Shown here: positions 1-44,209 of the stretch, piece by piece | Layout: every line of letters starts with the position of its first letter | How positions within the stretch are numbered: the stretch's first letter is position 1 | Virus genome (UHGV): UHGV-0168748 | Length of the DNA stretch: 44,209 nt | From: a virus | Direction: 5' to 3' (one strand) | Made by a program: the position numbers and the translations under genes | The notes under the pieces: generated by a model | Databases searched by the model: none | The model's input: the letters and a program-made list of their open reading frames with translations, nothing else | Told to the model about the DNA's origin: nothing

Positions 1-51
1 AGATCTACACTTAAGGAGTCGTCGGCAGCGTCAGATGTGTATAAGATACAG
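1..51. other. Illumina Nextera i5 adapter (flow-cell stub, 8-nt index, Tn5 mosaic end); library artefact
   Basis: Reads AGATCTACAC-TTAAGGAG-TCGTCGGCAGCGTC-AGATGTGTATAAGATACAG; inverted copy at 44161-44209 with two mismatches. Confidence 0.9.
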
Positions 52-128
52 ATATAGCTAAGATACAAGAATGGGCAGATGCGGGCTCTAAAGAAAACGT
101 AGGAACTTTCTTTAAAGATTTCGTCGAG

Positions 129-1040
129 ATGGGTAAAAACTATATCGACGGTATTAAGGAAAATGCGCTTTCTGAGATCCGCAATGGTTCGCAGTGGGTG
201 TCATGGCGTATCGACGCTAAAGACACAGTTTCTCGTTCGTTCTCCAACTCTACAAAAGAACCGGAGATTTCGGGTACTGTTAACTCTTTAACTGCGAAAG
301 CACGTTCGTTAGAAGTTAACCTTTCCGGCGGTCAAACAGGTTTCAGCGCCGTAGATGCTTTAGTTTCCGGGATTAAGTCCGCGATGCGTGGCGTTGCCGA
401 CACCTTACATTTGACAGGGATCATGTCGTTGTACAATTCTTCGGTAATTGATTTTCCAGAAGTGTGGGACAGCTCGGATGCGTCGGGAGATGACATTACG
501 TTAACGATACCTTTACGTTGTTGGTCCGGCAATGATTTGGATATCTTCCAAGATCTGCTCGTTCCTCTGTCATTCTGGATCGCTGCGGTCTGTCCGCTGG
601 CTACAGGTAAACAATCTTTTACTCACCCGTTCTATTTAGAGTGTTACTCACAAGGACGCTTTTCTTTCCGTAATGCGATGGTGACGTCGATGTCACTGCA
701 ATTCGGTGTGGGTGGTTTAGGTTGGCGGCCAGGTGATTCCGTTCCGCTGTCTTGCGACATCTCTGTTACTATTCGTGATTTGACTCGCGTTATGTACATG
801 CCCATCGTTACCGACACAGGCGTGTGGGACGATGATAACAAATTCAGTGAATTTATGGCGTGTTTAGGTGGTGCTACGTTGTACGAGCGTACTAATGGTA
901 TTGCGCGTGCCAAGATTAATGCGAGCATCTGGGCACAAAACTGGGCATCTGCGTGGTCACAGGGTAGTTTTATTAACTCGGCACTGGATGTTATCCCAGC
1001 ACGCCAGATCGCGAACATCTTCTTGCCGCAAGCACGTTAA
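129..1040 (+). CDS. hypothetical protein, possibly 5'-truncated by contig start
   Basis: 303-aa ORF; the frame stays open upstream to the adapter junction (~54) and there is no Shine-Dalgarno before ATG 129. Confidence 0.5.
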   Translation: MGKNYIDGIKENALSEIRNGSQWVSWRIDAKDTVSRSFSNSTKEPEISGTVNSLTAKARSLEVNLSGGQTGFSAVDALVSGIKSAMRGVADTLHLTGIMSLYNSSVIDFPEVWDSSDASGDDITLTIPLRCWSGNDLDIFQDLLVPLSFWIAAVCPLATGKQSFTHPFYLECYSQGRFSFRNAMVTSMSLQFGVGGLGWRPGDSVPLSCDISVTIRDLTRVMYMPIVTDTGVWDDDNKFSEFMACLGGATLYERTNGIARAKINASIWAQNWASAWSQGSFINSALDVIPARQIANIFLPQAR

Positions 1041-1056
1041 TGTTTGAGAGGAAATA

Positions 1057-1620
1057 ATGGCTAATACGCTATTAGGTAAATCAGGAAAACAACTGGTTTA
1101 TGAGTTATTAGTAAAAAAGAATCCTGGTTTGGTAGAGAAAGGTATTACAATAGATAAGTTGAATTTTGGCACACCGTCATATATTCCTGCGGTAGAAACA
1201 CCAGAAACTCAATTTACACGATTAAATACTCAACTCAGCGTCCAGGGAATTATTGAACAGAAAACGTTTGGTAAAATCGATGTTATTTATCGTCGATTGG
1301 ATCTAGAGCACCTCTTAGGTGACTTTGTAGTTTCTGTTGCGGGTGTTAATGCGGCTACGGTATCTGAGGTACTACAGCTTTTTCGCACTAAGTACAATTT
1401 GCAGATTACCGACGACGAAGTTGAGAACCCAACAGCTGCACCGGACAGCAGAGATAAAACCATCATTATCATGAATGGGAGATCTTTGGCGTGGACAGGT
1501 CAGTTGGAAGTCTACTTAACGGAGTTGCCGTCTGACGGTAAGGATATTTCGAAGTTGATTAAAGTCACCGAACTTGACGGTTTGACGTATATCTCTTCTG
1601 GGATTGTTCCAGGCGCTTAA
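1057..1620 (+). CDS. hypothetical protein
   Basis: 187-aa ORF with GAGAGGAAATA-ATG RBS, followed by terminator. Confidence 0.6.
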   Translation: MANTLLGKSGKQLVYELLVKKNPGLVEKGITIDKLNFGTPSYIPAVETPETQFTRLNTQLSVQGIIEQKTFGKIDVIYRRLDLEHLLGDFVVSVAGVNAATVSEVLQLFRTKYNLQITDDEVENPTAAPDSRDKTIIIMNGRSLAWTGQLEVYLTELPSDGKDISKLIKVTELDGLTYISSGIVPGA

Positions 1621-1646
1621 AAAAAGAAAAAAAAATAAGAAAGTTA

Positions 1647-1680
1647 ACCTACCTCCTTTCGGAGGTAGGTGCTTTTATTT
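1647..1680. terminator. bidirectional rho-independent terminator
   Basis: Stem CCTACCTCC / GGAGGTAGG with loop TTTC, A-run upstream and T-run downstream, between convergent genes. Confidence 0.7.
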
Positions 1681-2509
1681 ATTTCGCCAAGTCTGCTTCT
1701 TTTACAAAGATGCCGTCGGCGTTCAGGTAACCTTTACGGTCTTTGATTTCGTGCCACGCCAAAGAGAAGCAATGGCGAATGTCCAGTTTGTAATACAGCG
1801 CGAGACAAGCAAGGCAATACAAACCATGATCGAACAGGTTATCGTCTTTGTTAGTATTTAAGAAAGACGTGGAAAAAGATTTAGTTGCTTCCAGGTATTT
1901 TCGATGTGGGAATTTATGATCGTTTGCACAGGCTTCAACATTTGCAACATCACGAAGTTGCATAGTTAGGCCACTAGTTATAATATCGGCCGTCGTTAAG
2001 TGTTCGTCGTGGTATTCTTCACCCAGTTCCAGAATGTTCACCAGAACCACCAACGCATCACCGATACCATCCATGATCAGTTCAGGTTTGTTTTTACTGA
2101 TACCTGTTGCGATTTCACCAAACTCTTCAAAGAACTTCGTGATTTGTGTTTCCACTTTACCGTTGTCGAGGATACCACGTTCCTTAGACCAGCCTTTAAC
2201 ACGCTCTACACAGTTCTCGATAGAGTAGACCGGAACCGATACGGTGTGCATTACTGTACCGTTATATTCGGCACCTGTAAGTTTAAGCGGTGCTTCAATC
2301 GTTTCGATGTCCAGTTCCTGATTACCGGTGTGACGTTTACCTTCTACACGAATACGGTTAGTACCAGGATTTACCCCGATGGTGTAGATAGCATCAAACT
2401 GAATCGCTTTCTCGTCCATAGCGCGTAGTTGTGTGTTAACTTCTTCCAGGAAGTTACCTGGGTTAAGAACGATGTTGTAAATAGCGTTGATGTTAAAACG
2501 TTCGCCCAT
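1679..2509 (-). CDS. MazG-like nucleoside triphosphate pyrophosphohydrolase with ~135-aa N-terminal extension
   Basis: C-terminal half has MazG-type acidic motifs (FEEFGEI...DGIGDALVVLVNILELGEEYHDE, WHEIKDRKG); start moved to ATG 2509 with GGAG RBS, track ORF starts at upstream GTG. Confidence 0.5.
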   Translation of the reverse strand: MGERFNINAIYNIVLNPGNFLEEVNTQLRAMDEKAIQFDAIYTIGVNPGTNRIRVEGKRHTGNQELDIETIEAPLKLTGAEYNGTVMHTVSVPVYSIENCVERVKGWSKERGILDNGKVETQITKFFEEFGEIATGISKNKPELIMDGIGDALVVLVNILELGEEYHDEHLTTADIITSGLTMQLRDVANVEACANDHKFPHRKYLEATKSFSTSFLNTNKDDNLFDHGLYCLACLALYYKLDIRHCFSLAWHEIKDRKGYLNADGIFVKEADLAK

Positions 2510-2713
2510 TTTAAATCTCCTAACAAAAAAATAATAAAGTAAAAGGGTGCTTGCATAAGCACCCCAGGAACTGTTAAATTTTGCAAGCCCCGCCTGAGCA
2601 GTTATCGTCTTCCGTAGTTGGGTCAGCACCCTTCTCTACGGTCGCTTCCGGGTCTAAGCCAGGGATTGCAAATTCGTCAGTTTCTTTAACGGTTTCTACT
2701 TTAACTTCTTCAG

Positions 2714-2941
2714 TCATTTTTTTTTAGTTTCCAAATTTCTTACAAAGGGGTTAACAGTTTTGATTTTAAGGTTAGCGAACGGCGACAGAAGTTTCGCCAT
2801 CGGTGCTAGACCTGGCGGCGTCTCTTTATATCGTACAACGCGTACCTTCGACTTACCAGGACCCTTACGTACACGGTTGTAGCCAATAAAATATACAGTA
2901 CCTGTAAAGTATCTAAGGCTGTGAAATCGTGGTTTTTTCAT
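2714..2941 (-). CDS. small basic protein (75 aa)
   Basis: Track ORF; lysine/arginine rich; its ATG overlaps the stop of the upstream 49-aa ORF (TGATG). Confidence 0.45.
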   Translation of the reverse strand: MKKPRFHSLRYFTGTVYFIGYNRVRKGPGKSKVRVVRYKETPPGLAPMAKLLSPFANLKIKTVNPFVRNLETKKK

Positions 2942-3090
2942 CAGACATCCCCAAAAGCCAGAAAGCGTTTACGACCCTTGTGTGGTCCTTTACGCCAGCG
3001 ACTAGCGATAGTTTTACGATTTACTTTGCAACGGATTCTCTTATTCAGATTGATATACTTTATAGTAACTTTAATGACATCATTCGTCAT
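2941..3090 (-). CDS. small basic protein (49 aa), not in ORF track
   Basis: Hand-translated MTNDVIKVTIKYINLNKRIRCKVNRKTIASRWRKGPHKGRKRFLAFGDV; GAGGG RBS; shares RKGPxK motif with the next ORF. Confidence 0.4.
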   Translation of the reverse strand: MTNDVIKVTIKYINLNKRIRCKVNRKTIASRWRKGPHKGRKRFLAFGDV

Positions 3091-3111
3091 AAAGAATTCC
3101 CTCATCATTAA

Positions 3112-3558
3112 TTAACCCATTAAATGGATTACGACGTCTTTAGTTACTGAGTTTGCCAGTAAGCGAAAGAACTTCATGTAACGGAACATGCTAAAGAAAA
3201 CCCCAGCGTTGTCTACAATAACAAGGCTGTATTTTTCTTTTTCTGTACCCATTTGATAACCAATGATTTGCGTGATATTCTCTGGTAAGTCTTCGAGACC
3301 CAAACGGAATAGCACATCGTCCTCTAAGAACCCTTTTGGGTTAACGAATAATACTTTCCCTTTGTGGTTCTTAGCTAACTTGACACCGAAGTCCGTAAGC
3401 CCCGTCTGTCTACCCGTACCGTAGCGGATAGTACGAAATTCAGATAAAGCTTTAGGTCCATAACGATCGGTAAATGGATTATCTTTAGAATCCAGATCGG
3501 TTAAACCTTTTAATAATTCTTCTACTACGATGTTATAGTTAACATGAGTTTTAGACAT
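3112..3558 (-). CDS. hypothetical protein adjacent to thymidylate synthase
   Basis: 148-aa ORF immediately downstream of thyA; no motif recognised, not DHFR-like. Confidence 0.55.
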   Translation of the reverse strand: MSKTHVNYNIVVEELLKGLTDLDSKDNPFTDRYGPKALSEFRTIRYGTGRQTGLTDFGVKLAKNHKGKVLFVNPKGFLEDDVLFRLGLEDLPENITQIIGYQMGTEKEKYSLVIVDNAGVFFSMFRYMKFFRLLANSVTKDVVIHLMG

Positions 3559-3588
3559 TTTATCGTACCTTTTTAATTAGGTGGTAAT

Positions 3589-4623
3589 TTATACTGCGAC
3601 GGGGGCCGCAATATGTGGATGAGCTTGATAATCGACTAATTCGAAGTCTTCGTATTTGTATTCGAAGATAGAATCAGGTTTACGTTTGATAACCAGTTTA
3701 GGTAGCGGGTAGGGTTCGCGTGTAAGTTGAAGTTTTGCCTGCTCCAGATGGTTAGAATACAGATGAACGTCTACACCACTATAAACCAACTCGTCCGGAA
3801 CCATGTTCAGTTGTTGAGCAACGATGTGTGTTAACAACGCGTACGAAGCGACGTTAAATGGCGCGCCGAGTAGGTAATCGTTGCTCCGCATCATGTAAAA
3901 ACATGAAAGCTTACGGCGTGGAATGCCCTCACGATCTAAAGTTTCATGAAGCCGCTCTTCATCATCAATATCTTCGTGATTAATAAGCGGTGCGCTCGCA
4001 AATTTTTCCGGCTCGTTTACTTCGTACCAATCCAGTCGTTCAAGCAGTGTCATTTCTGTAGTGTAGAATTGGAAATAGTTGTGGCACGGGTTAAGTGCCA
4101 TATCGTCCAGGTCGGCTACGTTCCAGGCACTAACGATAATGCGTCGGGAGTCAGGGTCTTCACGAAGCTGTTGGATAACTTTACTGATCTGGTCATGTGC
4201 TTTTTCATAAACCAAATACGTCGTACCATCTTCCTTCATATTCCCGATATACTTGTAACCACGTTGTATTAGTTGTTGTGTACGCCCTACGTCATGGCAT
4301 TCCACAACCTTACAATCGCGCCATTCACGCCACTGTTTACCATAAACAGGTCCTAATTCCCCTTCCGCATTCGCCCACTCGTTCCAGATTCTTACTCCGT
4401 TCTCTTGCAGGTACTTCACGTTAGTGTCGCCGTTCAAGAACCACAGCAGTTCGTGGATAATACTTTTCAGGTGAACTTTTTTCGTAGTGACTAATGGGAA
4501 GCCTTCTCTCAGGTCAAAACGTAACTGACGACCAAAGACAGAAAGAGTTCCTACGCCTGTGCGGTCTTCCTTAACAACACCGTTATCCAGAATGTCTTGC
4601 ATTAACGCTAAATACTGTTTCAT
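3589..4623 (-). CDS. thyA: thymidylate synthase (ThyA family) with two insertions
   Basis: [36 protein letters not shown], catalytic [17 protein letters not shown]; C-terminal 50 aa near-identical in pattern to E. coli ThyA. Confidence 0.9.
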
Positions 4624-4931
4624 TAAATTTTGTCCTTTTCGAGTTCAATTAAAATTTCAAATAAGTCTGCGTTGGATTGCAGTACAATTTCACTGCCTTC
4701 TGCTACAACAGTAATTGACGGTTTCTTACCACGTAGCAAGAACTCCCAACGCATTGTTCTTACGTGGTTGTCAAGTAACTGTTTTAATTTGTGGTTAACT
4801 TCGACTTCCAGTTTGCCCAGTAATTGCGGTGTAATCGCTTCGCCTGAGTTTTTGTTATAAAGTGTACGCACTAAAGAACGCAAAGAATAACCAATGCACT
4901 GCGATATTGCCCAACCCGAATAGTTTTCCAT
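4623..4931 (-). CDS. hypothetical protein
   Basis: 102-aa track ORF, stop/start abutting neighbours. Confidence 0.5.
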
Positions 4932-4932
4932 G

Positions 4933-5478
4933 TTAATCCTTCAAAATGTCTTTAAGTTTTAGTTTTGTATAGAACGGAGAACTGCTGAGTTCTTCTGTCC
5001 AGCTTATACGTCCGTTCTGTAGAACCCGGTCGAAGATTAGACCATTCATCTTTACAATTCTGGCCAATTGATAAAAGAGTGTCGTGAGATGTAGTCGTCG
5101 CTCCATTTGTGCGCGAGCGGTACAACTACGTACCGCTTTGATAGCTAGTACCGCTTCTGGCATTAGCGTCACCGCGATTGTTTCAGGATGTTCGTTTTTC
5201 CATTTCTTAATGGCTAGTAGTCGATGTAATGATTTTTCAAGGGGACGTAAATCCCCGTTGTTCATCACGTAGACTAAAGCACCAATATCCCACAAGGCAA
5301 TACCTACTGCTTTAGCGACAAACAACCCGTCGTGGGTTGTTGTGGCTTCACAGACCTTACCAATACTTCCGTATACACGTGCAGTCCATGCATCTGTCTG
5401 CTCGCCAGGTTTTATATTCACGTCATCCAGAAAATGTTTAAACGCATTAACATGATCAGTTAACTGTATTTGTTTCAT
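4933..5478 (-). CDS. hypothetical protein
   Basis: 181-aa track ORF. Confidence 0.55.
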   Translation of the reverse strand: MKQIQLTDHVNAFKHFLDDVNIKPGEQTDAWTARVYGSIGKVCEATTTHDGLFVAKAVGIALWDIGALVYVMNNGDLRPLEKSLHRLLAIKKWKNEHPETIAVTLMPEAVLAIKAVRSCTARAQMERRLHLTTLFYQLARIVKMNGLIFDRVLQNGRISWTEELSSSPFYTKLKLKDILKD

Positions 5479-5492
5479 TTCCGATATCCGAT

Positions 5493-5957
5493 TTAGTCAC
5501 GAGACTTTATTTTAAGGTACGCAACCGCAGCCCCCATGATTGCAATACCGGTACCCCAACCTATCTTTTCTAATGTAGTCAAATCAGACCAATTCTTCCC
5601 TTCGTTACGTCGTTTGGCCTCTTCTGCTAGTTCTCTCCACATCGCTTCACGTTCCAGACAGCTGGGGTTTATTTCTGCCTCACATCGACGTTTTCGTTCT
5701 TCTTCCCCAACCAGTTCTTCTAAATAGAGTCTTGTTTCTTCCACAGCTTGTTCATAGACGTCTAAGCGATCGGGAAGAATTCTCCTGTGGGAGGCTTTGT
5801 TGCGAACGGAGGCAATCATGTGGAGTTTCCGTTCGTATTTTGGATCGAGAAGATGAGTTATACTTCTGGTCTTCTCATGAAGTCCACGACCAGTACCGCC
5901 GAGTTTTTCCACAAGTTCTTCTACAGAAATTGCAAGATCAAGAATATGTGTACGCAT
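5493..5957 (-). CDS. hypothetical tail-anchored membrane protein
   Basis: 154 aa; charged coiled-coil-like body and C-terminal hydrophobic helix IGWGTGIAIMGAAVAYL. Confidence 0.5.
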   Translation of the reverse strand: MRTHILDLAISVEELVEKLGGTGRGLHEKTRSITHLLDPKYERKLHMIASVRNKASHRRILPDRLDVYEQAVEETRLYLEELVGEEERKRRCEAEINPSCLEREAMWRELAEEAKRRNEGKNWSDLTTLEKIGWGTGIAIMGAAVAYLKIKSRD

Positions 5958-6016
5958 AACCGTTTCTCCGCTTAAATGTAGTTCGGGGAGACATAAGTCT
6001 ACCTCGCAATGTAAAT

Positions 6017-6385
6017 TTACCTCAGGAGCACAACTTCGCGTTGCAGCTCGTCTTGTGACGGTATGGTGTATACGCCAGACTCGGGGAATGTTAAGTCGCT
6101 TAAAGCGGTATGGAATGTTATACCGTGAACTGCTTCAATTTTCCGCACGAGGGGATACCCCGTAGTTGTAGCCCAGTCATGGTCAACGAACAGTACAGTG
6201 CCGGGTTGTCCAGACCCATCCCAGACACGTAGGTTTACAGTCTTTCCTGAGAAATTAGCAAGTTCTGTTCGTAGTCTGAGTAACACATAACGCGAGAAGG
6301 TTAGCTCAATAACACGCTGAGGTAAAATAAACTCAGGAAACTCAAAAGCAAAACCGTTTGGCGTGTTAATAAAGAAAGCTTGCAT
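6017..6385 (-). CDS. hypothetical protein
   Basis: 122-aa track ORF. Confidence 0.5.
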   Translation of the reverse strand: MQAFFINTPNGFAFEFPEFILPQRVIELTFSRYVLLRLRTELANFSGKTVNLRVWDGSGQPGTVLFVDHDWATTTGYPLVRKIEAVHGITFHTALSDLTFPESGVYTIPSQDELQREVVLLR

Positions 6386-6404
6386 CGTAATTCTCCTTTA
6401 GGGT

Positions 6405-6442
6405 AAAAAATGAAAATACCCTACTCCTAGACAGGAGTAGGG
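6405..6442 (-). terminator. rho-independent terminator
   Basis: Stem CCCTACTCC / GGAGTAGGG; on the minus strand it is followed by a U-run. Confidence 0.65.
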
Positions 6443-6448
6443 CAAGTA

Positions 6449-7108
6449 TTACATACGGGTAACAGAATCCCAGTAATCGCGAAGATATTCTTGGTCTTCA
6501 GGATCTTTTGGAGTAGCCGGAATGTGACCATCGAATTCAAAAGGAATAACTTCCAGTAGGTCTTTGATTTCGTAGCGCTCAACTTCCAGCTCAACTTTCA
6601 CCCAACCACCCACAGAAGTACCATCACGTACCTCAGTAAGTAAGCCAGTGAAATCGTCTTTGGTATCAATAACAGGATGCCCTGTTGTGAGTACAAAAAC
6701 ATCGATATCCCAATGTTTTGCACCGCGTTCAGCGAGTTCTCCGGCTTCTAAATGCACGCGCTTAACGAGATGAGCTAAATAGCCATCACGATAGAAGGTC
6801 AGTGCAGTGTTTAAACCGATGTCGGAGTTCTCTTCAATTTTAGCGTCAAGATGTTGACGTTTCAGCGTAAGTTGTGCCGTACCGTCTTCTTTGATACGAA
6901 TACGACGTCTTCCACCTTCAATAGGCATCAGAACGTCCATGAACATCTTAGCAGACTGCGCGTGCAACCAATCCCAACCTGCTTGGGTAGGTTTAACCCA
7001 GACGCAATATTCCTTTTCCACTTCGCGTTTAATGGATTCGCCTGCAACGCGAATAACCTCTTCTTCCTGCGCCTTTTCCAATTGCGCAAGGGTATCGAAT
7101 AATCCCAT
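6449..7108 (-). CDS. hypothetical protein
   Basis: 219-aa track ORF; weak, unconfirmed resemblance to a triphosphate-tunnel (CYTH-like) N-terminus. Confidence 0.5.
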   Translation of the reverse strand: MGLFDTLAQLEKAQEEEVIRVAGESIKREVEKEYCVWVKPTQAGWDWLHAQSAKMFMDVLMPIEGGRRRIRIKEDGTAQLTLKRQHLDAKIEENSDIGLNTALTFYRDGYLAHLVKRVHLEAGELAERGAKHWDIDVFVLTTGHPVIDTKDDFTGLLTEVRDGTSVGGWVKVELEVERYEIKDLLEVIPFEFDGHIPATPKDPEDQEYLRDYWDSVTRM

Positions 7109-7971
7109 TAGATTAATCCCATACTTTCACTGACGCTCGTAATGTCGAACGTCGTGTCGTTAAAGTCGATGTTTTCTACAATAGAAACCACCAGATTAGG
7201 AAGCCATTCAGAATGAGGTGGTGTAATAACCCGTCCGTTCATAACGTAATAATGCAAGAACGGTAATCCCATCGAATGGCAGTACGATAACACATTGCCT
7301 AAGCAGCTTCCGTCGAACTCTAAGAGACGGAGCTTACGCAATAGCGCGTTTTGAAATGCACCGTTTGCGTAATCGCTAAATTCACCAGGCCGGTAATCTG
7401 TACCCCCGTAAATGTTCGCTTTTAATCGACGACCAAGTTGTATACATTCCGTTCCCGTTAGAGTACGTAATAAATGAATGTCAGGAAATTCAGTTTCCAA
7501 ACGACCCAATGCTTTTATTCCGTAACCTTTGTAGAACAGATAGTCTACGATCCTTAAATAATGATAGTAGCCTTCTAACGTTAAAAACTGACCGTGAATT
7601 GTGTCGAATTTTGCACCATTAGGTTGCGCGTAGAAGTTACTGATCATTTTCCCTACGGTAGTACGGCCGTTAGAGTAAAAGTTAAGGTGGTTGATACCGT
7701 CGGTAAAAGGGAGTTTTTCGGGTAACGCACAAACGTAGCCTAAACGACGAAGGTATAGGACATAAACAAAGCGCTCGTCAGGAGTAAGCACAATGTTTGA
7801 CGCGTTAACGTATGCATTAGGGTTATTTCGGCCAGGTTGATAACCCAGCGTTAATGCCAGAGCTTGATTATCTTCGCTTTGGCTTTTGATTTTCTTAAAT
7901 ACGGAACGCAGTAATTGTGGTTCGGACATAACCGGCCTCTTAAATTGCAAAATAGTCTTCCACGATTTCAT
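7108..7971 (-). CDS. hypothetical protein
   Basis: 287-aa track ORF. Confidence 0.55.
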   Translation of the reverse strand: MKSWKTILQFKRPVMSEPQLLRSVFKKIKSQSEDNQALALTLGYQPGRNNPNAYVNASNIVLTPDERFVYVLYLRRLGYVCALPEKLPFTDGINHLNFYSNGRTTVGKMISNFYAQPNGAKFDTIHGQFLTLEGYYHYLRIVDYLFYKGYGIKALGRLETEFPDIHLLRTLTGTECIQLGRRLKANIYGGTDYRPGEFSDYANGAFQNALLRKLRLLEFDGSCLGNVLSYCHSMGLPFLHYYVMNGRVITPPHSEWLPNLVVSIVENIDFNDTTFDITSVSESMGLI

Positions 7972-9214
7972 CGGTAGACTGGTAACTTACACTGCCTGCG
8001 GCAATCACGTAATTACGTTTCTCAGTGGTCAGTAGCGCCTGAATCGCATTTACGCCTGCGTAGGTGTAAAGTTTAAGTTCAGTCATTTCTGGCGTGATGT
8101 TTTTCGCTTTATCCCACTTTGCGTCCAATCCTTTAAATAGCGCTAATAGACGCGTACCATACGTTTTGAAACTGACACCGGTTTCAACCCGAAGGTTAGC
8201 CATGAGGTTTTGGATAACGGTAGTTGCAATCTGTGCACCTTGCCCTGGCTGGAGTTTATCCAGATAATATTCCGTCGAATCCAGATTACCCGTCGCTGCT
8301 GCTTGAATCATCAGCTCGCCGTATAACACCTCTTTTGCTTGTGCGTCACTGATCGCTTGAAGCATCGGTTCGATTTTAGACGGTAAACCATAACTGTTCA
8401 GTTTGGTAGACAGACTATAAATCAACGCCGAAGAGGTGTTAATATCTAGCGCGGAGAAACTGTCACTGCCTTTAAAACTGTTAATCAGGTTATCGATGGC
8501 TAAGAAGTCATCTAGGTCTTTGTAGCTGTCAAACGTATGTTGTACGTCATCAACGATCGATGTGATCTGATAACGCATATTGTTGACTTCAGACATAAAC
8601 CCGTTGACTTCTTGACTAATTTCCGAAGGGAGCTTAGCCAACTGCCCGGCGATATTCATCGTACTTTCAAGACGCTTTTTCACCGAGTTAATGTCAGTGC
8701 CGATACCCGATAAAGCGGAGTCCGTTAACGAACGGATACTGGTCCATCCATTGCCTAACAGCTTACCCACTCCGCCCGGATTTAAATAATCCAGCGCTTT
8801 TAACCCTTCCTCATCCTTTTTCTTAAAAGGTTCAGAAACGTCACGCTTCAATGGATCTTGGGAAGGCAGTGTTTCTTTCGTGTTAGAAGCAAACCCAGGG
8901 ACTTTTTGTCCTGGAGACACGCCGGAGGCTGAACTCCCTGCGGTCTTAGTTCCACCCACACTGGCGGTATCGCTACCGCCGAAGAGATTACCGATTTTGT
9001 TGGTCAGTTCACTACCACCGCTAATCAGTTTGTTAAATGTCTCACCGGCACGATTTGACAACTGACTGACTGAATCAACGGTGTTTTTAATACCACGTTC
9101 TGCGTTCTCTACCGTTGACTGTACACGGTTTGCAGCATTCTTTGCAGTATTAACGGAATTATCAATCGCCGACTGACCTTTATTTATTTGGCTGGTTATT
9201 TGGTCGATTTTCAT
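7940..9214 (-). CDS. hypothetical protein with Ser/Thr/Asn/Gly-rich N-terminal region
   Basis: Start moved to ATG 9214 (GGAGACCAGA-ATG); low-complexity N-terminal third. Confidence 0.55.
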   Translation of the reverse strand: MKIDQITSQINKGQSAIDNSVNTAKNAANRVQSTVENAERGIKNTVDSVSQLSNRAGETFNKLISGGSELTNKIGNLFGGSDTASVGGTKTAGSSASGVSPGQKVPGFASNTKETLPSQDPLKRDVSEPFKKKDEEGLKALDYLNPGGVGKLLGNGWTSIRSLTDSALSGIGTDINSVKKRLESTMNIAGQLAKLPSEISQEVNGFMSEVNNMRYQITSIVDDVQHTFDSYKDLDDFLAIDNLINSFKGSDSFSALDINTSSALIYSLSTKLNSYGLPSKIEPMLQAISDAQAKEVLYGELMIQAAATGNLDSTEYYLDKLQPGQGAQIATTVIQNLMANLRVETGVSFKTYGTRLLALFKGLDAKWDKAKNITPEMTELKLYTYAGVNAIQALLTTEKRNYVIAAGSVSYQSTDEIVEDYFAI

Positions 9215-10022
9215 TCTGGTCTCCAATTTGGTATTCGTCAAGGTTTACCGTGACCTGAACTTCGTAGATTTTATTGTCCTTCTGACGCTTTAAGGTCAAA
9301 AGGATTTCGAAGCTACGTACGTCAATTGCCTTGAGTACCCTCATAAACCATTTCCAGGAAAACTTCTTTTTCAATCTTAGATTGTGCTGCATGTTGTGCC
9401 GCAAATCATTCCGTTTTGACGGCGTTTGTTCACAATTGACAGGATTGTTAACGAAGTTTGTGGAAAGCCGATACCACCAATCTGCATTCATTTTCATGTT
9501 TGCAAAGATGGTCCAGATTAACCGAGATAATGGGTGCTCCATCATCTTGGCAGTTTCAGCACAATTCTGGAAATAACGGTTTAGCTGCGCCGTTGCAGAT
9601 TCCTTAGGACGTTCGTCGTTGTCTTCGAACAAGTCCCGAGCGAGATCCTCACGTACACGGGTAGTAATTTCAGATACGGTTTTTGTTTTGAAGTGGCCCC
9701 GGTAAGTGGTTACACAAATCCGTAGTGTTTCTACGCCGGTAATCACCAACCCTTCTGTAAATCCTCGCCAGGTAAGATCAACAGGTAGCGCAGGAATGTT
9801 ACCTGAACTCAGCTTCGTGGAGATACGTTGAATACGATCGTCCATCGTTGCTTTTGAACGTGTTCTAAACTCTGGAGACAGAATGTGCCTGGCGACGGCG
9901 AGTTTATAATCCGAAGGTTTCCATCCGATTAACTCTTTATAATTCCAATAAAGCGTTTGAAGTGGTCCACCTGCACGTTCATCTTCGGCGTCCACAACCA
10001 CACTTACTTTCTTGTTATCCAT
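9180..10022 (-). CDS. hypothetical protein
   Basis: 280-aa track ORF; 3' end overlaps the start of the next gene. Confidence 0.5.
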   Translation of the reverse strand: MDNKKVSVVVDAEDERAGGPLQTLYWNYKELIGWKPSDYKLAVARHILSPEFRTRSKATMDDRIQRISTKLSSGNIPALPVDLTWRGFTEGLVITGVETLRICVTTYRGHFKTKTVSEITTRVREDLARDLFEDNDERPKESATAQLNRYFQNCAETAKMMEHPLSRLIWTIFANMKMNADWWYRLSTNFVNNPVNCEQTPSKRNDLRHNMQHNLRLKKKFSWKWFMRVLKAIDVRSFEILLTLKRQKDNKIYEVQVTVNLDEYQIGDQNENRPNNQPNK

Positions 10023-10055
10023 TACATCACCTTGTTACAAGGGGTTACTGGTTTA

Positions 10056-10604
10056 TTAAATAGGGCGTTCTAAAAGGTAGTGTTCGACAAGTGTTTCCAA
10101 TTCCCGGAATAAATGCGCAGATTGATTCACCAGCGCTTTGTCTTCGTCGGACTCCGGTTTAAGGAACGCCGATTCATAAGGTTGAATCAACGCTAATAGC
10201 ATACCTAACTTATAAGCGGCGACCTCAGGACTGGACGTCCCAAAATAAGTGTCTAGCCATCGGTTTTCCGCTAAGTCGTTTCGTTTATTTAATGCTTCAG
10301 GTAATGGTAGCCATTCAATTGAACTCCTGTTAATTGCACGCTGATATTCATTGATGAGAAAAGCTAAACGTTGGTAAACAATATCAATGTTATTAATGCG
10401 TAATTCGAGGAAACCACGAAGGCTGGGGCGGTAGGGCGGCTCATTTATGTTTAAAGGCAACGTAAGCAATTGTAAGCCAGTAAACACTCTGACATAAGGG
10501 TTGTGGGTGTTCTTATGGAACTCCTGCTTCAGAGACTCTCTGAGGGCTTTTAAACGGTTATTCTCTAACCGTTGTTTAAAACGAGTTATTATTCCTGTTA
10601 ACAT
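10056..10604 (-). CDS. hypothetical protein
   Basis: 182-aa track ORF with AGGAG RBS. Confidence 0.55.
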   Translation of the reverse strand: MLTGIITRFKQRLENNRLKALRESLKQEFHKNTHNPYVRVFTGLQLLTLPLNINEPPYRPSLRGFLELRINNIDIVYQRLAFLINEYQRAINRSSIEWLPLPEALNKRNDLAENRWLDTYFGTSSPEVAAYKLGMLLALIQPYESAFLKPESDEDKALVNQSAHLFRELETLVEHYLLERPI

Positions 10605-10675
10605 AATTCACTCCTAAAGAATGTCTCACGTAGATAATATCTGTCTGACTTCTTTTTGAAATTGAGGTAGTAAGA

Positions 10676-11140
10676 ATGGCTGACGAAGAAGTGAAATATC
10701 AGGCGTTCGATGGAGATGTAGACGACGAAGAATCGCTTCTCCGCCAAACGCAGCAAGCCCGTGTTCGCATTGTGAATCTTATCTTAGACGATCCGAATGC
10801 ACACAAAGACTTGAAAACGGTAGACCGATTAGGGTCTTTGCTTAACGACGTTGATAAACAAATCATTTCCAAACGTCGTGTTGCCGCCGCACAGAAAAAC
10901 AGCGAAGCTAACCAAGATTTGGCAAACGCACTTAATAGCATCCTCATGCAACGTGGCAATATCAAAATACGTCGTCACGATGAGGAAGTCGAACAAAACC
11001 AGGGGTACCAACCCCCCGTTCCTAACATTCCTAATGTTGAAGTGTCGGAAGGGGAGCTGGCTCCAGTCGGCGAACAAATTGACGTTAAGTCCATTATGAC
11101 GGCGGCGTTTGCGCGTCCTGAGCAGGGCGAGCAAGACTAA
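10676..11140 (+). CDS. hypothetical acidic protein
   Basis: 154-aa ORF with GAGGTAG RBS; divergent from 10056-10604. Confidence 0.5.
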   Translation: MADEEVKYQAFDGDVDDEESLLRQTQQARVRIVNLILDDPNAHKDLKTVDRLGSLLNDVDKQIISKRRVAAAQKNSEANQDLANALNSILMQRGNIKIRRHDEEVEQNQGYQPPVPNIPNVEVSEGELAPVGEQIDVKSIMTAAFARPEQGEQD

Positions 11141-11816
11141 ATAAAGCGGCATCTCGTGGGTCGACACCGACCCACTCTGCCATAAACCGGATATGTTCCT
11201 TAAAGGGGTTAACGCCGTCTTGTTTGATTTGTTCAACCAAATTCCCGGTCAGTTCTGGTGTAAGCATGGCTGGGTGTGTGATAGTAAAGCTCGGAATGGG
11301 CTTTTTCAAGTGTTCAGCATTAAGCTTAATCCACTCGAACCAATCGTACATTATCCAGCAATCCCATGCCAGTGACAATCTCCCTGGTGTGAGGTCTTCT
11401 AACGACCAGGACACTAGTTCGACCTGCACGTTACTGTAGTACATTCGAAACAGATTCAAAAAAGCTTGAAGTTCTTCGCCAGTTAAATCTGTATAAGGCC
11501 AGGTATTGATGGTCAGTGTGGGTTTTTCGATTGGCGAATGCATTTCGATTTCAAGCAACATACACTCGAATTCGTTTTTCATTGTCGCCAACAACTCAGT
11601 AGGTTGCGCATTGACTAACGCACGTTTATCCCGTTTTCGCCACTCCTCTTCCCACTTCTCAAACCCTAACACACCAGCCCACGCTTCTGTATAACGACGA
11701 CGATAAACATCGTAGTCTAGCAGTGCCAAGCTTTCAGGTTTAATAGCCTTTACCCAACCTAAACGCGTGTCGAATAACGTATCAATGTCGATTAAGAAAC
11801 GACGCGATAATCTCAT
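11094..11816 (-). CDS. hypothetical protein
   Basis: 240-aa track ORF; convergent 47-nt overlap with 10676-11140. Confidence 0.5.
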   Translation of the reverse strand: MRLSRRFLIDIDTLFDTRLGWVKAIKPESLALLDYDVYRRRYTEAWAGVLGFEKWEEEWRKRDKRALVNAQPTELLATMKNEFECMLLEIEMHSPIEKPTLTINTWPYTDLTGEELQAFLNLFRMYYSNVQVELVSWSLEDLTPGRLSLAWDCWIMYDWFEWIKLNAEHLKKPIPSFTITHPAMLTPELTGNLVEQIKQDGVNPFKEHIRFMAEWVGVDPRDAALFSLARPAQDAQTPPS

Positions 11817-12481
11817 GACGGATGGCCTATGTTATTTCCGATGTGCATCGCTTTTAGGTACGCTGACCAGGTGCGCGTTGCTTTAGAACTCGTTCGTTCT
11901 GCACCGGGTAAGTCAATACGCCCTTTACCGGTTTGACGTAGAGACTGATAGAAAGCGCGTTGCAGAGCTTCGTTACCACCACGTGCCCACAAGAACTCTT
12001 TCAGTGTCCAGTCGTGGCCATCGGAATACATGATATACGCTTCTGGGAAGGACACCCCTGATGCTTTAGACGGCCCGACAACCTGACCGGAGAGTTTATC
12101 ACGAACTTTGTCGTTTTTCGCCACCGCCATTTTCTTTTCTTGCATCTGTGTCTGACGACGAACAGGCAAGCGTAAGACCAGGTGGGGATAACGTGTACGA
12201 TGATAAACACCCGTTTTCGGTTCCGTTAACCACAAACGTTGTTCCAGGTTCACCCCTAAGAGTTTACACACCTCGATATTGCGCAGGTGGTCAATCTCAA
12301 CTTTACTTCCCACCGGGTTGTAAATAGGTAAACCGTTACGTAGTTGGTTAAACTGTTCGTCGGTCATTCTTGCGAAGGCTTTCTTTGCCGCCTCAGCATT
12401 AATACCCGAGGGGTCTACCAACTTTAGTATTTGTAAGGCGTAGGCTTCCGCCTTTTTACGCCGCGCTGGATCGAGTTTCAT
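11813..12481 (-). CDS. hypothetical protein
   Basis: 222-aa track ORF. Confidence 0.55.
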   Translation of the reverse strand: MKLDPARRKKAEAYALQILKLVDPSGINAEAAKKAFARMTDEQFNQLRNGLPIYNPVGSKVEIDHLRNIEVCKLLGVNLEQRLWLTEPKTGVYHRTRYPHLVLRLPVRRQTQMQEKKMAVAKNDKVRDKLSGQVVGPSKASGVSFPEAYIMYSDGHDWTLKEFLWARGGNEALQRAFYQSLRQTGKGRIDLPGAERTSSKATRTWSAYLKAMHIGNNIGHPS

Positions 12482-12755
12482 TGTCTACCGCCTTACGTAA
12501 ATTGGATAGCGTCTCTGCTTCAAGCAGGTCAATCCAGTAACTGATCGCATCTGTGTCTTCAGGGAGATCAAAAGTTACCGGTGCGTACCCGTAACGTACT
12601 AATAGGTTCGAGTAATACTCAGCGACCTTTAAACAAAAGGATTCCAGATCGGGAAACGGATGAGTGAAGGCTTCACGAAATTCGGCCGCTGTTTCTAAAC
12701 TAACACTTGCCAATCCTTCACTTAAGCGTTCCACAATCTCCGTTTGATAACGCAT
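12456..12755 (-). CDS. hypothetical protein
   Basis: 99-aa track ORF. Confidence 0.45.
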   Translation of the reverse strand: MRYQTEIVERLSEGLASVSLETAAEFREAFTHPFPDLESFCLKVAEYYSNLLVRYGYAPVTFDLPEDTDAISYWIDLLEAETLSNLRKAVDNETRSSAA

Positions 12756-12771
12756 AGCGACTCCTTAGGAC

Positions 12772-12810
12772 GGGTAGGGTAAACCCTACCCGAACCTATT
12801 TATTTCTTTT
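12772..12810 (+). terminator. hairpin with T-run in plus orientation, inside a minus-strand gene block
   Basis: GGGTAGGGT-AAA-CCCTACCC followed by a T-rich tract on the plus strand only. Confidence 0.4.
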
Positions 12811-14296
12811 TCGTCAGGAACTTCGGTTCTAGACCATCAACAGCCATACCCAGAATGGTGCGTGCGGTTAGCGTACGCTTACCACCTTTCGTTTCCTGGT
12901 CTTTAAACATCCAGTATTCTACCGTGTTGTCCAGAATTTCATTCCAGTCCCATTTCTCGTCAATCAATTTGTAAATCTCACCCATGCTGAGATGATACTT
13001 CATTTCAAGACGATGGTAGTTGTTTTGCATATACGCAATAGCCGCAGTGATTTCCAATGCACGACGTAAGCGTGGGTTATCAGAAATCATATCGCGGATT
13101 GTCGTACGTTGGAATTTCACACCAGGCAGAATGTCCAGTTCTTTGATAGAACCACCACTACCGCTTGAGGTGAAACCAAAGTCCGATTTCTTCAACGTGT
13201 CACTTAAGTAGTGCCACAAGCTCAGGTGGTATAACAGACCCATTTCCTGAGAGAAGATCATTTGGAATTTCACACCGGTGTGACCGCCCTTCGCACGATA
13301 CTGCGTAAAGGTGATAATCTTCAAGTCATTTACCGACGCGTTCATCGCTTTAGAGCGAGACGTCGGATAAAGTTCTTCGTTAACACCGGTCTGCGCGTTA
13401 TAGCTCTGGTCTTTCTTCAGTTCCCCTGATTTCGTAGCAACGATAAACGAGTTCGTTAAAAAGCTAAGCTGGCGACGAGGAATACCTGCGAATTTTAAAT
13501 CATCGTTGGCATCGTCAAGAATTTTCGCATTTGCTTTTTGTGCTTGACGTCCCCCAGCCATGGCTTTACCGGAGTCATCAGCCATCTGTGCTACGAAGCC
13601 CATATAGAACCCACCACGTGCAAACGCTGATGGCCAACGGCTCATCATGTTCGATTTTTGCAGTGCGTCGTGGGCGTTCAGGATGTTCTGATCAGAATCC
13701 CCGATATCTGTTTTTGCGTGCTTGTCTTCCAGCGAACTGGAATGCCACTCAGACAGGGAGTCGATGGAATACAACCAGGGGTCCAGGATTTCTTTTAACT
13801 TACGACGAACCGGGTCAGGGAACGGTGTTACACGAGTTTTTCCAGACATATACTGCTTGAAGCGCTTTTCGACTTCATCACGAATATAGTCACTGTAATA
13901 CTGTTCCCCAGGCATTACGTCAGAACCGACCAGGTTATAACGCCCCTCGTGAATGAGTTCCAGAACAGAGGTTCCGTCATCGATACCGTTGGCGTTCATG
14001 GCAGAGATATACCCAGTTTCTAAACGATCGAGGGCAGCAGACACTTCTGTATCGTACTTAGAACCCCACTCTGCTTTATAGCGTTGTAGGATTTGGAAAA
14101 TACAGAAATCCAACAGTGTGGATTTAAACGTGTTACCGCGACCTGCGAAACCCATGATGTGGGCAAAACCACCGTTAAGGTAGTACAAACCATCTTCACC
14201 TTTTTCGTAGTTACCTAAGGCATGATCCATGATGGTATAAACGTTAAAACGTGGACGAATTACTTCACCGATAACTTGCTTAGTTGGGCCTGCCAT
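12800..14296 (-). CDS. hypothetical large protein (498 aa)
   Basis: Track ORF; contains GFAGRGNTFKST, which resembles but does not match a Walker A P-loop. Confidence 0.6.
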   Translation of the reverse strand: MAGPTKQVIGEVIRPRFNVYTIMDHALGNYEKGEDGLYYLNGGFAHIMGFAGRGNTFKSTLLDFCIFQILQRYKAEWGSKYDTEVSAALDRLETGYISAMNANGIDDGTSVLELIHEGRYNLVGSDVMPGEQYYSDYIRDEVEKRFKQYMSGKTRVTPFPDPVRRKLKEILDPWLYSIDSLSEWHSSSLEDKHAKTDIGDSDQNILNAHDALQKSNMMSRWPSAFARGGFYMGFVAQMADDSGKAMAGGRQAQKANAKILDDANDDLKFAGIPRRQLSFLTNSFIVATKSGELKKDQSYNAQTGVNEELYPTSRSKAMNASVNDLKIITFTQYRAKGGHTGVKFQMIFSQEMGLLYHLSLWHYLSDTLKKSDFGFTSSGSGGSIKELDILPGVKFQRTTIRDMISDNPRLRRALEITAAIAYMQNNYHRLEMKYHLSMGEIYKLIDEKWDWNEILDNTVEYWMFKDQETKGGKRTLTARTILGMAVDGLEPKFLTKKK

Positions 14297-14311
14297 TTAG
14301 CGCTCCGATAA

Positions 14312-14611
14312 TTAACGATTCTTGGTCGGAAGAAGGAGACGGCGGTTGTGCCAGAATTCAAAGTAGGATTCCACCCACTCAGTAACTTCTTCCGCATTTT
14401 CAGGATAAGGGTTTTCAATCGACTCGAAACGGCGTTTATTACGCTCGTCAATTTCCAGTTCCATAACACGTTTACCGCTCGGGTACGACGTTACACTCAA
14501 GACTTTTCCAACTTGAATAGGTTTACCGTTCTGCCCTTTCTTAACAGGGGACAGATAGATTTCCGGTTCTAAACGTGGCGTGGTGTTTCGAGTCAGTAAT
14601 TTGATTTTCAT
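14312..14611 (-). CDS. hypothetical protein
   Basis: 99-aa ORF with AAGGT RBS. Confidence 0.5.
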   Translation of the reverse strand: MKIKLLTRNTTPRLEPEIYLSPVKKGQNGKPIQVGKVLSVTSYPSGKRVMELEIDERNKRRFESIENPYPENAEEVTEWVESYFEFWHNRRLLLPTKNR

Positions 14612-14709
14612 CGAGCTTTACCTTTATGGAAGAGTCTCGGTCATAAAGTTTGGGTGAACTGTAAAAAGACTTTACTATGTAACCCTGACTTATAATCCGA
14701 GGTTTTAGA

Positions 14710-15465
14710 ATGAATGTAAATCCACTTGCAGCGTTATCTAGCTTCGCCGCTAAAGCGTCTGCAATCTTACCGAAAGGGTTCAGTGGCCCTCAACAAGAGA
14801 TTGCATTAACCACTTATGACGAGATGTCGGACGTTTCCAAGTGGATGCAACAAGAAAAATTCCTACACTTTGCGGGGATGTTGGTTATCGTTCCACCAGG
14901 GTTTAATACCTACGTGATGGATCACCTGAACCGCTTAGAATCCGTATGGAGTTCACTGCAAAACATCTATACAGGTATTCTGTTACCGGTAGATAAACAA
15001 CTTTCGGCCCTTACACATGATGTGGGGGTACTGTCATTACCGATTGGTTTCCGTTACAAAAACGTTAATTTACCGCTACGTAACGTTAACCCGAAAGACC
15101 TGGTTAACTTATTAGCGAAATCGTACATTAACAACGTTATTGACCAGCGTCCGATTGAGAAGACGTACCACAGTGCAAGCGAAATTGATGTTGCGTTCAA
15201 TCGTGCCAAAGCACTGAACGTTGAGATCACAAAACGCCTACGGATGAATATCGACAAGTCAATCGAGTCCATTCGTACTACATCAGAAATTTTGTCTGAA
15301 CAAAACATCCATCCGAACGTAGCAAAAGAACTGACGATGATGTTAGATTTTGCTTCTGATTGGGTGGAACTGTTTGGTTTGTTCATGAAACAGGTTAACG
15401 AATTAATCGAATGCCTGAACGTTACTGCCGAACGCTTAAAAGCGCTTAAGGCAAACAAAAAATAA
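14710..15465 (+). CDS. hypothetical protein
   Basis: 251-aa ORF; sigma70-like TATAAT element upstream; followed by terminator. Confidence 0.55.
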   Translation: MNVNPLAALSSFAAKASAILPKGFSGPQQEIALTTYDEMSDVSKWMQQEKFLHFAGMLVIVPPGFNTYVMDHLNRLESVWSSLQNIYTGILLPVDKQLSALTHDVGVLSLPIGFRYKNVNLPLRNVNPKDLVNLLAKSYINNVIDQRPIEKTYHSASEIDVAFNRAKALNVEITKRLRMNIDKSIESIRTTSEILSEQNIHPNVAKELTMMLDFASDWVELFGLFMKQVNELIECLNVTAERLKALKANKK

Positions 15466-15516
15466 AAAAAAATAAAGCTACCCCTAGACCAGACGGTCTA
15501 GGGGTAATCTTTTTAT
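15466..15516. terminator. bidirectional rho-independent terminator
   Basis: A-run, CCCCTAGACC-AGAC-GGTCTAGGGG, T-run; between convergent genes. Confidence 0.75.
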
Positions 15517-16412
15517 TTCCCACGATAAAATCCAGAGATATAACTCGGCGCTATCCATCGCCATTCTCGCCAGCGTATTTCTGACATCTTACCACACCAC
15601 ACACGCTTCCAGTGTGCACGGCGGATGTGTGCTGCACAGTAAACCGCTAAACAAACCTCATGCCCTTCCTTGCGTTGCTGTTCTATATCTTCCCACTGCA
15701 CTGGACTTACGTCTAAAACGACCGCTTCACTACGTGGACGAATTTCGGTATCAGGAACATAACGAATTGACCTTCCACGAAATTCTTTCTTCTCACGTTC
15801 GGTTCGTTTAATTCGTGACGAAAGATAAAGTCCGATGTAAACAGCGTCCAGCAGTCGTTGACACTCCTTAACCGAAGTAAGGAACGGCTTTAGCTCGACG
15901 AAATCATCCCTACCTTTATCGATTGTGAAAATCTCGAAATCCATGTATACCGATTCTTCACGTTCTTCACACGACATAACGAAGAGAACTTCTTCACCTT
16001 CGTAAAGACGTCTTCCGATAAATAACGTGATTGAACTTTCGTCGAGGTTCACCGTAACCGAGAAAGTGAATGAAGGGATGGTTTCTATCCAGAAGTACGG
16101 GATATTCTTTAGTCTCTCGGTTTTTGCTAAGAGCGCCATCAGTTCTTCATCCGAGATGATTTCAACAGCAGCGTATTGCCATCCTAGCCCTAAAGACTGT
16201 TTAATCAATCTTGGAATTTGTTCTGTAACACCGTACTCACGGTAGGTTGGATCTTTAACCGGTATAAACGTTACGGGTATTTGACGTTTATATTCGTTAA
16301 TGAACCGTACGAAACGACACTGCTCTAACCCGTGTAACGTTTGGTGTGCTCTTTCTATTTGTTCACTCATGCGCCTTAGCGCTTTCCCATAAAGTCTACT
16401 ATTCGCTGTCAT
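15513..16412 (-). CDS. hypothetical protein
   Basis: 299-aa track ORF; Cys/His-rich C-terminal segment. Confidence 0.55.
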   Translation of the reverse strand: MTANSRLYGKALRRMSEQIERAHQTLHGLEQCRFVRFINEYKRQIPVTFIPVKDPTYREYGVTEQIPRLIKQSLGLGWQYAAVEIISDEELMALLAKTERLKNIPYFWIETIPSFTFSVTVNLDESSITLFIGRRLYEGEEVLFVMSCEEREESVYMDFEIFTIDKGRDDFVELKPFLTSVKECQRLLDAVYIGLYLSSRIKRTEREKKEFRGRSIRYVPDTEIRPRSEAVVLDVSPVQWEDIEQQRKEGHEVCLAVYCAAHIRRAHWKRVWCGKMSEIRWREWRWIAPSYISGFYRGK

Positions 16413-16449
16413 TATAATACTCCTAGAGGGCCGAAAGTAATTTCGAGAT

Positions 16450-16486
16450 ATAAAAAAGAAAAGCTACCCTAGCCGAAGCTAGGGTG
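16450..16486 (-). terminator. rho-independent terminator
   Basis: ACCCTAGC-CGAA-GCTAGGGT, U-run on minus strand. Confidence 0.65.
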
Positions 16487-16490
16487 TCTA

Positions 16491-16976
16491 TTAGTCAATT
16501 TGGACGTAATCTGGATAATTGGCTTTTAACCACTCCCACAACTGGTACGCGAGATGGTTTTGGTCGGTACTGATAATAGCCATCATCTCATGAATCGTGC
16601 TTTCATTACCCAAGATTTGGCTATAAAAGCGACGCCATTCTGGTTCGGTATACGGTATAACCGCACCAGGCATGTATCCGTTGTGCCAGTCGGTGATCAT
16701 CGAATGGAAAGCTCCAATGCGAACATCATAAAGTCTTCTACCGATACCTGTCTGGGTAATACGTCCCGGTTGGTTGAAGAAATTGTCCAGACACATCACT
16801 AAGGATACGCGATATCTGCCCGCAACAACACTCGCTACTTGCGAAGCCATCCAGATAGCATCCACAGTTTTCGGTGCCAACATGTTACGGATAGATTGTT
16901 CCGTCCGATCGCAGTGGTTTAGAAACTCGTGGATAATATCGCTATTAGAAAGATTAATGATTGCGTTTACGTTCAT
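16491..16976 (-). CDS. hypothetical protein
   Basis: 161-aa track ORF. Confidence 0.55.
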   Translation of the reverse strand: MNVNAIINLSNSDIIHEFLNHCDRTEQSIRNMLAPKTVDAIWMASQVASVVAGRYRVSLVMCLDNFFNQPGRITQTGIGRRLYDVRIGAFHSMITDWHNGYMPGAVIPYTEPEWRRFYSQILGNESTIHEMMAIISTDQNHLAYQLWEWLKANYPDYVQID

Positions 16977-16977
16977 T

Positions 16978-17502
16978 TTACTGTCCTAAAATTGGGGAGA
17001 GTCCATCTGCGGTGTTTAACAACGCTTTTGTAATTTCGTAGTTGGTCTCTTTCAGGATAGCGAGACAAACGGTGATGTAAACTTCAATTGCTAACATGAT
17101 TTCTTGTTCAGTCAGCAACGGTTCAGTACCGCCAATCCCGTAACGCTGTGCCGCGTACTCAATTTCAAGTTTCAAACGTTTCCATAATGCCTCGTCGTCA
17201 GTTAGGCGGGCACAGGCACGATCAAAACGTCTTTTATAAACGCCGATTTTGTGGTCAATTTCACGACGCAGTTGGTCAGCGGTTGCGTCACCATCAATAG
17301 TGATAGTAACATTGTCAACTAAACAGTAATGTACCGTGTGTCGTAAGTTGTGTAATGTGGCGGCAGTAACGACCTGTTCCTGATAACTGTTAAAACCGTG
17401 AGCACCACAAAGCTTACGTGCAACCGCGCTAGAGATTTTTTCCTCTAACGCTATCGGTGTAACGACGGTTGTTTTCTTACGAAGTTGGATTAAAATATCC
17501 AT
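16978..17502 (-). CDS. hypothetical protein
   Basis: 174-aa track ORF. Confidence 0.55.
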   Translation of the reverse strand: MDILIQLRKKTTVVTPIALEEKISSAVARKLCGAHGFNSYQEQVVTAATLHNLRHTVHYCLVDNVTITIDGDATADQLRREIDHKIGVYKRRFDRACARLTDDEALWKRLKLEIEYAAQRYGIGGTEPLLTEQEIMLAIEVYITVCLAILKETNYEITKALLNTADGLSPILGQ

Positions 17503-17504
17503 GA

Positions 17505-18047
17505 TTATACTCCTTTAGGTTGTTCGTATTTTGATGACAGGTAGATGAGTTCAGCACGACAAACTTTCTCAACTAACCCGAGTGTCTCGAGGAAAATATC
17601 TCGGATACGGGACATCGTTTCGTTGGTAAGAATATCACTCCAACACGTTGTGTCTATTATATCCGTTAATGAAGGTTGGCGCTGCAATATGGCGACATAC
17701 ACTTCGTCGAGCGTATCCGGGGCATTGTTCTGTAAGTAATGCGCGGCATGTAGAAAGGCTTTCTCAAGAATCAGTTGTATATCCGTATCGGGATCAGTTA
17801 CCTGGACTAAATGTGGGTGTTCCATGACCGCATGGATTTTTCGTTCCAACTGCTCAACAAGGTTGTTCACCATCGCTTCTGAATCCAGGATAGCGATTTC
17901 AGCCCCACCGTGTTCTTCAGAAATCTTATTCTCATGCACAGCAATCGCGTCGTGCAACTCAAGCGCAATTCGACTACGCATCTCACTTAACAGTTTGTTT
18001 AATTTACCCCGTGACTCGCTGAGTGAGAAATCGATAAGTATTTTCAT
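17505..18047 (-). CDS. hypothetical protein
   Basis: 180-aa track ORF. Confidence 0.55.
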   Translation of the reverse strand: MKILIDFSLSESRGKLNKLLSEMRSRIALELHDAIAVHENKISEEHGGAEIAILDSEAMVNNLVEQLERKIHAVMEHPHLVQVTDPDTDIQLILEKAFLHAAHYLQNNAPDTLDEVYVAILQRQPSLTDIIDTTCWSDILTNETMSRIRDIFLETLGLVEKVCRAELIYLSSKYEQPKGV

Positions 18048-18787
18048 TATACGTATTCCTGATAAATTGCCCGGCCCCGATCTTCTCGAATCTGGCAGTA
18101 AGTTACAACAGTACCGTTAGGGATTTGTACGCCGGTGTCTTCAAGGTAAATAACACCTGTAGCTTCGCAGAGATAAAACGACCACAATCGTGAGTCACCA
18201 AGTCGTGCATTCTCGTAGTGACTGAATGGCCAGTAACCGCAGTGAAGCTCAACATAGTCTCCCCGTTCTATCCCGTAAGCAACCATTTCTTTTTCCCATA
18301 ACTTACATTCGGCGTCGTAGGTCGAGTACCAGAATCCAACCAGGTTCTTTGTTTGTTTAACGTTGAGTAAGTCGTTATAAATCGGAGAGAGTGCTTTGTT
18401 GAAGGTTTCTAGCATCTCTGGGGAGAGTAGGTAACTCACGTAATATTCTAACCAGTGACAAATAGCTTCCCAGACGTCTTCGGAAGCGAAGTGTTCGAAC
18501 ACAGCATCATCACAATCGTAGTTATCGTAGATTGCAGAGAGGTCTACTGTAACGTCACGTAGGTCGACAGTTCGGTTAGTGTTAATGGCGTTGATAATTT
18601 CAGCGATAAACTGAGTAAAGATACTTGTGCAGGCGGATTGTGCGGTATAAAAGAACTCTCCTTGAACAGTTGACCATCTTGGGTCCTTCAAACGCTCATT
18701 GAAGTATCGCGGCCAAATTTTATAAAAGATTCCCTCGAACAACGAGGGATTGATGCGTTGTAACTGAGGGACATAAACTTTTAGCAT
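18047..18787 (-). CDS. hypothetical protein
   Basis: 246-aa track ORF. Confidence 0.55.
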   Translation of the reverse strand: MLKVYVPQLQRINPSLFEGIFYKIWPRYFNERLKDPRWSTVQGEFFYTAQSACTSIFTQFIAEIINAINTNRTVDLRDVTVDLSAIYDNYDCDDAVFEHFASEDVWEAICHWLEYYVSYLLSPEMLETFNKALSPIYNDLLNVKQTKNLVGFWYSTYDAECKLWEKEMVAYGIERGDYVELHCGYWPFSHYENARLGDSRLWSFYLCEATGVIYLEDTGVQIPNGTVVTYCQIREDRGRAIYQEYV

Positions 18788-18823
18788 TTTAATAACTCCA
18801 ATGGTGTTACACCTGGATAATAT

Positions 18824-19480
18824 CTATCTAAGAAACTTTTTAGCGAAGTCGAAATCGAGGGCATACTCCGTAACTGTTGCGTCGTACCCAGAATGAATCT
18901 GGTCGGACATTAGAAGGTATTGGTTTAGGTCAGGTGGAAGTATCCACGCATCACCTTGTTTAAATAACGAATAGCGCAAAGGGGAAGGGGTGATTTCTTC
19001 TGGCGCGGAGGTTCTTACTGCGGTCAGGTCATTTACGTTTAATGAAACCAAACGCACAGGATAATTTATCCCTATTTCCGTTAAGCACGTACGACGATCT
19101 AACCAAACGATTTCGCCGGGATAACGGTCGAGTTCCGACCACAGCTTGCAGCAAGCGGTATTAAAGTCCTTTCGTAGCTCTGGTGTTCCTTCTACATATC
19201 CGATACATTCTTCAGTAAGCGGGGCGTGGAGACGTTCAGGATTAACACTACGTATCCGTGCTACTGAGAAATAATCATCCAGTGGATCGCACCCCGCATT
19301 ACGTAAACCTATCACACCCCATAGCGCTTGTAAGGAGAAGCCTAAAGCAAGCTGCTCCAACTCTAGAGTTTCGTCGGAATAAGGGGCGCGAAAGCCCCAT
19401 TTACGATTAGCCGTTTCTAAGAAACGTTGTTGAAGGTACCGAGGGGCTTTTGTCATGACTTCGCTATAAACAACTAGCAT
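18824..19480 (-). CDS. hypothetical protein
   Basis: 218-aa track ORF. Confidence 0.55.
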   Translation of the reverse strand: MLVVYSEVMTKAPRYLQQRFLETANRKWGFRAPYSDETLELEQLALGFSLQALWGVIGLRNAGCDPLDDYFSVARIRSVNPERLHAPLTEECIGYVEGTPELRKDFNTACCKLWSELDRYPGEIVWLDRRTCLTEIGINYPVRLVSLNVNDLTAVRTSAPEEITPSPLRYSLFKQGDAWILPPDLNQYLLMSDQIHSGYDATVTEYALDFDFAKKFLR

Positions 19481-20994
19481 TCAAGCTCCTTATCTGTCAA
19501 TATTCGTTTGTTTGAATAATAACCGCACCACAATCCATGATATTTTTCCCCGATATAAACCAATGCATACTCGATATACTGACGTTCTGGACGACGGACA
19601 GCCACGTAAAAACGACCTTCGGGTTCTTTTAAGCGGTTAATTTCCGTACGTGTTGGAACATCGATACCACGAGTAAGGATGGCTTTAACCTTGTTTTTGC
19701 TTCCAGGGATATGGATAGTTACATCAAAACCTTTATCTACGTTACGATAAAAGTCTTTCTTCGGTTTACCTTTCTCATCGTAAAGCATGTCGGTAATATC
19801 GTTTAACACTACCGAGTTTTTCTGCTCCATTGCATCACGTAACCAACCTGCAAGTTCATCACGAATTGCAATGCAGCGATAAGACAATAACGCAGGACGA
19901 AGAATTCGTGTAATCGAAAGATCTTCAAACATCCACAAGTTTTTGTCTTCGCTAAAGTGCATTCTGTCGATAGGGATACCGTTACCTGCGGCTTCTGCAA
20001 ACTTCTTACGTTTTACGAATAAGTTAAAAACCACTGCGATGGGATCAAACTGACGTAAACGTGGTACACCTTCCCATGCTTTTGCAGAGTGGGTGTTTAC
20101 TAACTCGTATACGTTAGTCCACGGTTCTTTGGTAAACATCACGCAGAACTGCGCATCAGGGATGTATTTCCCGACGAAGACAATATCGTCTTTCTGTTTT
20201 GCGTGGTTCCCGCCAAACATGTAATACAGTTTCTCACCGTTTACAGTAACCGTGGGGTGTGGTTCATTTACCATCGGGTAACAAAACTTCGTGACGCAGA
20301 TTTCAGGGAATGCAGATAAATTGACGCCTTCACCAACAACTTCCGGTTGCTGATCTTCTTCAGGCATCTCGTCTTTTGACCAATACGGTGTATAGTCTAA
20401 CCCTTCGCCACGCGCAGAGATACTTGAACCTTTCCGTGCTAGTTCGTCTGCACGTTCATTTCCATAACGACCTGAGTGACCTTTAATTTTAAGGACACGG
20501 ATACCCTTCCCTTCTTTCTTTAACCGCTGTTTGACTTCCCACATCCGTTGGATTAGTTCCAAGTTCGCAATGGGTGTACCGTCTGCACGACGCCATCCTC
20601 GTGCTGCCCAACCATCAATCCAATCGTTATACGTGTTAACAACGTAAGAAGCGTCGATATAGATAACATAGTTTTTCGCAACGAAGGGCGCGTGTTCGAA
20701 AACAGTTAGAAAAGCCACGAGTTCTGCAACGTCAGAATGTGACATTTTTGGTACAGGAACAACGCCGTCAATAAACTCCACGGTTTCTGGCAAAGGAGGG
20801 AGTTTTTCATCCTTGTTTATCTGGCGGTATCCCGACGTCGTAATCCCCTCGGGAATAGAGGGATGGCGGTAAACCCGACCATCCTCAATCACTTCACGAT
20901 TAAATAAGTACCCATGAATCCCCGCTCCTGTACCGAGCGGGGAAGTCAAATGGCTACCGTCCGTGTAAATTACAGCAACATCAACATTCTTCAT
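19474..20994 (-). CDS. RNase HI-domain protein fused to ~300-aa C-terminal domain of unknown function
   Basis: N-terminal ~200 aa carry RNase H motifs IYTDGS, ELVAF, YIDASYV, LKIKGHSGRYGNERADELA; C-terminal domain unrecognised. Confidence 0.75.
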   Translation of the reverse strand: MKNVDVAVIYTDGSHLTSPLGTGAGIHGYLFNREVIEDGRVYRHPSIPEGITTSGYRQINKDEKLPPLPETVEFIDGVVPVPKMSHSDVAELVAFLTVFEHAPFVAKNYVIYIDASYVVNTYNDWIDGWAARGWRRADGTPIANLELIQRMWEVKQRLKKEGKGIRVLKIKGHSGRYGNERADELARKGSSISARGEGLDYTPYWSKDEMPEEDQQPEVVGEGVNLSAFPEICVTKFCYPMVNEPHPTVTVNGEKLYYMFGGNHAKQKDDIVFVGKYIPDAQFCVMFTKEPWTNVYELVNTHSAKAWEGVPRLRQFDPIAVVFNLFVKRKKFAEAAGNGIPIDRMHFSEDKNLWMFEDLSITRILRPALLSYRCIAIRDELAGWLRDAMEQKNSVVLNDITDMLYDEKGKPKKDFYRNVDKGFDVTIHIPGSKNKVKAILTRGIDVPTRTEINRLKEPEGRFYVAVRRPERQYIEYALVYIGEKYHGLWCGYYSNKRILTDKELEC

Positions 20995-20996
20995 TC

Positions 20997-21731
20997 TTAA
21001 TCCCTGGTTAATTGATCACGAATCTGTGGCGCAATATACTCGCCGGTTTTCAGTTCTTCGTGACAGGCTTTGGCACGTTCAAACCCGTATTCACGGGTGA
21101 CCAAAGCGAGGTGATAAATACGTGCCGTGGTGTAGGCTTCTTTTGCCGCATCCCACATAGCGTGGTGTTCAAAAGCCGGTTTACCGCGTGTCCAGTAAAC
21201 TTGCTCTACGGTTAAATCAGGCTCGAAACCAAACGCAAATGCTAAACGTTCTGCGGTACGATCGCTATCCAGTGCACTGAACTTACGGAATTTCCCTGGT
21301 GGAATATCGCATTGTGCAAACGCGTTCATGAAAATCGGCGCATCGAAATCAGGGCCGCGCATGGTAATAACAAATTCGTGTTTTGCGGTGATTTCTCCGA
21401 GCCACTTCTGCATTGCCCACAACGCATCAGGCAACGCTGTCGTCCCACCCCAGGCTTCTTCATACGCTTCACGAGACGGTGCGTATTCTGGTTCACCTTT
21501 ACCTTCCCACCATCCAACAGTTTGCGGGTCTTCGTGGAAAATTGCTTTTGCTTTAGGATCGTTAGGGTCGATACGAATATACGAGGACCCCACCATTTTC
21601 AACGTAGGGACGTCAAAAGCCACTAATCCCGCGCTTAACAAATAAGCATCAGGACGTAATGATTTGGTTTCTGCATCAGCACCAATAACCAGAGTTGGGG
21701 TATACGGCTGAACGATTTTTGGATAAGTCAT
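20997..21731 (-). CDS. DEDDh-family 3'-5' exonuclease (DnaQ-like fold)
   Basis: Exo I GADAET, Exo II DFDAPIF, Exo III HHAMWDA motifs. Confidence 0.6.
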   Translation of the reverse strand: MTYPKIVQPYTPTLVIGADAETKSLRPDAYLLSAGLVAFDVPTLKMVGSSYIRIDPNDPKAKAIFHEDPQTVGWWEGKGEPEYAPSREAYEEAWGGTTALPDALWAMQKWLGEITAKHEFVITMRGPDFDAPIFMNAFAQCDIPPGKFRKFSALDSDRTAERLAFAFGFEPDLTVEQVYWTRGKPAFEHHAMWDAAKEAYTTARIYHLALVTREYGFERAKACHEELKTGEYIAPQIRDQLTRD

Positions 21732-21769
21732 GTTAAAGTCTCCTGTCAGTATACATTAAAATAGCGGTA

Positions 21770-21816
21770 AACGTTAAAAAGAAAGACCCTCCTGTATCCC
21801 GAAGGATACAGGAGGG
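21770..21816 (-). terminator. rho-independent terminator
   Basis: CCCTCCTGTATCC-CGAA-GGATACAGGAGGG, U-run on minus strand. Confidence 0.7.
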
Positions 21817-21820
21817 AGTG

Positions 21821-22279
21821 TCAGTACAAACACGTCGTCAAGTATTGATTGTACGAATCGAGTAAGGTCTGACGGTCAGAACGGTAATTCCACAACAAAC
21901 TGTTAAGTTTTCGTGATAAGTCCCGACTAATTTCTTGCGGCGTTAAGGAACTTTCATCGAGTGATAAACGTTCAGGCACAACATGTAATTTCGGTAACTC
22001 ATAACGTTCGCAGAGTGGAGCCAACATCGGAGGGCTCCAGCCACGTTTAGCGGCTTGCTGATTTAAATTTCGTGTGTAGACATAAACGTAATAAGCATAG
22101 GTGTTGACGTCTGCAACATACTCACGCATTGCATCTTTGTCAATTTTCCAATTCACCATGATGGGTGGTGTCGGAGGAGGTTCCAATGGACGATAAGCTG
22201 CCCGTCTGACCTCTTCGCCGTAGCTATTACTCACCAAACCCATGAATACAACCATGATGAATAACAGCGTTTTCATCAA
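21821..22279 (-). CDS. secreted Pro-rich protein (signal peptide)
   Basis: N-terminal MMKTLLFIMVVFMGLVSNSYG then PLEPPPTPP; no lipobox cysteine. Confidence 0.5.
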   Translation of the reverse strand: MMKTLLFIMVVFMGLVSNSYGEEVRRAAYRPLEPPPTPPIMVNWKIDKDAMREYVADVNTYAYYVYVYTRNLNQQAAKRGWSPPMLAPLCERYELPKLHVVPERLSLDESSLTPQEISRDLSRKLNSLLWNYRSDRQTLLDSYNQYLTTCLY

Positions 22280-22783
22280 TCACTCCTTAGCAGACGTTAG
22301 CGTCTTTATAATCTCCTGTCGAAAACTGTTTGCATCTAAACTACCCACAGGTCTCGCCGATGCTTCTTTGCGTTGTTCTGGTGTTGAAGCCGGACTAACA
22401 GGAGTTTCTGGTTTTGTTGGCGTCAGATCCTTCGTCGAACCGCTCTCTTTCGATGGGTTGAACGTGCTTTCATATGGCGGTTTCTGGCCGAGACAAACGA
22501 AGAGTCTGTCGTATAACTTGCCATTATCTTCTTTCAGCTTATCACGATCTTGTTTCATCTCTTGATAAGACTGCGTCATATATGCGTCATGAGACTGCAC
22601 CGAAACGAGTGCGTGAAATTGTTGCACATACGCGTAGGAGACGAAGCCCGAATATGATAACAAGATCGTGATGATTAAAGTCATTATCTTGCTTGCTCTT
22701 GATACGTTTTCTCCTTCTCCTGGTTTAAATGCTTCCATTAACATCTGAAGGAAGAACGGAAGCACTTTAAGAAATGAACCCAT
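22280..22783 (-). CDS. membrane protein with one TM helix, periplasmic coiled coil and Pro/Ser/Thr-rich tail
   Basis: TM helix IMTLIITILLSYSGFVSYAYV followed by charged heptad-like region. Confidence 0.5.
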   Translation of the reverse strand: MGSFLKVLPFFLQMLMEAFKPGEGENVSRASKIMTLIITILLSYSGFVSYAYVQQFHALVSVQSHDAYMTQSYQEMKQDRDKLKEDNGKLYDRLFVCLGQKPPYESTFNPSKESGSTKDLTPTKPETPVSPASTPEQRKEASARPVGSLDANSFRQEIIKTLTSAKE

Positions 22784-22808
22784 TGCTCACCTCGGAGTAT
22801 TTTTAATT

Positions 22809-24182
22809 ATGTTAGACTTACAAGGTTTTATTCAGATACCGGCTCTGTTTGACAATCAGGACGGCGTCACCGCTCCGGTGGGCGAGCTGTCTGATTTGAC
22901 CCTCTCGTACGCGAAGAGTAAACAGACGTTTACTAAAGCCAACTTGCAAGTGCAATTGGTGACATTTACGTCTAAACGAGAAAAACAGACGGTTGTTGTA
23001 CCAGCCGAGTTTTCTGATCATATTCTAACCGTTTCTCAATGGATTTACCAGCAAGCGATCTTGGGGAATCTGAGAAATGACGAGCTTGAATTCCAGCGCC
23101 TGTTATTAGGCCAATTCCAATCAACCATTTCCGGTGTTCAATCTGGTGCAATGATCCAGACTAACGGAAACTGGTTCCCACGTTGGGTTAGCTGGAAGTT
23201 TGAAGCAACAGCAGAACAAGTACAAGATGCAACTGATGTAAATAACCAAATCATCGTTTGGTTCTCGGATGAAGACTTCGACCAAGACTACACAGGTTTT
23301 GAAATCGAGGTACAAATGCCGATTTCACCAATCGACACATTCTTATCGACCAAGTCCGTCGTTGAAAAGGCAATGGAAGGGTTTAACCTTACCGAACACC
23401 ATAAGAAAATCAACGAGTTAATGGCGGGTTTTCCATATACCGCCATTCAAACTAACTACTATACTTGGCACGATCAAGAAAACTACGAGTCCACGCTGGT
23501 AGTTCCAATGTCGGTTATTATCTACGGACGCGCAGGAAAAAACCCAACGAAAATAAAACAGGCATTGCGAGAACACATTCTCGCTAACTCCAGTTTTACC
23601 GTTCCGATTGGGGTAAAAGTATTTCCTGAAATTTTCACCACGACGAAATTTACAATTGTTCCTGGGTGGAAAATTCGTGGAATACCCAATGAGGAAGATG
23701 TGGCGGCACTTTATTCCCCCATCCTTCCATATGATTTCTGGGTCAAAGCCATTACACGGTTTGGGGAATGGTCAGATCAGACGGTGACAGAAAGAAATAC
23801 TAATACAATTAGTAAACCTACAACGGATGTAACCGATCTACCGACGGTTTATAAATCACTAAACTGTGTCGTCATTAGTGGTCCTGAGAATGACACGCGT
23901 AAAGCAACGTTGCATGAAACTATCCCGGATTATGCGTTAATTGCGACGACTAACCCGGATATTGCCCGTATGTCGAAAACCACGACTGAATGGTTGGCAT
24001 TATTCTTCCAAGCGTTAATTGCCGCAGAAGAGTACCATCCGTATCAGACTAGTTTGGATGTGGTAAAATTGGTCGATGAAGCTGACCCTGATAACTACTT
24101 CTGGGTGTTTGAATACGACAACGTAGAATACCGTATCCTGTCTCGGAAAGCGAAATGGTACACCGAGTTAGACGAGGAGTAA
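22809..24182 (+). CDS. hypothetical protein (457 aa)
   Basis: Track ORF with GGAG RBS; function not recognised. Confidence 0.6.
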   Translation: MLDLQGFIQIPALFDNQDGVTAPVGELSDLTLSYAKSKQTFTKANLQVQLVTFTSKREKQTVVVPAEFSDHILTVSQWIYQQAILGNLRNDELEFQRLLLGQFQSTISGVQSGAMIQTNGNWFPRWVSWKFEATAEQVQDATDVNNQIIVWFSDEDFDQDYTGFEIEVQMPISPIDTFLSTKSVVEKAMEGFNLTEHHKKINELMAGFPYTAIQTNYYTWHDQENYESTLVVPMSVIIYGRAGKNPTKIKQALREHILANSSFTVPIGVKVFPEIFTTTKFTIVPGWKIRGIPNEEDVAALYSPILPYDFWVKAITRFGEWSDQTVTERNTNTISKPTTDVTDLPTVYKSLNCVVISGPENDTRKATLHETIPDYALIATTNPDIARMSKTTTEWLALFFQALIAAEEYHPYQTSLDVVKLVDEADPDNYFWVFEYDNVEYRILSRKAKWYTELDEE

Positions 24183-24185
24183 TAA

Positions 24186-24809
24186 ATGGCCACGCGCTTA
24201 CCACTACAGGTCCCTGTTAACACTACAGGGCTTTTTAAAGTAAAGACACCTTTTACTTTATCCGAAACGGTCATTTATACAGTAGAAGCGTCACGTACCT
24301 TCCCAGATTTAGTACGTCAGAATATTGACGTTTATAACGAGTATTACCAGCCAGTCGGCCTGAGTCGTGAAGAATATTTAGCAGATGCGAATGTCAGTGC
24401 ATCCATTCTGACGTTTAAGTCTCGCGACGGACAGGTTGCGTATATACCCGACACTTACCTGGAGTCATATCCTGGTCTGTCTGGGATTACGTATCAGCGG
24501 AACGTGATGGTGATTGATCTGGCGCTTGTACCAGACTACGTGAATGTGTCGGCGATGACCAAAGACGTTTCGGATATACTTACCCACACACTGGGGATTG
24601 ATCCGAAAGTTGAGGTCACGACGCTCGAGTATGAAGGGAAAGTGACGGAAGAACAACACCTACAGATGGAAGCGGCACGAAAGAATAAAATTCGTGAATC
24701 GATTCCATTAGGTGAACAGGTGACTGCATTAACGGAAGAAAACAAAAAATTAAAAGAGTTAAACAACCAAATGTTAGAGATTCTTAAAGCTAACGGGTTA
24801 GTTAACTAA
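24186..24809 (+). CDS. hypothetical protein with C-terminal coiled coil
   Basis: 207-aa ORF 4 nt after the previous stop. Confidence 0.55.
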   Translation: MATRLPLQVPVNTTGLFKVKTPFTLSETVIYTVEASRTFPDLVRQNIDVYNEYYQPVGLSREEYLADANVSASILTFKSRDGQVAYIPDTYLESYPGLSGITYQRNVMVIDLALVPDYVNVSAMTKDVSDILTHTLGIDPKVEVTTLEYEGKVTEEQHLQMEAARKNKIRESIPLGEQVTALTEENKKLKELNNQMLEILKANGLVN

Positions 24810-24856
24810 AAAAAGAATTACCCTACTCCCGAAGGAGTAGGGTAACTTTTATTTTG
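24806..24856. terminator. bidirectional rho-independent terminator
   Basis: A-run, TACCCTACTCC-CGAA-GGAGTAGGGTA, T-run; between convergent genes. Confidence 0.75.
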
Positions 24857-25784
24857 CTTTTTGACCTAGCGCTTTAAGAACCAGTTCGCGGATATATTTC
24901 TGCGTACGTTTCTTCGGCGGTAGAGCCATAAGGGTGTCGGCGATTTCTTGACCACCTATAACTTTACTGATAAGTTGTTGAACCTGGAAGAGTTCAGCTT
25001 CTTCATCACTGATTTCATTAGACTGGTCTTTCTGGCACAGGGCTTCTACCAGGTCTGCGACAGATATTTCTTTCTCGTCACCAGGGAAATCCAGGTTAAG
25101 AGATTCGAAGATGTCACGTTTAACAAACACGGATTTTAGATCGTCGTAGTCTTCACAAACCGCAACTTCTGCACCAGGTACCGGTTCTTCTTCGTCATGA
25201 TCGTCATTCTTCGCGGCGCGGTAATCTACCTCTATTGGGTGGAACGTTACATCAGCTTTACTCAGGATATAACTTACATGTGCCCAACTGCTCAGAATGA
25301 AATAGACCACGCTTCCACTTAATCCGATATTGCCCTGACGAAGGTCAAGAGCAATTTCTTGGCGGCGAGAAATCTGCCCTAAGTCAAAGAACGACTCGTC
25401 GCGAGCCGCAACAACCTCGTACTGATTCACGCCTTGTTCTACCACAACGAACCAGTTACCGTGCTTCGCAGGAAACGGATTGAGCATGAAGGACGGTTCA
25501 TTTCCCGAGACGGGATTAATAGCAATAGAGGAATGACGCATCCCCATAGAGAAGTTGAATGTATAGCCCTCTTGAACTGCGACGGCGTCGCTAATTGGAA
25601 GAATTTTGGTGGCACGATCAATATGGAAAACCGTCTCCTGTGTAATCGAAGACGGGTTGTTACCCAGGAGATGGCCACGCAGGAAGTCAGCAGTTTCACC
25701 TATGCAGGATTGCAGCATATGTCCATTATAGTGACGACGCAGAGTGTTAGCCAGTTCGTAGATTACTTCAGATGGAAAAGTCAT
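24849..25784 (-). CDS. hypothetical protein
   Basis: 311-aa track ORF. Confidence 0.55.
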   Translation of the reverse strand: MTFPSEVIYELANTLRRHYNGHMLQSCIGETADFLRGHLLGNNPSSITQETVFHIDRATKILPISDAVAVQEGYTFNFSMGMRHSSIAINPVSGNEPSFMLNPFPAKHGNWFVVVEQGVNQYEVVAARDESFFDLGQISRRQEIALDLRQGNIGLSGSVVYFILSSWAHVSYILSKADVTFHPIEVDYRAAKNDDHDEEEPVPGAEVAVCEDYDDLKSVFVKRDIFESLNLDFPGDEKEISVADLVEALCQKDQSNEISDEEAELFQVQQLISKVIGGQEIADTLMALPPKKRTQKYIRELVLKALGQKAK

Positions 25785-25837
25785 TTTAATAGTCCTCTTT
25801 TAGGTTTATTCAAATCAACTAAGGGTTCTGTAAAAAG

Positions 25838-26317
25838 TTAAAATAGTGGCAGATTACGCCATTGTCCTATTGAATAGAAAGCTTTTGGGTGTTTACGGAT
25901 ATACTCTTTTGCTTCTTCCGGCAACCATCGATCGCCTGCACGTTTCTGTTGCGCAACAATAACCGCCAGTAACAAATACGGATTCTTCGAACCGGGGAAT
26001 TTCGCATTAGTTTCTAACGCAATATCTAACATCGACTCCCAGCCCAGGCTTTTATGCTGCGCTGGTAAGCGATCTTCAATGTACATTAACCAGTTCATGA
26101 TTTCTTTAGGTTTATACGGGCACGTATAATTCGCCCAACTAATCATGAAGAACTTAATAATCTTTGCGATAACCCATACAGGGATTGCTACGAATAAACA
26201 GAATATAGTTAACTGCGAAGCAGGCGCATTAACGAAAGTAACCGCCGCAAGAATCATAAACAACTCAAGTACCACAAACCAAAAACGTGTTGGATAACGC
26301 CAAATAAATTTTATCAT
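25838..26317 (-). CDS. hypothetical membrane protein (two TM helices)
   Basis: Two hydrophobic segments in N-terminal half; 159 aa. Confidence 0.5.
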   Translation of the reverse strand: MIKFIWRYPTRFWFVVLELFMILAAVTFVNAPASQLTIFCLFVAIPVWVIAKIIKFFMISWANYTCPYKPKEIMNWLMYIEDRLPAQHKSLGWESMLDIALETNAKFPGSKNPYLLLAVIVAQQKRAGDRWLPEEAKEYIRKHPKAFYSIGQWRNLPLF

Positions 26318-26335
26318 GCTTTTGCTCCTTTAGGA

Positions 26336-26375
26336 AATGAAAATAAAAGTACCCCTACTCCGTTAAGAGTAGGGG
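26336..26375 (-). terminator. rho-independent terminator
   Basis: CCCCTACTC-CGTTAA-GAGTAGGGG, U-run on minus strand. Confidence 0.65.
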
Positions 26376-26381
26376 TAGGGA

Positions 26382-26891
26382 TTAGAAGAACGGTTGGTTT
26401 GGAATAACCGCGTATTCCAGAATGAACATGTGTTCAGGGGCGTCAGTTTTACGCCAGACTTTGTGTGTTGCTACGAGTTTTTCCAGAATCGTTAAGAAGC
26501 TACGTTGGCAGTAGGTGTTTTCGCCAAGTAACAGATTCTGAAGTTCTACAGTAGCATCCATATACGCTTGCTTAAAGACCAACCCACGGTTATACTGACC
26601 CGTATAGTTCCAGAGCAACACTTTACCTTCTTCGGTTTCTTTTACCGTTGGCCGTAGACCACAAATCCAGAGCAGTGCTAAGTTTACGTTCCAATCAAAC
26701 TCTTGCTCATTCTCGGGATCATCGCCGAAGGCAGTAGGCAAAGCATCGTAAAATTCGTGCTTCTCAGCGAAATCTTCATCCGATTTAATCTCGTCTTCGA
26801 TACTGCTTCGGACGATAGCGTAAACGTCTTTCGCGGTTAGTTGTGCGGCTTTTGTAATGCCTTTATACCAATCGGTTACAACGATGCTCAA
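26382..26891 (-). CDS. hypothetical protein
   Basis: 169-aa track ORF. Confidence 0.55.
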   Translation of the reverse strand: MSIVVTDWYKGITKAAQLTAKDVYAIVRSSIEDEIKSDEDFAEKHEFYDALPTAFGDDPENEQEFDWNVNLALLWICGLRPTVKETEEGKVLLWNYTGQYNRGLVFKQAYMDATVELQNLLLGENTYCQRSFLTILEKLVATHKVWRKTDAPEHMFILEYAVIPNQPFF

Positions 26892-27613
26892 AGGGCAACT
26901 CCTCTATTGATTGGAAAACTCGTGTTTATCGTATCCCAAATTCTACTGACTTCCGCCAATTGAATCTGACGTGGTGACTTCTTCGCAAACGCAAGCTGAC
27001 GTGGAGCCGAGCCCACAGCAGCAGGTACATCGATTTTCGCACTGTAAAATGCTGCGTCTTTCATAAACCCTGCCATTTCTCGTTGTGCTGCTCGAGATTT
27101 GCTTTTGATTCGTGCGTGTGCACCACTTTCACCCCAGTGGTAAGCTAACGCAACTTCAGCCATGGTGGGCTTGCGTTTGAGTCGTTTAGTTAACCCCTTT
27201 TCAAGATGCTTAATATACGCGGCAGCCAGCAAAACAGCATTACGCGGATTGTACAAATCGGCGTTCTGACTAAGACCTAATTCTTTTCCGTAAAGCTTTA
27301 GCAAATTACGTTTGGTACTCGGAACCATCTGTACCAGGCTGTGTGCTCTTGAGCTTTTATTGTAAGCTTTAGGATCAAAACGCGATTCACGGTAAATCAG
27401 CGTAACCATCAATTTAGGATCAACGCCTTGCTTTCGGGAGATTTCCACAATTAAAGGACTGACCTTTTCGAATCGATGTTGGATTTGTGCAAACTCACGA
27501 TGATGCTTAGATTGTGGCGTTGACGTTGACGCCTGTGCGTTAAACGCGAAAAGTGTTACCAGTAAAAGAAAGAAGATACGAAACATTTTGCTTCTCCAGT
27601 TGGATTTATACAT
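26888..27613 (-). CDS. lytic transglycosylase (SLT domain) with signal peptide
   Basis: Signal-like MFRIFFLLLVTLFAFNAQA; SLT motifs YRESRFDP, SLVQMVP, AAAYI. Confidence 0.6.
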   Translation of the reverse strand: MYKSNWRSKMFRIFFLLLVTLFAFNAQASTSTPQSKHHREFAQIQHRFEKVSPLIVEISRKQGVDPKLMVTLIYRESRFDPKAYNKSSRAHSLVQMVPSTKRNLLKLYGKELGLSQNADLYNPRNAVLLAAAYIKHLEKGLTKRLKRKPTMAEVALAYHWGESGAHARIKSKSRAAQREMAGFMKDAAFYSAKIDVPAAVGSAPRQLAFAKKSPRQIQLAEVSRIWDTINTSFPINRGVAL

Positions 27614-27686
27614 TTCCGTATTCCGTAAGACGAAATGACGGCGCGGACAGCTAATACTCCTTTGTTGTGTGCCCTAATGATAATAT

Positions 27687-28184
27687 CTATTTAAAAGAGT
27701 TTGGAATTAAAGACCGAGCTTCTTGGTACAATGCATCGGGTAGATATAACGTGTGATGTTGTCTCCTTGTTTCAAGTTTGTCGTAAAGCCACAAAAAGAT
27801 TTCTTGTCTTTCCCAAGGACGTAACCAACCATTGGCCATTCCCAGTGGAGGGATAGCAACAGAGGTGTCCAGGTTTTCAACACAATCTGCTAATGCGGTA
27901 ATACCCGCAGTAACATAAGAAACTTGGGACTTTAGACGCCAGTGTGTTTTTGTGGGGAGCAGGATACACTTTTCGTCAGGATAAACGTAGACATTTCCAA
28001 TCCTGATTTCGTTTTCGCGACAACGTTTACGATAATCCTGATAAAGCGTAGGGTAGCGTTCTCGACAGGCTAAAGCAATACCGCGACCCATTGCGCCCAC
28101 GCAGTTAATGGTAACGACCTTATAAGCTTCAGGTGCATTAAAAAGGTCGCCGCCGATCTCAGATTCTTTACGTATCGTTAGCAT
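27687..28184 (-). CDS. TARG1/DarG-like macrodomain protein (predicted ADP-ribose hydrolase)
   Basis: GDLF...NCVGAMGRGIALACRERYP and AIPPLGMANGWL match the TARG1-type GDLF / MGxGIA / IGCGL pattern. Confidence 0.55.
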   Translation of the reverse strand: MLTIRKESEIGGDLFNAPEAYKVVTINCVGAMGRGIALACRERYPTLYQDYRKRCRENEIRIGNVYVYPDEKCILLPTKTHWRLKSQVSYVTAGITALADCVENLDTSVAIPPLGMANGWLRPWERQEIFLWLYDKLETRRQHHTLYLPDALYQEARSLIPNSFK

Positions 28185-28271
28185 AACGATTCACTCGAAG
28201 TTGATGGACGGTGTTAAAACGTGTACCACCGATCGACAACTCAACGAGTATGGCGATATATGTTTTACCCA

Positions 28272-28640
28272 TCATTGATTTTTCTTAATCCACTGTTTGA
28301 CTGCCGTTTCTAAACCTTCGTGCTGTAGACCCAGGCGTTGCATAGCCAACGCTAAGTTGAGTGTATGAACAACCTGTTCACGGAACTGATGATCGTTCAT
28401 GCGGTCCCAGACTTTCTCTACAGCAATATTGTGCTTCCAAAGCAGATAAGCTTCACGACATGATGCACGACGAACTAAGCTGGGTTTAACAAAAGGTAGT
28501 TCGATTTCAGGTAAGTAGCCCAACATCTTAACTAAACGTGTGACTTGTGTGTTACCAAAATCGCCGCATTGATAACAAATTTGTAGAATGTCAAACTCAT
28601 CCAGTGGTAGACCGTAAACTGACGGATTCTCTGTGAACAT
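28272..28640 (-). CDS. hypothetical protein
   Basis: 122-aa track ORF; overlaps the end of 28597-28842 in another frame. Confidence 0.45.
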   Translation of the reverse strand: MFTENPSVYGLPLDEFDILQICYQCGDFGNTQVTRLVKMLGYLPEIELPFVKPSLVRRASCREAYLLWKHNIAVEKVWDRMNDHQFREQVVHTLNLALAMQRLGLQHEGLETAVKQWIKKNQ

Positions 28641-28842
28641 TCATATTCTCCTCAGGCTCGAAATGTGTTTCGGGTGGCAACGTTCCTAAAGCCCCTTGGA
28701 TAGAAGCTGTCAGTGAAGGTTTACCAAAACAAACCTTACCGATTGTTCCTACGTTGGGATGTTGTAAGAACGCTTTGGCGCGTTCGTATTCTTTCCAACA
28801 AATACTCGTATCCAAACCACCCACTCCGTACGATTTTAACAT
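28597..28842 (-). CDS. hypothetical protein, possibly N-terminal part of a split gene
   Basis: 81-aa track ORF overlapping the start of 28272-28640 by 44 nt. Confidence 0.35.
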   Translation of the reverse strand: MLKSYGVGGLDTSICWKEYERAKAFLQHPNVGTIGKVCFGKPSLTASIQGALGTLPPETHFEPEENMNVHRESVSLRSTTG

Positions 28843-28908
28843 AAATAGCTCTCCTGACGTAAATTTCTCACACTCATAGTGAGGAACGCCAAGAGAGCTT
28901 TTATTATT

Positions 28909-29352
28909 TTAGAATGATTTGCTAAAATCGACCCACTCACGATCGCGTGAGTAAACCGCTTGATAACCGCGTCGGATGAAATATTCTTTTGCTTCTTTGC
29001 ACTTCGCATACATGCCAACAACGATCTCGCTGAAAGCTTCATCGGCTGCGATTGCTTTAAAAATCTCTTTCATTACGCCACGCTGTCGATAATCCGGCAA
29101 CACATACAGTGAACGTATCTTGAGGGAACCATTACGATTCCGGTAACTGCAATAACCTACTGCCACACCGTCCAGATACACCAGAACTACGCAGTTACCC
29201 TCGATCAGCTGCCGTGCATTTAACTTCGGCACGGCCATTTTGATTTTTAGTAACGTAGCTTGGTGGTCTAAGTAACGGTAGTGTAATTTAAGTAAGTCAC
29301 TTGCTTGTTGCTCACCGACTTTAGAGGATGCGTTCAATAAATAAATTTCCAT
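28909..29352 (-). CDS. GNAT-family N-acetyltransferase
   Basis: GNAT motif A-like YVLPDYRQRGVMKEIFKA; start moved to ATG 29352 with AAGG RBS. Confidence 0.5.
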   Translation of the reverse strand: MEIYLLNASSKVGEQQASDLLKLHYRYLDHQATLLKIKMAVPKLNARQLIEGNCVVLVYLDGVAVGYCSYRNRNGSLKIRSLYVLPDYRQRGVMKEIFKAIAADEAFSEIVVGMYAKCKEAKEYFIRRGYQAVYSRDREWVDFSKSF

Positions 29353-29385
29353 TTGCAAACCTTAGAGACGCAAAAAAGTAAAAAG

Positions 29386-29514
29386 TTAAAACCAACGCGC
29401 AATGACGAATGCTGCGGCGGCTAATATGGCGGCGGTAATTAGCATCCCGCCCCATGTAAGCTCCGCATCGTATAATGCAGAGATCGCCGCATTCGTAGTA
29501 TTTATCGAGGTCAT
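29386..29514 (-). CDS. small membrane peptide (42 aa), not in ORF track
   Basis: Hand-translated MTSINTTNAAISALYDAELTWGGMLITAAILAAAAFVIARWF; AGGAACAG RBS. Confidence 0.4.
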   Translation of the reverse strand: MTSINTTNAAISALYDAELTWGGMLITAAILAAAAFVIARWF

Positions 29515-29561
29515 CTTTTCTGTTCCTGTTAGTACCCTCCTTACAGAGGGTACGTTCTGGA

Positions 29562-29672
29562 TTATTTGAATGTCGAACCTTCGAACGCCCAGCCGTGTCG
29601 TTTAATTAACCAGTTTAAACCTTTACCGATCAACCACAACGCACCTAGCGTTAGCAGAACCCCTTCAATCAT
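29562..29672 (-). CDS. small membrane peptide (36 aa), not in ORF track
   Basis: Hand-translated MIEGVLLTLGALWLIGKGLNWLIKRHGWAFEGSTFK; strong AGGAGAGGG RBS. Confidence 0.45.
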   Translation of the reverse strand: MIEGVLLTLGALWLIGKGLNWLIKRHGWAFEGSTFK

Positions 29673-29683
29673 AATTCCCTCTC

Positions 29684-29869
29684 CTAATTCCGCCACTCGC
29701 ATTCGCGTTGACGCCAAATCGAACCCCAGAATAGTTTAATCGAATACGATGAAACTACCCATAAAATCATTACCACGCAAAACATGACGTAAAGTATTGC
29801 CAAAATGACCATAAAGCCAAATCCCGCCGCGCTCATCGAACGACGGAACCAATCAGTTTGCATAAACAA
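29684..29869 (-). CDS. small membrane protein (61 aa)
   Basis: Track ORF with hydrophobic core FGFMVILAILYVMFCVVMILWVV; GAGGGAG upstream. Confidence 0.4.
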   Translation of the reverse strand: MFMQTDWFRRSMSAAGFGFMVILAILYVMFCVVMILWVVSSYSIKLFWGSIWRQRECEWRN

Positions 29870-32357
29870 TTTTTACTCCCTCGTTATACACCGCAGGTAA
29901 TGTCACCCCTTCCGGTTCAATGACACAGTACGATGCTTCGTTAAGTTTAGAATGGACTTCAGCTTCGTGGGAGACCACCAGTAACTGCGAGAACTCCCCT
30001 GAGTTTGCTAACGTTTTAATAAAACCAACCAGGTTATTACGGTGTTCTTCGTCCATACCCTCTGAGGGTTCATCCAATAGCAAAGGAAACTGATGTAATT
30101 TCAACGCTTTATACGCAGTCAGTCTGAACATCAGATTGAATATAGCACGTTGTGCCTTAGACCCTTTACGCACATCAGGAACGGGTTCAGGATGTGTTTT
30201 TAGTTGGACAGGAAAAGTATAATCCAAATCACCGTCGGTGAGATCACAAGGCATAACTCGCATGGGGTACGTCCAGACTTGTTCGATATAGCGCGTCATT
30301 AACTCTGTGATTCTGACGATAGCATTGTAAAAATACTTTCTGAGTACACCTTTTTCTGGCGAGAACGCCTGAATCATCAATTTGTTATTAAACTGCTGGG
30401 CTTGTAAATCCGCAAGTTCGCGTTCCAACGTATTGAGCTGATTCAGTTCACTTTCCATTTGACGATAACGCTCACGTGCTGTCGTAAACGCATCCAGTTT
30501 CCCTTCTCGTGCCCGTAAGAGTTCTTCGACAACTGTGTTTGTCAAAGTAACCTTAACGTCATTCTCTAACCGTTCGAATAACGCGCTAAAATCGTCTATA
30601 GCACGTTTAACGCTCTCTAGATAGGTAAGTGTCGTATTAGCTAACTCGTGCTCTCTACGACGCACTGAGAGCGTTTCTGTGGCTTTACCTAAACGCGATT
30701 GTTGGAAAGCAATTTTCTGTTGTAAAGCACCATCGACGTTACCCACAGCAGCTACCGCATCTTGCCATTCTTTTTCTGCCTTCACTAACCGTTGACGGGT
30801 TTCATGATATTCAATAGCAGAATACAGCTCACTGTCAAAAGCCGCGCAGAGACTTCCGAACTGTTCGCGTGATTCTGTAAAGACATTACGTTCTTGTAGA
30901 CACTTAAAGAACATGCTTAAAACCGGGTCCTTTGAGTACGTCAACACGATTTCACGAACCTGACGCATATACGTTACATCAGATTCCAGTTCGACACGAT
31001 CGCGTAATATACTGTCTAACTGTGTTTGAAGCTCCGTACGTTGTTGCTGTTGGCCTCTAATCGAGGTTTCAAGTTCAGACAAAGAACGCGTAACCCCAGG
31101 TCGAAATTTAAACCGACATTGCGGGCAATCTACTTCTGCTGTTTCCAGATAGTGATTTCGTTCGTGGTTCAAGTTTTGTAAAACATTCTCTACGCGCTGG
31201 AGTCTATCTCGCAATCCTGCGGTCTTCTGATCCATCACCAGTAGACGTTCTTCCAAAACGTTGAGCTTTTCGGTTGAATGAATGGCGTCCAGTGTTGTTC
31301 CCAGTCGTTGGCCCCAAACGCGTGCATCGGTTGCAGCACGTAGCTGGTCTAAATTCGCACTCTCACTAAACAGTCCAGGAAAGAGATGCTCGGTGTCCCA
31401 TTTGGTAAGCACTTCACGTAAACGTGCGAGAGTGTTCTTGAGACCCTCGTGATTGCGCATCAGGTAATCCTGTCGCGTTGACTCGTCCATCAATAACGAC
31501 AGATCTTTATTCAACATTGATACTTCCGTTTCTGCTGAAACGACAGCTTCGCGTGCTGTGGCTTCATTGTGTCGTGCGTTCAGTATCTGTTCGTCGGTAG
31601 GCAAACCACCACGATGTTGTAATATTGCGTCGATAGTTGGACCTAAGCCGTTTAATAACGCCTGGATTGATTCGATAGTAACGCCACGATTTAAACCCGG
31701 TAGCTGTTCGATTTGTCGGTTCAGTTCGCGTAAATCCGATTCCAAGCCTTTTAATCTTACCGCTAACTGTTGACGTTCTTCTTCATTTTCAATAACACGT
31801 GTTCGTAACTCTGCGATCTTACGACTGGTAATTTCAATGCCACCGTTTAAGACGGTGAGGTTTTTCCGCAATCTCTGATAGAACCCTAGCGCGTAAGTAA
31901 GGTCAGAGGTACTTAAACGGTAAAACCATTTACGACGTAATTCCGTTCCCGCGTCCGTTAACAACACCTCACCGTTTAACAATTCTTTAATTTCTTTCGT
32001 AATACCAGTGATTTCTTCAACGCGTGAATTGTAAACCTTTGCGTTACCTTGCTCGACAATCTTCGTTCCCGTAGTGAGATTCTCAATATCGCAAACCAAC
32101 GAGTTGCCTTTACGGGCAACTTTGAAACGGTAACGTTGATCGCCGACTAAACAATAATTCGTGTAAGAACCCCCATCCCTGAATTCTGTTTTAGCCGGAG
32201 CTAAGGGCAAAAATACGGACAGTAAACTGGTCTTCCCACAACCGTTCCCACCCAGGATAATCGTTGTCGGTGACTGGATAGTGAAATCGAACGTTTCAAT
32301 TTCGTGCAATCCCATCCCCGTAAAACCTTTGAGTACAATACGTTCAACTTTTAGCAT
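29853..32357 (-). CDS. Rad50/SbcC-like SMC-family ATPase with CxxC zinc hook
   Basis: Walker A GGNGCGKTSLL, long coiled coil with central CPQC, Walker B LLLDEPSEGMD, H-loop VVSHE; start moved to ATG 32357 with GGAGGTG RBS. Confidence 0.7.
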   Translation of the reverse strand: MLKVERIVLKGFTGMGLHEIETFDFTIQSPTTIILGGNGCGKTSLLSVFLPLAPAKTEFRDGGSYTNYCLVGDQRYRFKVARKGNSLVCDIENLTTGTKIVEQGNAKVYNSRVEEITGITKEIKELLNGEVLLTDAGTELRRKWFYRLSTSDLTYALGFYQRLRKNLTVLNGGIEITSRKIAELRTRVIENEEERQQLAVRLKGLESDLRELNRQIEQLPGLNRGVTIESIQALLNGLGPTIDAILQHRGGLPTDEQILNARHNEATAREAVVSAETEVSMLNKDLSLLMDESTRQDYLMRNHEGLKNTLARLREVLTKWDTEHLFPGLFSESANLDQLRAATDARVWGQRLGTTLDAIHSTEKLNVLEERLLVMDQKTAGLRDRLQRVENVLQNLNHERNHYLETAEVDCPQCRFKFRPGVTRSLSELETSIRGQQQQRTELQTQLDSILRDRVELESDVTYMRQVREIVLTYSKDPVLSMFFKCLQERNVFTESREQFGSLCAAFDSELYSAIEYHETRQRLVKAEKEWQDAVAAVGNVDGALQQKIAFQQSRLGKATETLSVRRREHELANTTLTYLESVKRAIDDFSALFERLENDVKVTLTNTVVEELLRAREGKLDAFTTARERYRQMESELNQLNTLERELADLQAQQFNNKLMIQAFSPEKGVLRKYFYNAIVRITELMTRYIEQVWTYPMRVMPCDLTDGDLDYTFPVQLKTHPEPVPDVRKGSKAQRAIFNLMFRLTAYKALKLHQFPLLLDEPSEGMDEEHRNNLVGFIKTLANSGEFSQLLVVSHEAEVHSKLNEASYCVIEPEGVTLPAVYNEGVKIVYAN

Positions 32358-32388
32358 ACCCACCTCCATAATCACGGAGTGTGGTGTA

Positions 32389-32435
32389 AAAAGAAAAAAA
32401 AATAAAAACGAATGGGAGAACCCGAAGGTTCTCCC
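32389..32435 (-). terminator. rho-independent terminator
   Basis: GGGAGAACC-CGAA-GGTTCTCCC followed on minus strand by a long U-run. Confidence 0.75.
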
Positions 32436-32440
32436 AAGTG

Positions 32441-33049
32441 TTATTTGGTATACGGTTGATATCCCATTGAAATCCAGTCATCAATGTTCTTTGAGTTTTC
32501 TACCCAAACCCGACCTGCTTCAGAAGCCATCATCTCCATTGTTAGTGTGCAAATCAGATTGGTTACTGCCGCACATTTCCCTGGCGTTACGCCATCCAGA
32601 TAAACCGGATAGAGATACGGGGATTTAATGCTTTGGTACGGATAAGAATAATGGCTACCGACCATCCAACCTTCTTCTACCGGACACAAGTTAAAGGTAC
32701 GGGTTTCAGGAACTTCGCCTTCAGAGATCCAGTTAACAACGTCTGCTTTAATACGACCGTTGTCCACGTAATAGAACACAACACGTTGCGGAATACTGAC
32801 AGTACCCGCTGGGTCGAGAGCTTCCATTGCTTTGAACGGCGTTGTCAGTAAAGTCGTACTGTTCTCGAGCGCGTAAACCAGTTTGTCATACGCCACCGGT
32901 GTTTTACGCTTAAAGTATTCCCGTAAACGCGGGTAAGCTAAGAACCCTTCAACTTCTTCTTCCATCAGATCGATGAATAACGGGGTGTGTGGATGCTGCT
33001 CTGCGTTCAACATGGCTTCAAGAAAACGAACTAGTGTGATTTCGTTCAT
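32441..33049 (-). CDS. hypothetical protein
   Basis: 202-aa track ORF; no metallophosphatase motifs, so not an Mre11/SbcD partner. Confidence 0.55.
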   Translation of the reverse strand: MNEITLVRFLEAMLNAEQHPHTPLFIDLMEEEVEGFLAYPRLREYFKRKTPVAYDKLVYALENSTTLLTTPFKAMEALDPAGTVSIPQRVVFYYVDNGRIKADVVNWISEGEVPETRTFNLCPVEEGWMVGSHYSYPYQSIKSPYLYPVYLDGVTPGKCAAVTNLICTLTMEMMASEAGRVWVENSKNIDDWISMGYQPYTK

Positions 33050-33061
33050 CTGGCATTTCCT

Positions 33062-33097
33062 TTTAAATCAAAAAAGAAACCCCGAACGTGGTCGGGG
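33062..33097 (-). terminator. rho-independent terminator
   Basis: CCCCGA-ACGTGG-TCGGGG, U-run on minus strand. Confidence 0.6.
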
Positions 33098-33106
33098 CCG
33101 GGCTAA

Positions 33107-33583
33107 TTAGAGCCCTAAGTGCGTGAGTGATAAAATAGGCTGGGATTCACCTTTAATCGTTGCGTAGGAGCGGTACATTTCCGCGTTACTTGAAAAGACT
33201 TCGTTAGCAACGATACATTCACCCGTCTCTAAAGAAAGGAGATAAATGTAGTCGCTCCATACACTTTGTACCAATACCCATTCGAGTGCAGTATCGCTTT
33301 CTCGCGTTGTCCGTAAGTAATGGAAATAAGGACGAATTGCGTCAACGGCTGCATTAAATCGGCGGTGATAAATTCGGGTTAAATCGAACGTCCAAATTGT
33401 TTCCAGGTCGACAGGATGTAATGTACGTACTGTGTCGATGATTGTTGACTGGTCGCCTATACGAGCAGCTTCTGCAATACGTAATAGTTTCCAAGCCACT
33501 GTCAGGTTGTGGCGAATCTGTTCAGGTTTGGCGGACAGGTCATGATGAAATTGTGCTGCTTGGTAGACGTTAGACAGTTGCAT
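33107..33583 (-). CDS. hypothetical protein
   Basis: 158-aa track ORF. Confidence 0.55.
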   Translation of the reverse strand: MQLSNVYQAAQFHHDLSAKPEQIRHNLTVAWKLLRIAEAARIGDQSTIIDTVRTLHPVDLETIWTFDLTRIYHRRFNAAVDAIRPYFHYLRTTRESDTALEWVLVQSVWSDYIYLLSLETGECIVANEVFSSNAEMYRSYATIKGESQPILSLTHLGL

Positions 33584-33660
33584 GATAATTCTCCTTTAGG
33601 TATAACAAGTCGTAAAAAGGACCCCGGACGAATCGGAACGTACCGGGGCCAAGACTACAC

Positions 33661-34050
33661 TCAGTAATCTAATTCGATAGCGCCTGCCATCTCACCGCGT
33701 TCTTCGATAACGATTAAGTAACGGTCGCGAGATTTGCTTTTAGCAAGCGATAAGACAACAGTAGGGTCGCACGTTTTCGTAGTGATAGGAAGAACCTCTT
33801 TTGCGACAGAATCAAGTAGGAAATAGTAACCGGCTGGGCACATCGCGCCCCCGTCGGCTTTCACCAGAATGTAGCGCCCATCTGCGCCGACTTCTTGACA
33901 GGTTGTTTCTCCATTCTCACAGACTTCAAAACTGGGTGGATTGTACTGATAATCGTCGTTGTTGTTTGCTGTCAGCAGTAAATCGTTAACCTGGGTAGAA
34001 GCAGTTACGCTCAGAGAGAAGAAGAATGCTAAAGCGCAAATGAAACGCAT
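33661..34050 (-). CDS. small secreted protein (signal peptide)
   Basis: MRFICALAFFFSLSVTAST; several cysteines in mature part. Confidence 0.55.
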   Translation of the reverse strand: MRFICALAFFFSLSVTASTQVNDLLLTANNNDDYQYNPPSFEVCENGETTCQEVGADGRYILVKADGGAMCPAGYYFLLDSVAKEVLPITTKTCDPTVVLSLAKSKSRDRYLIVIEERGEMAGAIELDY

Positions 34051-34060
34051 GAGTTACTCC

Positions 34061-34471
34061 TTAAATTTTAAGTTTATCCATAGCCACAACGATAGATTTT
34101 TCAGAGGTGTCTAATATCCCTACCCACGGCACACCATCTACGACTTGGAAGAACGGTTTGTTATTTCCAGAGCACAGACGCTTGTCGTTGTATTCGAGAC
34201 GTTGGGCTTTCCACGTTTCGAGGTTAAGTACCGACATAGGGCTGTCGTAGCACCAGGCACCGCCTTGCTCAACAACGAATACGTATCTGTTACCTTTGTA
34301 TTTAAACAGATTCTTCGTCTGGCAGTACAAACCATCGATTTCTGTACAGTAGAAATCATCGGTACTGTTGACGTATTTGATACCATCCGGTAATTTTATT
34401 GTTTTTGCTGTCACGTTAGCAGTGAAGAGAACAGCGATCGCAACGAGAAGCGTGTTGATGATATTTTTCAT
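34061..34471 (-). CDS. small secreted protein (signal peptide)
   Basis: MKNIINTLLVAIAVLFTANVTA. Confidence 0.55.
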   Translation of the reverse strand: MKNIINTLLVAIAVLFTANVTAKTIKLPDGIKYVNSTDDFYCTEIDGLYCQTKNLFKYKGNRYVFVVEQGGAWCYDSPMSVLNLETWKAQRLEYNDKRLCSGNNKPFFQVVDGVPWVGILDTSEKSIVVAMDKLKI

Positions 34472-34482
34472 GATAAACGTCC

Positions 34483-34968
34483 TTAGTATTTAGATTGTTC
34501 CGCGTATTTCTTAACCAGATAAGCGAATTCAGCAACACCGATATCACCGAACCAAATCAGGTAACCGGGGTCGATGTTGTAGTAATAACCGACGAGTTCG
34601 TTGGTTTGTGGGTTGTATAACGTTACGATATATTCCCAGCCACAAGCGTTAGCTTTACAGCCACCACTTTCAATCCAGATTTTGTTATTAATGTTTACCG
34701 GGTACATCGCACCGCCGGGGCCATCCATGTAACCTTTAGCACCGAACATACCATTCAATCCTACCGGGTCCAGTGTTTTATCAACAACCGCTTTAAATGA
34801 CTTATCGGTATCGTACACGTCGTTGATGTTTGGACACGCGTTAGGTTGTCCGTCCCATGCGTTGGTGTCGCATGTAAGCGCATCTTTCACTGATGCTGCA
34901 TCAACAGTTGGTGTAACACCGATAAACATGAAAGCCAGAAAGAACATCAGTGTGTGTAAACGTTTCAT
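34483..34968 (-). CDS. small secreted protein, possibly Ivy-like
   Basis: Signal peptide MKRLHTLMFFLAFMFIGVTPTVDA; GGCKANACGW loop resembles the CKPHDCG loop of Ivy lysozyme inhibitors. Confidence 0.5.
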   Translation of the reverse strand: MKRLHTLMFFLAFMFIGVTPTVDAASVKDALTCDTNAWDGQPNACPNINDVYDTDKSFKAVVDKTLDPVGLNGMFGAKGYMDGPGGAMYPVNINNKIWIESGGCKANACGWEYIVTLYNPQTNELVGYYYNIDPGYLIWFGDIGVAEFAYLVKKYAEQSKY

Positions 34969-34986
34969 CGTAACTACTCCTTTAGA

Positions 34987-35382
34987 TTATTCAGCAGGGC
35001 GATTTAAAGTAACACGACCGATTAATTCGGCATTATGAAAGAAATCTACAGCGGTATAATTACCAACTGATAACGGGTGAATACTAACCGACATGACTTT
35101 TGGTTGTTCGCAAGCAATATCAGTTAGACGTTGATAGACACGTGCGCCGTTATCGGCAATGATTAGTCCGGTGCATGTACTGTCACGCATCAGGCGGTAC
35201 ACCTCTAGTTTACCGAAGCTCCGCATTAGTGTTGGTGTTTCATCAGGATTAATAATTGGGGAATCTGGTGCTGGGTCGTAGTAGCGGATATCCGATTCAC
35301 CGAAAGCGTACGTACCGGTAATACCGATAGCGCAGAAAATAATGATAGTATAAAGTATAGTTTTAATATTCATTTCACGCAC
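34987..35382 (-). CDS. small secreted protein (signal peptide)
   Basis: MNIKTILYTIIIFCAIGITGTYA. Confidence 0.5.
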   Translation of the reverse strand: MREMNIKTILYTIIIFCAIGITGTYAFGESDIRYYDPAPDSPIINPDETPTLMRSFGKLEVYRLMRDSTCTGLIIADNGARVYQRLTDIACEQPKVMSVSIHPLSVGNYTAVDFFHNAELIGRVTLNRPAE

Positions 35383-35433
35383 TCCTTAAATAGAACGGGG
35401 ACCACGAAGTCCCCCCCCCTTTTTTTCCTGTAA

Positions 35434-35904
35434 TTATTGTTCGTATTCGGTGTTCCAGCAAGATTCGAGGAAGTTACCGTCCATCACTTTCTTAACGTTT
35501 TTGGCTGATGGGTTAAAGGTAGCAACCTTTTTCTGGTCGAGGTATAAGTCAAACTCAGTTGCTGTAGAGATTGCTTTTACAAAACTAACCCAAGTATTGT
35601 CGGTATTACGTGTGCCGTCAGGAACTACACCCCAGAACTCTTCACCATCGATAACGAAACTAATGTCGTTATCTTCCGAGTTGGCCACCACATTACCATC
35701 TTTAGAGATAAAGATCTTGTGTGGTAAAATGTTGTTTTCATCTGGATTACCGGTACAGCTAATGGTAATACCCCATCCACCGTTATCGATACCATACTCG
35801 GTTTCACCCATTGCAAAGCCACTACCCCACATGTTCGGAATGGCCTGTGCAGCAGTGGCGCTTACAGTTAAAACGATAGCTAAGAAGATGTTAGACAGTT
35901 TCAT
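35434..35904 (-). CDS. small secreted protein, paralogue of 35942-36397
   Basis: Signal peptide; conserved blocks TISCTGN, SFVIDGEEF, TWVSFVKAI shared with the neighbour. Confidence 0.55.
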   Translation of the reverse strand: MKLSNIFLAIVLTVSATAAQAIPNMWGSGFAMGETEYGIDNGGWGITISCTGNPDENNILPHKIFISKDGNVVANSEDNDISFVIDGEEFWGVVPDGTRNTDNTWVSFVKAISTATEFDLYLDQKKVATFNPSAKNVKKVMDGNFLESCWNTEYEQ

Positions 35905-35941
35905 GGTTATATTCCTTTTAGTTTAAAAATTAAGTTATTTA

Positions 35942-36397
35942 TCAAGGACGGCTATGTCCACAGTTCTTAAAGAAAGTTTCGGGCAGACGCTCACCATCTA
36001 CAATAAAGTTAGCGGCTTCGTTACCGTTGATAGCCACACCGAAGCTTTTTGCATTAGCGATAGCATTAGCGAAGGCAACCCAAGCTTTTTCTGCTTTGTC
36101 GCTGCCGTCAATAGTGGGAATGATATAGTTTTTGCCGTTTACGACAATACTCATTTCGTTGTCTTCGGCATTAGTTGAACCGACCGGTTCACCGTAATAC
36201 CAAACCATGCGACCGTAAAACTTACGATTAGCCGTTGCGGTATCGCAGTTGATAGACAAGCTGTTCCCATTTTCGTCTTCGATTTCGTAAACAGCATTTC
36301 CCGGACTTTGAAGTCCTTCCCAGCTTCCGATTGCGGCGTAAGCGTTATTGAGACCGAAAGTTAAAAGGGTTACTAAGAATGCGATAAAAGTTTTCAT
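35942..36397 (-). CDS. small secreted protein, paralogue of 35434-35904
   Basis: Signal peptide; conserved blocks SINCDTA, SIVVNGKNY, AWVAFANAI. Confidence 0.55.
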   Translation of the reverse strand: MKTFIAFLVTLLTFGLNNAYAAIGSWEGLQSPGNAVYEIEDENGNSLSINCDTATANRKFYGRMVWYYGEPVGSTNAEDNEMSIVVNGKNYIIPTIDGSDKAEKAWVAFANAIANAKSFGVAINGNEAANFIVDGERLPETFFKNCGHSRP

Positions 36398-36446
36398 TGA
36401 AATACTCCTTAAAGGTTAACAGGTTAAAAGAGTTAATCGTAACTCT

Positions 36447-36470
36447 CACCTAAGTAATATATATCTGAAA
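36447..36470. promoter_or_regulatory. conserved 24-bp intergenic element, copy 1
   Basis: CACCTAAGTAATATATATCTGAAA; 23/24 identical to 40771-40794; flanked by hairpin AGAGTTA-ATCG-TAACTCT. Confidence 0.45.
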
Positions 36471-36489
36471 TTATTTCTAATCGTACTGA

Positions 36490-36520
36490 ACAAAAAAGAA
36501 AGTGGGAGCAATGCTCCCAC
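36490..36520 (-). terminator. rho-independent terminator
   Basis: GTGGGAG-CAATG-CTCCCAC, U-run on minus strand. Confidence 0.6.
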
Positions 36521-36525
36521 TGCGT

Positions 36526-37107
36526 TCAAACATCGAACCGATACAAACGAGAACCTACCAGAAACTCGGTGTTCAGTTCTATCCACTCGAGTAAGTCTCC
36601 GAGCGGTAAACGCTTCGGGTTTTCTAACTCGATAGTGGCAACTGGATAGGAGTTAACCAATTCCGTAATGGACTCGATACCCTCCTGCGTTCCGTCGTCG
36701 TCTAACGTAATACTGAAGGGCATATCCGTACGTTCAGCACTCGGATTATACAGGTTGATTTTACTGGCTTGTACAAACGCCGAGTAGTCGTCCCGAATGA
36801 TCCTTACGTCAGGCAGTAACGATACCCACAAAAGTCCACCCGCTGGTGCTTTACGTCGTGCGTATTGCACAAACGGCGATGCAGGAATCTTATCCATAGC
36901 GCAGCAGATACAACGTAGCGTAGGGCCACGAGGATCGGTGTGTTCTACAGCAAAGATACCTATCGGGTCCAGACTACTTTTCTGTTTTACCAGAAAGGCC
37001 AGTACCGTGTCCGCCTTTTCGGGTAAGGAAAGCTCAATTCCTTCTAGCTCCCCATTGACGAGGTTTTCCAACCATACGTCTTTTCGCATTTCTATTAATC
37101 GGTACAC
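36526..37107 (-). CDS. hypothetical protein
   Basis: 193-aa track ORF. Confidence 0.55.
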   Translation of the reverse strand: MYRLIEMRKDVWLENLVNGELEGIELSLPEKADTVLAFLVKQKSSLDPIGIFAVEHTDPRGPTLRCICCAMDKIPASPFVQYARRKAPAGGLLWVSLLPDVRIIRDDYSAFVQASKINLYNPSAERTDMPFSITLDDDGTQEGIESITELVNSYPVATIELENPKRLPLGDLLEWIELNTEFLVGSRLYRFDV

Positions 37108-37119
37108 GGTACCACCTCA

Positions 37120-37893
37120 CTATTGATTAAGTTTTACATCTGCAATAAACAGCAACTGTTTACCATGTTGCTGCACTTCTTTCCAACCTAGCTTCATAGC
37201 AGCGTCAACAACATCTATCATGCTGTAACGAGAGATCAACGAGGCTGATTTTGTTCCTGACATTAAGTAGAGCGGCTCATTAGGGCAACGGTCACGGGCG
37301 TCAGGGAGTTCTTGAATGATTGATGATCCTTCAGGTACGTTAACAACACTAATCACGGTAAATGGCCTTTTGTGCGTTAGATAAATACGAAAACCGACAT
37401 GTTTAGACTCATGAAAGATTTTCTTCACGACCGCGTCTTTTAATGTCGTCTGAACTTCGACCCCAGGCAATATCATGGATTTACGGGAAACGAAACAACG
37501 ACTATTTTCGACTGTGGAGAAATAATTACGTATCGGTAAGCTGTTATTGTTATCGCGCAGTCTTTTGCTTAAGAGATCATAATCCATCTCTTTAACTTCT
37601 TCTAACCACAGATGTGCACGTTCAACGTAATACAGGCCAACCGTGTGGTAACTTAATACTTTGCCTGTACTTAGTTGCCAGAGCTTAACGCTGAGTGAGT
37701 CGGGTTTATATCGGCGATATTCCCCACGGGTATGATTGACACGTTGGTAAAGACCTACGTCTTCTGTTGGTGCGGATTCGACGGACCGCAATTGGAGTGT
37801 TCGATTATATTTATCGTCCAGCAACAACGAGGCCAGCGAGCCATTAATCACGTAGTGTTCTGATTCAAAAAGTGCATCTAAATGGATTTTCAT
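37120..37893 (-). CDS. member A of paralogous family with conserved C-terminal tail
   Basis: Ends ...AAMKLGWKEVQQHGKQLLFIADVKLNQ; start moved to ATG 37893 with AAGGA RBS. Confidence 0.55.
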   Translation of the reverse strand: MKIHLDALFESEHYVINGSLASLLLDDKYNRTLQLRSVESAPTEDVGLYQRVNHTRGEYRRYKPDSLSVKLWQLSTGKVLSYHTVGLYYVERAHLWLEEVKEMDYDLLSKRLRDNNNSLPIRNYFSTVENSRCFVSRKSMILPGVEVQTTLKDAVVKKIFHESKHVGFRIYLTHKRPFTVISVVNVPEGSSIIQELPDARDRCPNEPLYLMSGTKSASLISRYSMIDVVDAAMKLGWKEVQQHGKQLLFIADVKLNQ

Positions 37894-37960
37894 TTCTATT
37901 TCCTTCTTAACAAAAGCCGCGACTAAAGCGCGGCAGTTAGAGAAAGTGTATTTTCGTTTA

Positions 37961-39088
37961 TTAAAGGTCAGCAACAAACAACAGCTGACTGCCGTACGAT
38001 TCGACAGATTTCCAACCGTAATCTTTACCGATCGTCGTTAAATGACCGGTATTTAACTTTTTGTCAATCGACCGCAATTGCATCATTAGCGTATTGGATT
38101 CTGCCGCATCAAGTAACAACGCAGGTTCTTTTTCAGTGCGATCATCCGCTTTCGGGAAGAAACTGTAATATTGACTTTTGGGTAGATCGATTGACAACGT
38201 ATAATTTTTCTTTGTAAGGAATAACGCCATCCCTTCGAAATTGCAATCGAAACGATATTCCCAACCCGCTTCTGCTAAAACGTCTTTTAGCATTTCCATG
38301 ACTTTAAGCTGGTTAACGCTAGGCAGTCGGTAAATTGCAAGACCACTTGGGAAAATGCGTATACCGTCGACGACACTATCGGTGGTTTCGTCAATAAGTT
38401 CAGGATAGCGTTGTGAGAAAATGTGATCGCTCTTGCTTTTCTCTTCGACGTCACGAATGAATTGTGCTAATTCTTCTTTCAATGTACTTGTCATTTCTTT
38501 CTCCACTACTTTACGTTCAATACACACTGCGTAATACATTACGTCGTTAAATTCGGTTACGAGCCTTAGTCCTGTGTCGATGAACTCGTACGGAAACCCA
38601 CCGTTAGGGGTGCGGCGTGTAGGTACGTTTTGGGATATTTCTTGAATTACGTGAATCTTCTCAATTTCAAATCCACAGAGTTCTTCCAGAAAAGTCATAT
38701 CCTGCTGGTCGAGTAATTTCACACCCTCGTAAGGCAGCCGCCTGATTTTATACTCCAGTAATGAGAATTTCTCCGATGGGTAAACACGATACATTAAACG
38801 TTGATTTGATTTTAACTCACGGACGTAAAGTTTGTCGTAGGGTAACGACTCATTTGCGTATAGAGTGAATTGAAAATCCTCAATGCGTTCGTCGAAAACA
38901 CAAATATCCACGGGTGCACAGATTGGTTCTGGCAAAGCGTTAACGGTGCAACCAAAAACGCGCCCGAACAAATCATTTTGCGTAGCACACGGGATATTGA
39001 GTAGTATTTTCGGTACACCTTTCTTGTAATCTTCGAAAAGTAATTCAAGATAGAGTCTATGCGACGGTGAGTTATTGTAGATATGCAT
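37961..39088 (-). CDS. member B of paralogous family with conserved C-terminal tail
   Basis: Ends ...TIGKDYGWKSVESYGSQLLFVADL. Confidence 0.6.
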   Translation of the reverse strand: MHIYNNSPSHRLYLELLFEDYKKGVPKILLNIPCATQNDLFGRVFGCTVNALPEPICAPVDICVFDERIEDFQFTLYANESLPYDKLYVRELKSNQRLMYRVYPSEKFSLLEYKIRRLPYEGVKLLDQQDMTFLEELCGFEIEKIHVIQEISQNVPTRRTPNGGFPYEFIDTGLRLVTEFNDVMYYAVCIERKVVEKEMTSTLKEELAQFIRDVEEKSKSDHIFSQRYPELIDETTDSVVDGIRIFPSGLAIYRLPSVNQLKVMEMLKDVLAEAGWEYRFDCNFEGMALFLTKKNYTLSIDLPKSQYYSFFPKADDRTEKEPALLLDAAESNTLMMQLRSIDKKLNTGHLTTIGKDYGWKSVESYGSQLLFVADL

Positions 39089-39099
39089 GATATCATCCC

Positions 39100-39654
39100 T
39101 TAAACATTATAAGCTAAGAACAACAATTGTTTACCTACTTTACGCACGGTATACCAGCCATGCGCTTTAGCGACAGCGATGAGGGTTTCCCAGTCGTCAG
39201 CATTACAATGTTCTTTCCGAAGTTGTTCAAACAACGCTTCAGCTTCGTCTTGATTTAACAGCTTACCCGGATTGTCTGGCGTGCAATCAGTAGGGCTTGG
39301 AAAGAAGCTATACAGACGCGCTAAGAGAAAATCAACCGAATACTTAACACCTTCCTTATAAACCAACACAGATGTTTTCCCTTCGTGGAAGAAACTGCCT
39401 GTTTTCCAAGCGGTATCTCCCAGTAAGCTTCGAAGGTAAGACGTAAACCCACTTCTGAAAGAGATATCCGTGTTACGTGGAATTCTGCGGAACATCGGTG
39501 TTTCTCCCACCGCTTGTACGGTTACACCCACTACCATCACGTCCGGTGAGATAATGGTATTAGTCAGTACGGTATAAGGACAAGTAAAGTAGTGTTCACC
39601 AACACCCTTTTCAAGAGATTGAACGATTTCATTTTTCAATTTAGCGTGATACAT
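39100..39654 (-). CDS. member C of paralogous family with conserved C-terminal tail
   Basis: Ends ...AVAKAHGWYTVRKVGKQLLFLAYNV. Confidence 0.6.
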   Translation of the reverse strand: MYHAKLKNEIVQSLEKGVGEHYFTCPYTVLTNTIISPDVMVVGVTVQAVGETPMFRRIPRNTDISFRSGFTSYLRSLLGDTAWKTGSFFHEGKTSVLVYKEGVKYSVDFLLARLYSFFPSPTDCTPDNPGKLLNQDEAEALFEQLRKEHCNADDWETLIAVAKAHGWYTVRKVGKQLLFLAYNV

Positions 39655-39681
39655 GATTATTCTCCTTTTCGGTTTTTTTAC

Positions 39682-40434
39682 TTACGCGTGTTTTAACAAT
39701 AACAAGCGGTTATTGGTAATTTCAGCAGCGCCCCAGCCTCTAACAGTAGCGATGCTAAGTATATCGACTTCATCACGGTATTTCAACATCGGATCGTTGG
39801 GATTGATTTCGATCACGTGAGTATTTCTGGAAATCGTTTCTACTTCTGGGATTTCTTTTACTATATCCGAAGCAATTAACTCAAGAACGTACAGCTCCTC
39901 GAAGCATTTAAAGTAGATATGGACGCCGTATAACTTATCGTTATCGTCCCTTAACGGGTAGAGATTAAAACCAGGACCCAGTAACGTTAGTTCCGCATTG
40001 TAAGGTACTTCAAATTCACGATGAATTAATGCAATTCCGTGGCGGAATAAAGGGAAGTGGGCAAATACAGACATTAATGCCCACTGTTCTGTTATAATGG
40101 TCGGGTCATGGCTAAGCGGTCCAATGTTAGCCAGATTTTCGATAGCGTAGCGTACTGAATTAAAATCGCTTTCGGTAATGATACTGTAAATAAGCATCAC
40201 ACCAGTTTCGCTGTTAAGAATACTGAATACGCTATTAGCATAAGCGGTAATCCGATATTTATCCTCTGGTTCGTCAGTAGGAACGTTTTCAGGCTTAACC
40301 GTTTTGATTTCGACTAATTTAGCAGGGTATTTTGAACCTACTAAATCTTCAACGATAGGAGAGGCGATCTCTAAATAGGTCTTAGCAAAGAGTTCATCTA
40401 AGTATTGGTTAACAAAAACTTCTGCTGTCAGCAT
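39682..40434 (-). CDS. member D of paralogous family with conserved C-terminal tail
   Basis: Ends ...IATVRGWGAAEITNNRLLLLKHA. Confidence 0.55.
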   Translation of the reverse strand: MLTAEVFVNQYLDELFAKTYLEIASPIVEDLVGSKYPAKLVEIKTVKPENVPTDEPEDKYRITAYANSVFSILNSETGVMLIYSIITESDFNSVRYAIENLANIGPLSHDPTIITEQWALMSVFAHFPLFRHGIALIHREFEVPYNAELTLLGPGFNLYPLRDDNDKLYGVHIYFKCFEELYVLELIASDIVKEIPEVETISRNTHVIEINPNDPMLKYRDEVDILSIATVRGWGAAEITNNRLLLLKHA

Positions 40435-40493
40435 GGATTATTCTCCTAAAAAGGAATAAGGAAGTCACTACGTTCCTCTGGGAAGAGTATGTC

Positions 40494-40555
40494 GGTATAC
40501 TACGTATACCTCCGCTATTTATATCCGTATACATAATGCCCCCTACCCCCTACCG
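40494..40555. promoter_or_regulatory. cluster of GTATAC half-sites and CCCCCTAC direct repeat
   Basis: GGTATAC-TAC-GTATACC, CCGTATAC and CCCCCTACCCCCTACC within a 385-bp intergenic region. Confidence 0.35.
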
Positions 40556-40610
40556 GTATCCCGAGTAGCAGAATAAAGGGACAATCTGTAAATTTTAAGT
40601 AATACTATGA

Positions 40611-40688
40611 TTACCGAGGAATAGCTGGGTTGTAGCGTTTGAACTGTTCGATGACTTCGTCCAATCCGCCTTTCTTCTCAGTAGACAT
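40611..40688 (-). CDS. possible 25-aa small ORF, not in ORF track
   Basis: Hand-translated MSTEKKGGLDEVIEQFKRYNPAIPR with AGGAAACAGACC RBS. Confidence 0.25.
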   Translation of the reverse strand: MSTEKKGGLDEVIEQFKRYNPAIPR

Positions 40689-40770
40689 TGGTCTGTTTCC
40701 TAATAACGTGGTAACTCCGTTTCGAAAGAAACGTGTCCGTAGGGACTGAACTCGCACTTCAGTCCCTATT

Positions 40771-40794
40771 CACCTAAGTAAAATATATCTGAAA
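40771..40794. promoter_or_regulatory. conserved 24-bp intergenic element, copy 2
   Basis: CACCTAAGTAAAATATATCTGAAA; adjacent perfect 10-bp hairpin AGGGACTGAA-CTCGCAC-TTCAGTCCCT. Confidence 0.45.
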
Positions 40795-40820
40795 CCAATT
40801 CCGATCTAAGGAACGTCCCG

Positions 40821-41786
40821 ATGGAGAAATCCAGTGTTGATTTTTTCTCAATTGGTATCGTCGCGGAAGACAAACCCCGTGGTACAGATCGGGTAAAAGT
40901 GATACCAATTGAAACCAACTTTGCTAACCCTACTGTGGTGCAATCTGTTTCTTCAGCAACTGAAAAGACGCATGAAACGTCTGGTGCAACAGATAACCTA
41001 ACCATTAAGACGGGTAACACGATAACAGCAAAGTGGTGGAAGTTTAACTCCAACCGAATTAATTCCCCTGACGTTAAACGAGAAGACTACGTTATCTTGT
41101 TACGTTTGGGGAAAACCGATATTTATTTTTGGATTGATTTGAATTTCGCTAACGTTAAGCGATTAGAAGATGCGGTTTATGCGTGGTCGGCTGACCCCGA
41201 AAACCAAATGGCGGATGACCTGTCCAATGCGTATGTGTTGAATGTCTCGACGATTGACAAACATATCACGCTAAGAACATGTATGGTGAATGGCGAGAAA
41301 GCGGCGTGGTTATTCCAGTTTGACAACGCAAACGGATCGTGGCAATGCGTTGACCATAAAGGGAACAAGTATTACATTAACTCGGTCGAAGATGATCTCG
41401 GGTTTGAGAATGCGATGCTATCAAAAGTGAACATCAACAAAGAAGATGCGTTCATTTATTCAAAGCGTTCTATTAACCTGGAAACAAAAACGATTAATGA
41501 GAAATGCGAAGTTCGCAATACAGAAGCATCGAAATCCGTTACCTTTAAAACACAAACCTGGTTAACGGAAGCGGGGAGTTCGACCACCTTTAAAACGCCG
41601 AACTTTAAACAAGAAGGGAATGAAGCACAATTCACCGGTAATCTTGAAGTGGCTAAAAACTTCAAGTACGGCGGTACTGGGGAAGGTGTGGGTATCTTTA
41701 CGGTTAAAGATGCGGTTATTGCGGGCATTACTTTCAGCGTACACATCCACGACGGTGTACACGGTCCTACTTCGGGTCCACGGTAA
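40821..41786 (+). CDS. hypothetical protein with His-rich C-terminal tip
   Basis: 321 aa; ends FSVHIHDGVHGPTSGPR; tail fibre or spike tip is speculation. Confidence 0.55.
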   Translation: MEKSSVDFFSIGIVAEDKPRGTDRVKVIPIETNFANPTVVQSVSSATEKTHETSGATDNLTIKTGNTITAKWWKFNSNRINSPDVKREDYVILLRLGKTDIYFWIDLNFANVKRLEDAVYAWSADPENQMADDLSNAYVLNVSTIDKHITLRTCMVNGEKAAWLFQFDNANGSWQCVDHKGNKYYINSVEDDLGFENAMLSKVNINKEDAFIYSKRSINLETKTINEKCEVRNTEASKSVTFKTQTWLTEAGSSTTFKTPNFKQEGNEAQFTGNLEVAKNFKYGGTGEGVGIFTVKDAVIAGITFSVHIHDGVHGPTSGPR

Positions 41787-41904
41787 TTCCCCTTTTTCTT
41801 ACGTTGCGTTTATATATTGTGACCTGACGTTGGTAAGCTTCTTATCAACACTTTTCTTAAACCCATCGTTTAGTTAAGCAGGCCACTTCTTTTCGCGCAC
41901 TCTT

Positions 41905-41938
41905 CTCCTCCCTTCGGGGAGGAGTTATCTTATGCTTT
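41905..41938 (+). terminator. rho-independent terminator
   Basis: CTCCTCCC-TTCG-GGGAGGAG followed by T-rich tract. Confidence 0.55.
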
Positions 41939-41995
41939 GGTTGTAACACACTACGGTCTTAGACCCGTATTCCTTTTCTGAAATGGAGAGCTGTT

Positions 41996-42205
41996 ATGTC
42001 TATTAAAGAGTTCTCTTCTGCTGAGCATATCCCAGAAGAGTTTAAGAAAATTGGTAACGTTAGTGCCTTTGGTGATACCGTTGACCACGTAACCGGTAAA
42101 CTGGCTGCTGAAGCCGAGAAAATCGGTGGTGACGCATTTAAAGTTATCGGTATCTCTGGTAACAACAAACTGCACGGCAACGCGATCGTCTACAAAAAAG
42201 ACTAA
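41996..42205 (+). CDS. DUF1471 (YhcN/BhsA/McbA-like) domain protein lacking signal peptide
   Basis: GDAFKVIGISGNNKLHGNAIVYKK matches the DUF1471 core; GGAGAG RBS; starts MSIKEF with no hydrophobic leader. Confidence 0.6.
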   Translation: MSIKEFSSAEHIPEEFKKIGNVSAFGDTVDHVTGKLAAEAEKIGGDAFKVIGISGNNKLHGNAIVYKKD

Positions 42206-42206
42206 G

Positions 42207-42267
42207 CGAAAAAAAAAACGTGCTACTCCTACCCTCTAAGAGGGTAGGAGGTTACTTTATTTTTTTC
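42207..42267. terminator. bidirectional rho-independent terminator
   Basis: A10, CTCCTACCCT-CTAAG-AGGGTAGGAG, T-run; between convergent genes. Confidence 0.75.
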
Positions 42268-43519
42268 GTGCACGAAAACGATGCATTTCTAAATACACTT
42301 TTTCCCAGGGGCCGAAGGGCCCGACTATCGCTTGCGCATCGTTAATCTTCTTCTGGTTATACCAGCGAGCTTCACGAAATACGTAGTTTTGACTGTCGAA
42401 CTCGGTGGTGTTAAATACCCACTCACCTTCTTCCCACGTAGGCCAATAACCTACCGTCTTTCCGAATCGGTTATTTAAATAGCCTAACGGTTTTTCAGAA
42501 TCAGGATCGTTAGGGTCTTTGAGATAACAACGTCCCCAAATCGCGTTATGCGATACGCCCACAATCTCTTCTTCTAAATACGGATTATCCACCGTAAAAA
42601 TAAACGAAGATTCGTGAAGTAAGAGCGCTTTTAATGTTTCTGGGTTGCGAATTCGTTGAACGTTAGCAGGTGAAGATAAATCCCCTACACCGATAGCATC
42701 CCAATCGTAGTAACGCCGTGTTTCTAACACCGTGCGCGCAAGATCGAAATTCGGTAAAGAAATCATAATCGCACGATCGGAGAAATAACCGTTCGCAGGC
42801 AGCCAACGTAACATCCCACCAATAACGAACCCTACGGTTTTACCGGTTATGGATTCGGGCAACGAAATCATTAACGTTGAATAGTAATCGCGCGTGGTGT
42901 CGAGTTTGTTTAAGGTAAGATTAGCAATCGGGTATGTTTTCACCGCACCGAGCGCATCAAAAACCATGCAACCGATATCTGGTGTACCTGCACGTCTAAC
43001 GATATTCCCAGCACCAGGTAATCGTACACCAACAGAATCAGATTGATGCGGCACCCATTGCCCGTTGATGTTGTATAGCACCCCGTTACGGTATTTGTCT
43101 TTCCATTTGTCTTCACAGACTATCACCACATCTGTCGCATCATCCAGACTGAAATCCTGACTGTAATGATAACCCGCAGGGCACAGGTAAGACTCAACGG
43201 GTACGTCTGCGTTAATCGATTGGTAATGCGCCCAGCTGAATTCCAGTTTCGGTAATCCTGCTTTTAAGGTAGGAATAACCACACCGGCTTTTTCATTCAA
43301 CCAGTCTTGTAAAGTATCGGTTCGGTTTTGTAATTCAGCAAGGTGATACTGGCTGACTAACGTATAGTCTTTACCAAGCGCACTCAGGCCGACCTCAAAG
43401 GTGTGGTAATCCGAACACAGTGTAGCTAAAGGTTGCGTGACATCGATGGCTCCCCAGGTACGGGACTCTCGAGAGAAGCCAAAAGCGCTGTCGGGCCGCA
43501 CTTGATAAGCAGTAGTCAC
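42257..43519 (-). CDS. hypothetical protein (420 aa)
   Basis: Track ORF; function not recognised. Confidence 0.6.
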   Translation of the reverse strand: MTTAYQVRPDSAFGFSRESRTWGAIDVTQPLATLCSDYHTFEVGLSALGKDYTLVSQYHLAELQNRTDTLQDWLNEKAGVVIPTLKAGLPKLEFSWAHYQSINADVPVESYLCPAGYHYSQDFSLDDATDVVIVCEDKWKDKYRNGVLYNINGQWVPHQSDSVGVRLPGAGNIVRRAGTPDIGCMVFDALGAVKTYPIANLTLNKLDTTRDYYSTLMISLPESITGKTVGFVIGGMLRWLPANGYFSDRAIMISLPNFDLARTVLETRRYYDWDAIGVGDLSSPANVQRIRNPETLKALLLHESSFIFTVDNPYLEEEIVGVSHNAIWGRCYLKDPNDPDSEKPLGYLNNRFGKTVGYWPTWEEGEWVFNTTEFDSQNYVFREARWYNQKKINDAQAIVGPFGPWEKVYLEMHRFRARKK

Positions 43520-43586
43520 AGCTCTTTTCCTCTATAGATTCAAGTCATAGTATGAACTCGACGCCCACGGATTATAGGAGTAGATA

Positions 43587-44160
43587 ATGGCTGTCGTCCT
43601 AGACCCACACTTCAAAGAACCGGGGAATAAAATAACCGGTGAAGCGGTCGCCGTCATTGGTACGAAGTACCGAATGTTGGTACCTGCCCACGCCCCTTTT
43701 TTCACCACGTCCCTGGTGGTCAAGAGCGGCGGCAAAACACTGACCTTAGGCGACGATTACGTAATTACACACCCGTACGAGACAGGTATGTTGCGCACAG
43801 CCTATCTCATTCACGGGATGATTTGGATTGTTAACGACAAATACAAGTCGAATTTTACTGTGGATTATCATGCCGTTGGTTGTGGTGAAGCCACACAGCA
43901 GCAGATTAGCGCAGAGCGTGAGTTAAATAAAGATAAATACCCGTCTACGTGTCAATGGGACACCGTTATCGGGGACGTTTACTTTCCACCCGTTGACATT
44001 CAGTTCGATTGGGAAAACTGGAAAGGTGAACTGGAGTTAATGCAAGCCATCGCAGGCTTAGGCGACTCCTTAGGTAACGTTGTAAATCGGTTAGACCCGA
44101 TTGCACGTAACACGTTAGATATTGAGCATCGTGCTAACGGCACGGTTATCACGTCAGAAC
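43587..44160 (+). CDS. hypothetical protein, 3'-truncated by contig end
   Basis: ORF runs into the adapter without a stop; GGAGTAGATA-ATG RBS; the last residues of the track translation (VSYTHL...) are adapter-encoded. Confidence 0.55.
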
Positions 44161-44209
44161 CTGTCTCTTATACACATCTGACGCTGCCGACGACTCCTTA
44201 CGTGTAGAT
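44161..44209. other. Illumina Nextera i5 adapter, reverse complement; library artefact
   Basis: CTGTCTCTTATACACATCT-GACGCTGCCGACGA-CTCCTTAC-GTGTAGAT. Confidence 0.95.

Follow-up and report, generated by a model that had tools for sequence, protein, structure and literature searches.

The minus strand of a viral DNA from UHGV (UHGV-0168748) raises the question of what a phage could gain from six neighbouring genes for small, apparently exported proteins. The window analysed here is the whole stretch of 44,209 nt. The first-pass annotation, made from the sequence alone, had proposed an accessory island acting on the envelope through superinfection exclusion, receptor masking, lysis control, or defence evasion. 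An envelope role now has one concrete handle, the Ivy-like fold predicted for one of the products. To our knowledge, nucleus-forming jumbo phages have been studied mainly for the shielding of their DNA inside the cell, and their effects on the envelope have barely been described.

Organization, transcription signals, and export signals of the array

Six minus-strand ORFs of 128-161 aa were found side by side, and an ORF check gave the same coordinates as the first-pass annotation: g6 (35942-36397, 151 aa), g5 (35434-35904, 156 aa), g4 (34987-35373, 128 aa), g3 (34483-34968, 161 aa), g2 (34061-34471, 136 aa), and g1 (33661-34050, 129 aa). The longer ORF of g4 (34987-35382, 131 aa) begins with GTG; we assign the start of this gene to the ATG at 35373, because both the AAGGAG spacing and all orthologs favour that codon. 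A Shine-Dalgarno sequence (AAGGAG, AAAGGA, or TAAGGA) was located 7-9 nt 5' of every gene (6/6), and the intergenic spacing inside the array was 10-60 nt. The earlier description of six adjacent minus-strand genes, each with its own RBS and signal peptide, was confirmed, with only the length of g4 corrected to 128 aa.

The unit was bounded by two minus-strand terminators. The upstream boundary was the intrinsic terminator of the preceding gene, a homolog of SPN3US gp179 (36501-36521; a 9-bp stem with 6 GC pairs, then a T-run), and the downstream boundary was the terminator after g1 (33621-33639; hairpin GGCCCCGG...CCGGGGTCC, then a T-run). A phiKZ-like jumbo-phage promoter motif, TTTCAGATATATATTACTTAGGTGAG, was identified on the minus strand at 36445-36470 by its match to the published consensus, which is TATATTAC for phiKZ, TTTRARR_BTATATTACDWHDGTG for 201phi2-1, and TTTCARRYAKATATTAT for N1M2 (Table 2, PMC7058600). 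The array motif is AT-rich, contains TATATTAC, and fits this consensus table. Its DNA was 85-90% identical to un-annotated intergenic DNA of SPN3US-like phages, and in every relative examined it directly followed the gp179 homolog. The bare 8-mer of the motif showed no enrichment in the window (2 occurrences vs. 1.6 expected); the extended 25-nt motif was present in two copies, the second at 40770-40794, and both were located 5' of minus-strand genes. By this motif match, 36445-36470 is a candidate promoter of the array. In phiKZ, promoter motifs of this type mark early genes.

A promoter-proximal stem-loop on the minus strand, AGAGTTA-cgat-TAACTCT (36429-36446), was found by folding of single sequences and is probably the 5' end of the transcript. 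A hairpin occurred within about 10 nt after the promoter motif in 16 of 16 instances from the window and related loci, with differing arm sequences and MFE values of -6 to -18 kcal/mol when each sequence was folded alone. RNAalifold did not recover the downstream hairpin from the promoter region because the hairpin arms cannot be aligned. A further GC-rich hairpin or terminator followed g5 on the minus strand (35397-35414); as the E. coli match to g5 runs through it, this hairpin is assigned to the g5 insertion, with which it arrived. The best explanation of the layout is that the six genes form one transcription unit, extending from the phiKZ-type promoter motif to the terminator after g1.

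Signal peptides were judged by rule, namely K/R followed by an apolar run and a small-x-small site. All six N-termini carried 1-2 K/R and an apolar run of 12-19 residues, with a best 10-residue Kyte-Doolittle mean of 2.6-3.0, and the predicted cleavage sites (arrows) were AYA↓A, AQA↓I, TYA↓F, VDA↓A, VTA↓K, and VTA↓S; the predicted signal peptides were, for example, MKTFIAFLVTLLTFGLNNAYA↓A in g6 and ...SATAAQA↓I in g5. The hydrophobicity test was passed by 9 of the 55 gene-like ORFs in the window, six of these nine being the array run, and the chance of a run of at least six passing ORFs was 1.4e-4 by simulation. The signal-peptide architecture was retained in every ortholog examined, across three phage genera, and no signal peptide was found in the genes flanking the array. 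The proteins thus look periplasm-targeted, as had been proposed, on rule-based signal peptides in 6/6 that are kept in orthologs. The earlier remark that several of them contain cysteine was an understatement: all six mature proteins have an even number of Cys residues (two in g6, g5, and g4; four in g3, g2, and g1), which are invariant or nearly so in the family alignments, including the two invariant Cys of g4. No lipobox was present in any of the six.

Protein families encoded by the array

None of the six proteins matched a catalogued defence protein in the PADLOC v2 HMMs at E<=1, and scans of the six against Pfam, NCBIfam, and PADLOC gave nothing but a weak Ivy match for g3. The view that no family could be named no longer applies to g5 and g6, which belong by sequence to the YkfB family, nor to g3, which is Ivy-like. 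g5 shared 37% identity with E. coli YkfB over 146 aa (E = 1e-30), and g6 shared 27% over 136 aa (E = 6e-15) and also matched phrog_3429; the two are paralogs (26% identity, E = 5e-11). Homologs of g5 carry Pfam PF27224, a model outside the Pfam set scanned and taken from a precomputed table, and the g5 family comprised 187 representative clusters. A PDB profile search with the YkfB family returned insignificant Ig-like matches only, and no functional study of ykfB was found in the literature searched.

g4 (phrog_9424) is the ortholog of SPN3US gp180 (44% identity) and is characterized by the motif CTG..A(D/N)..YQRL.DI.C.QP..SVS.P..F(Y/F)HN..GR(I/V)T; no relative of its family was found by the Pfam scan or the PDB profile search. 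g1 (phrog_5248) and g2 (phrog_8968), the orthologs of SPN3US gp183 and gp182, respectively, are placed in a 4-Cys all-beta family (hereafter family A). The g1 model was beta-sheet-based and of low confidence (pLDDT 63). The structure prediction and Foldseek search proposed in the first-pass annotation led to Ivy for g3 and gave no firm fold for g1 and g2. When all members of family A and the g4 family were scanned against Pfam, only scattered noise was seen. A weak hhalign link (probability 69%) connected family A to the inner-membrane lipoprotein YafY. A likeness of family A to PliC/MliC (PF09864) may be taken as a lead, not an assignment: Pfam gave no match, neither the SxSGAxY nor the YxxxTKG motif was present, and Foldseek with the low-confidence model did not recover PliC. 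The designed protein ThreeFoil, which matched family A in the PDB profile search (E = 2e-8), was rejected, because the total E-value was inflated by three identical repeats of 11-12 bits each with per-domain E >1.

For g3, the AF2 model had a pLDDT of 75.5 and a pTM of 0.71, and the Foldseek PDB matches at ranks 1-8 were all Ivy structures (1xs0, 1gpq, 4ps6, 1uuz; probability 0.93-1.0), with E-values of 7e-3 to 5e-2 and a target-normalised TM of 0.39-0.55, which is moderate similarity; the next-best match after Ivy had a probability of 0.21. Sequence comparison gave E = 0.8 by phmmer against 1gpq/1xs0, over g3 residues 91-134, and E = 4e-4 (probability 34.5%) by hhalign against E. coli Ivy. 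g3 fell under the curated Ivy cut-off (NCBIfam NF007443, 16.7 bits and E = 0.005 vs. 180 bits) and had no match in Pfam, where Ivy is PF08816, at E<=1. Four independent methods tie g3 to Ivy, and in each the alignment falls on one common region with one Cys-x4-Cys loop. We describe g3 as a predicted divergent Ivy-fold protein, outside the curated family thresholds. Orthology of g3 with SPN3US gp181 was rejected, as the identity was 19-25% and gp181 belongs to family A.

The Ivy proteins compared (E. coli Ivy/YkfE and P. aeruginosa Ivyp1; 1gpq, 1xs0, 1uuz, 4ps6) are, like g3 (about 15 kDa), small periplasmic proteins, and a cleavable signal peptide, MKRLHTLMFFLAFMFIGVTPTVDA↓A, was predicted for g3 in the rule-based check. 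As in Ivy, the g3 model combines an antiparallel beta sheet with helices at the N-terminus and one helix at the C-terminus. Between two strands it has a six-residue, putatively disulfide-closed loop, C-K-x-x-x-C-G, that resembles the loop of Ivy: C104-K-A-N-A-C109-G of g3 can be aligned at every column with C-K-P-H-D-C-G of Ivy, and the Cys pair and the Lys of the loop were invariant in 8/8 g3 homologs. In Ivy, the central His of the protruding CKPHDC disulfide loop reportedly enters the active site of lysozyme. The loop of g3 is CKANAC, with Asn in place of this catalytic-site-binding His, whereas the island homolog of E. coli (P0009) has His at the central position (CKAHAC). Further, g3 differs from Ivy in its additional N-terminal Cys pair, in a sequence similarity at the edge of noise (E = 0.005-0.8, far under curated cut-offs), and in being encoded in a phage/island cassette and not at a housekeeping locus. 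Insertion into the lysozyme active site by a loop between beta strands is a feature of Ivy-type inhibitors (PMC7677548), and the modelled loop of g3 leads to a testable prediction, namely that g3 inhibits a lysozyme or lytic transglycosylase.

Distribution among jumbo phages and E. coli islands

The cassette was found at the same locus in jumbo phages of the genera Seoulvirus, Erskinevirus, and Machinavirus, in the order g4, position-3 gene, g2, g1. It corresponds to SPN3US gp180-183, g3 itself not being an ortholog of gp181 (21% identity), and orthologs were recovered at 30-90% identity. A conserved operon of exported proteins is thereby defined in SPN3US-like phages, for which no paper on gp180-183 or on SPN3US signal peptides was found in the literature searched. 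The head slot varied between close relatives and here holds two YkfB-family genes: g6 was present in most, not all, relatives of the lineage, and g5 was an insertion seen only in this phage among about 10 relatives. Comparison with related phages, which the first-pass annotation had suggested as a check on variability, thus separated a variable head slot from a conserved core cassette; the term accessory island fits the head slot, including g5, and not g4, g2, and g1, which are core at one locus in three genera. Identity to the closest relative was 64-86% for the array genes vs. 44-84% for neighbour genes; the array genes are not faster-evolving than their neighbours and hence show no sign of an arms race.

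CP4-type islands in 2460 of the 5426 complete E. coli genomes (about 45%), O157:H7 among them, carried a block collinear with g5-g4-g3-g2. Much of the cassette is shared with these chromosomal islands, which the first-pass annotation could not have recognised from the sequence. The block occupies a slot between GTPase/patatin genes and a DUF932-antirestriction-RadC-CbeA/CbtA module, which holds small exported proteins, with g5-, g4-, g3-, and g2-like genes in the order of the phage; among the complete E. coli genomes, almost one in two has these genes in the variable slot of such an island. Of the phage genes, g5 was 75-77% identical to a CP4-type island gene found in 225 of the 5426 genomes, and g2 was 63% identical to the island gene of O157:H7 vs. 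32% to its SPN3US ortholog gp182; this island gene was in turn 28-37% identical to g2-type genes of SPN3US and Erwinia phages. No tblastn match to g5 and no match to g3 was found in a collection of 50,697 phage genomes, and g1 and g6 had no chromosomal DNA match.

In E. coli K-12, the nearest counterparts are ykfB and yafY of CP4-6, with equivalents of CP4-44/CP4-57 type: g5 and g6 are of the same YkfB family, and family A aligns weakly with yafY. Unlike the phage cassette, the island genes are chromosomal and g4 is decayed to a pseudogene, whereas g4 was intact in every phage examined. The retention of g5, g3, and g2 types in the islands indicates that these genes work outside the phage context. 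The island copies adjoin a patatin/RdcB/dynamin-like GTPase cluster, and a PADLOC scan of the genes next to them in the islands yielded no more than faint matches to LeoBC (Eleos) and to phospholipase effectors.

Possible roles of the cassette

As the most likely function, we infer a periplasmic battery against peptidoglycan-cleaving enzymes, serving either Spackle-like exclusion or control of the phage's own SLT endolysin. We tentatively prefer the former, in which the products would be periplasmic binders that neutralise envelope enzymes and protect the murein from the tail hydrolases of superinfecting phages; early timing, enzyme inhibition, the target, and exclusion are what we infer within this reading. 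In a cell infected by what would be a nucleus-forming-type, SPN3US-like jumbo phage, the unit would be transcribed early from the phiKZ-type promoter motif, and the six products would be exported by the host Sec system and form their disulfides in the periplasm. The conserved core (g4, position-3 gene, g2, g1) together with a swappable head slot would supply soluble periplasmic binders of envelope enzymes, and the disulfide-closed loop of g3 would reach into the catalytic cleft of a peptidoglycan-cleaving enzyme, either a lysozyme or a lytic transglycosylase. The murein of the infected cell would then be shielded from the tail-associated hydrolases of superinfecting phages, as in the case of T4 Spackle, by analogy only.

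Spackle, made early in T4 infection, inhibits the tail lysozyme gp5 in the periplasm and causes superinfection exclusion (PMC7677548). What Spackle (gp61.3), which like Imm is an early exported protein of superinfection exclusion, would share with the array is the logic of a small signal-peptide protein of a lytic myovirus directed against a periplasmic peptidoglycan hydrolase (PMC7677548). In contrast, Spackle is an alpha-helical bundle and an allosteric inhibitor, whereas the array comprises six proteins of four families; none of the PDB matches listed for the four families, by sequence or by fold, was a Spackle chain, and the g3 and g1 models are beta-sheet-based. The relation is accordingly an analogy of mechanism. 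If the genes exclude phages, they would affect host range in phage therapy, explain part of the 'cryptic prophage' cargo of YkfB/YafY type, and extend the known defence repertoire by a secreted-inhibitor mode. The same block in CP4-type islands could give the bacterium similar envelope-level protection. That the cassette is a multi-component periplasmic shield of decoys or inhibitors against the wall-piercing enzymes of incoming competitors, with its g5/g3/g2 part captured and retained by the islands as a common (about 45% of genomes) and hitherto unrecognised envelope-level immunity to jumbo or other phages, seems rather improbable to us; if true, it would represent anti-phage defence of a new class, secreted and non-abortive, and provide a role for the K-12 orphans ykfB and yafY.

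Control of lysis, in which the cassette, g3 above all, would hold the phage's exported SLT endolysin inactive in the periplasm up to the time of lysis or tune lysis inhibition, is considered unlikely. The window does encode such an enzyme (26888-27613), which is 241 aa long, has a signal- or SAR-like N-terminus, and carries an SLT domain (PF01464, E = 1.5e-15; phrog transglycosylase, 2e-48); it is the ortholog of the 'putative endolysin' of SPN3US (51.5% identity). A Sec-exported endolysin needs restraint, and Ivy reportedly inhibits a lytic transglycosylase (Clarke 2010); a cassette with this task would represent a novel kind of lysis regulator. However, SPN3US has the same endolysin without an Ivy-like g3, in the E. 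coli islands genes like g3, g2, and g5 persist in the absence of the endolysin, and promoters with this type of motif are early in phiKZ. We give a similarly low weight to other forms of envelope remodelling, such as masking or blocking of receptors or action on periplasmic proteases, Tol-Pal, porins, or membrane-acting defence, all of them independent of peptidoglycan hydrolases. Four unrelated families side by side suggest several targets, and both the surroundings of the island copies (the patatin/RdcB/dynamin-like GTPase cluster with its faint LeoBC/phospholipase similarity) and the weak link of family A to YafY would be compatible with such a role; yet no positive evidence for a target of this kind was obtained, the six proteins have no lipobox, and the single fold assignment, that of g3, points to lysozyme inhibitors.

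It is very improbable that the genes encode virion or assembly proteins or are spurious ORFs. Many small uncharacterised virion proteins occur in jumbo phages, and in SPN3US a gene of baseplate type, its product annotated as a baseplate assembly protein, is located at a distance of about 5 kb; nevertheless, virion mass spectrometry of SPN3US detected no product between gp173 and gp193, and gp180-183 were thus absent (Table S4, PMC5105663), so that the assignment to virion structural proteins, which the first-pass annotation had named as an outcome that would refute it, was not borne out. Spurious ORFs are ruled out by the signal peptides, RBSs, conserved Cys residues, and orthologs. It is also doubtful, to about the same degree as the island-immunity reading, that g3, g5, and g2 are bacterial island genes directed against animal lysozymes or envelope stress, which the phage acquired by recombination and which help a long-lived carrier state or are nearly neutral passengers. 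That g4, g2, and g1 share one conserved locus in three genera of lytic jumbo phages with different hosts argues for a phage function; g4, moreover, is intact in every phage and decayed in the islands. On the other hand, homologs were far commoner in E. coli chromosomes (2460/5426) than in phages (0/50,697 for g3 and g5), and classical Ivy protects against vertebrate lysozyme (PMC2267010). In addition, the genome of a related jumbo phage, circular and 221.9 kb long, has been deposited as a 'plasmid' from a urinary isolate of E. coli, and similar contigs of 199-238 kb were found in assemblies of Salmonella and Shigella isolates.

Array anatomy and predicted export signals

Six adjacent minus-strand ORFs were identified between 33661 and 36397: g1 (33661-34050, 129 aa), g2 (34061-34471, 136 aa), g3 (34483-34968, 161 aa), g4 (34987-35382, 131 aa from GTG), g5 (35434-35904, 156 aa), and g6 (35942-36397, 151 aa). 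For g4, an ATG start at 35373 (128 aa) was preferred, based on AAGGAG spacing and all orthologs. Intergenic spacers were 10-60 nt, and a Shine-Dalgarno motif was found 7-9 nt 5' of each gene. The unit was bounded upstream by the terminator of the preceding gene (36521-36501, minus strand) and downstream by a terminator after g1 (33639-33621, minus strand). A promoter-like motif, TTTCAGATATATATTACTTAGGTGAG, was present at 36470-36445 (minus strand), followed directly by a 7-bp hairpin (36446-36429, minus strand), and a GC-rich hairpin was located inside the unit after g5 (35414-35397, minus strand).

Signal peptides were judged by explicit rules (charge, apolar run, and small-x-small site) and were predicted for all six proteins. 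Each N-terminus combined 1-2 K/R residues with an apolar stretch 12-19 residues long (best 10-residue Kyte-Doolittle mean, 2.6-3.0) and a small-x-small site (AYA-A, AQA-I, TYA-F, VDA-A, VTA-K, or VTA-S, hyphens marking the sites); no lipobox was found on inspection of the six N-termini. The hydrophobicity test was passed by 9 of the 55 gene-like ORFs in the window, six of them being the g1-g6 run, and in simulation at least six hydrophobic N-termini fell in a row with a probability of 1.4e-4. The first-pass annotation, which had described six adjacent small genes each with its own ribosome-binding site and signal peptide, was thus borne out, and its remark that several products contain cysteine was sharpened to all six. 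The mature proteins (11.8-15.1 kDa; five of six acidic, pI 4.2-5.1) contained 2, 2, 2, 4, 4, and 4 Cys residues, which were invariant or nearly invariant in the alignment of each family. Even, conserved Cys numbers are the pattern expected for disulfide-bonded periplasmic proteins.

Assignment to virion structural proteins, the alternative that the annotation had considered, was ruled out for the SPN3US orthologs: virion mass spectrometry listed no protein between gp173 and gp193 (PMC5105663 Table S4), and these orthologs are therefore not structural. PADLOC recognised none of the six array proteins. Two further window ORFs with hydrophobic N-termini were located at 21821-22279 and 25838-26317 (both minus strand); one encodes a 152-aa protein (phrog_8165) with a signal-like N-terminus, MMKTLLFIMVVFMGLVSNSYG, and the other a 159-aa protein (phrog_20030) with a likely transmembrane segment.

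Conserved core and variable slots

The window originated from a jumbo phage akin to Salmonella phage SPN3US and Erwinia phage phiEaH2 (21-58% amino acid identity). The array neighbours were syntenic with SPN3US, with a gp179 homolog upstream and homologs of gp184, gp185, and SMC/SbcC-like gp186 downstream in SPN3US order. Nearer relatives (~76-90% identity) were metagenomic viral contigs of 220-228 kb and NZ_CP173450.1, a circular sequence of 221,873 bp from a urinary E. coli isolate that had been submitted as a plasmid.

Three genera had orthologs of g4, g2, and g1 at one locus, all with predicted signal peptides: Seoulvirus (SPN3US gp180, gp182, and gp183, respectively; also pEa_SNUABM_29 and SPAsTU), Erskinevirus (phiEaH2 and Asesino), and Machinavirus (Caitlin, ChrisDB, and pEa_SNUABM_43). 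Signal peptides were absent from the genes flanking the cassette in the phages of these genera examined. The conservation of this core cassette across three jumbo-phage genera is new. Position 3 contained a gp181-type gene in Seoulvirus and Erskinevirus and g3 in the window's lineage, and was empty in Machinavirus. g3 was rejected as a gp181 ortholog, the identity being only 19-25%.

Comparison with related phages, as the annotation had proposed, revealed that the promoter-to-g4 slot differs even between close relatives. In SPN3US the slot was empty. A 79-aa gene occupied it in pEa29, SPAsTU, and phiEaH2, and other genes did so in Machinavirus, none of them exported. Five relatives had only g6, and others had a 123-aa non-exported gene, either by itself or along with g6. 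The pair g6 and g5 was seen in this window alone. The array is a composite of a conserved core and variable slots; the earlier description as an accessory island holds for the promoter-to-g4 slot but not for g4, g2, and g1. In an identity comparison, the array genes were not faster-evolving than their neighbours.

NZ_CP173450.1 ("plasmid p98232-contig_4" of the clinical urine isolate E. coli 98232) was a complete jumbo-phage genome with ~76% nucleotide identity to the window across the array, and a g6-type gene was found on 199-238 kb contigs of Salmonella and Shigella isolate assemblies; together these suggest a carrier state, pseudolysogeny, or contamination. In annotated proteins P0040-P0043 of Salmonella phages SPFM1, SPFM6, SPFM8, and SPFM12, gp181-type segments occurred in permuted order, which looks like assembly or annotation artefacts in these records.

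Relatives and possible role of the array proteins

For g3, Ivy (inhibitor of vertebrate lysozyme; 1gpq, 1xs0) was among the top phmmer matches in the PDB (E 0.8), and the sole NCBIfam match was "Ivy family C-type lysozyme inhibitor" (E 0.005). The g3 family was aligned to E. coli Ivy by hhalign over 81 columns (E 4e-4, probability 34.5%). Structure prediction and a Foldseek search, both suggested in the annotation, pointed to an Ivy fold: for the AF2 model (pLDDT 75.5, pTM 0.71), the best eight PDB matches were all Ivy (probability 0.93-1.0, target-normalised TM 0.39-0.55), and the next match had a probability of 0.21. All three sequence methods aligned the same segment, g3 C104-K-A-N-A-C109-G on Ivy C-K-P-H-D-C-G. 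The disulfide-closed CKPHDC loop of Ivy reportedly enters the lysozyme active site. However, g3 scored far under the curated Ivy-family cutoffs and has Asn where the Ivy loop has His (the loop of P0009, an E. coli g3 homolog, is CKAHAC); g3 is therefore called a predicted divergent Ivy-fold protein, outside the Ivy family by curated criteria. No tblastn match to g3 or g5 was found in 50,697 deposited phage genomes, and such an Ivy-like member, absent from these genomes, is also new. A pattern-limited scan of the GTDB species representatives detected the g3 type in Shigella flexneri only.

g5 and g6 were paralogs (26% identity, E 5e-11) related to E. coli YkfB (37%, E 1e-30, and 27%, E 6e-15, respectively), an orphan protein encoded in the CP4-6 cryptic prophage of K-12. 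A library of 1.84 billion proteins contained 187 representative clusters of the YkfB family, whose members were mostly stand-alone, ~150 aa, exported, and gammaproteobacterial. A PDB search found no relative of the family, and a literature search no functional study of YkfB. g1, g2, and the gp181 type formed one family (family A) with the Cys framework F-x-x-C, C, GG-x-x-C-P-x-G, T-C and no match in a Pfam scan. The AF2 model of g1 was of low confidence (pLDDT 63), although its seven-strand beta core reached 70-85. Family A was weakly linked to the K-12 inner-membrane lipoprotein YafY (4111-4554 of E. coli locus L020; hhalign probability 69%, E 4.5e-5, 48 columns), the alignment covering the family core and matching both C-terminal Cys. 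yafY neighbours ykfB in CP4-6, and the K-12 slot may therefore contain relatives of the phage families in both lipoprotein and soluble form. In g4 (phrog_9424), two Cys were invariant and a C-terminal motif was well conserved; Pfam and PDB profile searches detected no relative of known function. The earlier statement that no family could be named with confidence no longer holds for g5 and g6, of the YkfB family, or for the Ivy-like g3.

DNA of g4-g1 was matched in 2460 of 5426 complete E. coli genomes, typically across g3 and g2 at ~70% nucleotide identity, and g5 in 225 of the genomes at ~75%; this homologous block in nearly half of the complete genomes is new, and the window sequence by itself does not reveal the link. 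All homologs examined were in CP4-type integrative islands, between a GTPase/dynamin-like/RdcB/patatin cluster and a DUF932-antirestriction-RadC-CbeA/CbtA module. Their order paralleled the phage: a YkfB-like gene of the g5 type, a gene for a further exported protein, a g4 pseudogene, and then a g3-like and a g2-like gene. The "intergenic" DNA was a decayed homolog of g4 with frameshifts or internal deletions, located just upstream of the g3-like or gp181-like gene (L012 7684-7979, L005 9181-9545, and L018 6007-6371, all E. coli loci). The O157:H7 g2-like protein was 63% identical to g2 and 76% to that of the closest phage relative, versus only 28-37% to g2-type proteins from SPN3US and Erwinia phages; the window's E. 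coli-associated lineage was therefore a party to the gene exchange. g4 and g2 are ancient phage genes, and g3 and g5 look bacterial or lineage-specific. An island protein of 150 aa in E. coli AR_452 (L005 9588-10040) combined a g3-homologous signal peptide (54% identity over 28 aa) with a mature part weakly like the gp181 type (E 0.009), which suggests shuffling of exported-protein genes at the signal-peptide boundary.

The cassette appears akin to known phage-encoded exported envelope modifiers or inhibitors. In our preferred model, the g1-g6 products would be exported early and, as soluble proteins in the periplasm, would bind envelope enzymes; the g3 loop would block a peptidoglycan-cleaving enzyme, with a pay-off akin to that of T4 Spackle, superinfection exclusion. 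Ivy, PliC, MliC, PliG, and PliI block such enzymes by a loop, according to PMC7677548. The same paper describes Spackle, an early inhibitor of the tail lysozyme in the periplasm, as a cause of superinfection exclusion. The fold of Spackle is not related to the array proteins, so the likeness is one of mechanism, not of family. The first-pass view of an envelope-acting island is partly supported, by predicted export and the Ivy-like g3; a uniform island is contradicted by the core conserved in three genera.

The main rival is that the array controls the phage's own exported endolysin. The window encodes a 241-aa SLT-domain transglycosylase (26888-27613, minus strand; PF01464 E 1.5e-15) with a signal- or SAR-like N-terminus, MYKSNWRSKMFRIFFLLLVTLFAFNAQA, orthologous to the SPN3US "putative endolysin" (51.5% identity), and Ivy is reported to inhibit a lytic transglycosylase (Clarke et al. 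2010). This enzyme is a candidate target of g3, but SPN3US has the endolysin without an Ivy-like gene, and E. coli islands hold g3, g2, and g5 types without the endolysin. A host benefit, lysozyme tolerance during a carrier state, is possible, as is action on other envelope targets. These hypotheses are directly testable.

Promoter motif and hairpins

The motif TTTCAGATATATATTACTTAGGTGAG agreed with published phiKZ-like promoter consensus motifs, those of phiKZ (TATATTAC), 201phi2-1 (TTTRARR_BTATATTACDWHDGTG), and N1M2 (PMC7058600 Table 2). This match accounts for a 73-nt window stretch sharing 85-90% identity with intergenic DNA that carries no annotation in SPN3US-like phages. The motif was directly 3' of the gp179 homolog in all relatives examined, and a second window copy (40794-40770, minus strand) preceded another minus-strand gene block. 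By analogy with phiKZ, it may mark early transcription.

The conserved form was (T/C)TCAGATATAT(A/T)TTAC(T/C)TAGGTG. Motif plus hairpin occurred in the window at 36429-36470 and 40735-40794 (both minus strand), and also at SPN3US locus L001 5910, NZ_CP173450.1 (L004) 3677 and 8042, L006 764, L010 1911, L021 2674, and others. A hairpin within ~10 nt 3' of the motif folded in 16 of 16 instances (MFE -6 to -18 kcal/mol), with arms varying by copy (AGAGTTA/TAACTCT, AGCATTGA/TCAATGCT, GGGACTGAA/TTCAGTCCC, and GTGAGAGT/ACTCTCAC). One class of jumbo-phage transcripts appears to carry a 5' stem-loop that is conserved in structure. In SPN3US (L001 5903-5985), pEa_SNUABM_29, and SPAsTU (the other leaders being at L002 5647-5730 and L011 2146-2230), a strong terminator (GGCTACCTTCGGGTAGCC plus T-run) was present ~20 nt past the motif and hairpin, before the first cassette gene; the leader could yield a ~60-nt small transcript or be attenuator-like. 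Right after the g5 stop, an A7 then G9 tract (aaaaaaaggggggggg; 35415-35431, minus strand), a possible slippage or recombination hotspot, formed the 5' side of the hairpin brought by the g5 insertion.

Follow-up and report, generated by a model that had tools for sequence, protein, structure and literature searches.

The window, the whole 44,209-nucleotide stretch of phage DNA that was analysed (UHGV virus genome UHGV-0168748), contains a tightly packed run of four minus-strand genes, extending from 35382 to 33661 with gaps of 10–18 nt between the genes. Each of the four proteins is small, begins with a hydrophobic N-terminus and contains cysteines in pairs, and the run is preceded by the genes of two YfjT-like secreted proteins. 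The second gene of the run encodes the 161-aa protein that is the subject of this study. The features in and around the run, in the direction of transcription, are as follows.

35397-35414, no strand assigned (bidirectional): terminator-like hairpin separating the four-gene run from the YfjT-like genes (consensus scan only)
34987-35382, minus strand: n34987, upstream operon neighbour, 131 aa, secreted or membrane-anchored, phrog_9424
34977-34982, minus strand: strong Shine-Dalgarno sequence AAGGAG, 8 nt before the ATG (read directly in the upstream sequence)
34483-34968, minus strand: coding sequence of a divergent Ivy-superfamily protein (precursor), 161 aa, ATG start (ORF, homologues, dN/dS, Ivy fold and homology)
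34897-34968, minus strand: Sec signal peptide as predicted for residues 1-24, to be cleaved between VDA and AS (sequence judged by eye)
34834-34872, minus strand: C33...C45 (C-x11-C-P), a pair of cysteines near the N-terminus that would form an additional disulfide hairpin (conservation)
34642-34659, minus strand: putative inhibitory loop C104-K-A-N-A-C109, equivalent of CKPHDC in Ivy (HMMER and hhalign alignment onto CKPHDC)
34061-34471, minus strand: n34061, downstream operon neighbour, 136 aa with a signal peptide and 4 Cys, phrog_8968
33661-34050, minus strand: gene that ends the run, encoding 129 aa with a signal peptide, phrog_5248; distantly paralogous to n34061
33621-33639, minus strand: terminator-like hairpin and T-run ending the four-gene run (consensus scan only)

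The gene for the 161-aa protein was considered real because of the AAGGAG sequence upstream of its start codon, a dN/dS of 0.20 in comparison with the 89%-identical orthologue on a related phage contig (L005), and the existence of at least 16 close homologues. Judged from its sequence, 34483-34968 looks like an expressed gene, and the selection acting on it is purifying. The identical 161-aa sequence is present in NCBI nr (DAL75953.1), where it carries the automatic label 'Inhibitor of vertebrate lysozyme family, Ivy'. A scan of the whole window for tRNA genes found none, and a scan of 33000-37500 against Rfam gave no match.

The secreted 161-aa ORF of the original prediction was found exactly at this position, and its Sec-type signal peptide was recognised by eye. 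The N-terminus (MKRLHTLMFFLAFMFIGVTPTVDA, with AS following the predicted cleavage site) has a positively charged n-region, a hydrophobic core of 15 residues and V and A at positions -3 and -1, again as judged by eye. A24 and A25 are invariant in the close family, and residues 1-21 have a pLDDT below 50 in the AlphaFold2 (AF2) model of the protein.

The UvsX-like protein of the window phage shares 81.6% identity with the corresponding protein of SPN3US, which identifies the source, on sequence grounds, as an SPN3US-like jumbo phage and bears out the phage setting assumed earlier. Sequences at least 90% identical to the 161-aa protein were found on contigs of 223-227 kb in assemblies of Salmonella and Shigella isolates. 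Homologues of the genes flanking the 161-aa gene occur in synteny across the whole SPN3US/Erwinia group of jumbo phages. In SPN3US itself, the slot is occupied by SPN3US_0181, which encodes an unrelated protein of 163 aa; it was tried as a diverged Ivy-like orthologue and rejected (BLASTP E 2.6, hhalign probability 0.4%). Since SPN3US has an unrelated protein at this place, the slot appears to be a variable cassette position. Four jumbo-phage contigs from IMG/VR have an Ivy-like gene in the same slot, and in two of these the Ivy-like protein is 66-68% identical to that of the window, versus 79-87% for the flanking genes. A tblastn search with the window protein and an Ivy-like relative (P0033) against 50,697 phage records gave no match.

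A further reading of the neighbourhood was rejected. By eye, a 'GG-x-C' motif suggested that neighbouring proteins could be hidden Ivy paralogues, but hhalign probabilities were at most 2% across eight neighbouring ORFs; the AF2 model of n34061 (pLDDT 43.8) was too poor for a fold search. The conserved upstream element TATATTAC, as a possible phiKZ-like early-promoter consensus, was considered as a signal for the timing of expression and then rejected. It showed no enrichment, being found twice versus 1.6 occurrences expected, and a literature search gave no support for the consensus.

When compared on its own, the 161-aa protein had no match in Pfam at E≤1 and a marginal match to the sequences of the Ivy crystal structures (E 0.8). 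Its only match in NCBIfam was the Ivy equivalog NF007443 (E 0.005), with 16.7 bits against a cut-off of 180 bits. The weak single-sequence matches all placed the loop on CKPHDCG, and five of eight close homologues matched PF08816 below threshold. A profile of the close family was searched exhaustively against 1.8 billion representative proteins. This yielded 54 matches, about 30 of them full-length distant relatives, with C-E-x-H-N-C-G as the consensus of the loop. PF08816 was matched by 24 of the 29 sequences of the wide alignment, and all of the ten relatives nearest to the window family passed Pfam's curated gathering cut-off for Ivy. Several distant relatives carry the NCBI name 'Ivy family c-type lysozyme inhibitor'.

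Alignment of the close family by hhalign to Pfam-certified Ivy members, from which the window family had been left out, gave a probability of 99.84% (E 2.2e-30, 143 columns). A joint, widened profile matched the Ivy structures 1gpq/1xs0 with an E-value of 6.7e-13 and 1uuz/4ps6 with an E-value of 2e-10, with the loop positioned on CKPHDCG. In a tblastn search of plasmids, Klebsiella genes annotated as 'Ivy family c-type lysozyme inhibitor' were matched with an E-value of 1e-11 and 98% coverage.

The AF2 model of the 161-aa protein (mean pLDDT 75.5, pTM 0.71) comprises the elements H48-54, H56-69, E89-93, E96-103, E113-119, E124-130, E136-138 and H142-159. The published Ivy fold has a central five-stranded antiparallel sheet with two short helices on one face and an amphipathic helix on the other (PMC2267010), and the element count of the predicted structure agrees with this description. 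In a Foldseek search of the PDB, the first eight matches were all Ivy proteins (probability 0.93-1.0, target-normalised TM 0.39-0.55), whereas the next match had a probability of 0.21. Identity to the crystallised Ivy proteins in these Foldseek alignments is only 12-18%. A search of the viral structures in BFVD with the same model gave nothing convincing (best E 0.06, probability 0.16).

Because the tests on close members, the profile searches, hhalign, the predicted structure and the tblastn search of plasmids all agree, we regard homology to Ivy, together with the Ivy fold, as established at the level of sequence profiles and a modelled structure. Thus, the likeness to Ivy that had been proposed from a single short motif was recovered both by profile comparison and by structure prediction. 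MliC and PliC, which had been named beside Ivy as families to compare, dropped out: neither was matched in Pfam at E≤1 or found among the top 50 Foldseek matches in the PDB. The same searches revealed no likeness to PliI or PliG.

The motif GGCKANACGW, reported earlier together with a hydrophobic strand, occupies residues 102-111 and is indeed followed by a predicted beta-strand (EYIVTLY, E113-119 in the AF2 model). The codons of the loop, TGT AAA GCT AAC GCT TGT, were checked by hand. None of the 16 close homologues deviates at C104, K105, C109, G110 or W111, and C104 and C109 are at least 90% conserved in the 29 sequences of the wide alignment, which share only 20-30% identity with the query. 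Since the motif is invariant in the close homologues and its cysteines are kept in the distant ones, it is not a chance occurrence. The two cysteines have the i/i+5 spacing of CKPHDC, align with the Ivy cysteines and are situated between the predicted strands E96-103 and E113-119; the disulfide between them is putative. The loop and its flanking strands form the best-conserved part of the Ivy-like protein. Variation is concentrated in the loop and the preceding turn, with the strand after the loop nearly invariant. Among the alleles the loop follows the pattern CK[A/S][N/H/D][A/T]C, for instance CKANAC, CKSNAC, CKAHAC and CKANTC. At the equivalent position of the loop, about 21 of 25 distant relatives and some of the close E. 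coli alleles (CKAHAC) have a His; the phage alleles have an Asn.

According to PMC4262234, which cites Abergel 2007, mutagenesis showed the CKPHDC loop to be essential for inhibition by Ivy, and 30 members of the family conserve the motif strictly, while five others have CExxDxC. In the loop of the window protein, C, K and C are kept and P, H and D are replaced, and the CExxDxC variant is not matched either. The score for the canonical Ivy equivalog was likewise far from reached (16.7 bits versus 180). The 161-aa protein is thus, by its sequence, a member of the Ivy superfamily that fails the tests for a canonical orthologue inhibiting C-type lysozyme. It follows that only part of the term 'Ivy-like lysozyme inhibitor' in the original prediction is retained: the homology and the fold stand, whereas it is doubtful that the protein inhibits lysozyme of the C-type proper, because the loop lacks the His, Pro and Asp of CKPHDC.

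A second cysteine pair, C33 and C45, is at least 90% conserved across the 29-sequence wide alignment (A3). The profile match to Ivy 1gpq begins at profile position 53, corresponding to Ivy residue 14, and the region of C33 and C45 falls outside the stretch that aligns with the crystallised Ivy proteins.

The nearest homologues outside phages (56-66% identity) are E. coli proteins encoded in islands of the CP4-57/CP4-44 type. There, the Ivy-like genes adjoin genes for dynamin-family, RdcB/YjcZ, patatin, DUF932, antirestriction, RadC and CbeA/CbtA proteins. Island loci with a CKANTC-type loop have an intact homologue of n34061 (64-65% identity), located 33 nt after the Ivy-like gene; their alleles (P0011, P0012 and L014-L020; CKANTCGW) are 59-62% identical to the window protein. 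Loci of the CKAHAC type have a frameshifted remnant of n34987 directly before the Ivy-like gene; such a remnant is present in the islands L001-L004. In islands of the P0003 type, the Ivy-like gene is not accompanied by an intact n34061. As a pair, the Ivy-like gene and n34061 occur in 2,376 of the 5,426 complete E. coli genomes (44%), annotated as 'hypothetical protein (x2)'. The CKAHAC allele occurs in 138 genomes and has the RefSeq label 'Ivy family' in one. More distantly related proteins include two in which the Ivy-like domain is fused to another domain, a Peptidase_C14 caspase (P0062) and DUF7908 (P0027). A PADLOC scan of the phage cluster and the E. coli homologues gave no match to a defence family.

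Parts of the phage operon (n34987, the Ivy-like gene and n34061) are therefore shared with CP4-type islands of E. coli. In the jumbo phages n34987 and n34061 are both ancestral, and the islands contain one of the two in a decaying form; a move of the block from phage to island is therefore probable. In a neighbour-joining tree, one phage allele (L012/L013) is closer to the alleles in island context (87-91% identity) than to the window-type phage allele (64-66%), which points to more than one exchange.

A protein that is probably of this island type has been studied in E. coli O121 (strain ATCC BAA-2190). According to a preprint (10.1101/2024.04.20.590424), CRISPRi knockdown of this Ivy-like protein, which has a CKANTC loop, significantly improves plaquing of T7. 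The T7 phenotype in the preprint is qualitative, and CRISPRi would be polar on an n34061-like gene 33 nt downstream. In the one complete O121 genome that we checked (RM8352), the CKAHAC allele contains an internal stop and is pseudogenised.

As a function for the 161-aa protein we propose inhibition, in the periplasm, of a peptidoglycan-cleaving enzyme, with superinfection exclusion as the most likely role. This proposal is made by analogy and is put forward tentatively, at somewhat less than even chances. After Sec export, the Ivy-superfamily protein would reside in the periplasm, where the loop C104-KANA-C109, stapled by its putative disulfide, may protrude between two strands. As in Ivy, the loop could then fill the catalytic cleft of an enzyme that cleaves the glycan strands of peptidoglycan, either a lysozyme (muramidase) or a lytic transglycosylase. 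Ivy inhibits lysozyme by insertion of its loop into the active site. PMC10139938, citing Clarke 2010, describes inhibition of the lytic transglycosylase MltB by Ivy proteins in vitro; in the same source, E. coli Ivy inhibits MltA/B only weakly, and its binding to them could not be detected. The target would more likely be a phage or bacterial enzyme than a vertebrate C-type lysozyme, given the replacement of His, Pro and Asp and the differences in the loop from one allele to another. In this way the wall of the infected cell might be shielded from the peptidoglycan hydrolases of competing phages, a superinfection exclusion like that brought about by Spackle of T4, a phage periplasmic protein that inhibits the gp5 lysozyme of incoming virions (PMC7677548). 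No endolysin is encoded near the E. coli island homologues, suggesting a function that is independent of a cognate phage lysin. We favour exclusion on account of the T7 phenotype, the precedent of Spackle, these endolysin-independent homologues and the clustering of allelic differences in the loop.

A wider version of this proposal is that n34987, the Ivy-like gene and n34061 constitute a mobile periplasmic anti-phage module, which would have originated in SPN3US-like jumbo phages as an operon for superinfection exclusion and would have passed several times between these phages and CP4-type islands, so as to be present today in about 44% of E. coli genomes. Its Ivy-like component, with a rapidly varying disulfide loop, would neutralise virion-borne transglycosylases or lysozymes of other phages, such as T7 gp16. 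We consider this possible, although clearly less probable than periplasmic inhibition as such.

The enzyme inhibited could also be the phage's own. The window encodes one candidate partner:

26888-27613, minus strand: SLT-domain lytic transglycosylase, putative endolysin, candidate partner only (Pfam SLT E 1.5e-15, phrog transglycosylase)

This protein is 51% identical to SPN3US_0198, a 'putative endolysin', and its N-terminus (MFRIFFLLLVTLFAFNAQA, followed by S) resembles a signal peptide, which would bring it into the same compartment as the putative inhibitor. The Ivy-like protein might then restrain the exported SLT endolysin in the periplasm until lysis and so time it, as the original prediction had envisaged for a lysozyme or transglycosylase, and the inhibition of MltB by Ivy proteins in vitro is in keeping with such a target. 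However, an orthologous endolysin with such a signal is present in SPN3US, which lacks an Ivy-like gene; the homologues in the E. coli islands have no associated endolysin; and in the window a distance of 7 kb separates the two genes, which belong to different runs. Because the endolysin and the Ivy-like gene each occur without the other, an obligate pairing is unlikely, and we consider a role in lysis timing to be unlikely as well.

Less likely still is the canonical role of Ivy, inhibition of animal C-type lysozyme, by which an infected or carrier-state host would be protected in the gut, egg or mucosa. Membership of the Ivy family, as seen with Foldseek, the joint profile and hhalign, would fit this role, as would the automated and NCBI names referring to a c-type lysozyme inhibitor that are attached to the protein and its relatives. 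In addition, the contigs of about 225 kb in Salmonella and Shigella isolate assemblies hint at a prolonged association with hosts that live in animals. Against these points, CKANAC lacks the P, H and D of a loop that is essential in Ivy (PMC4262234), the equivalog score is 16.7 instead of 180 bits, and enterobacterial hosts already encode Ivy and MliC themselves.

Equally improbable is a repurposed, non-inhibitory Ivy fold that, together with n34061, would serve as a periplasmic binding or adaptor module, for example to alter a receptor in the envelope or to detect fragments of the cell wall: it would account for the proximity of the two genes in phage and island and their pairing in 44% of complete E. 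coli genomes, for the fusions to Peptidase_C14 caspase and DUF7908 in distant relatives and for the loss of the key His from the loop, but the loop and its flanking strands are best conserved, as expected of a functional site, and P0003-type islands keep the Ivy-like gene in the absence of an intact n34061. The loss of the His does leave room, within periplasmic inhibition as the preferred function, for inhibition having been lost rather than retargeted.

Parts of this picture were already known: the exact protein had been labelled as Ivy automatically (DAL75953.1), and the E. coli homologue had been called Ivy-like in the preprint. A literature search for lysozyme inhibitors in jumbo phages found no paper. 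As far as the sequence goes, the 161-aa protein is a new, divergent and phage-borne member of the Ivy superfamily. If it is an inhibitor, it would be the second example, after T4 Spackle and structurally unrelated to it, of a phage guarding the infected cell at the level of the cell wall, and a function would become available for a two-gene 'hypothetical' cassette in 2,376 of 5,426 complete E. coli genomes. An Ivy-like protein of this kind could also explain strain-dependent resistance to therapeutic phages, e.g. those resembling T7. Should the genes prove to be a mobile module, they would represent a widespread and uncatalogued phage defence acting at the cell wall. Irrespective of function, the shared operon fragments show that genes pass between jumbo phages of the lytic type and the genomic islands of bacteria, and the alleles CKANAC, CKSNAC, CKAHAC and CKANTC offer a natural series for the target specificity of the Ivy loop.

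Several known proteins and families can be compared with the 161-aa protein. Pfam-certified Ivy members match PHROG 13619 ('unknown function'), a phage family that is evidently Ivy-like, with E-values down to 3e-12, which implies that Ivy-like proteins are already present, unannotated, in the catalogues of phages and prophages. The window protein itself matches this PHROG weakly (E 0.0056, in the loop region) and is not a clear member.

Ivy (E. coli YkfE; P. aeruginosa Ivyp1/PA3902; PF08816; structures 1gpq, 1xs0, 1uuz and 4ps6) is homologous to the window protein and has the same fold, the latter as predicted for our protein. Both have a signal peptide and a periplasmic location (predicted here), a six-residue loop of the form C-K-x-x-x-C-G between two strands and a conserved hydrophobic strand after it. 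Unlike Ivy, the window protein has about 40 extra N-terminal residues with the conserved cysteine pair C33/C45, and the genes for proteins of its type are located in a jumbo phage of the lytic type and in islands of E. coli, not at the ivy locus.

Hypo_04657 of E. coli O121, the protein of the preprint (bioRxiv 10.1101/2024.04.20.590424), is Ivy-like by AlphaFold and has the CKANTC loop that is found in P0011, P0012 and L014-L020. It differs in being bacterial and island-encoded and in having a Thr where the window protein has an Ala, and its equivalence to the locus described here is presumed from these features.

The likeness to Spackle (gp61.3) of T4 is one of functional analogy only. No homologue of Spackle was found among the top 50 Foldseek matches in the PDB or by sequence comparison with the PDB. 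The target and phenotype of Spackle were determined experimentally, whereas those proposed for the Ivy-like protein are deduced; both proteins would nevertheless act in the periplasm of the infected cell, Spackle on the gp5 lysozyme of incoming virions and the Ivy-like protein, if our proposal is correct, on the peptidoglycan hydrolases of competing phages.

The gene for the divergent Ivy-like protein (161 aa, 34483-34968, minus strand) lies within a run of six consecutive small ORFs of 129-161 aa on the minus strand (33661-36397), upstream of an SbcC/SMC-like gene. All six have a hydrophobic or signal-peptide-like N-terminus together with paired cysteines, and the run is an array of putative periplasmic accessory proteins. 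None of the neighbours was found to be Ivy-like by hhalign and none of the ORFs gave a PADLOC match. Two pairs of paralogues could be distinguished within the run, which is preceded by two intergenic features:

35434-35904 and 35942-36397, minus strand: two YfjT-like paralogues (PF27224 in the orthologues on the related phage contig L005)
34061-34471 and 33661-34050, minus strand: two distant paralogues of each other
36428-36500, minus strand: intergenic element of approximately 75 nt, with megablast matches in related jumbo phages
36501-36521, minus strand: strong terminator-like hairpin adjoining the element

The intergenic element is the sole segment of 33000-37000 that was matched by megablast in SPN3US-like and Erwinia jumbo phages, where copies with 82-89% identity are present at 1-3 sites per genome and no annotated feature overlaps them. 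It is located immediately past the hairpin and about 30 nt 5' of the first secreted-protein gene, and probably represents a phage promoter or 5' leader that has been conserved. A scan of 33000-37500 against Rfam gave no match, nor did a tRNA scan of the window, and the TATATTAC core of the element was not enriched within the window.

Parts of the array are also present in E. coli. Among 5,426 complete E. coli genomes, 2,376 carry the CKANTC allele of the Ivy-like gene paired with a gene similar to the downstream ORF 34061-34471 (L018:6001-6912), and in 1,454 of these the cassette matches at ≥99% identity; O157:H7 and O103 strains are among the carriers. Both genes are annotated as 'hypothetical protein' in E. 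coli. In islands of the CKAHAC type, the Ivy-like gene is immediately preceded at its 5' side by a frameshifted remnant of the upstream ORF 34987-35382 (L001:7684-7979), in which aa 6-56 (53% identity) and aa 80-131 (79%) are in different frames, suggesting that the island acquired a fragment of the jumbo-phage operon, which is now decaying. In E. coli O121 strain RM8352 the CKAHAC-allele gene itself is interrupted by a stop codon and carries a pseudogene annotation (L022:2306-2983). This annotation begins at an upstream ATG, resulting in a 65-aa extension that is also seen in the database homologues P0008-P0012 and is probably due to a mis-called start. Chimeric or frameshift fusions to adjoining island genes (dynamin, YjcZ, DUF932) seem to account for four other homologues (P0013, P0014, P0017 and P0020).

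Fusion to other domains is seen in some of the distant Ivy-like proteins. P0062 (439 aa) combines the Ivy-like part with a Peptidase_C14 caspase domain (E 2e-41), and P0024 (Pectobacterium) and P0027, of 314-316 aa, have a Cys-rich C-terminal extension, which in P0027 shows a weak match to DUF7908.

Near-identical copies of the window genes are present in many isolate assemblies, on contigs of 223-227 kb; a single sequence variant is represented by as many as 100 contigs. The isolates belong to Salmonella enterica serovars Bareilly, Chester, Kedougou and Braenderup, and to Shigella sonnei and S. flexneri. This repeated co-sequencing of a supposedly lytic jumbo phage with bacterial isolates may reflect a carrier state or pseudolysogeny.

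The window also encodes a peptidoglycan-directed enzyme with a counterpart in SPN3US:

26888-27613, minus strand: SLT-domain lytic transglycosylase, orthologue of the SPN3US_0198 'putative endolysin' (51% identity)

Met10 (27586) may be its true start. A signal-peptide-like N-terminus is present on the protein in both phages, and this suggests that the endolysin is Sec-exported or signal-anchored in the SPN3US-like jumbo-phage group.

Follow-up and report, generated by a model that had tools for sequence, protein, structure and literature searches.

The adjacent genes A (35434..35904) and B (35942..36397), both on the minus strand of a jumbo-phage sequence, are best explained as two cassettes of the YfjT family that had already diverged when they were stacked at the start of an early operon, in a slot open to exchange, the cassettes being drawn from a pool common to enterobacterial islands. 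We assign this reading a probability of about 0.6. It implies that A and B would head an operon starting at a phiKZ-type early promoter. The slot of A, located between B and a conserved junction, would be filled, emptied or refilled by recombination, with breakpoints where the signal-peptide coding region ends and at the junction itself. The source of the cassettes would be a pool common to CP4-57/CP4-44-like integrative islands of enterobacteria, in which the same alleles are preceded by a promoter and a 5' leader that look identical in kind to those of the phage. Because of this shared pool and the exchange at the slot, the tandem pair is read as stacked divergent cassettes and not as a duplication in situ.

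The routine interpretation as a diverged tandem duplicate is thus replaced by an exchangeable slot with mapped breakpoints. Alleles of this slot would move between a virulent jumbo phage and chromosomal islands, and parts of the array are found in about half of the complete E. coli genomes. The YfjT/YkfB proteins, which belong to the y-ome, gain a testable setting as putative early-expressed periplasmic proteins of a Chimalliviridae-like phage.

Phage and operon setting

The window (the whole stretch of DNA that was analysed, 44,209 nucleotides) is assigned to an SPN3US/phiEaH2-like jumbo myovirus of Salmonella and E. coli. Its conserved virion protein is 78-83% identical to the counterparts from Erwinia phage phiEaH2 and Salmonella phage SPN3US. 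The window carries UvsX-like, RNase H, thymidylate synthase, SbcC-like and baseplate genes, and the related contigs have 222-225 kb and originate from Salmonella and E. coli samples. No tRNAs were found in the window, and Rfam returned nothing credible in the regions 33000-37200 and 40380-40860.

The order of the features on the minus strand is a terminator-like hairpin, the promoter motif, B, a spacer of 37 nt, A, a GC-rich hairpin and four small genes, each of which has a strong ribosome-binding site and codes for a signal-peptide-like N-terminus. The first hairpin (36501..36521, minus strand) resembles an intrinsic terminator. It has a 9-bp stem with six GC pairs, is followed by a T-run (TTCTTTTTTG) and would end the upstream gene (36526-37107). 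There is no terminator-like site between B and A. A putative small hairpin of the 5' leader, GAGAGTTA-CGAT-TAACTCTT (36428..36447, minus strand), was recognized by reading the sequence and is located directly 3' of the promoter motif. Comparable hairpins come after the motif in related phages and in bacterial islands.

Two further elements lie beyond A. The GC-rich hairpin GGGGAC-TTCGTG-GTCCCC (35397..35414, minus strand) is located in the spacer between A and the next gene, where it is preceded by an A7/G9 homopolymer run. This hairpin accompanies the A cassette and is kept 3' of the E. coli island copy of A. The junction TTTAAGGAGTGCGTGAAATGAA (35366..35390, minus strand) comprises the ribosome-binding site and the start of the next gene and is the right-hand recombination boundary of the slot. 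It is conserved, and it comes after B in phages that have only B, after A or its alternative allele A' in the other phages, and after the cassettes of E. coli islands.

A and B are members of the YfjT/YkfB family

On the minus strand, the open reading frames of A (35434-35904, 156 aa) and B (35942-36397, 151 aa) were confirmed, and all four motif pairs by which they had been aligned in the sequence-only reading are present in the translations (SINCDTA/TISCTGN, SIVVNGKNY/SFVIDGEEF, AWVAFANAI/TWVSFVKAI and NCGH/SCWN). The two proteins share 26% identity across 131 aa (BLASTP, E=9e-12). When the 21-aa signal peptides are removed, the top segment has 32% identity across 56 aa (E=2e-10), and a global alignment of the mature parts has 23% identity. 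The Smith-Waterman score of mature A against mature B is 108, compared to 31 +/- 5.9 for shuffled sequences (z=13), and none of 2000 shuffles reached 108. Low complexity does not explain the match, because the entropy of both sequences is normal (about 4.0 bits). The pairwise alignment that had been suggested as a check thus places the similarity well above chance.

Both proteins match phrog_3429 (A with E=2.3e-12, B with E=6.9e-07). Relatives that are 94-100% identical to A, and others that are 97% identical to B, bear a precomputed match to the Pfam family PF27224 ('YfjT'). The E. coli homologue currently has the PGAP name 'YfjT/YkfB family phage-associated protein'. By these assignments, A and B are diverged members of the uncharacterised YfjT/YkfB family (PF27224, phrog_3429), which is already known by name, not by function; yfjT is still on the list of uncharacterised y-ome genes of E. 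coli (PMC11551758).

The proteins of this family are small. They have a predicted Sec-type signal peptide, a mature part of about 135 residues and a single conserved pair of cysteines. The signal peptides were assigned by eye (K/R and a hydrophobic core, followed by AQA or AYA). That of A is predicted to be MKLSNIFLAIVLTVSATAAQA (35842-35904, minus strand), which leaves a mature domain encoded at 35437-35841, and that of B is predicted to be MKTFIAFLVTLLTFGLNNAYA (36335-36397, minus strand). The two conserved cysteines noticed in the initial comparison are borne out by larger alignments: C50 and C149 (numbering of A) are invariant among 13 sequences, and in a family alignment of 55 sequences C149 is invariant and C50 is at least 90% conserved. 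Further family features found in A and B, besides the N-terminal signal peptide and the cysteine pair, are W26, W105 and F108 (A numbering).

The family is small. A profile made from A, B and their relatives retrieved 186 clusters at E<=0.001 among 1.84 billion representatives. Its bacterial members come from Enterobacterales, Aeromonas and a few relatives, with 36-45% identity to A, and include the yfjT and ykfB loci of the K-12 type. E. coli K-12 YfjT (encoded in CP4-57) and YkfB (CP4-6) thus belong to the same family as A and B by profile. They share with them the size, the N-terminal signal peptide, the cysteine pair and the conserved W/F positions, and the K-12-type copies (loci L041, L042, L049 and L050) are 38-39% identical to A. 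Unlike K-12 YfjT and YkfB, the genes of the window are found in a lytic jumbo phage, in tandem and behind a phage early-promoter motif, and B is an outlier with no close bacterial relative.

When A and B were searched by tblastn against 50,697 phage records, no match was obtained at E<=1e-3. There is no NCBIfam match to either protein and no match to Pfam or NCBIfam families of known function, and none of the array proteins matches PADLOC. The AlphaFold (AF2) model of A is confident (pLDDT 88, pTM 0.81) and has a beta-sheet packed on helices. It has no significant neighbour among solved structures, and its neighbours in BFVD are exclusively other uncharacterised phage members. A profile search against PDB sequences brought up 2mqb_A, a 'probable beta-lactamase'; this hit is marginal (whole-sequence E=8e-4, best domain 0.059) and was distrusted.

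An exchangeable slot in related phages

The array was mapped in 16 related SPN3US/phiEaH2-like jumbo-phage loci of approximately 222-225 kb, including the window. B is present in all 16 of them. It is followed by A in six (the window, L002-L005 and L212) and by the alternative allele A' in two (L008 and L211). The other eight (L007, L012-L015, L018, L213 and L214) have only B, and the next gene starts about 30 nt after it. A' is a P0006-type protein of 152 aa that is approximately 40-43% identical to A. B is therefore the resident gene of the lineage, and A is the occupant of an accessory slot. For the slot, a gain in one clade and a loss in the other are equally parsimonious.

Two genome comparisons delimit the exchanged segment. 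When the window is compared with L008, the DNA of either side is mostly 80-100% identical, and identity falls to about 50% only between ~35850 and ~35400. L211 and L212 encode identical B proteins, and the 1.4 kb of DNA upstream is 99-100% identical, with identity dropping to about 50% only across the slot; L211 bears A', and the A of L212 is 100% identical to that of the window. The breakpoints are thus located where the part of A that codes for the signal peptide ends and just before the ribosome-binding site of the next gene. The locus L012 is a mosaic with its boundary exactly at the junction between B and g131, the gene that comes next in the array.

Lambdoid and T-even phages are known for hot spots of morons and accessory genes, in which conserved boundaries delimit the exchange of cassettes. 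The slot of the window resembles these in that DNA identity falls abruptly, from about 100% to about 50%, at conserved junctions, and in the presence, absence and allele replacement of the A cassette among near-identical genomes. It differs in that one boundary is intragenic, being located at the end of the signal-peptide coding region, and in that the cassette pool is common to chromosomal islands and not to other phages only.

Cassettes shared with enterobacterial islands

An island counterpart of A is P0002, encoded at the equivalent slot in CP4-57-like islands of E. coli (75% aa and 76% nt identity), and the flanks are also homologous. The gene order in these islands is integrase, dynamin-like GTPase, RdcB/YjcZ, patatin, YfjT, DUF905, DUF932, anti-restriction, RadC, DUF987 and CbeA/CbtA. 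In the E. coli locus L001, positions 8040-8567 are 76% identical (nt) to positions 35904-35369 of the window, a segment that spans A, the GC-rich hairpin and the junction. Positions 9214-9673 of L001 are 70% identical (nt) to window positions 35382-34922, which span g131 and the start of the following gene, and positions 7971-7993 match the promoter motif at 22 of 23 positions. The next ORF of this island (150 aa) is 57% identical to an alternative allele of g161, another array gene, from the phage locus L003.

A second correspondence concerns the other allele. The island allele P0020 is 70% (aa) and 73% (nt) identical to the phage allele A'; the promoter and leader upstream of it are the same, and what remains of the conserved junction comes after it. 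Beyond the slot, a CP4-44-type island of E. coli O157:H7 carries homologues of g161 and g136 in the same order, just after the motif. Parts of the array match 2460 of the 5426 complete E. coli genomes.

The layouts can be summarized as promoter, A or A' and junction in the islands; promoter, B and junction in the phages with B only; and promoter, B, A or A' and junction in the clade of the window. A-type genes occur singly in all 69 bacterial loci, none of which has a tandem pair of YfjT genes within 5 kb. Elsewhere, two YfjT domains are fused in a single protein (P0025, with 298 aa, and P0072).

Phylogeny and selection

In neighbor-joining trees, A groups with P0002 from E. coli (97% bootstrap), and the B proteins form a clade (100%). 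Deep branches are poorly resolved, and monophyly of A, A' and B has a bootstrap of 6%. B is an outlier on a long branch. By distance, the non-orthologues closest to it are P0006 and P0020, two slot-A alleles, which form the sister group of B in the full-data tree with a bootstrap of 30%. There are 86 family members that are nearer to A than B is. A and B do not come out as each other's closest relatives, a result that is weak and not decisive given the deep nodes. They are also not inherited jointly, as eight of the 16 loci have only B and two have the other allele.

Pairwise dN/dS values (NG86) among orthologues are 0.08-0.17 for B and 0.06-0.09 for A, compared to 0.00-0.21 for neighbouring genes; the divergence between A and B is saturated for dN/dS, and dS between A and its E. 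coli copy is saturated as well (2.2). The orthologue values indicate that A and B are under purifying selection. Because they lie at 0.06-0.17, like those of neighbouring genes, there is no gene-wide sign of positive selection on A or B in these comparisons. The sequence-only reading, which had called for this estimate, had viewed the strong divergence as typical of genes under host-interaction selection, and this view is not upheld. The diversity at the slot arises through cassette replacement.

Origin of the pair

Was the pair generated on the spot? The initial view of a tandem duplication inside an array of secreted proteins is partly retained: A and B are diverged paralogues, and they do belong to an array of proteins with signal-peptide-like N-termini. 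A history in which the tandem pair arose in situ by an ancient duplication in an ancestor of these jumbo phages and then diverged strongly and asymmetrically, with A later lost in the lineage having only B and exported to enterobacterial islands, is nevertheless unlikely in our judgement. The adjacency, common orientation and 37-nt distance of A and B speak for it, as do the distances by which P0006, P0020 and A are the closest non-orthologues of B, the placement of {P0006, P0020} as the sister of B in the full-data tree, the fusions P0025 and P0072, which imply that local duplication does occur in the family, and the mosaic boundary of L012 at the slot, with gain and loss of A being equally parsimonious. 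Against it, that sister grouping reaches only 30% bootstrap and the group of A, A' and B only 6%, and 86 family members are nearer to A than B is. Copy number in related phages was the check that had been proposed for a duplication. It recovers B in 16 of 16 loci, but A is present in only six and missing altogether from eight, which contradicts joint inheritance. Islands carry A and A' behind the promoter in the absence of B. The slot is also exchanged independently of B, and the claim of an old duplication followed by diversification is not supported in the form first proposed.

Stacked, pre-diverged cassettes also account better for the pair than selection for a joint function, by which A and B would form a heterodimer or perform two steps of one process. 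We regard such a function as quite improbable. A and B have no terminator-like site between them and appear to share a transcript, P0025 and P0072 each combine two YfjT domains in one polypeptide, and the pair is kept at 97-99% identity in five close relatives; however, B is solitary in eight phage loci, A-type genes are solitary in all 69 bacterial loci, and identical B proteins have A as their neighbour in one phage and A', ~40-43% identical to it, in another, which speaks against an interface shaped by co-evolution. The probability that the resemblance is due to chance or composition, and that the ORFs are not real genes, is practically nil. The low identity of A and B (23-26%) would fit, but it is opposed by the shuffling result (z=13) and the E-value of 9e-12, by the match of both proteins to one PHROG and one Pfam family, by purifying selection among orthologues, by the 186 clusters and by the pLDDT of 88.

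The early-promoter motif in the phage

A phiKZ-type early-promoter motif is located at 36446..36479 (minus strand), 57 nt 5' of the start codon of B. Its core, TTTCAGATATATATTAC, is at 36454-36470, with an A/T tract upstream and TTAGGTGA downstream. The window contains five matches to the motif (0.25 expected), each of which is on the minus strand and 5' of a gene of that strand. In the region 33000-37200, the intergenic stretch with the motif is the sole DNA that matches SPN3US, phiEaH2 and Proteus phage 7, and its counterpart in SPN3US is also intergenic and upstream of a co-oriented gene. In the scan of viral contigs, single matches are expected by chance at that database size, and, among the matches listed, only multiple matches in contigs of 220-250 kb are meaningful.

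Early promoters served by the virion RNA polymerase (vRNAP) have been published for phiKZ (TATATTAC) and, as an extended consensus, for OBP, N1M2 and 201phi2-1 (PMC7058600 Table 2; PMC7598289). These consensus sequences are matched by the stretch 5' of B, AAATAA-TTTCAGATATATATTAC-TTAGGTGA, and, as for phiKZ-type early promoters, the AT-rich motif recurs upstream of minus-strand genes of the window. In contrast to the published promoters, the motif is also seen in bacterial chromosomal islands. We infer that B and A are early genes that are probably transcribed by the virion RNA polymerase.

Proposed function

Several features suggest an early role in the periplasm or at the envelope, namely the signal peptides, the cysteine pair, the position behind an early promoter, the five other signal-peptide-like proteins and the turnover of alleles. 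We tentatively propose that A and B enter the periplasm by export at an early stage of infection and have their site of action at the cell envelope, with exclusion or masking as the most plausible outcome. Their likeliest roles would be to exclude other phages, or to mask or modify an envelope component, and different YfjT cassettes may confer different specificities.

Sp and Imm of T4 and Llp of T5 are periplasmic or lipoprotein superinfection-exclusion factors of lytic phages. In the working model, A and B would resemble them as small proteins with signal peptides that are made early and act at the envelope. They differ in having no sequence or structural similarity to any of these factors, and no homology of A or B to exclusion proteins was found in Pfam, NCBIfam, functional PHROGs, PADLOC or among structural neighbours.

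The early-promoter motif in bacterial islands

A degenerate pattern, TTTCARAYNKATATYAY, was found once each in 39 of 74 bacterial YfjT loci. The matches are always in gene orientation (39 on the plus strand, none on the minus strand), and there were none in 20 shuffles. The consensus of the island motif is TCCAAATAA-TTTCAGACAGATATTAT-CTCAGTGAA. Compared position by position, it agrees with the consensus published for N1M2/OBP at 34 of 35 positions, and the agreement includes the A/T tract on the upstream side and the GTG on the downstream side. In most cases, yfjT follows the motif at a distance of 1.4-3.2 kb. In L009 and L030, it is positioned just 5' of the gene for a YfjP-like GTPase which opens the operon. 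The E. coli form of the intergenic region that bears the motif is unannotated and is present in 2585 of the 5426 complete genomes. The motif upstream of the E. coli copy of A had been considered as proof of a transfer from phage to island; this argument was dropped, the motif being a general feature of the islands. A literature search retrieved no paper that describes a phiKZ-type motif in chromosomal islands.

There are three possible explanations for an island promoter of this type. It is possibly read by the virion RNA polymerase of a jumbo phage. Early transcription by this polymerase has been reported to occur inside the early phage infection (EPI) vesicle, which may restrict its access to the chromosome (PMC13282480). 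The promoter may instead serve the host polymerase, which is favoured by a good -10-like TATTAT within the motif, or the motif may be a mere relic of shared ancestry.

It is tempting to speculate that islands of the CP4-57/CP4-44/CP4-6 type, sharing a pool of secreted cassettes and a vRNAP-promoter-like sequence with SPN3US-like phages, are jumbo-phage-responsive elements, although we consider this doubtful. Provided that the promoter is active in its chromosomal position, an infecting jumbo phage would turn on the island operon with the RNA polymerase that it introduces. The operon codes for a GTPase, a regulator, secreted cassettes, DUF932, an anti-restriction gene, RadC and the toxin-antitoxin pair CbtA/CbeA. 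The islands would then act as defence islands or as satellites, and the YfjT cassettes would be envelope effectors for both sides. A functional motif would provide chromosomal elements with a novel means of sensing or exploiting infection by a jumbo phage.

Other genes of the array and a second slot

The four small genes downstream of A are all on the minus strand, and their products have signal-peptide-like N-termini. The first is g131 (34987..35382), which is assigned to phrog_9424 and probably has its true start at the ATG at 35373. Its homologue in an E. coli island (70% nt identity) is a frameshifted, unannotated remnant.

The next gene, g161 (34483..34968), constitutes a second swappable slot. 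In L003, L005 and L008, its mature part is swapped for an unrelated protein of approximately 150 aa, and only the signal peptide is common. A homologue with 60% aa identity is encoded in the CP4-44-type island of E. coli O157. The protein has four cysteines and a C-K-A-N-A-C loop; Ivy lysozyme inhibitors have a loop of the CKPHDC type. The Ivy profile NF007443 matches g161 weakly (E=0.005, 16.7 bits against a cut-off of 180), a phmmer comparison to Ivy in PDB gave E=0.8, and a profile built from five g161 homologues did not recover Ivy. The single-sequence model of g161 is unusable (pLDDT 38).

The gene g136 (34061..34471; phrog_8968) is missing from L003 and L005, and it also has a homologue in the CP4-44-type island of E. 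coli O157 (63% aa identity). The last gene, g129 (33661..34050; phrog_5248), encodes a weak paralogue of g136, with 30% identity across 74 aa (E=1e-4).

Early-promoter motif in bacterial loci and in the window

The phiKZ-type early-promoter motif of jumbo phages is also found in bacterial chromosomes. Among the 74 bacterial chromosomal YfjT loci, 39 carry the full motif, one per locus, and in each of these its orientation is that of the genes, without exception. The motif is located at 4756-4772 in locus L009, 2523-2539 in L030, 6747-6763 in L017 and 7977-7993 in the E. coli island L001, with 35 further loci making up the set. The hosts are Citrobacter, Enterobacter, Klebsiella, Kluyvera, Hafnia, Yersinia, Serratia, Providencia, E. 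coli and others. In its E. coli form, the motif region is not annotated and occurs in 2585 of 5426 complete genomes.

The window itself has a second motif of the perfect class (40778-40794, minus strand). A conserved hairpin comes after it, and the next long gene is 344 nt downstream, the intervening sequence containing only ORFs of 48 and 41 aa. No Rfam or tRNA match falls within 40440-40794.

E. coli islands

The E. coli islands contain a homolog of g131, one of the minus-strand array genes downstream of A. This homolog is frameshifted and lacks an annotation (L001, 9214-9590; L006, 1323-1693 and 10214-10584), and lies between two ORFs, one of 150 aa and one of 209 aa whose N-terminus is signal-peptide-like. 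L006 is from E. coli Nissle 1917 (NZ_CP007799.1, 249676-268182), where the part of the island that runs from patatin to CbtA is present in two tandem copies, about 8.9 kb apart, each with a YfjT cassette.

Immediately 5' of the hairpin downstream of A, the coding strand reads A7 followed by G9 (window 35410-35427). This homopolymer run is much shorter in the E. coli copy; it may be prone to slippage or may be an artefact of sequencing.

Exchangeable slots

The array gene g161 (34483-34968) is a second swappable slot. In five related jumbo phages (L003, L005, L008, L211 and L212), an unrelated protein of about 150 aa takes the place of its mature part, only the signal peptide being retained, and the dip in DNA identity begins immediately 3' of the region coding for the signal peptide. 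The g161 protein has a C-K-A-N-A-C loop (residues ~104-109) and weakly matches NF007443, the family of Ivy lysozyme inhibitors (E=0.005); neither a profile search nor a single-sequence structure model confirmed it as Ivy.

The related phage locus L012 is mosaic around its positions 6453-6488. To the right of the A slot, its genes are 84-96% identical to those of the window, whereas identity is just 74-79% for B and for the genes on the left of B. This change in identity across the slot indicates that a recombination boundary coincides with the cassette slot.

Other possible duplications

Two further sets of window genes resemble paralogs. Both g136 (34061-34471) and g129 (33661-34050) match phrog_8968 and align weakly with each other (30% over 74 aa, E=1e-4), so the array may contain a second pair of diverged paralogs. 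L003 and L005 lack g136. Upstream of the array, four consecutive minus-strand genes (37120-40434; 285, 375, 184 and 250 aa) have a C-terminal motif in common (roughly GW..V...GKQLLF[IL]A), and the 285-aa protein matches its neighbor with 27-35% identity. This looks like another paralog array.

Elsewhere in the YfjT family, P0025 (298 aa) and P0072 (236 aa) each have two YfjT domains in one polypeptide, so domain duplication or fusion has taken place there. In several family members of about 290-370 aa, a single YfjT domain is fused to other sequence.

Deposits of related phage genomes

Two related jumbo-phage genomes are filed under bacterial isolates: L018 (NZ_CP173450.1, 221,873 bp) as a "plasmid", circular, in E. 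coli strain 98232, and L003 (AALRCZ010000008.1, 223,413 bp) as one contig in an assembly of Salmonella enterica. Such filing suggests that the isolates were contaminated or that the phages persist in a carrier state or by pseudolysogeny.

Follow-up and report, generated by a model that had tools for sequence, protein, structure and literature searches.

In the 44,209-nucleotide stretch of viral DNA analysed here (virus genome UHGV-0168748; hereafter the window), a 24-bp element lies in two intergenic regions, each time beside a potential hairpin, and the question is what kind of signal it represents and which molecule reads it. The two copies, CACCTAAGTAATATATATCTGAAA at positions 36447–36470 (site 1) and CACCTAAGTAAAATATATCTGAAA at positions 40771–40794 (site 2), are identical at 23 of 24 positions, and the coordinates and letters given when the pair was first noticed proved exact. 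A search of the window that allowed up to three mismatches returned these two sites only and gave no match in 100 dinucleotide-preserving shuffles, and no such pair is expected by chance. The similarity is also longer than the 24-mer, extending over 37 nt at 84% identity (36446–36482 against 40770–40806). The minus strand is the working strand of the element, which there reads TTTCAGATATAT(A/T)TTACTTAGGTG or, in a longer form, TTTCAGATATAT(A/T)TTACTTAGGTGA.

Origin of the window and distribution of the element

Nucleotide matches between the window and known phages are confined to the element and its flanks (approximately 36428–36500), which find intergenic counterparts at 78–88% identity in four to six places per genome in SPN3US-like Salmonella phages and in Erwinia jumbo phages; for the site 2 region searched by itself, the sole BLAST match was one of 35 nt in Serratia phage PCH45. 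Protein comparison shows the window to be collinear with the 158.5–203.8 kb region of SPN3US, though inverted, and its SbcC-like protein shares ∼70% identity with those of the Erwinia jumbo phages Asesino, Stratton and phiEaH2, and 59% with that of SPN3US. The window also encodes one RNA polymerase (RNAP) beta-like subunit (11813–12481, minus strand; phrog_3233, E = 1.9e-93), which is 82% identical to the SPN3US protein annotated 'RNA polymerase beta subunit'; the close relatives possess full virion and non-virion multisubunit RNAP sets. Taken together, the collinearity with SPN3US, the identity of the SbcC-like protein and the presence of the beta-like gene indicate that the window is a fragment of a phiKZ-like (Chimalliviridae-type), RNAP-encoding jumbo phage. 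The beta-like gene in particular would place this phage with the RNAP-encoding jumbo phages that use the promoter class considered below.

Further copies of the element were sought with a position weight matrix (PWM) built from two tiers of sites, strong and weaker. In the 44-kb window this identifies five sites, two of them strong, at 40771 and at 36447 (the window's top score), and three weaker, at 27673, 18810 and 10627, which share the core GATATTATC. All five are on the minus strand, in intergenic DNA or at a gene edge, and are co-oriented with the genes that follow them. The first of the weaker sites, a putative early promoter with the sequence TTTTAAATAGATATTATCATTAGG (27673–27708), precedes a transglycosylase-like gene (26888–27613) and scores 18.8, having been outside the PWM training set. 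The second (TTCTTAGATAGATATTATCCAGGTG, 18810–18845) and the third (GTCAGACAGATATTATCTACGTG, 10627–10662) precede the genes at 18047–18787 and 10056–10604 respectively, each with a predicted leader of 23 nt; the core of the third is partly palindromic and also scores on the plus strand (10647), towards the gene at 10676–11140. All three weaker copies have short leaders and are without a hairpin.

The same two tiers are seen in the complete genome of SPN3US, which has 7 strong and ∼14 weaker sites (∼21 altogether), essentially all of them on the gene-sense strand. Several of these directly precede RNAP-subunit genes, for example the RNAP beta genes at 29014 and near 17704, and for four of the window sites SPN3US has a site in the orthologous position, including 174973 (for 27673), 184063 (for 18810) and 191621 (for 10627). 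Positions at which the G of GGTG would form a primary 5′ end in SPN3US are 114005, 56313, 165706, 94258, 223296, 65432 and 4446. The strong motif recurs at 4–6 copies per genome in 66 jumbo-phage records, and two scans of IMG/VR yielded 54 stretches from ∼15 jumbo-phage contigs, a set from which three loci (L004, L007 and L036) were left out as coding-region or context-free chance matches. One IMG/VR locus, L020, has an ortholog of site 1 and one of site 2, separated by 4.29 kb, the site 2 ortholog being 94% identical. In 596 Gb of prokaryotic genomes, by comparison, there were only two matches to the motif, both of which lack the flanking architecture and are consistent with chance.

Relation to the early promoters of phiKZ-like phages

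Early-promoter consensus sequences have been predicted for phiKZ (TATATTAC; PMC7058600, Table 2), for 201phi2-1 (TTAWTAVAA_HYWTTTRARR_BTATATTACDWHDGTG), for N1M2 (TBYAWWWWWTTTCARRYAKATATTATYWAAGTGWA) and for N1M2/OBP (TTTCARRYAKATATTATYWAAGTGWA) (PMC7058600). The sequence TTTCAGATATATATTACTTAGGTGA from the window fits those of phiKZ, 201phi2-1 and N1M2/OBP at nearly every base. According to a review of these phages, all RNAP-encoding jumbo phages have an AT-rich motif of ∼10 nt centred near position −10 of their early starts; wherever transcripts have been profiled this motif is the early promoter, and it must be read by the virion RNAP (PMC7598289). The same picture comes from dRNA-seq of phiKZ (PMC8244752) and ONT-cappable-seq of 201phi2-1 (PMC11512511), and the attribution of such early motifs to the virion enzyme is made in several accounts (PMC7598289, PMC8244752, PMC11512511, PMC13282480).

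An AT-rich core of this kind, which the class conserves over ∼8–10 nt, is present at every site in the window, as TATATATTAC at site 1, TATATTTTAC at site 2 and GATATTATC at the three weaker sites. Further upstream, an information-content profile of 25 aligned sites shows conservation of a TTTCA box and of a GATTAnAAA region, which correspond to the −20 and −30 elements of the class and agree with the consensus of 201phi2-1 and that of N1M2 (PMC7058600); in phiKZ a 'T-rich motif upstream of −19' has been described (PMC8244752). The spacing downstream of the core is also shared. In phiKZ an invariant G lies exactly 7 nt past TATATTAC (seven promoters in the first 50 kb of the genome), and the arrangement TATATTAC-TTAGGT-G in the element has the same spacing as TATATTAC-N6-G in phiKZ. 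Extrapolation of this shared spacing from phiKZ and 201phi2-1 would set the transcription start at the last G of GGTG, that is, at 36447 and 40771 on the minus strand, with an uncertainty of ∼2 nt in each case. All the sequence-level features that define membership of the phiKZ-like early promoter class are found in the element.

The likeness to the early promoters of phiKZ, 201phi2-1, OBP, N1M2 and EL thus includes the core (TATATTAC or ATATTAY), a TTTCA-like box ∼10 bp upstream of it, an A/T-rich −30 region and the G located 7 nt past the core, together with a GTG at the start site in the case of 201phi2-1. It extends to genome organisation, with a few tens of copies per genome that precede RNAP-subunit genes and operons of small genes without assigned function. 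The promoters described here differ from those of the phiKZ group in belonging to a clade with Enterobacterales hosts (SPN3US and its Erwinia-phage relatives), in which promoters are known by prediction alone, a literature search having found no transcriptome or promoter study of the SPN3US clade. They differ also in having two sequence tiers in one genome, and in the fusion of the strong tier to a conserved 5′-terminal stem-loop and a leader of ∼50 nt, such a hairpin being present in only two of the seven phiKZ promoters.

We conclude, with a probability of roughly 0.8, that the element is an early promoter of the phiKZ-like jumbo-phage type, read by an injected virion RNAP (vRNAP), and that its transcript opens with a 5′ stem-loop that is probably protective. 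The multisubunit vRNAP would recognise the −30, −20 and −10 elements on the minus strand, represented by GATTAnAAA at −30, TTTCA near −20 and the core TATAT(A/T)TTAC from about −14 to −7, with TTAGGTG ending at the start of transcription. The earlier note suggested that a phage-specific promoter, or else a regulator site, is combined here with a structured leader, and the promoter form of this suggestion is supported by the match to published consensus sequences, by the co-oriented copies and by covariation in the hairpin (see below); the further copies for which it recommended a search, and whose absence was part of what would have refuted it, exist both in the window and throughout the genomes of relatives. 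The gain in knowledge is incremental, since promoters of this class have been described before and the element appears to be one more phiKZ-like early promoter; its clade-specific fusion with a covarying 5′ stem-loop and a leader of fixed length is a modest refinement that is apparently undescribed. For an uncharacterised jumbo-phage fragment, five early transcription units could be assigned, and the SPN3US/Erwinia-phage clade gains a precise promoter model with a predicted +1.

Two other readings of the element itself have to be weighed against this. One is that it serves mainly as an operator for a phage regulator, such as an early-gene repressor, and not as a polymerase site. The core does show a partial dyad, AGATA-n5-TATCT at the weaker sites and AG-ATATATAT-..CT at the strong ones, which is why several sites score on the opposite strand too, and in SPN3US one of the strong cassettes stands ahead of a gene whose annotation is that of an HTH DNA-binding protein. 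The phiKZ version of the motif, AACAGTATATTAC, has no dyad, however, and the motif matches a promoter consensus derived from mapped early starts in phiKZ and 201phi2-1. Its strict orientation relative to genes, its asymmetric flanks (TTTCA upstream, GGTG and GAG downstream) and the tight constraint on its distance from the SD and ATG likewise point to a polymerase site; an operator as the main function is very unlikely, and nothing requires regulator binding even as an extra role. The second reading, a host sigma-70 early promoter with TATATT as the −10 hexamer and GATTA/TTGATT, 17 bp upstream, as the −35, would draw on the sequence TTGATT-N17-TATATT in some related copies (for example L012 and L039) and on the strong sigma-70 early promoters that T4-type phages have in similar cassettes (PMC2839356). 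Against it, where a TTGACA-like −35 and a TATAAT-like −10 hexamer 16–18 bp apart would be expected, a consensus scan found no site at 36447–36482 or 40771–40806, in keeping with the earlier note, which had seen no sigma-70 consensus at either copy. The −35 candidates match at only 2–3 of 6 positions, and the best-conserved bases of the element (C at −7, TTAGGTG and TTTCA) have no role in sigma-70 recognition. The upstream TTA..AA element is, moreover, part of the 201phi2-1 early motif as well (PMC7058600), and phiKZ-type infection does not rely on the host RNAP, with the injected DNA enclosed in the EPI vesicle (PMC7598289, PMC13282480). Taken with the scan, these observations make recognition by the host enzyme extremely improbable.

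The predicted 5′ stem-loop and its leader

The region from about −36 to +1 of the site 1 promoter (36447–36482, minus strand) reads GATTAGAAATAA-TTTCAGATATATATTACTTAGGTG and contains the 24-mer. It adjoins a predicted intrinsic terminator of the upstream operon on the same strand (36491–36521), which consists of a 9-bp GC-rich stem and a T-run and which a terminator scan called at 36501–36521. On the other side of the promoter, positions +1 to +20 (36428–36447) would form a 5′-terminal stem-loop, GAGAGUUA-cgau-UAACUCUU, with 8 bp (including one G.U pair) and the loop CGAU; its folding energy is −6.5 kcal/mol (z = −4.1), and none of 200 shuffles folds as well. The remainder of the 50-nt leader (36398–36427) contains two TTAACC boxes and the SD sequence AAGGAG (36405–36410), and leads to an ATG at 36397. 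The gene that begins there (35942–36397, minus strand) encodes a 151-residue protein of phrog_3429, whose hydrophobic N-terminus resembles a signal peptide as judged from the sequence; a synteny comparison showed no SPN3US homolog of this gene, and a paralog of it is next in line (35434–35904).

At site 2 the promoter (40771–40806, minus strand) reads TTTCAGATATATTTTACTTAGGTG, with the TATTTTAC variant, and is located in a divergent intergenic region, facing a baseplate assembly gene on the plus strand (40821–41786). The predicted stem-loop spans +4 to +32 (40740–40768) and has an 11-bp stem and a 7-nt loop (−17.3 kcal/mol, z = −5.2). In the rest of the leader (40689–40739) there are a possible second hairpin, CGTTTC-tttc-GAAACG (40718–40733), and the SD sequence AGGA (40698–40701); the leader as a whole is 83 nt long and folds with −26.6 kcal/mol (z = −3.45). 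What follows first is a putative ORF of 25 codons (40611–40688, minus strand; MSTEKKGGLDEVIEQFKRYNPAIPR), of uncertain coding status, which is also present, little diverged, in L020. The earlier note had placed a stable hairpin directly on the low-coordinate side of both copies, and folding did find one at each site; 'stable' overstates the case at site 1, where −6.5 kcal/mol is significant but modest. The order of element, hairpin, ribosome-binding site and gene that it read on the minus strand is correct for site 1, whereas the longer leader comes after the hairpin of site 2, where the first ORF is just 25 codons in length.

The layout is constant in 49 unique strong copies, comprising a GC-rich terminator with its T-run, an A/T-rich tract, the promoter, the stem-loop, the leader, the SD and the ATG. 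Most of the related copies show the terminator-then-promoter arrangement of site 1, and the leader has a median length of 50 nt, with the distance to the SD and ATG tightly constrained. We regard the strong tier as a probable cassette of terminator, promoter, 5′ hairpin and long leader, to which sites 1 and 2 would both belong. The genes that follow the two strong cassettes of the window encode small proteins of unassigned function, for most of which SPN3US has no homolog, with the tandem phrog_3429 paralogs after site 1, a gene content typical of early genes.

Evidence for the hairpin comes from a strict test, in which the stem must be perfect over 6 bp or more, start at +1 to +3 and enclose a loop of 3–11 nt. 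It is passed by 33 of the 49 unique strong copies and failed by 16, compared with 4.4 passes in shuffles (maximum 11) and 3.9 expected from genomic 40-mers starting with GAG (binomial p ∼3e-25); when the stem is made to start at +13 instead, no copy passes. A laxer test (minimum free energy (MFE) structures with at least 5 pairs) was dropped, as about half of the shuffles passed it, and a per-position table of pairs from MFE structures was not used as evidence, being circular in that such pairs are canonical by construction. No fewer than nine stem sequences occur among the copies, and a matching 3′ arm goes with each of them: GAGAGTTA, GAGCGTTA, GAGCATTGA, GAGATTGC, GAGATTAC, GAACTTGC, GATAGA, GAGGAT and GAGAGT.

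A covariance model built from 11 copies of the same geometry was used to align 63 hits. In this alignment, which leans to the modelled structure, 91.1% of cells pair, compared with 74.0% in shuffles (0 of 500 as high), and the covariation score is 0.319, compared with 0.109 in shuffles (0 of 500) and 0.01–0.05 for slid partners. Cells changed on both sides number 57, against 21.0 in shuffles, although the copies are paralogous or orthologous and the independent events are therefore fewer than these cell counts. G.U pairs are frequent (34 of 251), and in 34 of 47 copies folding is better for the sense than for the antisense strand, both of which suggest an RNA structure on the transcribed strand. 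In the site 2 stem of L020 an A-T pair is replaced by G-C, a compensatory change, and the loop is reverse-complemented; as this flipped loop suggests, compensatory changes could arise in one step, through template switching in a quasi-palindrome. Many of the stems are weak (−3.5 to −8 kcal/mol). The conservation and covariation of the hairpin argue that it is real and under selection.

The hairpin accompanies long leaders (44–83 nt) and is absent from the weaker promoters with short leaders (21–36 nt); a few weaker promoters with long leaders do carry it. This association fits a protective function where ribosomes cannot cover the 5′ end. The first ∼20–32 nt of the RNA would fold into a stem-loop with 0–3 unpaired 5′ nucleotides, to be followed by what remains of the leader, whose length is ∼50 nt or, at site 2, 83 nt, and then by the SD and the first gene. 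Such a 5′-terminal stem-loop could shield early mRNAs with long leaders from 5′-end-dependent decay by the host enzymes RppH and RNase E, and the outcome would be a long-lived mRNA and high expression straight after injection. Promoters with short leaders may dispense with the hairpin because the initiating ribosome would sit close to the 5′ end. That base pairing at the 5′ terminus protects mRNAs of E. coli is established, and in enterobacteria a stem-loop of this geometry is known to block 5′-end-dependent decay that relies on RppH and RNase E (Emory, Bouvet and Belasco 1992; Bouvet and Belasco 1992; cited in PMC3997798). The stabilising leaders of ompA and papA resemble the present ones in that a hairpin leaves very few 5′ nucleotides unpaired at the head of a long leader, in a host with RNase E and RppH. 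The stems considered here, by contrast, are shorter and more AT-rich, and only here is there a link to a phage-polymerase promoter.

In phiKZ the two hairpins among seven early promoters (mean z = −0.5; a small sample, from the first 50 kb) suggest that the hairpin is a trait of the SPN3US/Erwinia-phage clade and is not needed for initiation by the vRNAP. It receives no mention in the transcription literature on phiKZ and 201phi2-1 that was covered (PMC8244752, PMC11512511), a scope that does not include the original phiKZ promoter study (Ceyssens 2014). Neither the complete window nor any of three related loci matches an Rfam family at the gathering score, and a tRNA scan of the long-leader loci found nothing. 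A non-coding RNA in the long leader of L008/L028 was considered and rejected, since an SD and an ATG follow at about +105. RNase III sites need longer stems than the 6–12 bp available here, and a role of the hairpin as such a site was rejected for this reason.

Other possible roles for the hairpin and the cassette

Comparisons with other systems in which hairpins accompany phage promoters bear on what the stem-loop does. Phage N4 also combines an injected virion RNAP with early promoters that have a small hairpin. In N4 the promoter hairpin forms in the DNA, upstream of the start site, and is recognised by a single-subunit vRNAP. The hairpin here differs in lying downstream of +1, in its varied sequence and loop size and in its preference for the RNA sense strand, and the presumed enzyme differs in being multisubunit. 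An N4-type hairpin promoter was rejected on these grounds, the hairpin beginning at +1 to +4, on the wrong side, and the polymerase genes being of the multisubunit beta-like kind. A closer parallel in overall design is offered by the PeSL (promoter-early stem-loop) cassettes of T4-type phages (PMC2839356, PMC4122927). These too are composite intergenic modules of ∼100 bp that are repeated many times ahead of variable genes without assigned function, and they have similar parts: the end of the upstream gene (its stop or a terminator) and a stretch of AT-rich DNA are combined with a strong early promoter, with a stem-loop in which G.U pairs occur, and with an SD and start codon. The PeSL promoter, however, is of the sigma-70 type and used by the host RNAP, and the stem-loop, in or around the promoter, works as a terminator, whereas the cassette described here has a promoter of the phage-RNAP type, a separate terminator upstream and a conserved stem-loop downstream of +1. 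Identity with the PeSL cassette was rejected because the promoter does not belong to the sigma-70 type and the stem-loop is not terminator-like and lies downstream of +1.

The PeSL precedent, in which the stem-loops are terminators (PMC2839356), nevertheless raises the possibility that the hairpin acts in transcription, as a weak terminator or attenuator of upstream read-through or as a device for premature termination that yields a short 5′ RNA, or as DNA, through a cruciform or an effect on promoter escape, instead of stabilising the message. The usual end of its 3′ arm is CTT with 1–3 further T, a genuine terminator-like hairpin follows the SPN3US cassette at 165706, and in 201phi2-1 eight short RNAs result from premature termination in 5′ UTRs (PMC11512511). 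The stems are short and AT-rich, however, with T-runs of 2–5 nt; the combination of a GC-rich stem and at least five T that marks a Rho-independent terminator is lacking, and the terminator scan did not call them. Most copies, moreover, already have a strong GC-rich terminator upstream. The G.U pairs favour a structure in the sense RNA over one in DNA, and the anchoring of the stem at +1 to +3, which 5′-end protection requires, is irrelevant to termination. We therefore consider a role in transcription or as DNA unlikely, and favour the protective 5′ stem-loop. A further possibility, compatible with the promoter reading and an addition to it, is that the ∼100-bp strong cassette is also a recombination module that shuffles small early genes from site to site and from phage to phage in the manner of PeSL, for which the T4-type phages supply the precedent, with cassette-bounded indels and mini-circles as its marks (PMC2839356, PMC4122927). 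Copies are similar over ∼100 bp, at 78–88% between phages whose other genes escape megablast, and the cassettes flank fast-evolving genes without assigned function; SPN3US lacks homologs of the two genes that come after site 1 and of the two that come after site 2, in a setting where the flanking genes are syntenic. This last point comes from a single synteny comparison, however, and many cassettes occupy conserved, orthologous positions, at which conservation could be purely functional, so that recombination as an added role is a tentative idea, one that we would hold somewhat improbable.

If the promoter reading is correct, the cassette flags candidate immediate-early genes, which are likely to function in host takeover or anti-defence. 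It would also provide a compact, host-RNAP-independent expression part for the engineering of these phages, and a simple system in which to study the stabilisation or handling of early mRNAs that an injected polymerase has made. A 2026 review (PMC13282480) lists the exit of mRNA from the EPI vesicle and from the phage nucleus as an open question. A more speculative and rather doubtful proposal is that the strong tier constitutes a distinct 'immediate-early' module of nucleus-forming jumbo phages of enterobacteria, in which the stem-loop and the CGACYNT/TTAAYC boxes tag vRNAP transcripts and do more than stabilise them passively, the cassette being at the same time a PeSL-like recombination site through which early genes pass from phage to phage; the tag could then single out transcripts made in the EPI vesicle to be exported, to be translated preferentially, or to be protected from RNases of the host or from defences that target RNA. 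The TTAAYC box is found in 27 of the 49 strong leaders, compared with 3.8% of random 50-mers.

Hairpins at the predicted 5' end

The hairpin of site 2, the strong predicted early promoter at 40771 on the minus strand, occupies window positions 40740-40768, and its ortholog in L020, a related jumbo-phage stretch, lies at approximately 6146-6174. The 7-nt loops of the two are exact reverse complements (GTGCGAG in the window, CTCGCAC in L020), and the stems differ by a single compensatory change, A-T to G-C. The entire hairpin appears to have been flipped between the two phages, a change for which intrastrand template switching in a quasi-palindrome would be one possible route; the implication is that the stem is important, whereas the sequence of the loop is not.

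Only two of the seven phiKZ early promoters examined carry a clear 5'-terminal hairpin. One of these lies upstream of PHIKZ054, which encodes the nuclear shell protein (L060 45568-45647); its hairpin has a folding energy of -8.8 kcal/mol (z -3.2), and its leader, at 66 nt, is the longest of the seven.

Leaders and additional structures

The leader of site 2 (within 40611-40771, minus strand) is unusually long, at 83 nt, and structured (-26.6 kcal/mol, z -3.45). Next come a 25-codon ORF, a gap of ∼175 nt and then ORF 39682-40434. Leader and short ORF are kept in L020 with 94% identity, which is too close for coding potential to be judged; the region could serve as an upstream ORF, encode a leader peptide or yield a short regulatory RNA. 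Phages of the phiEaH2 type (L008 213-340, and L028) have one strong cassette with a leader of ∼105 nt, in which extra hairpins precede the SD and ATG; searches of this leader for tRNAs and Rfam families gave no match.

In SPN3US the cassette orthologous to site 1, the strong predicted promoter at 36447, lies at 165706-165782 (L032 15706-15782; also L055). Directly after the 5' hairpin, and ahead of gp086, SPN3US has a strong hairpin that resembles a terminator, GGCTACC-ttcg-GGTAGCC with a T-run. This second hairpin could act as an attenuator or give rise to an RNA of ∼45 nt; alternatively, it could be a scar from the deletion of two genes that are present there in the window.

Two boxes recur in the leaders of the 49 strong cassettes, CGACYNT in 17 (against 2.7% of random 50-mers) and TTAAYC in 27 (against 3.8%). 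They often take the form TTAACCTAAAGGAG and lie outside the hairpin, as in window 36398-36427 and in L002, L021, L035, L037 and others. TTAAYC may resemble the 'epsilon' translational enhancer of T7 gene 10 (TTAACTTTA).

Neighbouring genes and a weaker predicted promoter

The two genes downstream of site 1 (35434-36397) both belong to phrog_3429 and form a tandem pair of paralogs; the N-terminus of the first looks, from its sequence, like a signal peptide. In a repeat search, several small genes of the block (35434-36397 and 33107-33583) shared repeated RBS and N-terminal regions (families D3, D4 and D6), which suggests local duplication of early genes.

The weaker minus-strand promoter at 10627, in the divergent intergenic region 10605-10675, has a partly palindromic core, CAGACAGATATTATCTACGTG. 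Its plus-strand match at 10647 (score 13.6) faces gene 10676-11140, and the pair may be a bidirectional early promoter; SPN3US has the equivalent arrangement at 191601/191621.

Follow-up and report, generated by a model that had tools for sequence, protein, structure and literature searches.

Early promoters read by the virion RNA polymerase (vRNAP) of jumbo phages carry a highly conserved, AT-rich element of ~10 nt near position -10, with T-rich sequence upstream of it (PMC7598289, PMC8244752). They start transcription 6 nt downstream of the motif and depend neither on newly made protein nor on the host RNA polymerase. In phage AR9 the early promoter takes the form AAATATATATTAT-N6-G+1, and the motif described below fits this form as well as the general AT-rich -10 early motif (PMC5312081, PMC7598289, PMC8244752). 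The late promoter of phiKZ, which is read by the non-virion RNA polymerase (nvRNAP), is T-3ATG+1 (PMC7598289). Two further types of element are of relevance here. In T4-type phages, the so-called promoter-early stem-loop cassettes (PeSLs) consist of an early promoter and a stem-loop that flank small hypervariable ORFan genes (PMC2839356, PMC4122927), and in the nucleus-forming jumbo phages phiKZ and 201phi2-1 small RNAs derive from the 5′ UTR upstream of gp182 and gp277, respectively (PMC11512511). For the SPN3US/Erwinia jumbo-phage group, we found no mapped transcription signals, measured start sites or polymerase dependence in the literature.

A mosaic intergenic region upstream of the baseplate gene

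The window studied here, i.e. the complete stretch of 44,209 nt that was analysed, belongs to a new SPN3US/phiEaH2-like jumbo phage. Its non-coding gap at 40435-40820 (386 bp) is flanked by a minus-strand gene (39682-40434) and a plus-strand gene (40821-41786), and divides leftward accessory genes from a rightward baseplate gene. The latter assignment is based on a match of gene 40821-41786 with phrog_3216, a baseplate assembly protein (E = 2e-113), and the gene is a homologue of phiKZ gp164; Pfam gave no matches for the flanking proteins. A first-pass annotation had regarded the gap as a regulatory region at the border of oppositely transcribed gene blocks, and our analysis supports both the function and the position. 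All motifs that it had listed in the gap were indeed present (Table 1) and the hairpins are genuine, as both stems covary. Only the length of one hairpin, described as a perfect 10-bp stem, had to be corrected: the stem is 11 bp long, with 40740-40750 pairing with 40758-40768 around a 7-nt loop. The gap is unusually long when compared with the same gap in related phages (100-300 bp), the excess being an insertion of ~200 bp. Two other ORF-free stretches of the window, at 2630-3111 and 29359-29852, are nevertheless longer when ORFs of at least 90 aa are counted.

The gap is not a single unit but a mosaic, in which a conserved module of ancient origin is joined to a variable insertion of recent date. 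On balance, we lean towards the view that it serves as a mosaic control region at the border of a leftward early accessory operon and the rightward late baseplate and tail genes. Sigma-70-like promoter sites were not found in the gap, nor were terminator-like sites; no hairpin of the gap, including the 11-bp hairpin, is followed by a T-run on either strand. Rfam 15 gave no match at gathering thresholds across the whole window, and none at E ≤ 5 in the region 40380-40880.

Table 1. Coordinates of the features in the gap and of the terminator at the far end of the putative early operon
Feature	Position	Strand	Basis or remark
Intrinsic terminator, GTGGGAGCA-ttg-CTCCCAC followed by a T-run	36492-36520	-	Would end an early operon of ~4.3 kb starting at 40771
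5′ leader and RBS (AGGAG, complement of 40443-40447) of gene 39682-40434	40435-40454	-	Sequence reading and ORF list
Conserved single-copy non-coding module	40455-40585		Alignment upstream of the baseplate gene across genera
Small hairpin AGGAA-N9-TTCCT within the first direct repeat	40459-40477		Sequence reading
P2, a candidate second promoter directed rightwards, with TATG at the base of the module hairpin, predicted start G40491	40488-40491	+	Shared by the clade
Covarying hairpin GGTATAC-TAC-GTATACC	40494-40510		Perfect 7-bp inverted repeat, 3-nt spacer
Third copy, CCGTATAC	40525-40532		In a spacer segment peculiar to this clade
C-tract pair CCCCCTA-CCCCCTA-CC (G5-N2-G5 on the minus strand), previously listed as direct repeat CCCCCTACCCCCTACC	40539-40554		Conserved in relatives
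Predicted ancestral late promoter P3 of the baseplate gene, CTGTAAATTTTAAGTAATACTATGA, predicted start G40609	40586-40610	+	Homology with relatives
Probable 25-aa micro-ORF, MSTEKKGGLDEVIEQFKRYNPAIPR	40611-40688 (stop codon included)	-	Three alleles of the same length
RBS of the micro-ORF, AGGAAA	40696-40701	-	Sequence reading
Hairpin CGTTTC-GAAA-GAAACG	40718-40733		Sequence reading
11-bp hairpin	40740-40768		At +3 of the predicted early transcript; also within the long leader of the rightward late transcript
Predicted vRNAP-type early promoter (24-mer), CAGATATATTTTACTTAGGTGA on the minus strand, predicted start G40771	40770-40791	-	Position-weight-matrix scan
RBS of baseplate gene 40821-41786, AAGGAA	40808-40813	+	Sequence reading

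A predicted early promoter directed away from the baseplate gene

The 24-mer TCACCTAAGTAAAATATATCTGAA at 40770-40793 recurs in the window as a 23/24 copy at 36446, with related copies at 10626, 18809 and 27672; its degenerate consensus matches the window four times, where 0.01 matches are expected by chance. A position-weight-matrix scan of the window returned five sites. All five are on the minus strand and precede a minus-strand RBS and ATG by 20-85 nt. The same scan of phiEaH2 identified 23 sites, all on the majority gene strand, some of which precede gp204/205 and gp216, annotated as RNA polymerase beta subunits. All 28 sites are co-oriented with their downstream gene, and the previously noted 24-mer is a recurring functional motif. 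The copy in the gap (CAGATATATTTTACTTAGGTGA, preceded by GGTTT) is kept in 13/13 genomes of the window's clade, and G40771 occupies the position expected for an early start, 6 nt downstream of ATATTTTAC. An AT-rich core of ~10 nt with T-rich upstream sequence is found in many co-oriented copies upstream of early operons. By analogy with phiKZ and AR9, both for its class and for its start, the 24-mer is predicted to be a minus-strand early promoter of the vRNAP type that starts at G40771. At the other end of the putative operon, the terminator is followed at 36467-36446 by the next early promoter, resulting in a terminator-promoter arrangement.

Candidate late promoters of the baseplate gene

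In all relatives, the sequence CGTAAAAAAG-N6-8-TA(G/A)TATGA is located directly upstream of the baseplate RBS. P3 is homologous to this sequence, with its TATG at 40606-40609 embedded in TACTATGA, and it presents the arrangement of an nvRNAP late promoter, namely a TATG at the predicted start upstream of a late structural gene. The core TA[GC]TATGA is also found in the window at 43548(+), 43552(-) and 14678(+), and in phiEaH2 upstream of the tail sheath gene, gp092 and gp137, while the octamer class also occurs upstream of gp095. In the window, P3 lies 212 nt from the baseplate ATG, having been displaced by the inserted cassette.

Across the 13 clade genomes, P3 does not show the conservation expected of the sole promoter of an essential gene, as its TATG is absent from six of them (L133, L143, L158, L159, L160 and L162). 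P3 is therefore not the only promoter of the baseplate gene, and another one must exist. The candidate P2 contains the sole plus-strand TATG upstream of the baseplate gene that is common to 13/13 clade genomes. Because other genera display GATG, GGTG, GAAG or GAGG at this position, P2 is a promoter that we infer. A phiKZ middle-promoter geometry (A-rich sequence and TACT at -22) upstream of 40491 was also considered; it fits the window and Erskinevirus, but was rejected because the spacing fails in Seoulvirus.

The predicted early and late promoters face each other, and their predicted transcripts overlap over 40609-40771. The divergent hub that had been proposed is thus not supported: the 24-mer promoter would fire leftwards from beside the baseplate ATG, while the TATG promoter, located 160 nt to the left, would fire rightwards.

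A variable cassette with a probable micro-gene

The right part of the gap (about 40611-40806) is a clade-specific and recombinationally variable cassette, for which three ORF alleles and one deletion form were distinguished between invariant flanks in 13 genomes. In the 11-bp hairpin, 121/121 cells pair across 11 distinct sequences, with compensatory changes in three pairs. The loop of this hairpin occurs in both orientations among relatives, and its two wobble cells are G-U on the plus strand only. The stem of the GAAA hairpin is retained in all ORF-bearing genomes with GAAA, GAAAA or GAAT as the loop, a variation that ruled out a strictly conserved GNRA tetraloop.

The possible 25-aa ORF noted in the first-pass annotation is probably a real gene, as judged from its RBS and from three alleles of conserved length. 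We weighed this against the possibility, doubtful in our view though not far-fetched, that the micro-ORF is untranslated and that the cassette only gives rise to a non-coding early RNA, or to an antisense partner of the long baseplate leader. Such an RNA would be in agreement with the predicted overlap of the two transcripts, early and late, which falls exactly on the ORF segment, and with the small size of the ORF, which is dispensable in that it is deleted in 4/13 close relatives. In addition, a tblastn search with the 25-aa peptide against phage records yielded no match. On the other hand, the three alleles each have their own RBS (AGGAGA, GGAGG or GGGGAGA at the equivalent place in other alleles), and in all three the start, the stop and the 25 codons are kept, despite a divergence of 41% between alleles A and B (32/78 nt). 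These A/B differences fall preferentially at third codon positions (9, 8 and 15 at the first, second and third positions, respectively), and 12/26 translated positions are identical despite the nucleotide divergence. Furthermore, of the six frames the coding frame scores best, and it is the sole one open in both A and B (simulation P about 0.02). Allele C provides arguments for both views: in its two carrier genomes the frame is broken by an A-run of 5 or 7 instead of the required 6, whereas the differences between these two genomes amount to three synonymous changes and one non-synonymous change in the homologous frame. The changes within alleles are mostly non-synonymous, and their ratio of roughly 5 non-synonymous to 4 synonymous corresponds to only mild purifying selection.

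An origin of the micro-ORF as a remnant of phiEaH2 gp096 was rejected, since there is no similarity between the two and a gp096 homologue is absent anywhere in the window. In Erskinevirus and Seoulvirus, the 105-aa gene gp096 occupies the corresponding side of the module.

An ancient single-copy module

The module in the left part of the gap aligns upstream of the baseplate gene in Erskinevirus, Seoulvirus, Machinavirus, Wellingtonvirus and Derbicusvirus, and was found in six phage groups with differing left neighbours. An nhmmer profile of the module gave a single match each for the window and the complete phiEaH2 genome. A tight pattern scan of IMG/VR returned 11 matches, of which four were due to chance (L144, L145, L148 and L150), and placed the module exclusively in this phage group, once per contig; a loose pattern with >120 matches, mostly chance matches in GC-rich phages, was discarded. 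Sequence constraint is strong, with 3/125 sites varying in 12 genomes of the window's own clade, compared to 195/963 sites in the baseplate gene, where 153/321 third codon positions (48%) vary. Per site, the module is even more constrained than the first and second codon positions of this adjacent essential gene.

The module contains A-rich/GGAnGTC(A/G) direct repeats of the type AATAAGGAnGTC(A/G), the covarying hairpin between invariant GTCG and CTCCG, a C5-N2-C5 tract, and a small third hairpin at 40551-40569. Sequences of the form C4-5-N2-3-C4-5 are conserved in 14/14 aligned relatives and in Derbicus and Wellington; the C-tract pair is the sole intergenic copy in phiEaH2 and the sole copy in the window. 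The small hairpin at the left end is present only in Erskinevirus and the clade of the window, and its outer pair is compensatory (AAGGA/TCCTT in phiEaH2, GAGGA/TCCTC in Asesino). Three ideas about the module were tried and dropped. It does not represent a general promoter class, because AAGGATGTC occurs in phiEaH2 intergenic DNA only inside the module, while the window has just one copy each of ACCTCCGCT and the C-tract pair. Pairing of the module's CCUCC with the baseplate Shine-Dalgarno sequence involves a trivial complementarity (CUCC with GGAG) and is lost in the window's clade (RBS AAGGAA), where the module is intact. Lastly, the small ORFs over the module (a 41-aa minus-strand ORF at 40409-40534 and short plus-strand ORFs from the ATG of GGATGTCGG) are not conserved between genera.

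For the module hairpin, RNAalifold showed compensatory changes in 6/10 pairs; of the inner pairs, 6/7 carry such changes. In total, 91% of cells pair, versus 42-57% in slid controls, and 26 double-change cells were observed versus 8.1 ± 2.2 in shuffles. In other genera the stem is spelled GGTGAC/GTCACC, GGTACTC/GAGTACC, GGTATCC/GGATACC, GGTACCC/GGGTACC or GGTAGC/GCTACC, and merely a weak stem is present in Derbicus and Wellington. The first-pass annotation had interpreted the GTATAC repeats as half-sites in a divergent hub; in such a model, a dimeric regulator would bind them and control both flanking genes. At first sight, three copies within 38 nt, compared to 14 in the entire window, and a perfect inverted repeat between oppositely oriented genes would speak for such a regulator. 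We nevertheless judge it very improbable, as half-site sequence is not conserved among the relatives that keep the element: the stem differs in every genus with the pairing maintained, and since it covaries between genera, the inverted repeat does not look like a sequence-specific operator. The third copy moreover resides in a clade-specific spacer segment, which is missing from the short spacer of Erskinevirus and different in sequence in other genera, and the identifiable promoters face each other. Conceivably, the specificity of a regulator could have co-evolved with its site. Judging from the aligned sequences, the GTATAC repeats are this clade's spelling of a hairpin stem. GTATAC is self-reverse-complementary, and the third copy could thus pair with either hairpin arm.

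With respect to the function of the module, we infer a gene-specific control element of baseplate-gene expression, which could either serve as a platform to which a phage factor binds or form a leader beginning at the base of the hairpin. Alternatively, the module might act as minus-strand RNA, that is, as a structured 5′ leader of the leftward mRNA affecting stability or translation, which we regard as distinctly unlikely. In this clade, the predicted early transcript does traverse the module, and its strand displays a G5-N2-3-G5 tract, the SD-like AGCGGAGG and the hairpin. In the window and in Erskinevirus, about 20-25 nt separate the module from the left gene's start codon, but the distance to the left gene is about 150 nt in Machinavirus, and in Derbicus a leftward early promoter is positioned between the left gene and the module, which places the module outside the leftward transcript. 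Furthermore, the left neighbours (gp096, a 235-aa protein and, in the window, a 250-aa protein) are non-homologous across groups. Minus-strand RNA folds better than shuffles (z = -3.8 for 40771→40435 and z = -2.0 for the module part), whereas plus-strand RNA does not (z = -1.2 and +0.7, respectively), and a second small helix by the G-tract contains G-U pairs that are possible on the minus strand only. However, the low z-scores are largely attributable to G-U pairing of the G-rich strand, and the cross-genus alignment did not recover the long helix. In contrast to the folding z-scores, the few wobble pairs favour the plus strand.

A second alternative is that the module represents an autonomous genome-level DNA element, such as a replication origin, a packaging or partition signal, or the single locus bound by a phage DNA-binding protein, and that it has no more in common with the baseplate gene than a conserved strand-switch region. 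The module is intact in clade genomes that have lost the adjacent TATG of P3, and its conservation with or without P3 fits an independent function as well as promoter control. Such an element could account for the presence of exactly one copy per genome, for the constraint on nearly all bases within the clade, and for the location at a major divergence of gene orientation. Its anatomy is origin-like, with iteron-like direct repeats about 26-32 bp apart, a palindrome, an A-tract, and G/C tracts that might promote R-loops or non-B DNA. In a 2026 jumbo-phage review, no replication origin is mentioned. We still rate a genome-level element as unlikely. The cumulative GC skew of the whole phiEaH2 genome, which we tried as an origin test, merely mirrors gene orientation and gives no separate signal at the site. 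Replication and packaging genes are absent nearby, and phiKZ has nothing comparable ahead of its homologue gp164. The module keeps a fixed distance upstream of the late promoter throughout the related genera examined, which suggests that the two form one functional unit. It seems quite improbable to us that the 125-bp module, instead of being a promoter accessory, serves SPN3US-like jumbo phages as a unique cis-acting element of the genome, for instance as a replication origin. In that case, an initiator would bind the iteron-like repeats and the palindrome, and transcription over G5-N2-3-G5 would prime replication via an R-loop, a mechanism likened to that of the T4 and ColE1 origins; otherwise, the module could be a single-locus signal for packaging or genome handling in the phage nucleus.

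Discussion

The reading that we favour, a mosaic control region, would operate as follows. An early minus-strand transcript would start at G40771 and include the 11-bp hairpin, then the GAAA hairpin, and then the coding sequence of the 25-aa peptide (40688→40611). As there is no terminator after the cassette, the early RNA is predicted to continue through the rest of the gap into the genes 40434→36526, and it would stop at the terminator at 36520-36492. The middle of the gap (40586-40610) would be the ancestral TATG late promoter of the baseplate gene, read by the nvRNAP and pushed away from the ATG by insertion of the cassette. Late rightward transcripts would start at G40609, possibly also at the TATG at 40488-40491, and would cross the cassette antisense to the early RNA. 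The left part (40455-40585) would be the ancient single-copy module that controls expression of the baseplate gene.

The locus thus offers a testable promoter map, consisting of a group-specific early-promoter consensus and the late core TA(G/C)TATGA, and a case of early and late promoters that face each other across a small gene. Six phage groups share the conserved module, which matches no described element. Regardless of whether its role is control of the baseplate hub gene or that of a genome-level signal, it offers a defined target for mutagenesis. The probable micro-gene is hypervariable and dispensable, is predicted to be early and is enclosed by invariant flanks. This is what one would expect of an accessory micro-gene for host interaction or anti-defence, and also of a modular, PeSL-like shuffling in phages equipped with polymerases of their own.

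Like the known vRNAP early promoters of jumbo phages, the predicted early promoter has a highly conserved AT-rich core of ~10 nt, here ATAT(A/T)TTAC, which is preceded by a T-rich stretch and followed, 6 nt downstream, by a G at the expected start. It is also present in many co-oriented copies per genome, which precede operons of unknown function and annotated RNA polymerase subunit genes. In contrast to the known promoters, its consensus CAGATAkATATTAyyTAGGTGA is peculiar to this phage group, and one subclass is immediately followed by a short hairpin. The predicted late promoters resemble those read by the phiKZ nvRNAP in having a TATG directly upstream of tail and baseplate genes (TA[GC]TATGA) and, in the related phages, short 5′ leaders. 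They differ from these in that P3 of the window is split from its gene by the inserted cassette, which creates a 212-nt leader, and is lost in 6/13 clade members. Moreover, P3 is preceded by a long conserved module, whereas the phiKZ gp165/gp164 gap is only 64 nt.

With the 5′-UTR small RNAs of phiKZ and 201phi2-1, the module shares the setting in nucleus-forming jumbo phages and the position of a conserved, structured non-coding segment directly before a tail-associated structural gene, its own transcription being only predicted. The two elements have no sequence similarity that we noted, and phiKZ gp182 encodes a 664-aa protein beside gp181, whereas the window gene is a homologue of gp164. 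We therefore rejected a link between them, as both the gene and the locus are different.

The closest parallel to the cassette is provided by the PeSLs of T4-type phages. In both cases, an early promoter and a stem-loop are located beside variable ORFans, and ORFs are inserted, deleted or replaced between conserved regulatory flanks in near-identical genomes. The cassette departs from the PeSLs in that the gap has no sigma-70 consensus promoter, the promoter presumably belonging, by analogy, to a phage-encoded multisubunit polymerase, and in that the stem-loop comes after the start site, lacks a U-tract at this copy and is not terminator-like. The cassette is not a member of the PeSL family, but it is PeSL-like in its working.

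Genes flanking the gap

The window derives from a jumbo phage not described before, with ~75% DNA identity to Erwinia phage phiEaH2 and Salmonella SPN3US-like phages, across conserved genes only. Phages of this group encode a virion RNA polymerase that transcribes early genes and a non-virion enzyme for the middle and late ones (PMC7598289). The gene to the right of the gap encodes a baseplate assembly or puncturing protein (phrog_3216, E = 2e-113), homologous to phiKZ gp164. Tail and virion genes follow on its right, and on its left lie minus-strand genes of unassigned function, some paralogous to one another. A small gene farther right (phrog_8068; homologues in related phages annotated BhsA or DUF1471) is bracketed by strong intrinsic terminators; two more occur elsewhere, and CCCTAC/GTAGGG-type stems are reused by several terminators of the window.

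All motifs listed for the gap by the first-pass annotation were found in place, the 'perfect 10-bp hairpin' being indeed perfect but 11 bp long. The clustering of GTATAC was likewise confirmed (3 copies inside 38 nt, out of 14 in 44 kb). Rfam gave zero matches in the whole window or in the gap, and neither a sigma-70-like promoter nor an intrinsic terminator was found within the gap.

Coordinates of the gap and of related features in the window
Feature	Position	Strand
Gap	40435-40820
Left-hand gene	39682-40434	-
Baseplate gene	40821-41786	+
41-aa ORF	40409-40534	-
Conserved module	40455-40585
ACGTTCCT	40470-40477
TATG common to the clade	40488-40491	+
Late-promoter homologue	40586-40620	+
Its TATG	40606-40609	+
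Cassette	~40611-40806
25-codon ORF	40688->40611	-
11-bp hairpin, stem	40740-40750 with 40758-40768
11-bp hairpin, loop	40751-40757
24-mer	40770-40793
Predicted early promoter in 24-mer	40770-40791	-
Predicted early start	G40771	-
Ribosome-binding site AAGGAA	40808-40813	+
AGGAACGT	40809-40816
Palindromic putative late site	43546-43556	both
Virion genes flanking it	42257-43519; 43587	-; +
TGTAAAAAGACTTTACTATG	14660-14681	+
Gene downstream of TGTAAAAAGACTTTACTATG	14710-15465	+
Predicted early-operon terminator	36520-36492	-
Hairpin/T-run promoter site	36425-36445
Small gene (phrog_8068)	41996-42205
Terminators bracketing it	41899-41925; 42226-42250
Other strong terminators	~6395-6420; ~26320-26345

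A predicted leftward early promoter

The 24-mer recurs: a copy at 36446 matches it at 23/24 positions, and weaker ones occur at other sites. The consensus derived from these copies, CAGAYAKATATTAYYTASGTG, had 4 matches in the window against 0.01 expected. A weight-matrix scan returned five sites, all on the minus strand, each followed 20-85 nt downstream by a ribosome-binding site and ATG on that strand. Applied to the complete genome of phiEaH2, this matrix found 23 sites, every one on the majority gene strand and upstream of a gene, some of these genes being annotated as RNA polymerase subunits. A textbook terminator stands just before the promoter copy at 36467. Furthermore, the AR9 early consensus, AAATATATATTAT-N6-G+1, fits the core found here, ATAT(A/T)TTAC plus 6 nt and then a G. 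By these sequence criteria, the 24-mer is a predicted leftward early promoter that points away from the baseplate gene.

The predicted early transcript would carry, in order, the 11-bp hairpin (beginning at +3), a CGTTTC/GAAACG hairpin, the ribosome-binding site AGGAAA and the 25-codon ORF. Since no terminator follows the ORF, the transcript should run through the remaining gap into 40434->36526, and it would stop at the terminator beyond, giving an operon of ~4.3 kb. Separately, we observed an early-promoter subclass, CAGATATATATTACyTAGGTGA, with a 5-7 bp hairpin and T-run at +2/+3 (e.g. GAGTTAcgatTAACTCtttt), once in the window and at 22051, 87471, 148055 and 223796 of the phiEaH2 record. 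These elements, recurring genome-wide right after early promoters, look like promoter-proximal terminators or 5' stabilisers.

A predicted late promoter of the baseplate gene

In all relatives, CGTAAAAAAG-N6-8-TA(G/A)TATGA lies directly before the baseplate ribosome-binding site. Of the five TA[AG]TATGA copies in phiEaH2, four stand immediately before genes, three of them encoding tail sheath, baseplate and virion structural proteins; phiEaH2 gp137 has a related TAGTATGT site upstream. The TATG-type sites of both the window and phiEaH2 match the phiKZ late promoter, T-3ATG+1 (PMC7598289). In the window, TAGTATGA and TACTATGA coincide at a palindromic site, and TGTAAAAAGACTTTACTATG precedes a plus-strand gene. 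The palindrome, TCATAGTATGA (~81106-81120 in the phiEaH2 record), has a TATG-type late core on each strand, separates divergent virion genes, is also conserved in phiEaH2 and resembles a late promoter acting in both directions. The gene behind TGTAAAAAGACTTTACTATG is the sole plus-strand gene within a long minus-strand block, and gp137 carries CGTAAAAAGACTTTAGTATG at the matching position. Both sites belong to an extended 'A-tract plus TATG' promoter subclass common to the baseplate gene.

A homologous late-promoter sequence, CTGTAAATTTTAAGTAATACTATGA-TTACCGAGGA, is retained within the gap. It includes the ancestral ribosome-binding site and now lies 212 nt from the baseplate ATG, which identifies the cassette as an insertion. 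The inserted segment supplied the new baseplate ribosome-binding site. Late RNA starting rightward at G40609 would overlap the early RNA in antisense across 40609-40771; the predicted early and late promoters of the gap are thus convergent, not divergent as the hub interpretation had it. The late-promoter TATG is lost in 6 of the 13 clade genomes, and therefore another rightward promoter must exist. The only plus-strand TATG common to all 13 sits at the foot of the GTATAC hairpin; because other genera read GATG, GGTG, GAAG or GAGG there, we treat it as a candidate promoter only.

A variable cassette with a micro-ORF

Thirteen genomes of the window's clade, from IMG/VR and metagenomes, were compared; their baseplate proteins are 94-97% identical to that of the window. 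The early promoter and the 11-bp hairpin are kept in all of them. The stem covaries (GGGAC/GTCCC, GGAGC/GCTCC, GGGGT/ACCCC, GGGGC/GCCCC), with 121/121 cells paired and double changes in 3 pairs. Its loop occurs in either orientation among near-identical genomes (the window and relatives L134, L135 and L159), as CTCGCAC or GTGCGAG and as CTGGTAC or GTACCAG. Such loop-inversion polymorphism is typical of hairpin-mediated template switching.

The ORF-bearing segment is hypervariable across the clade. Allele A reads MSTEKK[GS]GL[DN]EVIE[QL]FKRYNPAIPR, allele B M[FL]AEQKDGIEEVVRLFRHYSPYLPR and allele C MSTKKES[LH]NELLKRLKDYTPFSTFR, the last readable only if an A-run is taken as 6. The two assemblies (relatives L143, ~2290-2300, and L158, ~1290-1300) differ in the length of this run, with 7 A in one and 5 in the second, and the 25-aa homologue results only from A6; the run length could reflect assembly error, decay or slippage-dependent expression. 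Four clade genomes have a deletion form without the ORF. Alleles A and B differ at 32/78 nt (9, 8 and 15 at codon positions 1, 2 and 3). Of the six frames theirs scores best, with 12/26 identical positions (simulation P ~0.02), and no other is open in both alleles. In the homologous frame, the two allele-C genomes show three synonymous differences and one non-synonymous one. A tblastn search of phage records gave no relative. All three alleles, A and B included, keep start, stop, length and a ribosome-binding site. With moderate evidence, the previously noted 25-aa ORF is thus probably a real, dispensable, fast-evolving early micro-gene.

A near-invariant module upstream of the predicted late promoter

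Visual comparison, followed by alignment, showed the module to be homologous to the sequence preceding the baseplate gene in five other genera (Erskinevirus, Seoulvirus, Machinavirus, Wellingtonvirus and Derbicusvirus). The shared plan consists of A-rich direct repeats ending in GGAnGTC(A/G); an invariant GTCG, a hairpin and an invariant CTCCG; a variable spacer of 10-27 nt; a C4-5-N2-3-C4-5 tract; a ~40-nt spacer with TCCC; and the late promoter. The stem is GGTATAC/GTATACC in the window clade and GGTGAC/GTCACC, GGTACTC/GAGTACC, GGTATCC/GGATACC, GGTACCC/GGGTACC or GGTAGC/GCTACC in other genera, Derbicus and Wellington having a weak stem only, between the invariant flanks. Covariation is strong: compensatory changes affect 6/10 pairs, 91% of cells are paired (42-57% in slid controls), and 26 cells show double changes (8.1 +/- 2.2 in shuffles). 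As the spelling of the stem thus varies from genus to genus, the GTATAC 'half-sites' represent structure and not a recognition sequence; the third GTATAC falls in a clade-specific spacer segment.

Within the clade, constraint on the module is extreme. Variable sites number 3 of 125 (2.4%), one of them in the hairpin loop, against 42 of 642 (6.5%) at codon positions 1 and 2 and 153 of 321 (48%) at position 3 of the baseplate gene. The sequence on both sides is highly variable or non-homologous. An nhmmer profile of the module gave a single match in the window and a single one in the complete genome of phiEaH2; across 2.9 million viral contigs, scanned with an exact pattern, it was present in this phage group only, once per contig. 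Within the module, ACGTTCCT is perfectly complementary to AGGAACGT, which spans the baseplate ribosome-binding site; this is probably coincidence, since Erskinevirus keeps the left copy despite a different ribosome-binding site. A 41-aa ORF, starting 4 nt past the G-tract and overlapping the start of the left-hand gene, has a 32-aa counterpart in L133-type relatives; other genera do not conserve it, and it is probably spurious.

The distance and orientation of the module relative to the late promoter are constant, whereas its left neighbour varies: the 105-aa gp096 (no homologue in the window), a 235-aa protein or, in the window, a 250-aa protein. In Machinavirus 150 nt separate the module from the left gene. 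In Derbicus a leftward early promoter lies between the two, and the module occupies the spacer separating diverging promoters. The module is also unchanged in clade genomes without the late-promoter TATG. Together these arrangements suggest that it is either baseplate-linked or autonomous. In Derbicus (relative L170, ~1290-1320 and 1325-1370) the early promoter is on the opposite side compared with the window, and a plus-strand ORF of 14 codons, served by the strong ribosome-binding site AAGGAGG, spans the hairpin position.

The module may be a minus-strand leader RNA. On the minus strand, the RNA has a better fold than shuffled sequence (z = -3.8 for 40771->40435, -2.0 for the module part), which is not the case on the plus strand (z = -1.2 and +0.7). 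Wobble pairs are few, two each in the outer helix of the module hairpin and in the 11-bp hairpin; they are G-U on the plus strand only, so folding and wobble pairs conflict as to the strand. Alternatively, the module may act autonomously as a single-copy element of the genome, an origin for example. In phiEaH2, GC skew tracks gene orientation only and is uninformative here, and a 2026 review of jumbo phages makes no mention of replication origins. On the best reading, the module would be a gene-specific control element of baseplate-gene expression, acting either as a platform for protein binding ahead of the late promoter or as a leader beginning at the hairpin foot.

Comparison with known systems

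The gap is regulatory, as first proposed, but a mosaic and not one unit. Its predicted promoters are new members of classes already known, and its most interesting part is the near-invariant, single-copy module, of which we found no description in the literature and no equivalent in phiKZ. The cassette behaves like the PeSL (promoter-early stem-loop) cassettes of T4-type phages, which shuffle ORFan genes (PMC2839356), although its predicted promoter is of the phage-polymerase type and it has neither the sigma-70 promoter nor the terminator of a PeSL. Structured non-coding segments upstream of tail genes do occur in jumbo phages: a conserved small RNA lies upstream of phiKZ gp182 and 201phi2-1 gp277, a gene different from the one here (PMC11512511).

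Follow-up and report, generated by a model that had tools for sequence, protein, structure and literature searches.

The DUF1471 gene and its product

The window analysed here is a stretch of 44,209 nt from the UHGV virus genome UHGV-0168748. An ORF located at positions 41996..42205 (+), with an ATG start codon, encodes a protein of 69 amino acids with a molecular mass of 7.4 kDa and a pI of 6.3. This product had been attributed to the DUF1471 family in the initial annotation, and the attribution was confirmed by Pfam and PHROG searches and by an AlphaFold2 (AF2) model. The Pfam profile PF07338 (YdgH_BhsA-like) was matched with 38.2 bits and E 1.4e-9, above the gathering score (27), and residues 17-67 of the protein spanned positions 2-55 of the 55 in the profile. 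Its phage counterparts (see below) reached 43.5-68.1 bits with the same profile. The protein also matched PHROG 8068 (E 4.5e-32, residues 1-69 against profile positions 1-70), and the profile of the phage proteins matched the solved structure of YahO from Salmonella (2ma4/2noc, E 3e-7).

The AF2 model (pLDDT 86, pTM 0.67) contained four strands (residues 4-6, 16-26, 47-54 and 59-68) and one helix (residues 29-42). Its best matches in the PDB were solved DUF1471 domains, with TM scores of 0.62-0.74 and probabilities of 0.99-1.0, headed by YdgH (2m2j and 4evu), SrfN (2ma8/2jna) and YahO (2noc). These were followed by RcsF and an archaeal Se-binding protein, which are the structural neighbours of DUF1471 given by Eletsky et al. 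(PMC4092069). Two antisense ORFs (41951-42175 and 41959-42180, both on the minus strand) were discarded as by-products of the coding strand, since they lack homology evidence and purifying selection acts in the plus-strand frame.

Among the NCBIfam models the best-scoring one was the BhsA equivalog (NF047859), with 46.8 bits, below its cut-off of 90. The alignment paired residues 13-67 of the protein with model positions 30-85 of 85 and, therefore, the signal-peptide part of the model is absent. Counterparts of this gene are annotated in RefSeq as "DUF1471 domain-containing protein" and, in the Erwinia phages Stratton, Kwan and Wellington, as "putative multiple stress resistance protein BhsA". 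Since the equivalog cut-off is not reached and the signal peptide is missing, naming the phage genes "BhsA" or "multiple stress resistance protein" is, on these profile comparisons, unjustified and misleading.

The window belongs to an uncultivated SPN3US-like jumbo phage

When the 69-aa protein was compared with cultured phages by tblastn, 52 records were matched, all of them from SPN3US-like jumbo phages infecting Salmonella, Erwinia, Escherichia, Cronobacter or Proteus (Seoulvirus, Erskinevirus, Wellingtonvirus, Derbicusvirus, Asesino, Machina and others). The closest proteins were those of SPAsTU and STsAS, with 79.7% amino acid identity. Megablast of the region against cultured phages gave no DNA match, the phage being known only from metagenomes. 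An identical 69-aa protein was listed in 876 index blocks of public assemblies, and the four contigs shown with it (metagenome scaffolds of 223-228 kb plus one GenBank assembly) had the same gene order; relatives of 221-246 kb were found in IMG/VR. These comparisons identify the window as part of what is evidently a common, uncultivated member of the SPN3US-like jumbo phages (Chimalliviridae, nucleus-forming phages).

As judged from metagenome and IMG/VR contigs of 107-228 kb (L005-L008 and L020-L024), this phage is widespread in public metagenomes, and at the DNA level no cultured phage represents it. Its genome is about 225 kb with a GC content of about 44%, and the cultured relatives have a higher GC content (48-52% in the loci compared). 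Nextera/i5 adapter sequence is present at both ends of the window, at 1-51 as AGATCTACAC-index-TCGTCGGCAGCGTCAGATGTGTATAAGA(T)ACAG and at 44161-44209 as the reverse complement of this layout. The C-terminal ~15 residues of the ORF at 43587-44207 (…PVSYTHLTLPTTPYV) are therefore an artefact; the counterpart of this ORF in related contigs encodes 1440 aa.

Absence of a signal peptide

It had been proposed that the protein starts directly at the mature domain, without a signal peptide, and that this would fail if an upstream in-frame start with a signal peptide existed. An in-frame stop codon was found 11 codons 5' of the ATG at 41996, and no ATG, GTG or TTG codon lies between them, so that no such start is available. 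The N-terminus of the window protein is acidic and hydrophilic, and its peak 11-residue hydropathy within the first 30 amino acids was 0.75, versus 2.25-2.35 in the bacterial relatives. All the bacterial relatives (78-91 aa; P0012 reaches 103 aa because its gene call includes an upstream extension) carry a signal peptide, and Met1 of the window protein aligns at their A-x-A cleavage site. The phage counterparts measure 68-73 aa, and in 19/19 loci no upstream signal peptide is available. An N-terminal Sec signal, typical of the cellular DUF1471 members, is thus lacking in the window protein, and hence its synthesis and residence would be cytoplasmic. This indicates that the product of 41996..42205 is a genuine DUF1471 domain beginning at the mature N-terminus.

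Location in the tail module

The gene upstream (40821..41786, plus strand) encodes the 321-aa central tail spike protein, a homologue of phiKZ gp164 that matches PHROG 3216 ("baseplate assembly protein"). Amino acids 4-259 of this protein match phiKZ gp164 (PDB 6orj PHIKZ164, E 5e-21), and its last 53 residues (268-320) match the apex of Mu gp45 (3vtn/3vto/9ki1, E 3e-4 to 1e-3). The apex contains an HIH motif of the metal-site type, which is absent from phiKZ gp164. Downstream, the convergent gene at 42257..43519 (minus strand) encodes a 420-aa homologue of SPN3US gp171 (76.9% amino acid identity, PHROG 3337), an essential, tail-associated protein (PMC5105663). Farther on lie large genes whose SPN3US counterparts, gp168-170, are candidates for baseplate or fibre proteins.

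The order spike gene (+), DUF1471 gene (+), convergent 420-aa gp171-like gene and very large virion protein was fixed in 19/19 loci, which comprised SPAsTU, SPN3US, Stratton, Wellington, CR5 and the metagenomic loci. The flanking spike and tail genes make the DUF1471 gene part of the tail/baseplate module, where it immediately follows the spike gene as the positional counterpart of SPN3US gp172.

In a bacterial contig (L012 5001-6058; GCA_000784735.1) the signal-bearing DUF1471 gene P0012 lies two genes upstream of a PAAR-motif gene and adjoins a LuxI/LuxR pair. This 247-kb contig was considered as another jumbo phage and discarded, given its bacterial context (LuxI/LuxR, PAAR gene). The proximity of DUF1471 and PAAR in GCA_000784735.1 may recall the spike/PAAR neighbourhood of the phages only by chance.

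Expression signals around the gene

The claim that the gene has its own ribosome binding site held: a Shine-Dalgarno-like GGAGAG was read from the sequence at 41985..41990 (+), 5 nt before the ATG, and TGGAGA is shared without change by the window, SPAsTU, SPN3US and Stratton. Hairpins were likewise found on both sides of the gene, as claimed. The upstream one, 3' of the spike gene (41899..41925, +), is terminator-like and consists of an 8-bp GC-rich core with a UUCG loop and a weak T-tail. The 48-nt stretch containing it (41893-41940) folded with about -17.8 kcal/mol (z -3.1), and equivalents are present in SPAsTU and Stratton and absent from SPN3US. The downstream element (42208..42266, either strand) is of the intrinsic-terminator type, with an A-run, an 11-bp stem (42226-42250) and a T-run, and is kept in SPAsTU, SPN3US and Stratton. 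The 73-nt stretch 42203-42275 folded with -30.7 kcal/mol on one strand and -27.8 kcal/mol on the other (z about -5.8). With an A-run and a T-run around the stem and similar folding on both strands, this element can in principle work in both directions and is predicted to be able to terminate transcription of the DUF1471 gene as well as of the gp171-like gene that converges on it. When 41700-42350 was scanned with Rfam, the only matches were terminator-like and below threshold (PyrG leader, sroD), and no RNA element was found.

A TATG motif located between the upstream hairpin and the gene (41931..41934, +) is a low-confidence candidate for a phiKZ-type promoter or start site, TATG being the consensus of the phiKZ late promoters (PMC4666361). 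Relatives carry TTTAC-N16-18-TATG before the DUF1471 gene, and the window copy is without the TTTAC part. A scan for sigma-70-like promoters upstream of the gene found none. The arrangement TTTAC-N14-22-TATG was not enriched in the window (5 found versus 4.7 expected) and was absent upstream of the DUF1471 gene. Four intergenic TTTAC-N15-TATG sites were located on the main coding strand (5992-6015, 14642-14665, 28840-28863 and 32367-32390, minus strand). They resemble the layout of the phiKZ middle promoters (AAanTTACc about 24 nt before the TATG start); their total is not above chance, and their identical spacing and intergenic positions are suggestive.

Codon usage and composition

The fraction of optimal codons, computed with the classical E. 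coli optimal-codon set, was 0.75 in the DUF1471 gene, the highest among the 54 genes of the window (z 3.5), and only 0.24% of the 69-codon windows taken from the other genes reached this value. The codon usage is thus of the highly expressed type, as had been claimed. This feature was shared by all the counterparts, with fractions of 0.71-0.86 versus 0.44-0.70 in the neighbour genes, where the maximum of 0.70 corresponds to the second DUF1471 gene of Wellington. In the comparison with the rest of the contig that had been suggested as a check, the GC content (42.9%) and GC3 (44.9%) of the gene proved ordinary for the window (44.1% GC), and in the counterparts the GC content of the gene tracks that of each phage.

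Codon optimisation above the average was also observed in small minus-strand genes of 130-160 aa between positions 33600 and 36400. Two of them are paralogous, both matching PHROG 3429, and these small genes may encode abundant virion proteins.

Conservation and origin of the gene

The DUF1471 gene was present in every SPN3US-like genome recovered, always in the same position. When a bacterial BhsA was used as query against 50,697 phage records, only this phage clade was matched, besides two Salmonella genome contigs included in the collection, and the phage matches began at about residue 30 of the query (26-31), past the signal peptide. The bacterial relatives were mainly BhsA-like proteins from Serratia, Erwinia, Yersinia, Pantoea and Gibbsiella, with 35-50% identity over the domain, and a scan of one genome per species (185,579 bacterial and archaeal species) gave nothing above 43-46% identity. 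These searches for homologues brought no bacterial relative above about 50% identity. When a neighbour-joining tree was built from the domain, the signal-less phage proteins formed one clade in 44/60 bootstraps; a second, very divergent copy from Wellington fell outside it. This second copy, gp189 (186 aa; L010 3787-4347), is a tandem signal-less DUF1471 gene located directly after the 73-aa copy, and its domain precedes a C-terminal tail of ~120 residues that is acidic, of low complexity and probably disordered. The slot after the spike gene has thus expanded in Wellington.

The divergence of the gene mostly follows that of its neighbours, with identities to the window (DUF1471 protein versus neighbours) of 80 versus 79% in SPAsTU, 72 versus 81% in Stratton, 57 versus 56% in Wellington and 44 versus 45% in CR5. 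Compared with four metagenomic relatives (L005-L008, flank identity 88-97%), the gene showed 5, 19, 19 and 23 synonymous differences and 0 nonsynonymous ones, and the spike and gp171-like proteins differed at 4-6% of their residues in the three more distant genomes and at <1% in the closest. Against SPAsTU the dN/dS of the gene was about 0.07. As judged from these substitutions, very strong purifying selection acts on the DUF1471 protein.

SPAsTU and SPN3US are both Seoulvirus, with 84.5% identity between their gp171 proteins. In its DUF1471 protein, however, SPAsTU shares 90% identity with the Erskinevirus Stratton and 43% with SPN3US. In DNA, the SPAsTU gene plus its terminator (L001 about 3930-4285) is 80-93% identical to Stratton and 53-59% identical to SPN3US, whereas its flanks are at least as similar to those of SPN3US, and a sliding-window comparison confined the switch to the gene plus terminator. 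This confined switch of identity indicates that the cassette has been exchanged among phage lineages, and in this one respect the moron-like behaviour of the gene is real.

The proposal of a host-derived moron was consequently sustained in part. A deep origin in the host lineage is plausible, because the family is otherwise enterobacterial, being described as exclusive to Enterobacteriaceae/Enterobacterales (PMC4092069, PMC11705850), and these phages infect Enterobacterales. A recent or sporadic gain, however, does not agree with a gene carried by 52/52 records and 19/19 loci, with the GC content of the phage and in a single clade. With regard to the features expected of a moron, there are hairpins on both sides, with a TATG motif as the only promoter-like element and no sigma-70-like promoter; presence is not patchy, since all the recovered clade members have the gene, and neither GC nor GC3 deviates from the values of the phage. 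Nor is the gene "unexpected" in a phage, as it had been called: it is already annotated in RefSeq/GenBank and forms PHROG 8068. Taken together, sequence comparisons indicate a single old capture followed by long residence in the phage lineage under strong constraint, probably with high expression.

Possible roles of the protein

Evidence at the protein level comes from SPN3US gp172, which mass spectrometry identified in CsCl-purified virions from 4 unique peptides and 6 spectra, at 81% coverage and 100% identification probability (Ali et al. 2017, PMC5694885). It was the smallest virion protein (7 kDa), of low abundance and not flagged as a head protein, and its mass-normalised spectral count was 0.86, versus 0.93 for the 12-copy portal (PMC5694885). 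It was undetected in the 47(am1) mutant particles, and its status was considered by the authors to need further work (PMC5694885). This virion evidence comes from one study of one phage, whose gp172 is only 44% identical to the window protein. Literature searches on phage DUF1471/BhsA, the SPN3US transcriptome and the SPN3US baseplate structure returned only this report on gp172. In bacteria, the DUF1471 proteins are described as periplasmic and fall into about 12 paralogous subfamilies, for which no molecular mechanism is known (PMC4092069, PMC11705850). SrfN binds sulfated polysaccharides, and other members affect biofilm and cell-surface properties (PMC4092069); YdgH deprived of its secretion signal fails to complement (PMC11705850).

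A virion component is favoured by the location within the tail module and by the mass spectrometry, and a non-structural product by the codon bias and the separate transcription unit. The interpretation that we tentatively put forward, with a probability a little short of even, is that of a conserved DUF1471 protein of the SPN3US clade that is made in the cytoplasm and becomes a minor tail-associated component of the virion, near the spike or baseplate. According to this interpretation, the domain would stem from a single, ancient capture of a BhsA-like gene from an enterobacterial host, and the Sec signal would have been lost owing to the use of the protein in the cytoplasm, the site of virion assembly. 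The protein would be made late from its own short unit and incorporated in low copy into the tail near the central spike or baseplate, as the mass spectrometry of SPN3US virions suggests. Contraction of the tail upon the following infection would bring the protein to the outer membrane or periplasm and there, speculatively, the domain would act on an envelope component in the same compartment as the cellular DUF1471 proteins. A more specific version, in which the protein rides the central spike complex, takes the genomic slot and possibly also the structural position that the PAAR tip has in phiKZ, and is injected into the periplasm at contraction, is suggested by analogy and seems rather unlikely.

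A strong codon bias and a terminator-bounded unit suggest an abundant product, which fits poorly with a few copies per virion, and the trace found in virions is possibly carry-over of an abundant soluble protein. The protein could then be non-structural, highly expressed and cytoplasmic, either a binder, modulator or decoy acting on a host factor, as had been proposed, or a helper in spike/baseplate assembly; we regard this as doubtful but by no means improbable. The codon optimisation, the highest of the 54 genes and kept in all the counterparts, the terminator-bounded unit and the lack of a signal peptide all agree with it, as do the low abundance and inconsistent detection of gp172 in SPN3US particles and the tandem paralogue of Wellington, whose acidic disordered tail of ~120 aa would be atypical for a structural part. 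However, it has to be reconciled with the conserved place beside the spike gene in the tail module and with the detection of gp172 in CsCl-purified virions at 100% probability and 81% coverage, a published result with which the idea of a cytoplasmic decoy competes. In addition, no cytoplasmic partner is known for any DUF1471 protein, and the failure of YdgH without its secretion signal to complement indicates that the known activities of the family are periplasmic (PMC11705850).

Less likely than these virion and cytoplasmic readings are two others. An abundant soluble protein freed at lysis might act from outside on neighbour cells or the biofilm matrix by a BhsA/SrfN-like binding to surfaces or polysaccharides. 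The high codon optimisation agrees with such a protein, lysis would make a signal peptide unnecessary, and effects on biofilm and cell surface, as well as the binding of sulfated polysaccharides by SrfN, are described for bacterial members (PMC4092069); but a protein added from outside would not reach the periplasm, and both the fixed position next to the spike gene and the detection in virions would be left unexplained, so that this role is improbable. As for a moron recently acquired from the current host, the flanking terminators, the own ribosome binding site, the exchange of the cassette between phage lineages and the otherwise enterobacterial distribution of the domain can be adduced, and yet GC and GC3 equal those of the phage, all the clade members have the gene at one position, the phage copies are monophyletic, and the best bacterial matches are 35-50% identical, with none closer among 185,579 species. 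Such an origin is very improbable.

DUF1471 is a large family restricted to Enterobacterales, with phenotypes in stress, biofilm and virulence and no known molecular activity. A signal-less copy that is kept unchanged at the protein level, codon-optimised and located beside a cell-puncturing spike constitutes a natural experiment on the binding target of the domain. If the preferred reading is right and a tail component is delivered to the envelope, it would point to the target of the family and represent a new kind of spike-associated cargo in contractile phages; injection into the periplasm would mean that a phage, bypassing Sec export, brings a copy of a host envelope-stress domain to the compartment where it natively resides, manipulating the envelope at entry. 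If it is only an abundant cytoplasmic protein, it would be one more conserved phage gene of unknown function. The annotation in RefSeq/GenBank, PHROG 8068 and the presence of the SPN3US member in virions are already known, and to these the window adds a member from an uncultivated phage. As far as our searches show, the loss of the signal in all the phage copies, the extreme purifying selection on the protein, the codon optimisation shared by the counterparts, the exchange of the cassette and the location in the slot of the phiKZ PAAR gene have apparently not been discussed in the literature; these additions are incremental.

Comparison with known systems

In phiKZ, gp163.1 (88 aa) is encoded, like the 69-aa protein studied here, by a small gene that directly follows the spike gene, here gp164, and has its orientation. 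The phiKZ protein is the monomeric PAAR spike tip in the 2026 cryo-EM atlas (PMC13250141). Its PAAR motif (PF05488) was recognised with 28.7 bits, whereas the window protein gave no PF05488 match in the Pfam search. The product gp163.1, whose T4 analogue is gp5.4, is a low-copy virion protein unrelated to DUF1471 in sequence and fold, and the gap between the spike gene and the small gene is 9 nt in phiKZ versus about 210 nt, including a hairpin, in the window. A tblastn search with gp163.1 matched 78 phage records, none of them SPN3US-like; lacking a homologue of gp163.1, the clade has the DUF1471 gene as its small gene after the spike gene. Unlike phiKZ, which uses the separate PAAR tip gp163.1, the spike of the window phage has its own Mu gp45-like apex. 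Spike apices of the Mu/P2 type need no cap in those phages. The possibility that DUF1471 replaces PAAR as a tip cap is weakened by this HxH apex, and the position shared with the phiKZ PAAR gene may be coincidental.

The bacterial BhsA/YcfR-type proteins (YhcN/BhsA/McbA family, Enterobacterales) have the domain and fold in common with the window protein. Unlike bacterial BhsA, the window protein lacks a Sec signal, is encoded in a phage tail module and belongs to a clade of phage proteins.

The nearest known system is that of SPN3US gp172 (SPN3US_0172, YP_009153466.1), which, like the window protein, is a DUF1471 protein of 69 aa without a signal peptide. Within this family, presence in the virion has been reported for SPN3US gp172 only. 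Both genes occupy the slot between the spike gene (gp173 in SPN3US) and gp171, and both have a bidirectional terminator downstream and the same type of codon bias. The two proteins are 44% identical, whereas their neighbours are 66-77% identical; unlike gp172, the window protein is of the allele type found in SPAsTU, Stratton and phiEaH2, with which it shares 72-80% identity.
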